Below, one piece after another: positions 1 through 18,746 of a DNA stretch of 18,746 nucleotides. The stretch is from Selaginella moellendorffii. Taxonomy: Eukaryota; Plantae; Lycopodiophyta. The position numbers and the translations under genes were made by a program. Numbering within the stretch: the first letter of the stretch is position 1; each line of letters opens with the position of its first letter. The notes under the pieces were generated by a model. That model was not told the origin of the DNA, searched no databases, and saw only the letters and a list, made by a program, of their open reading frames with translations. The DNA lies in NCBI RefSeq assembly GCF_000143415.4, contig NW_003314517.1:1-18746 (forward strand). Reading direction: 5' to 3'.

Positions 1-430
1 CTTCCTGCATTGGATGTGTGTGCGTACCAATATGTACTACAACTCTACCAGCCTCTCCATCCCATGGAAGAAAATAGTATATCTTGGCCCCGTAGATGGC
101 ACAACACAATGGAGCATTTTTGCAAAACTGACACTTGAATCCAACACCAATGGTGTCACAGATGAGAGGATTGGTTGCAGATCCTTAAAAAAATATGGAG
201 TTTTTACCACACTCTCAATTGCATGCTTTATTCACACAATCCAAATACCCACCACAATGAACCATGAACACTGTGCCTTTGAAATGCTGGAAATGTGTGG
301 TCTTAATCTTGCACCAGTTGTGAAAGTCCTGCTTCGTCTCGATCCCCTTTTGTTTTGAGCTGACAAAAGGTGGTAGTTCAAAGAAGATATTGCCATTTTA
401 TGTAGATGGGAGCTTGCTAACGGGCCTATC
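1..430 (-). pseudogene. Degenerate N-terminal part of a probable Mutator/MULE-related transposase with a WRKY/GCM-like Zn-binding domain; runs off the left edge
   Basis: Manual minus-strand translation in one frame gives VSKLPST*NGNIFFELPP...QDFHNWCKIKTT...HCGGYLDCVNKACN*ECGKN..FF*GS...KCQFCKNAPLCC...AKIYY...RVVVHIGTHTHP. The pattern C-G-x-L-x-C-x-N-x2-C ... CxxC ... HxGxHxHP resembles GCM-like domains of MULE-type transposases as I recall them. Three in-frame stops are present. The upstream ORF 426-878 (-) may be a frameshifted N-terminal part. Confidence 0.55.
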
Positions 431-914
431 CAGAAAGGAACACACGATAGAGAGGTGTGAAAACTGGAAAGCATTGCAAACAACTTTGAATATCAGTGAA
501 GTTCGAGTTTGGAAAATTCTTAGCTCGCACTAGACTAAAATCTCCATTAGAACTAGAATAGGAAGAAATGATGATGACCGAATCTTGCTTCACATTCACT
601 TTGGCAGGATTGCAGCCTCGCACTTTGATTGGAGATCCAAAAACTCGAATCTCCTTTGACTTGGAATGTTGTAAATCCCAATGTTGTCCACCTTCACCTA
701 CACCTAAAAGAAGAAACTCCGATTGTTCAACTACACCAATGTTGTTGCGAATCACAGCCTCCAATGAAATAGAACTGAGAGAAAGATCAAAACGTCGGCA
801 AAGAAAACTTTCTGAAATAAGACTTTGAGAGAAAAAAAGCGGTGGGTGATCTTGGTAATGCAAAAGGAAACTCTCCATTTTGTTGCCTTTAAGTTTTGGA
901 ACTTTAAACTTTTA

Positions 915-1190
915 TAAAGAAATGTCACCTCAAACATGCGCTATGCCATTATGTGAAAAGAAAGGGCGATTTTATTCTAGGATCTAACATTGAATAATGT
1001 TGTTATAATAAATTCTATATGAAGTATATAGGACTATGTTGTACAATATTAAAAGTCTGTATACATTGAATTCAAAAACATGCTCCAATTTATTATATGG
1101 ACTAACTTTTGGTAGAACGGAAAGAAATATCACCTCAAGCATATGCCATAATATGAAAGATATGAATGATTTTATTCTAGGATCTACCAT
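915..1190. repeat. Diverged direct duplication with about 200-bp period, next to the gap
   Basis: GATTTTATTCTAGGATCTA occurs at 968-986 and 1168-1186. It is preceded by AAGAAATGTCACCTCAAACAT and AAGAAATATCACCTCAAGCAT respectively. Confidence 0.75.
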
Positions 1191-1195
1191 CAACT

Positions 1196-1605
1196 NNNNN
1201 NNNNNNNNNNNNNNNNNNNNNNNNNNNNNNNNNNNNNNNNNNNNNNNNNNNNNNNNNNNNNNNNNNNNNNNNNNNNNNNNNNNNNNNNNNNNNNNNNNNN
1301 NNNNNNNNNNNNNNNNNNNNNNNNNNNNNNNNNNNNNNNNNNNNNNNNNNNNNNNNNNNNNNNNNNNNNNNNNNNNNNNNNNNNNNNNNNNNNNNNNNNN
1401 NNNNNNNNNNNNNNNNNNNNNNNNNNNNNNNNNNNNNNNNNNNNNNNNNNNNNNNNNNNNNNNNNNNNNNNNNNNNNNNNNNNNNNNNNNNNNNNNNNNN
1501 NNNNNNNNNNNNNNNNNNNNNNNNNNNNNNNNNNNNNNNNNNNNNNNNNNNNNNNNNNNNNNNNNNNNNNNNNNNNNNNNNNNNNNNNNNNNNNNNNNNN
1601 NNNNN
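1196..1605. other. Assembly gap (N run)
   Basis: 410 consecutive N. Confidence 0.99.
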
Positions 1606-1689
1606 TGAGAGTGGGAGATTGGGAGTGACTGTGGGATCCATCAGCGATGAACAGAATGCCACCAAGAGTAAGTTTTTTACTCCTCCACT

Positions 1690-2215
1690 CCCACACCACG
1701 TCCAGTGCCGCCACTGCCTAGGGCCGCCGCTGCCCATCACCGCCATGCCCAGTGCTGCCGCGCCCACGCCATGCCACGCCCAGCGCCGCCACTGCCCAGG
1801 GCCACCGCTGCCCAGCACCACCGCTGCCAAGTGCCCAGGCCGGGCATCAGGCCGGGCATTTGGCCGGGCACTCCGCCCGGGCAGGCCATCGGTACACCAG
1901 CGAACCGGCACCCGTGCCAAGTGCCTGTGCCAAGTGCCCGGGCCAGGCACTCTGCGCAGGGCCGGCAAAGGCACTTGGGGGCAGGCCGGCCAAGGCGCTT
2001 GGGGGCGGGCCAGTTTGCTGGCGAACCGGCCCTCCCCCAAGCACCTTGGCCGGCCCGCGTCAAGTGCCCGGCCTAGTCAGTTGGACTTGACGCTGGGAGG
2101 AGGGCCGGTTTGCCAGCGAATCGGCCCGCACCAAATGCCCAGCTAGGGCACTTGGACTTGGCATTGGGAGGAGGGCTAGTTCGCCAGCGAACCGGCTCCT
2201 ACACCAAGTCCTTGC
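1690..2215. repeat. GC-rich region built from short reiterated motifs, probably internal repeats of a DNA transposon
   Basis: Repeated GCCGGGCA, GCCAAGTGCC and CCAGCGAA(C/T)CGGC motifs. A 71-bp-period duplication TTGGACTTG..TGGGAGGAGGGC..GTT.GCCAGCGAA starts at 2081 and 2152. Confidence 0.7.
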
Positions 2216-2262
2216 CCCAAAGTCCTCGCTTCTTATGCATTTTTAATTTATATTATTTTCAG

Positions 2263-4105
2263 AAACGGAAGCAATTACAAAAGGAGAAGGATGTTGGATC
2301 AAATAGAAGACATGAGGAAGATGAGATCCAGGATGACAATCAAGTTGGCCTTCAGATAGAGATTTCCACAGCGACAACTCTGCCGTCTTCACAACCAGAT
2401 AGCTCTAGTCCACATGCACCCCCATTTTTGCCACCACCACCATCGATGCCACCACCACCATTACCACTGCCACCACCATTGCCACCTCTACCTTCATCAC
2501 CACCATTACCACCACCGTCATCACCACCATTACCACCAATGCCATCATCGCCATTATTACCACCACTACCGCCACCATCATCACCACCAGCAGCGCGATT
2601 GTCGTCACTACCATTGCAGCCACAACCACAAATGCCACTACTCTTAACATATTCACAAAATATGGCAGAAACTAACTACATTACAAAGTAGTGCCCAAGT
2701 GCGCCTGACGGGGGTGTTAGGCCCAAGCTGAGGGCTAGATCTGATAATGGTGCTACTGGAGGTGTAGCTGAATCTGAAAGAGAAGTGGAGTTACTTAAAC
2801 ACATTGTAGACAAGCACTTACAAGAGACAGTTTTGAGAACCAAAGAAAAGGCCATTCACACGACTCTAGAGTTTCTCAAGTGGGAAGGCCCGGGAGACAT
2901 AATCCGAGAAATCCCACTATGTCGATTCACTCAGACAAGCATCATTCGGTCTGCTTCACCACACTTCATCAACATGAACATCTATAGTCTGTACAAACAT
3001 AATGGCCTTAGGACAAACATAGGTATGTTCCTTGTTTCGGTCTTCAAGCCAGGAACGACAAATACCCTCTCGGTGTCACCAGAAATTGAGAGGGTTTGGG
3101 ATGACATTTGGAAAATGAAGTCCTGCAAATTTGACAACATGCTTATGAGCCATCTTGAGACTCAACAATTTGTGGGGAAAATGTTCTACATTATCGACGG
3201 GAATCATCGCTGGTGTGCGTGGATAAAGTGCATCAATGAATGCTTCCGAGACAATCCTGTCTATCACATCAATGTTCTGGCTGGACATGTACATACGAGA
3301 GGATCTCTAGATGTGGCAAGGCTTGTGATAGCTTGCCACAAAATTAATGCATAGGTACCACTCCCTCTTCAATCACTTTTAACAATTTGTGTTTTGCAAG
3401 TTAGGATAGTTTGCAGTGCAGAAACGAAGCCTAGTACATGATATTGAGCAAATCCGGTTTCTTGCCAATCTCGACGAGGATGCAGTCTGCAGCCACTATG
3501 GTGATGATTTAGCATCACTTATTCGGCATCATCGAGGTCGTCAAGATGCCAATAGATGGTACAAGAATCCAATGGCTTTTATAACAACTGTGTCTAGCAC
3601 CTTTTATAGGGGATGATCTTGAGCAATTTCCATTCAAGGACTTCATCACCACTAAGCTTATAAAACTCGGAGAGGACTGGCTGCCAAAGAAGGCCACAAA
3701 CACGACTCCATTTGATAAACAACTTGGCCAACTTTACTTCATGCGTCGAGCGGCTTTTAGGTAACATACAATTTCTCAACTATACTCAATTTGTTTATAT
3801 TCTATTATAGGTATCTCTAATATAGAGGTGTTCCTCTCGAAACACCGGTATGCACACGACTCCTGAGGCATGGTGTGAGAGATGGAGGCATGTACCCGAC
3901 AACAATGAAGTTTCCAGTGGCAATAAAGCAAGCTTGTCCTTGGGAATTAGAGATGCCAGATTATACACCAACCCACCAAGAAGCTACAAGAGGCAACAAT
4001 GAAGACATGCCGAATGACAAAGATGATGGCCATGAGAATGTCAACACTGTTGGTGCCAATGGCGAGGAGACTGAAGATGGCGGTCATAATGATTTGCAAC
4101 TTTAA
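2263..4105 (+). pseudogene. Decayed multi-exon gene: Pro-rich N-terminal region followed by a ParB/sulfiredoxin-like domain
   Basis: Acceptor ttttcag at 2256-2262 opens one reading frame to 3354, broken by a single TAG at 2689; ORFs 2110-2691 and 2785-3354 are in the same frame. Motif FYIIDGNHRWCAW at about 3184-3222. Further GT-AG introns near 3355-3400 and 3761-3810, with stops and a frameshift downstream. The 3' end is uncertain. Confidence 0.55.
2410..2645 (+). repeat. Imperfect (CCA)n trinucleotide tract encoding a poly-Pro/Ser linker
   Basis: CCACCACCA/TCACCACCATTACCA reiteration; translates as PPPPSMPPPPLPLPPP... Confidence 0.9.
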
Positions 4106-4265
4106 AATTTTCATATAAAAACTATGAAGTTCTTTATTTTGCCTCATATCTAGAACTGGAAGAGTATCAAGTAAAATTTGAAAAACAATATAAAACTGAG
4201 AAACTCTATATTATCCTATAAATTACAAGGATTAACACTGACAAAGAGTCTAAAATTAACATCAT

Positions 4266-4895
4266 TAATCTAGAGGGCACAAAATCCAACTTCTGGACAT
4301 GTTTTAAGATTGATGTCATGATGGTTAAACACTAAACAACTTAAAAGAGCTAAAGATTGTTCTAGCTATTTGAAAACTTGCCTCAATCTAACCAAGCACC
4401 TAGCTTCATTATTTGTTATTCTTTGCATTCAAGTATGCAAAGAAATCAGTAGAATTGAACGATTGGTTCCTCAAGGTATGAAAAAAACAAGAAACCTGGA
4501 TCAATTCATATATATATATATATATATTTCTCTCTCTCCATTTGACTCATCCTTTCTATAATTTTGCAGACTCGTCAAAAAAGGGGAACTCATTCACCCT
4601 GTACCACAACAGAACTTGCAGGGGTGAGCTTTTGAGTGTTCTGAAGCTACTTTCTTGTTTTGACTTCCAGGTTCCTTGGATTCAATTCAGAAAGGCCTGT
4701 AGGAAAACGTTTCCCTGTAAAAAGGTCAACAGGTCAAAGGTGCGAATATTCTCTCTACAAAAATCAACAATCCCGCCATTTTCTTCATCGCATCTCCCTA
4801 GCTCTCCAGCTTCCACTCGATCTCTGCCCACTTGAGGTGAGATGCATGGACCCTACAAGAAGCCAGCCGTGGACACCACGCTGTTGCATCTCCCG
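4266..4895 (+). repeat. Left arm of a long diverged inverted repeat
   Basis: The reverse complement matches 10223-10706 and 15817-16082. Examples: GAGATGCATGGACCCTACAAGAAGCCAGCCGTGGACACCACGCTGTTGCATCTCCCG versus about 10223-10280, and TAGAGGGCACAAAATC versus GATTTTGTGCCCTCTA at 16062-16077. Contains (AT)10 at 4508-4527. Confidence 0.9.
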
Positions 4896-5119
4896 TCAAT
4901 GTGCTGTTTACCAATCCTGTTCCTTGAACCGAACCTGACTACAAGAATGTCGGAAGCCCTTGAGTTGTTCAGCAACCTTGATCGAGAACAACTCGGCCTG
5001 GCAGAAATGCAATGAACTGGCAACGAATTCATATTTCTGAATCGAAATCAGCATGCTGAAAAAGACCAAGACTACAAAGATGACAAAAAGGAGCAAGTAA
5101 ATCTAAACAACTACAACGA

Positions 5120-6535
5120 TCAGCTGCAAACAGACATGTTAGAAGCCAAGCAGAGAATCAGAGTAATGAAAGAAACTCACCAAACAGATTGCCAGGCAGG
5201 ATCGCAGAGGATGTCGCGCGCGGATGGACGCTGGTCGCGTCTTGCTGCGACCAGCTCCAACACCTTGGGCGCAATTGATGGGTGTTGGTACGCCCAGTCT
5301 GCTGGTAAAACGCCATCCCGGACGTCAATCAATACCGACTCCCTTTCCTACACAGATTCACCAAACTAAGCAAGCACGTTGCACAAACTGCAGCCAAACC
5401 TGGTCCGGGGGACACCTCCAATGAAGTTCGAAGAGTATAACTCCAAGCGCAAGCATGTCAGTGTAGGTTGAGTTGCTCCGGCGCTGGGGAGAGTAGTAAA
5501 CTGCTCTCCCCTTCTTGATATTTTCGGTCTCGAGCATGGACTCCTTATTTTTAGCTGTAAGCCAACAAATGAGAGATGGAAGAGATGTTTCATTTGCCTA
5601 CCAAGACCGAAATCTCCCAGCTTGATGCGTCCATCGTCTGTGACGAAGATGTTGTGTGGTGCTATATCCCGATGAACACCCACGTTGTCGTGCACATGCG
5701 CCACAGCTTGAAGAAGCTGCCTAAACGCATCTGCAGGTGGTGACTCACCGCCGAGGAGCACCGACTGGAGCGAGCGGCCACAAAACTCCATGACAATGTA
5801 CACTTTCGACTTGCCCGGCTCGCCTTCCTCCTTCCACATGTCGAAGTATTTGACTATGTTGGGGTGTTCGCAGCGCTGGAGCATCTCTCCCTCCTTGAAG
5901 ACGAGCGCGACATCCTGGTCTCTGGACTTCGTTGCTGTGCGAACCTTGATGACTTTGATGGCGTAGATTTGTTCGTCCTCCTTGCTACGGCACTTGTATA
6001 CTTTCCCGGACGCCCCCTGGCCAACACAAGCGAGCACTTCGTAGCTGCTGCAGAAGCGGCCTGGACAAGAGAGACAAGGGGCCACTCAGAAGCGAAAAGA
6101 TGCCAAAGAGAGAAATTATTGTATCCACCTGCTGCTGCAACTGGAGTGTCCCCTCCCTTTTGGATCGATTCCACGATCCCGCTCACAACATTCGCCGAGA
6201 GCATCTTGAATCTCTCCAAGCGTTGCGCCATTGCGAGGAATTGCCGAACATATTCTGCAAGTCATGAATCAAACCAGCAAAGAGTCGTGTCAGCCAACAA
6301 AAGGAATTCTTCGTACCAGCGTCAGGAGCAGCCTGCAACGCGGATGCATCATGATCAGTTTCTCCTGCTCCTGCTTCAACGAGGATCTTCGTCAGACAAG
6401 TGCAGATGTTTCAAGTTTTGACCAACCTGATCGAGCTCGGTTAATCGGATCCAGTGGGCGGGTCCTTTCGAGCATGACGTCGGATCGCTTCTGAGTGTGT
6501 AGTTTCTTCGGACCAGCAGCTCTCTTCCTCTCCAT
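5120..6535 (-). CDS. Ser/Thr protein kinase, GCN2/eIF2alpha-kinase-like, single kinase domain, predicted 357 aa; exons 6535-6427, 6370-6317, 6254-6129, 6060-5602, 5554-5400, 5347-5181, 5123-5120
   Basis: The start lies in a CCACCATGG context. Six GT-AG introns (56, 62, 68, 47, 52, 57 nt) all keep frame with no internal stop. Motifs: GQGASGKV, YAIK, alphaC Glu (FKEG), HPNIVKY, YIVMEFC, HRDIAPHNIF, KLGDFGLAK (joined across an intron), YYSPQ, DMLALGVILFELHW, ERESVLIDVRDGVLP, RPSARDIL. If the last intron is retained, the protein ends at TGA 5179-5177 with the same length. Confidence 0.88.
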
Positions 6536-6863
6536 GGTGGACTCTGGTCAGTGTTAACATTGTGAGTCGTTGCTGAAAGCACAAAAGAGATTGAGGAGTC
6601 GTTACTGCACTTATCCAACGGCTGGAGCCTAGAATGCGCACATCAGCTGTCCGTCAATGGATTCACAACAAACTTGCTACAATTGCATGCTCACCTCCTT
6701 CCGCCTCGCCAACAGTAGGCCGCAAACCAGCAGCGCACTCACCTCTGCCCTTGCCAGACGATCACGGCAGCCCTAGATTTGGAATCTAAGCTGCATTGAG
6801 GATCGACGCGCTCCTCCGGCTCCCTTGGGCTTTGCCAATAGTAGGGTACAAGAATACAAAAAG

Positions 6864-6896
6864 GCCACGTCGGATAGAGTTTAGGGCAGACGTGGC
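6864..6896. promoter_or_regulatory. Two ACGTGGC (ABRE/G-box-like) elements in inverted orientation in the short intergenic region between the divergent genes
   Basis: GCCACGTC (6864-6871) and GACGTGGC (6889-6896) form a perfect 8-bp inverted pair with a 17-nt spacer. Confidence 0.45.
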
Positions 6897-6961
6897 ACCT
6901 TTGGTCACCTTTTGTGGCCCTTCTACATTTCCACGGAATACGAGTCATTTTTTAGGGTATC

Positions 6962-7549
6962 ATGAAGAAGACACTCATTCTCGATCTAGACAATACACTG
7001 GTATACGCTCATAAGGATCTCGTCTCTTCTGTGAGTTTCAGCATGGAATTCGACGATGATGCACCACTCCACATCATGAAGAGACCAGGCGTAGATGAAT
7101 TTCTGGGGAAGGTTTCAAAAGTGTACGATATCGTGGTGTTTAGTGCCGCCCAGGAGAAGTATGTCAACCTTGTGGTTGACCATCTGGATCCTACTGGGGG
7201 GCTTGTGTCGAGGAGGCTACATGGTGGCAATTGCGTTGTTCTAAAGGACGGGACGAAAGTCAAGAATCTTGACCATGTAGGGTTTCGGGATTTCAAGCGG
7301 GTGGTGGCACTGGATGACATTATTGACTTCTACCAAGGTCATCAAGAGAGCGTGGTGGTGGCTCCAAAGTTTGAGGGGTCAAAGGATGACCACTTCTTGG
7401 CAGATGTAACCCCATTCCTTCTTGCGCTGTCAAAGTGTGTGGATTTTACCAAAGTTACCCATCGCTGGAATATTGGACAATGTGTGGAGAAGCAAGGCAA
7501 ATTGTACGTCCTAGATTCATTCGATGATGAATGGGTTGTTTTTAACTGA
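6962..7549 (+). CDS. FCP1/SCP (NIF domain) CTD-small-phosphatase-like HAD phosphatase, 195 aa, intronless
   Basis: LILDLDNTLV (DxDxT motif I), KRPGVDEFL, VVFSAAQEKY...LDP (motif II), VKNL (motif III Lys) and VALDD (motif IV) in an uninterrupted ORF. Confidence 0.9.
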   Translation: MKKTLILDLDNTLVYAHKDLVSSVSFSMEFDDDAPLHIMKRPGVDEFLGKVSKVYDIVVFSAAQEKYVNLVVDHLDPTGGLVSRRLHGGNCVVLKDGTKVKNLDHVGFRDFKRVVALDDIIDFYQGHQESVVVAPKFEGSKDDHFLADVTPFLLALSKCVDFTKVTHRWNIGQCVEKQGKLYVLDSFDDEWVVFN

Positions 7550-8015
7550 TTATGTTATTTTGTAATAAATGTTATAATTTTTCTGCCAAAGTGTAGTTTA
7601 TGCAAATGAATCTTAGTGAACTTTTGAGCTCAGGATTTCCTACATGTCTCATGTAAAACAAAATGGTAAAACAAGAAAAACAGCACACCAAAATTTCAAG
7701 CTCTTTTGCCAAGGAAATCCCCTTTACATTGAGAGCCCACAGCTTTGCAACACCCCATGAACACCAATAGGAGCACGTGCCCACCTCAAACAACAAGCGA
7801 GACTTCAAAAAGGACATCACTGATCCAACATTTGATGCCGGAGGATAAGATGCTTAGAAGACTGATTGCTTCTGAGTTCCTTTATGTCTGTTGTTTAGTG
7901 CCTATGTGAAGCTATTGACAAAAAATGTGATGATCCATATGAAGCTCTTCACAGGATCATGGAGAGAGAGAGTGTGTCTTTGCCATGACATCCAGCGAAG
8001 TAGCAAGAGGAGTGA

Positions 8016-8369
8016 TCGCGGTGCCTCCTGCAGGCATCTCCACGCCAAATCGCGACTCTTCTGCGCCAATGTGGTGATTCCAACTCCCTCCCGCGAGGGA
8101 AGCTCTTGCACCGCCGCCTGGCCGCCACCCTCGACCTACGCCACCACCCCTTGTTCAGCAATCCCCTCATCCTCATGTATGGCAAGTGCTCCGGCCTCCC
8201 GGACGCATGGTCCGTCTTCCACGATCTCGTCCACAAGAACGCCTTCTCCTGTAACATCATGATCTCGACGCTCTGCGCAAACGGCCAGAGCGCGCAAGCG
8301 ATTGATCTCTTCCTCGCCCTCGCCAGCGATTCAGTCGTCCGCCCCACCCACGTCTCGTTCGTCGCCGCG
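8016..8369 (+). pseudogene. Fragment of a PLS-class pentatricopeptide repeat gene (about 2-3 motifs), 5' half of a chimera
   Basis: The frame after TGA at 8013 reads ATLLRQCGDSNSLPRGKLLH...NPLILMYGKCSGLPDAWSVF..LVHKNAFSCNIMISTLCANGQSAQAIDLF...RPTHVSFVAA, matching PLS-PPR L/S/P motif wording. There is no clear in-frame ATG before the first motif. Confidence 0.8.
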
Positions 8370-8967
8370 AAAAGAGTGCTTGGATTGTTCTCGGAGTCAC
8401 TGGGACTGGAAAGTGGTGCTCTGGAGGAAGCTTTTGGAGGAGAGAGGCATGCGATGAGGATGAACTACTATCCACCTTGTCCGGAGCCGGAGCTTACAAT
8501 CGGACTGGACGCTCACGCGGATCCAAACGGTTTCACTATACTCCAGCAGGACACCAGGGTGAAAGATGGCCTCCAGATTGTACACTGTGGAGCGTGGGTG
8601 CCGATCAAACCTCTGCCTGGCGCCTTTGTTGTCAACATTGGAGATCAACTTCAGGTAAGCTTTCTTTCGATCGTCATAGTCGTGCATGCATGAGATTTCC
8701 AGGTTTTGATTGTGTGTTATTCAGATTCTTTCCAATGATGCGTACAAGAGTGTGGAGCACCGAGCAGTTGTCAACTCGGAGCGAACTCGAGTCTCCATTG
8801 CTTCATTCTATGGGCCAGCAGAAGATAGTCACATTGCTCTGCTGGCGCAGCTGGTCGCTGACGAAGCGCCTGCTTGCTTCAAAGATAGCGTCTATGGAAA
8901 TTACCTTCAATCGTTCTACGCTTCAAAACTAGATGGCAAAGCAGCCATTGAGACTGTGAGGTATTAA
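8370..8967 (+). pseudogene. C-terminal catalytic half of a DOXC-class 2-oxoglutarate/Fe(II) dioxygenase, fused in frame to the PPR fragment; intron 8655-8724
   Basis: MRMNYYPPCPEP, HADP (HxD), GLQI, VVNIGDQLQ|ILSN, SVEHRAVVN (distal His), RVSIASF (RxS). A 70-nt GTAAGC..TTCAG intron sits at the usual plant 2OGD position. The N-terminal DIOX_N part is missing. Confidence 0.85.
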
Positions 8968-9444
8968 ACTTTGTCTGCGTCTCGTTTAGGTTATGGTCAT
9001 CCCACTCATTTCCATCCCTCCCTTAGCCATACATCTGTGGGTTGTTGATGCAATAGCTAATGCAGAGGGTCTCAATCTTTCATACAGCCGCCTTGCTCTA
9101 TTGATTTGATCCAACATAGAAAACTGGTGACATGCCAGAAAGAAAAGAAGTATACATGTAACGAAACAAATCAAGGAATTCTTTTCTGCTTTCTTTCCTT
9201 CTGGCAAGTCAATAATTTTCAGCTGGATCGAACCAACAAAGCAAGGTGGGAGATGTCTGAAGTTCTTAGAAAGATTGAAATTGTTGGCGGAGGTGCAACT
9301 TAATGAAACGTACCACATGTTCTAATTGTCTTGCTCTCATTCGATGAGCAGACTAGTATGAAGAAAGGATGACAAAAACCTCCTGTTGTTTACGAAGTTC
9401 TTGGAATTGTCATGTATGGCTCGCAAAAGCACAGAAAGCTTCAA

Positions 9445-9960
9445 GACTTGACCTTCCTGCTTGATTTCTTTAAAGCACCGCATGGCACAGACTACAAACA
9501 AAGATTTAAGACTGGTTTAAATTATGAAATCAAGATTTACCTTCAAAGTGCTTGCAAGAGCTACAATGCAGCCAACCACGGCCAACAGTAACTGCTTCTC
9601 GTCCGAAATAGAAGTTTCAGAAATAAACCATGCTAGGATGTTCAGGCTATGTACTTGTACAGGCGTAGTGCTATCTGGTATTAGTGTTAGTGACGACAAG
9701 TAAAACACTGAGCTTTCCAAAAGAAAAGAAACAGCATCGGGAGTATGCCCAAGGAGAATTAACAGTAAACTTCCCGGAAAGTTTTGCGAAAATAAGATAA
9801 ATACTATCACGAACCTGCAATAGAGAAGATTAGTATTTCTTCTCGATGGAATTTTATTATGTTGGAGTCCAAGAACGAGATGATCCTACACAATACAAGA
9901 AGTTTCCCCAGACGTAGATACTGGTCAGCACCGAACTGAGATACATAATCAACCTAAATT
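9445..9960 (-). pseudogene. Possible spliced exon remnants of an unidentified gene
   Basis: Several minus-strand GT-AG intron-like segments are present, e.g. TTGAAG|GTAAAT...TTTGTAG near 9540-9490 and CTAAC..ACCAG| near 9675. No protein family recognised. Confidence 0.25.
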
Positions 9961-10222
9961 ATGCACAGATGAAAAAAAATTCAAGAGTATCAGTGTTAGT
10001 TGCGATTGCTGACACTCCTCACAAAGAAATGGAACGTATTTCTTTAATAACTGCTCTGGGTTTCCTAGCTGGTTAATTTCTTGCGTTGGAAGTCACGAAG
10101 GCTCAACATTTTGGAGTTGTCAGATATCATAGCTGCTTCTAGCATTAAATCAGTTAGAATGTGATCCTGCACTGCAATTTATAGTTCACGTCGGTATACC
10201 ACACATCTTGAACAAAATAGCT

Positions 10223-10706
10223 CGGGAGATGCAACAGCGTGGTGTCCACGGCTGGCTTCTTGTAGGATCCATGCATCTCATCTCAAGTGGGCAGAGATCA
10301 AGTGGAAGCTGGAGAGCTATCCCAATTCTCGGGAGATGTGATGAAGAAAATGGTGGGATTGTTGATTTTTGTAGAGAGAATATCTGCACCTTTGTGAAAC
10401 GTTTTCCTACAGGCCTTTCGAATCCACGGAACCTGGAAGTCAAAACAAGAGAGTAGCTTCAGAACATTTAAAAGCTCACCCCTGCAAGTTCTGTTGTGGT
10501 ACAGAGTGAATGAGTTTCTTTTTGCCTATGGGAACCTCAAAGCCAATGCCAAGTACCTTTTTTGACAACTCTGCAAAATCATAGAAAGAAAGAAACAAAT
10601 GAAGAGAGAGAGAGAGAGAGAGAGAGAGGAATTGATCCATCAATTTTATCTGTCTAGGTTTCTAGTTTCTTCCATACCTTGAGGAACCAATTGTTAAATT
10701 CCATTG
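10223..10706 (-). repeat. Right arm of the long inverted repeat, inner part
   Basis: Reverse complement of about 4450-4895 with several indels. (AG)13 at 10603-10628 lies where the left arm has (AT)10(TC)5. Confidence 0.9.
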
Positions 10707-10708
10707 AG

Positions 10709-10793
10709 TACTACTCCTCTTTTTAAATAATTTGTTGTGCTATTTAAAATATACTACTCCTCTTTTTAAATTTCTTTTGTGCTATCTAAAATA
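10709..10793. repeat. Two-copy tandem repeat, about 43-bp unit
   Basis: TACTACTCCTCTTTTTAAAT...TTGTGCTAT.TAAAATA starts at 10709 and 10752. Confidence 0.85.
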
Positions 10794-10803
10794 TATCACA
10801 ATG

Positions 10804-10978
10804 TGTGAGGGCCAAGTGTACAGTTATGATGCCGTATACTAATATTAGCATAGTGGGATTTTGGTAGCCATCGGATTGGTTTTAATTTGGACCACTCGCT
10901 CCAGTATATAAGCTAGGGTTTTTGGGCTAATTGATATGCACATTTCTGTATTCCCTTTCCATATTCTAAGCACTCACA
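10804..10978 (+). repeat. 5' LTR (175 bp)
   Basis: Starts TGTGAG, ends CTCACA; contains TATATAA; about 11 substitutions and no indels versus the 3' LTR (counted by eye). Confidence 0.96.
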
Positions 10979-10979
10979 T

Positions 10980-10999
10980 TGGTGGAGGTAAGGGGCATC
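10980..10999 (+). promoter_or_regulatory. Primer-binding site resembling the complement of a tRNA-Ala 3' end
   Basis: TGGTGGAGGTAAGGGGCATC starts 1 nt after the LTR. Its reverse complement ends ...CTCCACCA, as tRNA-Ala acceptor ends do. Confidence 0.7.
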
Positions 11000-11211
11000 T
11001 TTGATTGTCCCTAAGGAGTGCTTGGATTTGGGATTTTGGTTTAGATCTAGCTTTTGCATCGTCTAGATCTAGCTTTTTCCATTTCCTGTCTTTTGTTCTT
11101 TCTATTCAGGGTTTTGGTTTAGATTTAGCTTTTTGCGTTATTTAGATCTACCATTTCCTTCTAGCTTTTTGTCATTTCTCTTCTTTTGCTCTTTCTTTTT
11201 CGTTCATCTTC

Positions 11212-12144
11212 ATGGCAAATCAGCAATCTCCTCCTTTGACTCTAGAGCAGCAATTGGTACAATTGCTTGATGCTATGCGCTTGCAGTTGAACAACCAAAC
11301 TCAGTTGATGGCGGCATTCACGGCACGTGGTACAACTCCTCTTGCTCTTGGTGCCAATCCTCGCGTTCGGCCGGAGTTCTTTTGCGGGAATCCTGGGGAT
11401 GATGTGTACCATTGGTTCGATCACTTCACGGTGATTGCCACATATCATTCTTGGGATGATGCTCGATGGTTGCGTGAGTTTCCCATGTGTCTCCAAGGGA
11501 TGGCGTTGCAGTAGTACAATGGTTTGAGCACAGCCACTCGTGGGGATTGGAGTGTTCTCCCGGACGTCTTCAAACGCGCCTTCGGACATGCCGATGATTG
11601 TGATGATACTTTCCAACAATTGCATTGTCTTTGCCAAGGGCCATCTGAGTCGGTGATGCAATTTGGCGTTCGTTTCCGAAGTCTTTTGCTTCATGCGGAG
11701 CCAAATATGTCGGAGCGGATCAAGCTAGGAATGTTGTGGCCAGCACTTCGTCAAGATCTTGTCGGCCTTATGCATGCACTTGCTCCTGCCACCCTTGACA
11801 ATGCTCTTCACTTGGCACAATGTTATGAGATGTTGCCTCTTCCACTTCTCGCTGCACGTCCTTCCGCTCCACTTCCTATGAGTGATGGTCCTGTTCCAAT
11901 GGAGGTTGATGCTGCTACTGCTCGAGTCCAAGGACAAGCGCGAGGACATGGTCGTGGCTGTGATGTTCGCTACTGGGTGTGTGATAAAGTTGGTCATACT
12001 TATCGGCATTGCCGTCGTTTTCCGGATTGGCGACCTCCATTTCCTAGGTGGAGACCTTGGCGTCAGCAACATCCCGTGGGTGCTGCTGCAGTGGAAGGTC
12101 TGGACACCGAGATGCATCCGGGAAACGAGGAGTCGCGCGAGTAA
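11212..12144 (+). pseudogene. gag: gag of the gypsy element (one premature stop)
   Basis: ORFs 11212-11514 and 11524-12144 share a frame, split by TAG in place of Trp (LQG.ALQW). Also LCQGPSESV..F, PVPMEVD, and the zinc knuckle YWVCDKVGHTYRHC (first Cys lost). Confidence 0.9.
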
Positions 12145-12181
12145 CGGAGGGACCTTGCGCAAATAAATCAGTGACCCCTCC
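12120..12181 (+). promoter_or_regulatory. -1 programmed ribosomal frameshift signal: slippery heptamer G GGA AAC plus H-type pseudoknot
   Basis: GGGAAAC at 12120-12126 is phased X XXY YYZ in the gag frame, and pol is in the -1 frame. After an 8-nt spacer, stem 1 is GCGCGAG (12135-12141)/CTTGCGC (12154-12160) and stem 2 is GGAGGG (12146-12151)/CCCTCC (12176-12181). Confidence 0.8.
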
Positions 12182-15100
12182 ATCTTTCTTTCGGGAGTAC
12201 CATCAAGGGGTTCACTCGGCACCAGTTCATCCAGTGTTTACTTTCCAAGTTCGTTTTTATAACCAGAGGTCTCCTATTATTCTCTCCGTGTTGGTTGATA
12301 TAAGTTCGAGTTTATCTTCTATTGCTCGACCTGTTGCCACACGTTGTCGTCTACACTTGCGTCGTGCGGCGGAACCATTTTTCATTCTTTATGGCAACGG
12401 CTGTACACATGCATGTGCACAGGATGAGGTGGACCTAGTTGTGCGTGTGAGCGATCTTGAGCTTGAGTTGCAGTCGTTGCGGGTGGTGCCAAGTCAAGCT
12501 TTTGACCTCATTCTTGGTATGGATTGGTTGCAGCGCAATCATGCCAAGTGTGACTTTGAGGCTTCTCCCCTTGTCTTATACTTCTTTATGTTTCATCCAT
12601 TCCTCTCACTTCCATACCTCTTCGTCCCTCTACTTCTACCTCTACTTCCATTACTTTTGTTCCCCCACTCTTTCCTTTTGTGTTTCCATCTTGTTCTGCT
12701 TTTCCCTTTTCCGATCCCTCCGACGATCTTTTGTTGCAGCAGTTGACCGGCTCATGAAGGAGTATTCTGATCTATTTGAATTTGACCTATCGTCTGGGGC
12801 CAAGATTGCCACATGTCATCCGATTCCAACTGGGGATGCTCGTCCAATCAAGGTTCCTGTTTGTCGTTGGTCACCTAAGGAGATCAAGATTTTACGAGCA
12901 AACGTCAAGGAAATGCTAGAGAAAGGTGTTATTCGGAAGTCGCGGAGTCCTTGGGCGAACCTCATCTTGTGACGAAGCCTGATGGGAGTATTCGTTTCTG
13001 CATCGACTATCGTCTGTTAAACGAAGTGACGATCCCAGATGTGTATCCTCTTCCTCATACTGCTGATCTCTTGGATCGTCTGGGGTGAAGTCGTTGGTTC
13101 ACCAAGCTAGATCTTCCTTCTGGGTATTGGCAAGTACCAATGGCTGAAGAAGATATTCCTAAGATTGCTTTTCGTACACCATTTGGTTTGTATGAGTTCT
13201 TGGTGATGCCGTTTGGTTTGAACAATGCTCCAGCAACTTTCCTATGGATGATGGACGAGGTTCTTTGCGATATGCCGGAGGTGACTGCTGACTTCATTGA
13301 TGATGTCTTGATCCACTCGGAGGGGACGTGGGAGGAGCACGTTCGTGATGTTTGTAAAGTGTTGGATCGGCTACACGACGTTGGTTTAAAGCTGAAGCGG
13401 TCAAAGTACGTGTTTGGGTCCAAGGACACAACTTATCTTGGGTACCGTATTTCTCGTGAGGGTTTGCAAGTTGATCCTGACAAAATTGTGGCTGTTCTAA
13501 AGTTCCCTACTCCGAAGTGTGTGAATGATGTGCAACGCTTTTTGGGTAAGGTGCAGTATCTTGGTCGTTTTGTGGATCATCTTTCCGATCGCACTACACC
13601 ATTGCGAGCGTTGCTGAAGTCATCCATGTCATCTTTCATCTGGTCTTCGGATTGTGAGCGGGCGTTCATGGATCTCAAAGAGCTATTGACGACTCCTCCG
13701 GTTTTGGCGTATCCTGACTACACTTGACCTTTTATTTTGCACGTGGATGCTTCTGACATTGGTCTTAGAGGTGTGTTGATGCAAGAGAGCTCAAGTGTGC
13801 CTGGTCAGCGCCATCCCATTGCATATATAAGCTGTACATTACAACCAGCGGAGATGAACTACTCCACGACGGAGAAGGAGTGTTTAGCAGCAGTCTGGGG
13901 TTTTGAGAAACTTCATGCATATCTACATGGTTCTCGGACGTTACTTGAAGGTGACCATGCTACTGTTACTTCATTATTGAAGCGGAAGAACCTGGTTGGT
14001 CATACGGCTTGATGGGCTTTGAAGCTTCAGATATATGATTTTGATGTTGTTCATCGCCCAGGGAGTTCTATGGCTGATGTTGATGCCCTTTCTCGAGCTC
14101 CTCTTCCTTCTCCACTCACTTCTCATGTTTCTGATGAACCTGTTGTTCCAGCATCTGTGGATTTTCTAGATGAGGATTCTGTGCCGTCGGCGGTTACTGT
14201 CCTTGACGTTCAGTGTCCACAGGGCGCAGAGCAAGATCTACCTTATCTTGATGAGGTTCGCGAGGCTCAAAAGATTAAGCCGTGGATTCGAAGGCTTTGA
14301 GATGGGTTTGAAAATCCTGCATCACTTGCTGATGACTTGCCTTTCCAGCATTTACATTCTCAATATTGCCTTGAAGATGGCCTTCTTTATTTTGTGGGGA
14401 CGGATCCTGATGATCATTTACGGCTGGTGGTGCCTTCGGTGTTTATTCCGCGGTTTCTCCATGCCTACCATGATTCTCCTGTTCTTGGTGGGCATATGGG
14501 ACACCGTCGTGTCACCGAGAAGCTGCGCAGGTCTTTCTATTGGCCGGAGATGCGACATGATATTATCCGGTATGTGCGTAACTACGTTTGGTGCCAAGCT
14601 CGTAATACTCCCCCTCGTGCTACAGAAGGATGGTTGGAGTCAATTGCGGTTTCCCGTCTGTTTGAGTTAGTGGCGTTTGATCTTATGGGACCTTTTCCAT
14701 GGTCGACTGTTGGCAATGAGTATGTTATTATTGCTTCTGACTACTTAACTCATTGGGTGGAAGTTGGTGCTCTTGCTAGCGCCTCTACAACTGCTATTGG
14801 ATACTTCCTTCTCAATCGAGTGGTGTTCCAGCATTTTTGTCTAGAGTAGATTCTTTCAGATAATGGTCCCGCATTTATGGCTGAGATATTTCATGTTTTG
14901 ACATCTCGGTTGGGGATACGCCACACTCTTACGAGTGCTTATCATCCACAATCAGACGGTTTGGTGGAACGGCTTGTTCGGACATTCAAAGGGATGATTG
15001 CGAAGTATGTGAACTTTCAGCATTCGGATTGGGATGGTTATTTGCCGTCTCTTCGGTATGCATATGTTACAGGGGTGCAGAGTTCTGTTGGTGCTTCACC

Positions 15101-15509
15101 ATATAAACTTCTATATGGTCATGATCCAATATTACCAACGGAGCTGGGTTTACCTTCGCGATTGCCACGAGCTGCCGATGCTAGATCATGGGATCAGTAT
15201 TTGACGAGCATTCTTCCACTTGTTCGAGCAGAGTTTGCCGAACACTTAGGCCGCGTACAAGTGGGACAACAATGGTGCTACAACTCCCATCATCGTCCAC
15301 CTGCGGAGTACAAAGTGGATGATTTGGTGTTAGTCCGTTTTCCCCATCTTATGGTACATGGTTTATCTAAGAGGCTTCTTGTGCAATGGAAAGGACCGTA
15401 TCGAGTGTTGCGGCAAGTTGGACCACAAGTTTATGAGGTTCGGCATGATGTTCAGCAGGCCGATCCTCCAGAGATTGTGCATGTGCAGCGGCTGAAACGC
15501 TTCGTATAA
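12120..15509 (+). pseudogene. pol: pol of the gypsy element: protease, reverse transcriptase, RNase H, integrase with GPY/F motif; two frameshifts and five premature stops
   Basis: PR: VLVDISSS (decayed DS/TG) and DLILGMDWL. RT: RFCIDYR, MPFGLNNAPATF, FIDDVLIHS. RH: VDASDIG, YSTTEKE, DALSR. IN: HDSP..GH, FDLMGP, SDNG, GLVERL, WKGPYRV. Stops at 13086, 13725, 14010, 14298 and 14847. No chromodomain. Confidence 0.95.
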
Positions 15510-15619
15510 AGGGATCAGGAGGAGTTAATACCACCTACAGATCCACCGATGCCTCCTCCTGACGTTCCTCCAGATCCCGGCCCATCTTCAAGAGAACCCT
15601 GATGGTCTTCCATTATCCC

Positions 15620-15634
15620 GAGGGGATGGGATGA
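15620..15634 (+). promoter_or_regulatory. Polypurine tract
   Basis: GAGGGGATGGGATGA directly before the 3' LTR. Confidence 0.8.
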
Positions 15635-15809
15635 TGTGAGGGCCAAGTGTACGGTTACGATGCCATATACTAATATTAGCGTAGTGGGATTTTGGTAGCC
15701 GTCGGATTGGTTTTAATCTGGACCATTTGCTCTTGTATATAAGCTAGGGTTTTTGGGCTAATTGATATGCACATTTCTGTATTCCCTTTCCATATTCCAA
15801 GCACTCACA
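15635..15809 (+). repeat. 3' LTR (175 bp)
   Basis: Colinear with 10804-10978 and has the same termini. Confidence 0.96.
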
Positions 15810-15816
15810 AATGTAT

Positions 15817-16082
15817 ATTCTAATATATTTCTTAACATACTTGAATGCTAAGAATAACAACTAATGAGACTCGGCATTTGTTTAAATTGAGGCATTTGCA
15901 TACCATTGAATATTAATGTTAATTGCTAGCTGTTGCACACCAGGACAAATGGCAAGGAATGGTGTCCCCACTAGTTTCTAGTTTTTAAATAGCTAGAACA
16001 ATATTTAACTCTCTTAAGTTCTTTCATGTTTAACTATCAGGCCATCAATCTTAGATAGCTAGATTTTGTGCCCTCTATATTA
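15817..16082 (-). repeat. Right arm of the long inverted repeat, outer part, resuming after the gypsy insertion
   Basis: CATACTTGAATGCTAAGAATAACAA matches the reverse complement of about 4413-4438. AAATAGCTAGAACAAT...GATTTTGTGCCCTCTA matches the reverse complement of 4271-4372. Confidence 0.85.
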
Positions 16083-16745
16083 CAACTAGCCATTATGTAA
16101 TCTTTTCAAGTTCATCATTTCCAAGGGATCCAAGTGATTAACTATAATTGAAAAAAAAAATATCAGAGACATATTTTCTTATAATTTAGAGAAAATTTAT
16201 TTAATATTATTATCATAAATTTATAGTACTGAAATTAGAATGCTACATCAGCTAGACCAAGAGACAGCTATATAATGAATAATGATGTAAGAAACATTAA
16301 TTTTTAAGTTACTCTAATATTAAGTTTACTTCCTTATTTATATTATATTACATCTAGATTAGAAAAAAAATTTATTAACTTACAAAAACTCCTTTAAATC
16401 AAGCATAACCTACAATATAAAGAAATTATGAAATATTTTAAATGGGTTTATACCCAGCATTGTTTATAGAAAAAGATGAATAATTAAATATCTTGCTTAA
16501 TTTTGTATTGAAATGCATTCAATATTATAATTTTAGTTGAAGACTTTAATATTTGTTGGGACACTCTCTAATATAAGTATGAAACTTTATCCCAAAAAAC
16601 ACAAAGTTTCAAACTCTTTTGTTTTTCCAAAGAAAATATCAAAAACTTTTACACATAGACGGTTTCCATACTAGGACATGATCAGGCCAAACATATCCAA
16701 TAGTACCAGATCCAACACTTGGAATCCTCTGCAGGAAAAACACAA

Positions 16746-17060
16746 TGTTGTGAGCAAGCAAGACAAGAATATGGGAATCATAAAGCCCGAGAATAGATTG
16801 AAGACCGATTAAAGTAAATAACATGATGAAGAAGCAAGAACTTTCACAATAACACAAGGTTACGCAGCAGTTTAGATAGTCTCTTTATAAATGATTTCAC
16901 TTTTCTGAGCTAAGTGTACTTTTGAGGTAGAGAATTATGGCACAGCCAAGATGAGGGAGTACTAGGATATCCTTAAGGAAAGCAAGCACCGCTCACATCA
17001 CTAATGCCTCCAACTTAAAAAGATAGTCCATACTCATATAATAGTGCTTTAGTCACCGGA
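16746..17060 (-). repeat. Possible 3' LTR of the chromovirus element
   Basis: Lies directly downstream of the pol end, contains TTTATAAA, and ends in ...CTCACAACA on the minus strand at 16746. There is no partner LTR in the window and no clean PPT. Confidence 0.3.
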
Positions 17061-18746
17061 CTACGATCCTTCTTGGGCGTCGAGGGATAAGAGATGGGGA
17101 ATGAAAAGAATGAGGACTAAAATGAGAAGGATAGCGGCAGTGAAAGTCATGAATAAGGTCAGGAGAATGAATTAAGTGGTCTGCAGGTTCCCAAGTGCAT
17201 TCCTTAAGTTCATAACCCTTCTAATCTACCAGATAATAGAGTTTAGACCGTGAGATTTTGGAATCAAGGATGTCCTGAACCTTGTACTTAGACCCATCTT
17301 CAAGCTGCACTGGGGAGGTGGAGGAATGACCCGATTTGGAATAGGACTGGGAATGTAAGGCTCAAGGAGAGAGGAGTGAAAAACGGGGTGAATTTGATAT
17401 GAGGAGGGAAGTGCAAGGCGATAAATGACAGGATTAATGATGGCAGTGATAAGGAAAGGACCAAGGCATTTGAAATCGAGTTTGGGACATAGCCTGGTGG
17501 TGGAGATATTTCACCTAAGGATATCCCCGATATTGTAAAAGGGACAATCCTGACGATGGACATTGGTGAGTGTTTTGTGAGATTCTTGAGCACGATGAAG
17601 GTGGAAGGAGATGGAGTTATGGATTTCCTAGAGGTTAGAGATAAATGCCTCAAAGTGGGGATTTGAACGAGAGGATTCGGATAGAGAAGGAAGTGAGAGA
17701 TTAAATCAGGGATTTCAGCCAGAGTTTGTAAAGAAGGGGGAAACTTGAAGGGAGGAGTGAATGGAGTTGTTATAGGAGAACTCAGCAAGGGGAAGGATAT
17801 TGAACCAGTCATTATGATGATAGTTGATGAAACACCTCAGGAATTGTTCCAATGTCTAAATCGTTCACTCGGACTGTCCATCAGTTTGAGGATGATATGC
17901 TGAAGAGAGGTTGGCCTTCACTCCAAGAAGCTGCAGGAACTGTTGCCAAAAATGAGAGATGAATTGAGGTCCTGGATCCGAAACTACATCTACAAGAATC
18001 CCATGAAGTCGGAAAATTTCCTTGAATACCAGTTTTGCCATGTCCTCGCCTAAAAGCTCCTTGGTACACGGCAGGAAGTGTGCCATCTTTGTGAAGCGAT
18101 CCACCACGACTAAAATGTTGTTGAAGCTTCCAGAACTTGGAAGATCACTCAAGAAATCCATTGAGATGGATTCCCAAGGACCTGAAGGGACTAGGAAGGA
18201 ATGAAGCAAACCTAAAGGAAAGTGGCAAGGTACCTTATTCCAGGCACAAGTGTCACAAGAAGTAACAAAAGCTTTGATGTAATTGTCCATGTGAGGCCAC
18301 CAAAAGTCCCGTGCAACCAGCTCATAGGTTTTCGCAATGCCAAAGTGACCAGCAATTGGGCTATCATGGCATGCCATCAGGACCAACCTTCGAGCATCAC
18401 CTTTAGCAATGTAAATCTGCTCCCCACGGTACAACAAACCATCTAAAAACTCGAATTTGTCAAATCGCCGGCAATCGGGAGTCATTGGATGTCCAGCCTA
18501 AAGATGGGGGAAAATGTCACTGGCGAGGTCATCAGATTGAAGATCATTTCTGATCACGTCCATCAAGGAGGAGTCCTGAGGGGCCAGGGAAATTGCCATA
18601 ACTTGAAGAAGATCAGGACCAAGGATAACTTGATCCTGTTGATTGAAAGCAGGATTACCAGGCCTGAGACTGAGATAGGAGTGCCTTGAAAGAGCATCAG
18701 GAAGGCCCTGAAGCTTTCTAGGTTTGTACTTGATAACAAATTCAAA
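17053..18746 (-). mobile_element. pol: 3' part of a degenerate chromovirus-type Ty3/gypsy element: RNase H end, integrase, chromodomain; continues beyond the right edge
   Basis: From 18746: FEFVIKYKP...PDALSR (RNase H end), in frame with HDSPIAGHFG..CDTC..PWESISMDF..VSD.G..HPQTDGQSE*TI*TLEQFLRCF..LPLAEFSYNNS. Chromodomain [24 protein letters not shown]...TWEP at about 17286-17185. Many stops and at least one frameshift. Confidence 0.92.

Follow-up and report, generated by a model that had tools for sequence, protein, structure and literature searches.

The window analysed here is an 18,746-nucleotide stretch of Selaginella moellendorffii DNA (contig NW_003314517.1). A kinase-like gene occupies positions 5120-6535 of its minus strand, with seven exons separated by six introns of 47-68 nt (56, 62, 68, 47, 52 and 57 nt), all of them GT-AG. 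A phosphatase ORF is encoded head-to-head with the kinase gene, and the pair falls within a stretch shared with other copies. RefSeq holds two isoforms of the kinase, X1 (P0001, 358 aa) and X2 (P0188, 357 aa), and residue numbers follow P0001.

6427..6535, minus strand: exon 1, with the ATG at 6535-6533; basic, predicted-disordered residues 1-36, the translation being identical to residues 1-36 of P0001 and P0188.
6317..6373, minus strand: exon 2, with NAGNAG alternative acceptors (start at 6373 in X1, at 6370 in X2).
6129..6254, minus strand: exon 3, a helical N-terminal extension homologous to the linker between pantothenate kinase (PanK) and kinase in the paralogue P0181/P0035.
5602..6060, minus strand: exon 4, kinase N-lobe to DFGL, with the G-loop, K133, E154, HRDIAPHN (Ala231), N234 and DFG.
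5400..5554, minus strand: exon 5, activation segment KKGRAVYYSPQ, alphaF, and the alphaF-alphaG linker with Pro300.
5181..5347, minus strand: exon 6, alphaG (ERESVLIDVRDGVLP) to subdomain XI (R342).
5120..5123, minus strand: exon 7, the last base of a Cys codon plus the TGA stop, after the 57-nt intron.
6536..6961, no strand: kinase-NIF spacer, 426 bp between the divergent genes, conserved in copies.
6962..7549, plus strand: NIF/FCP1-like phosphatase ORF, intronless, 195 aa, with a DLDNT motif (Pfam NIF, E 1.6e-36).
4096..7972, no strand: duplicated-block stretch, common to the window and other copies at 97-99% identity, with ends that vary by pair.

The kinase gene is real, intact and already annotated in RefSeq under the name 'eIF2-alpha kinase-like'. 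Exons were searched one by one, and the spliced model is represented by the two database proteins; all exon translations are found in both, in order and contiguous, and the exon-4 search returned a 100% identical S. moellendorffii RefSeq protein. The original prediction, that removal of six short introns yields a stop-free 357-aa protein, thus matches isoform X2 exon by exon. The isoforms differ by the NAGNAG acceptor of exon 2 (..RARS-AGAGETD.. in X1, ..RARS-GAGETD.. in X2). If exon 7 is left unspliced, the frame reads ..SVW and then meets a TGA at 5179-5177; both database proteins end ..AWQSVC. A literature search found no paper on this Selaginella kinase gene.

The Pfam Pkinase domain (PF00069) spans residues 104-350 of the 358-aa protein (E 1.9e-41; 142.7 bits against a cut-off of 31.7) and covers profile positions 1-259 of 263, so the kinase domain is complete; exon 4 by itself reaches E 1.6e-34. 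Only Pkinase and overlapping kinase-type models were matched by Pfam, and NCBIfam returned only sub-threshold bacterial kinase models. Neither RWD nor HisRS-like domains were found by Pfam in the N-terminal exons or in the 358-aa protein, in agreement with the proposal that the GCN2 regulatory domains are absent. The kinase insert is nearly missing, as had been noted, with ~8 residues at the usual PEK insert site. The N-terminal extension is 97 residues long and consists of ~50 disordered basic residues followed by two helices. In the AlphaFold model, residues 1-52, which include the exon 1 part, have pLDDT < 50, two moderately confident helices occur within residues 55-87 (55-70 and 76-87), the kinase core is confident (pLDDT ~90) and the activation segment is poorly defined. 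The N-terminus was previously described as ~95 novel residues. This holds for residues 1-49, but residues 50-97 are homologous to the linker of the Selaginella paralogue, the HMMER alignment with P0035 running from query residue 50 to 350. With its basic residues (RKR...KK...KR), the N-terminus looks like a possible nuclear targeting signal.

In a search of 1.84 billion representatives, no relative other than that paralogue (P0035; 182 bits, 40% identity) exceeds 124 bits, and it is again a Selaginella protein, which bears out the idea of a lineage-specific gene; the search ranks by summed score, multi-kinase proteins above 124 bits hide lower single-domain relatives, and matches were re-scored per domain. 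The next best single domain among the matches listed belongs to a fish PKR-like kinase (102 bits). P0035 is the C-terminal part of a 635-aa RefSeq model, P0181, and the two carry the RefSeq names 'eIF2-alpha kinase' and 'wee1-like protein kinase 2', respectively. Pfam places a Fumble (pantothenate kinase) domain at residues 66-309 of P0181 (214.7 bits) and Pkinase at 393-632. The exon that closes the Fumble domain continues in frame towards the linker, and the modelled PanK-kinase fusion looks real. On GL377674.1 the paralogue is present as two full copies, ~12.9 kb from each other, and a truncated third copy at the end of the scaffold; 643 bp upstream of each full copy, and in the same orientation, is a NIF phosphatase gene.

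The two gene types share the HRDIAPxN loop, the homologous helical linker before the kinase, an adjoining NIF gene, a multicopy (in the paralogue, tandem) state and a phase-1 intron after DFGL, just upstream of exon 5. Their other intron positions differ, the window gene lacks the modelled Fumble domain, and its NIF gene is divergent rather than on the same strand. Window-type and paralogue kinases are 37-40% identical and their NIF proteins 37.7%, a similarity in divergence that fits duplication of the kinase and NIF genes as one block. The next-best match to P0035 (P0209) was rejected as an orthologue; it is a two-kinase protein with low-complexity, N/K-rich sequence.

Which residues does the window kinase keep? 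G111, G113, G116, K133, E154, H227-R228-D229, N234, D247-F248-G249, D283 and R342 are all in place. The catalytic Lys, alphaC Glu, HRD, Asn and DFG that had been read from the DNA are therefore present in the database protein, and the exon translations agree with the earlier reading of HRDIAPHN and GRAVYYSPQ. Because all nucleotide-binding and core catalytic residues are kept, ATP binding is probable. The usual three-motif rule for pseudokinases (loss of the VAIK Lys, HRD Asp or DFG Asp) fails here, with K133, D229 and D247 present; judged by its residues, the protein is not a pseudokinase under that rule, and its losses are in the second shell.

In the catalytic loop, Ala231 stands at the usual Lys position of Ser/Thr kinases, and the pattern HRDxAPxN is confined to the Selaginella family among ~440 catalytic loops of all proteins compared. 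The P+1 loop reads KKG-R267-AVYYSPQ, compared with G-T-x-x-Y-x-S-P-E in HRI and PERK, which puts Arg267 at the equivalent of PKR T451, and SPQ replaces the APE motif with loss of its Glu. Asn263 sits at the position of PKR T446 and PERK T980, where there is no Ser or Thr, and in the PDB HMMER alignments Pro300 is aligned with the Thr at the alphaG start of HRI and PERK (PKR T487 equivalent). In the alpha0 motif, GRFCSSY corresponds to SRYLTDF in PERK and SRYLNEF in HRI; the Arg is kept and the acidic residue has become Ser, a pair that we take to form the dimer salt bridge in PKR. The catalytic-loop Lys, the activation-segment Thr residues and the alphaG Thr, all features of functional eIF2alpha kinases, are thus absent. 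In a deep mutational scan of PKR, few sites are highly constrained, G450/T451 and T487 being among them; T487 is described there as stabilising alphaG and driving the change in eIF2alpha that is required for phosphorylation (PMC11556786).

The paralogue differs in the same region: in P0035 the P+1 loop retains G-T and the +4 position is Lys (HRDIAPKN), whereas the window type has His at +4 and Arg in the P+1 loop. The +4 position of the catalytic loop is that of the Arg in the HRDLAARN motif of tyrosine kinases. As a speculation, both kinase types may have moved a basic residue to a new place. Such relocated basics (the +4 Lys of the paralogue, Arg267 here) could restore catalysis, in which case a pseudokinase label may be wrong.

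The family of the kinase domain cannot be read from exon 4, against which GCN2, PERK, HRI, MAP4K3, SLK, NEK1, MYT1 and CDK2 in the PDB all score 68-86 bits. A family call from this exon was rejected, with MAP4K3, SLK, NEK1, MYT1 and CDK2 at most 10 bits from GCN2/PERK; an exon-4 word search was led by NEK-like proteins. With the whole of P0001 (HMMER against the PDB), HRI scores 107 bits, PERK 101 and 96, and GCN2 96 and 93, compared with 95 for NEK1 and 85 for MYT1; PKR scores 80. For the paralogue, eIF2alpha kinases fill the first 17 places among distinct PDB sequences (119-91 bits), ahead of MYT1 (91 bits) and NEK1 (87 bits). Foldseek with the predicted model places PERK, GCN2 or PKR at all of ranks 1-43 and then MYT1 and CaMKII; the ESM Atlas neighbours of the kinase are generic kinases only. 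By sequence and by predicted fold, the Selaginella kinase is closer to the PEK family (GCN2, PERK, HRI, PKR) than to others, most clearly in the P0035 and fold searches.

In a maximum-likelihood tree of 77 kinase domains (LG+C20), from which plant GCN2, plant PEK_PEK and plant WEE1 were absent, the Selaginella proteins form a clade (99/99*). This clade belongs to a group, supported at 88/84, that also takes in HRI, oomycete PEK-like kinases, one WEE1-like protein, GCN2, PERK and PKR and stands apart from the NEK-like group and from a group with bacterial kinases; the PEK+WEE placement involves a single WEE sequence on a long branch and a tree without STE, CAMK or CMGC references. Within that group the Selaginella clade is part of a basal polytomy and is nested in none of the four PEK subfamilies. 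Forcing it with the NEK group costs 8.2 lnL units (p-AU 0.029), so a NEK affinity is disfavoured, and the sole WEE sequence stays in the same basal group. The eIF2alpha-kinase-like character proposed from the DNA is therefore borne out by the PDB, Foldseek and tree results together.

The more specific proposal, that the gene is a GCN2 offshoot, fares less well. The animal GCN2+PERK+PKR clade (99/88*) leaves the Selaginella proteins out, and forcing them with six animal GCN2 sequences, in a comparison that excludes plant GCN2, is disfavoured (delta lnL 15.2, p-AU 0.0285). Among the sequences listed by a word search with P0035 (218-693 aa band) there was no plant GCN2 fragment, and a search with an invertebrate GCN2 fragment gave animal GCN2 only among the matches listed. 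Literature searches for the motifs HRDxTPNN and HRDIAPxN gave no match; HRDxTPxN has three matches among the proteins compared, all bacterial kinases. In our reading, the family is PEK-like without a definite place in any subfamily; GCN2 ancestry is without support, though this is not final, as plant GCN2 was absent from the comparison.

So, is this an eIF2alpha kinase? The Selaginella protein shares with PEK kinases the alpha0 pattern (S/K)R(F/Y)xx(D/E)F before the G-loop, HPNIV.Y...W.E after alphaC, Y(I/V)xME(F/Y/L)C, NIF after the catalytic loop, ER..L..R.G.(L/F)P at alphaG and a short alphaF-alphaG linker. It differs in having no sensor domains and almost no beta4-beta5 insert, in the changes of the catalytic Lys to Ala and of PKR T446, T451 and T487 to Asn, Arg and Pro, in SPQ for APE and in Ser for the acid of the dimer salt bridge. 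An active eIF2alpha kinase that split from plant GCN2 and became uncoupled from uncharged-tRNA sensing, whether constitutive or newly controlled, would account for the nearness of PEK in sequence, fold and tree, for the motifs alpha0 RF..SYE, HPNIVKY..W.E and ER..VL..R.G.LP, and for the intact ATP-binding and core catalytic residues. It is also possible that Arabidopsis GCN2 is without the catalytic-loop Lys (HRDxTPNN), which would tie Ala231 to plant GCN2. We nevertheless consider this reading unlikely. The animal GCN2 placement is disfavoured and the P0035 word search lists no plant GCN2 fragment. The animal GCN2 proteins compared carry PF05773 and PF13393; no trace of a GCN2 domain occurs in the Selaginella gene, and its paralogue has a Fumble domain instead. 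A canonical eIF2alpha kinase is also unlikely because the protein has neither the catalytic-loop Lys nor the P+1 Thr, no Ser or Thr where PKR has T446, no Glu in its APE equivalent and no alphaG Thr. It would thus be without the normal activation path, in which the activation loop is autophosphorylated, and without the alphaG contact to eIF2alpha, which makes eIF2alpha Ser51 an unlikely substrate.

The only plant eIF2alpha kinase with demonstrated activity is GCN2, for example that of Arabidopsis (PMC2639386). Compared by description rather than sequence, plant GCN2 and the Selaginella kinase belong to the same broad kinase family and both come from land plants; plant GCN2 has RWD, pseudokinase, HisRS-like and C-terminal domains and, in cowpea, about 28 introns (PMC8238008), whereas the Selaginella gene has none of these domains and six introns. 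Plant kinome schemes (iTAK / Lehti-Shiu and Shiu) recognise, in some angiosperms, PEK_PEK as a class additional to PEK_GCN2 (PMC4378628, PMC8238008), reported as one gene each from Arabidopsis, Medicago, cowpea and sorghum (PMC4378628, PMC8238008, bioRxiv 10.1101/2020.09.15.298612). The premise that GCN2 is the only eIF2alpha kinase of land plants is thus sound for demonstrated kinases but not for sequence classes. No angiosperm protein occurs among the matches listed by the exon-4, P0001 and P0035 protein searches, and close kinship with angiosperm PEK_PEK seems unlikely.

The window gene was described as stand-alone, which is misleading if taken to mean single. At least 17 full-length, near-identical loci (the window, L001-L008 and L012-L019) exist in arrays of large duplicated blocks, usually with a NIF/FCP1-like gene as neighbour, and the 90% cluster of P0001 counts 17 proteins spread over at least seven scaffolds. 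For example, the 214-kb scaffold GL377730.1 carries five copies, at ~10, 44, 82, 118 and 184 kb, and the window's own 63-kb scaffold carries a second. The kinase gene is at least 99.3% identical among copies, and the flanks are 93-99% identical. The part common to nine pairwise-compared loci (the window and L001-L008) is the kinase gene with its divergent NIF ORF. That ORF is intact in seven of the nine and frameshifted in L003 and L008, where the kinase genes are intact. A functional link between the kinase and the adjoining phosphatase is possible, and the 426-bp spacer is a candidate for a shared promoter. The block end at 7972 in the window is a (GA)n microsatellite of variable length. The idea of a transposon as the carrier finds no support: block ends vary from pair to pair, one is the microsatellite, and sharp termini common to the copies were not seen. 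Retroelements occur in and around the duplicated blocks.

The kinase frame is intact in 16 of the 17 full-length loci, seven of which encode an identical protein. Across the 17 there are four synonymous and six non-synonymous substitutions, one complex frameshift and four variable intron sites. The resulting omega of ~0.45 (242 synonymous and 817 non-synonymous sites) is indistinguishable from 1, that is, from neutrality; a value of 0.22 from nine loci was discarded as biased, seven of the loci having been retrieved by identical protein. Segregating sites make up 1.1% of exons, 1.4% of introns and 4.6% of the kinase-NIF spacer. The frameshifted copy, L001, is colinear with the window over 12.5 kb and is probably the other haplotype of the window locus; a 1-nt deletion inside a small complex change in its exon 5 breaks the frame in the activation segment, and RefSeq models the kinase as two pieces. 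Other scaffolds contribute truncated or fragmentary models (102, 181 and 295 aa) to the P0001 cluster. Together with L001, these indicate that some decay is under way. Recent constraint on the kinase copies is suggestive at best. Long-term constraint is implied by retention of the frame and of the core kinase motifs in both gene types across the old 40%-identity split.

Could the gene be a functionless passenger of segmental duplication in a repeat-rich block, drifting towards pseudogenes, with an intact frame that reflects only its youth? Copies that differ by at most 0.7%, an omega that does not depart from neutrality, the frameshifted copy and truncated models, the partner ORF broken in two of nine copies and the retroelements in and around the blocks would all suit this explanation. 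It is improbable, in our view, given that the frame, one shared intron position and all core kinase motifs have outlasted the paralogue split, that all but one of the full-length loci are intact and seven encode the same protein, that exon diversity is below that of the flanking DNA, and that RefSeq models two splice isoforms.

Least probable of the alternatives, and very unlikely, is that the protein belongs to a divergent NEK, WEE/MYT or STE type and looks like eIF2alpha kinases only superficially: the non-discriminating exon 4, its NEK-led word search, the 95 bits of NEK1 against the full protein, the WEE sequence in the same basal tree group and the generic ESM Atlas neighbours would allow it, but the full-length protein, and even more clearly the paralogue P0035, rank PEK structures first, the top 43 Foldseek hits are all PEK, the NEK clade is disfavoured, and ER..VL..R.G.LP in the C-lobe can be aligned with HRI and PERK.

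We favour, with moderate confidence, the interpretation that the kinase gene in the window is an intact member of a Selaginella-specific set that was amplified recently and encodes a bare PEK-type kinase domain; the product would be an atypical kinase, weakly active or re-targeted, or a pseudokinase, and probably not a canonical eIF2alpha kinase. The protein may serve as a weak or re-targeted kinase, or as a scaffold. Under this interpretation, the kinase and NIF genes would have been duplicated as a block from a fusion-type locus, or the reverse; the window lineage, with no PanK part and a different 5' end, would then have multiplied within blocks some 35-50 kb apart.

To our knowledge, plants are usually regarded as having one eIF2alpha kinase, GCN2. 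If a stand-alone PEK catalytic domain amplified in a lycophyte still acted on eIF2alpha, plant translational control would have a second input, but the evidence points otherwise, as the residues for eIF2alpha recognition are gone. For now the family is of value as a natural experiment in what becomes of a PEK kinase domain without its sensors, and as a warning over the RefSeq name.

The repeated adjacency of kinase and phosphatase and the PanK-kinase fusion are the parts most worthwhile for bench work. In a bolder conjecture, which we think distinctly unlikely, sensor-less eIF2alpha-type kinases that arose in a land plant with a rewired active site, in which the lost Lys is replaced by a basic residue elsewhere (the +4 Lys in the PanK-fused form, as in tyrosine kinases, and the P+1 Arg here), would form a linked writer-eraser pair with the NIF/FCP1-type phosphatase, amplified about twenty-fold, and the PanK fusion, the older form, would tie coenzyme-A metabolism to signalling. 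Beyond the kinase and NIF genes, 2OG-Fe(II) oxygenase and PPR genes often follow.

The kinase and a NIF/FCP1-like phosphatase gene form a pair, and this pair is what all nine compared copies share (the window and loci L001 to L008). In the window, the two genes are separated by a gap of 426 bp. Two copies, L003 and L008, have a frameshift in the phosphatase ORF and an intact kinase.

Window features beside the kinase
6962-7549, + strand: intronless NIF/FCP1-like phosphatase ORF, head-to-head with the kinase
7950-7972: (GA)n microsatellite, differing in length among copies

The microsatellite breaks up BLAST alignments and looks like a block boundary. Most kinase copies are flanked by 2OG oxygenase and PPR genes. 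In the window, a PPR-like stretch and a 2OG-Fe(II) oxygenase core (NYYPPCPEPELTIG...) occur together in a single ORF (8106-8693, + strand), which is probably a read-through of exons from neighbouring or rearranged genes.

Five kinase copies occur on the 214-kb scaffold GL377730.1 (loci L002, L012, L016, L001 and L013), at ~10, 44, 82, 118 and 184 kb, a layout suggestive of large repeat units arranged in an array. A number of the remaining copies lie at scaffold ends, as expected if repeats break the assembly. L001, which is colinear with the window, is probably the other haplotype. Its exon 5 carries a 1-nt deletion (ACCGAAAAT to AATG-AAAT; L001:7000-7100, equivalent to window 5524-5527) that shifts the frame within the kinase activation segment, and RefSeq represents this copy as two models of 278 and 75 aa.

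A Selaginella paralogue, P0181 (635 aa), has a gene model in which a Fumble/pantothenate-kinase domain is joined to a PEK-like kinase.

Copies of the paralogue
L010:5001-7471, scaffold GL377674.1: full copy
L011:5001-7471, scaffold GL377674.1: full copy
L009:28-1500: third copy, truncated

The paralogue repeat units are spaced ~12.9 kb apart and are 98% identical, and a NIF phosphatase gene lies 643 bp upstream of every full copy. The RefSeq label for P0181, 'wee1-like protein kinase 2', does not agree with how PDB structures rank against the kinase portion, P0035.

Elsewhere in the window, ORFs at 11212-15509 (+ strand) resemble, as read by eye, the gag, protease, reverse transcriptase and integrase of retrotransposons. 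Another integrase-like fragment, also read by eye, lies on the opposite strand (17865-18485, - strand). An element 80% identical to window 10961-15812 is present in L005, L006 and L007. An N run (assembly gap) occupies 1196-1605, followed at 1.6-2.7 kb by GC-rich, Pro/Ala/Gly-rich sequence with long ORFs on both strands.
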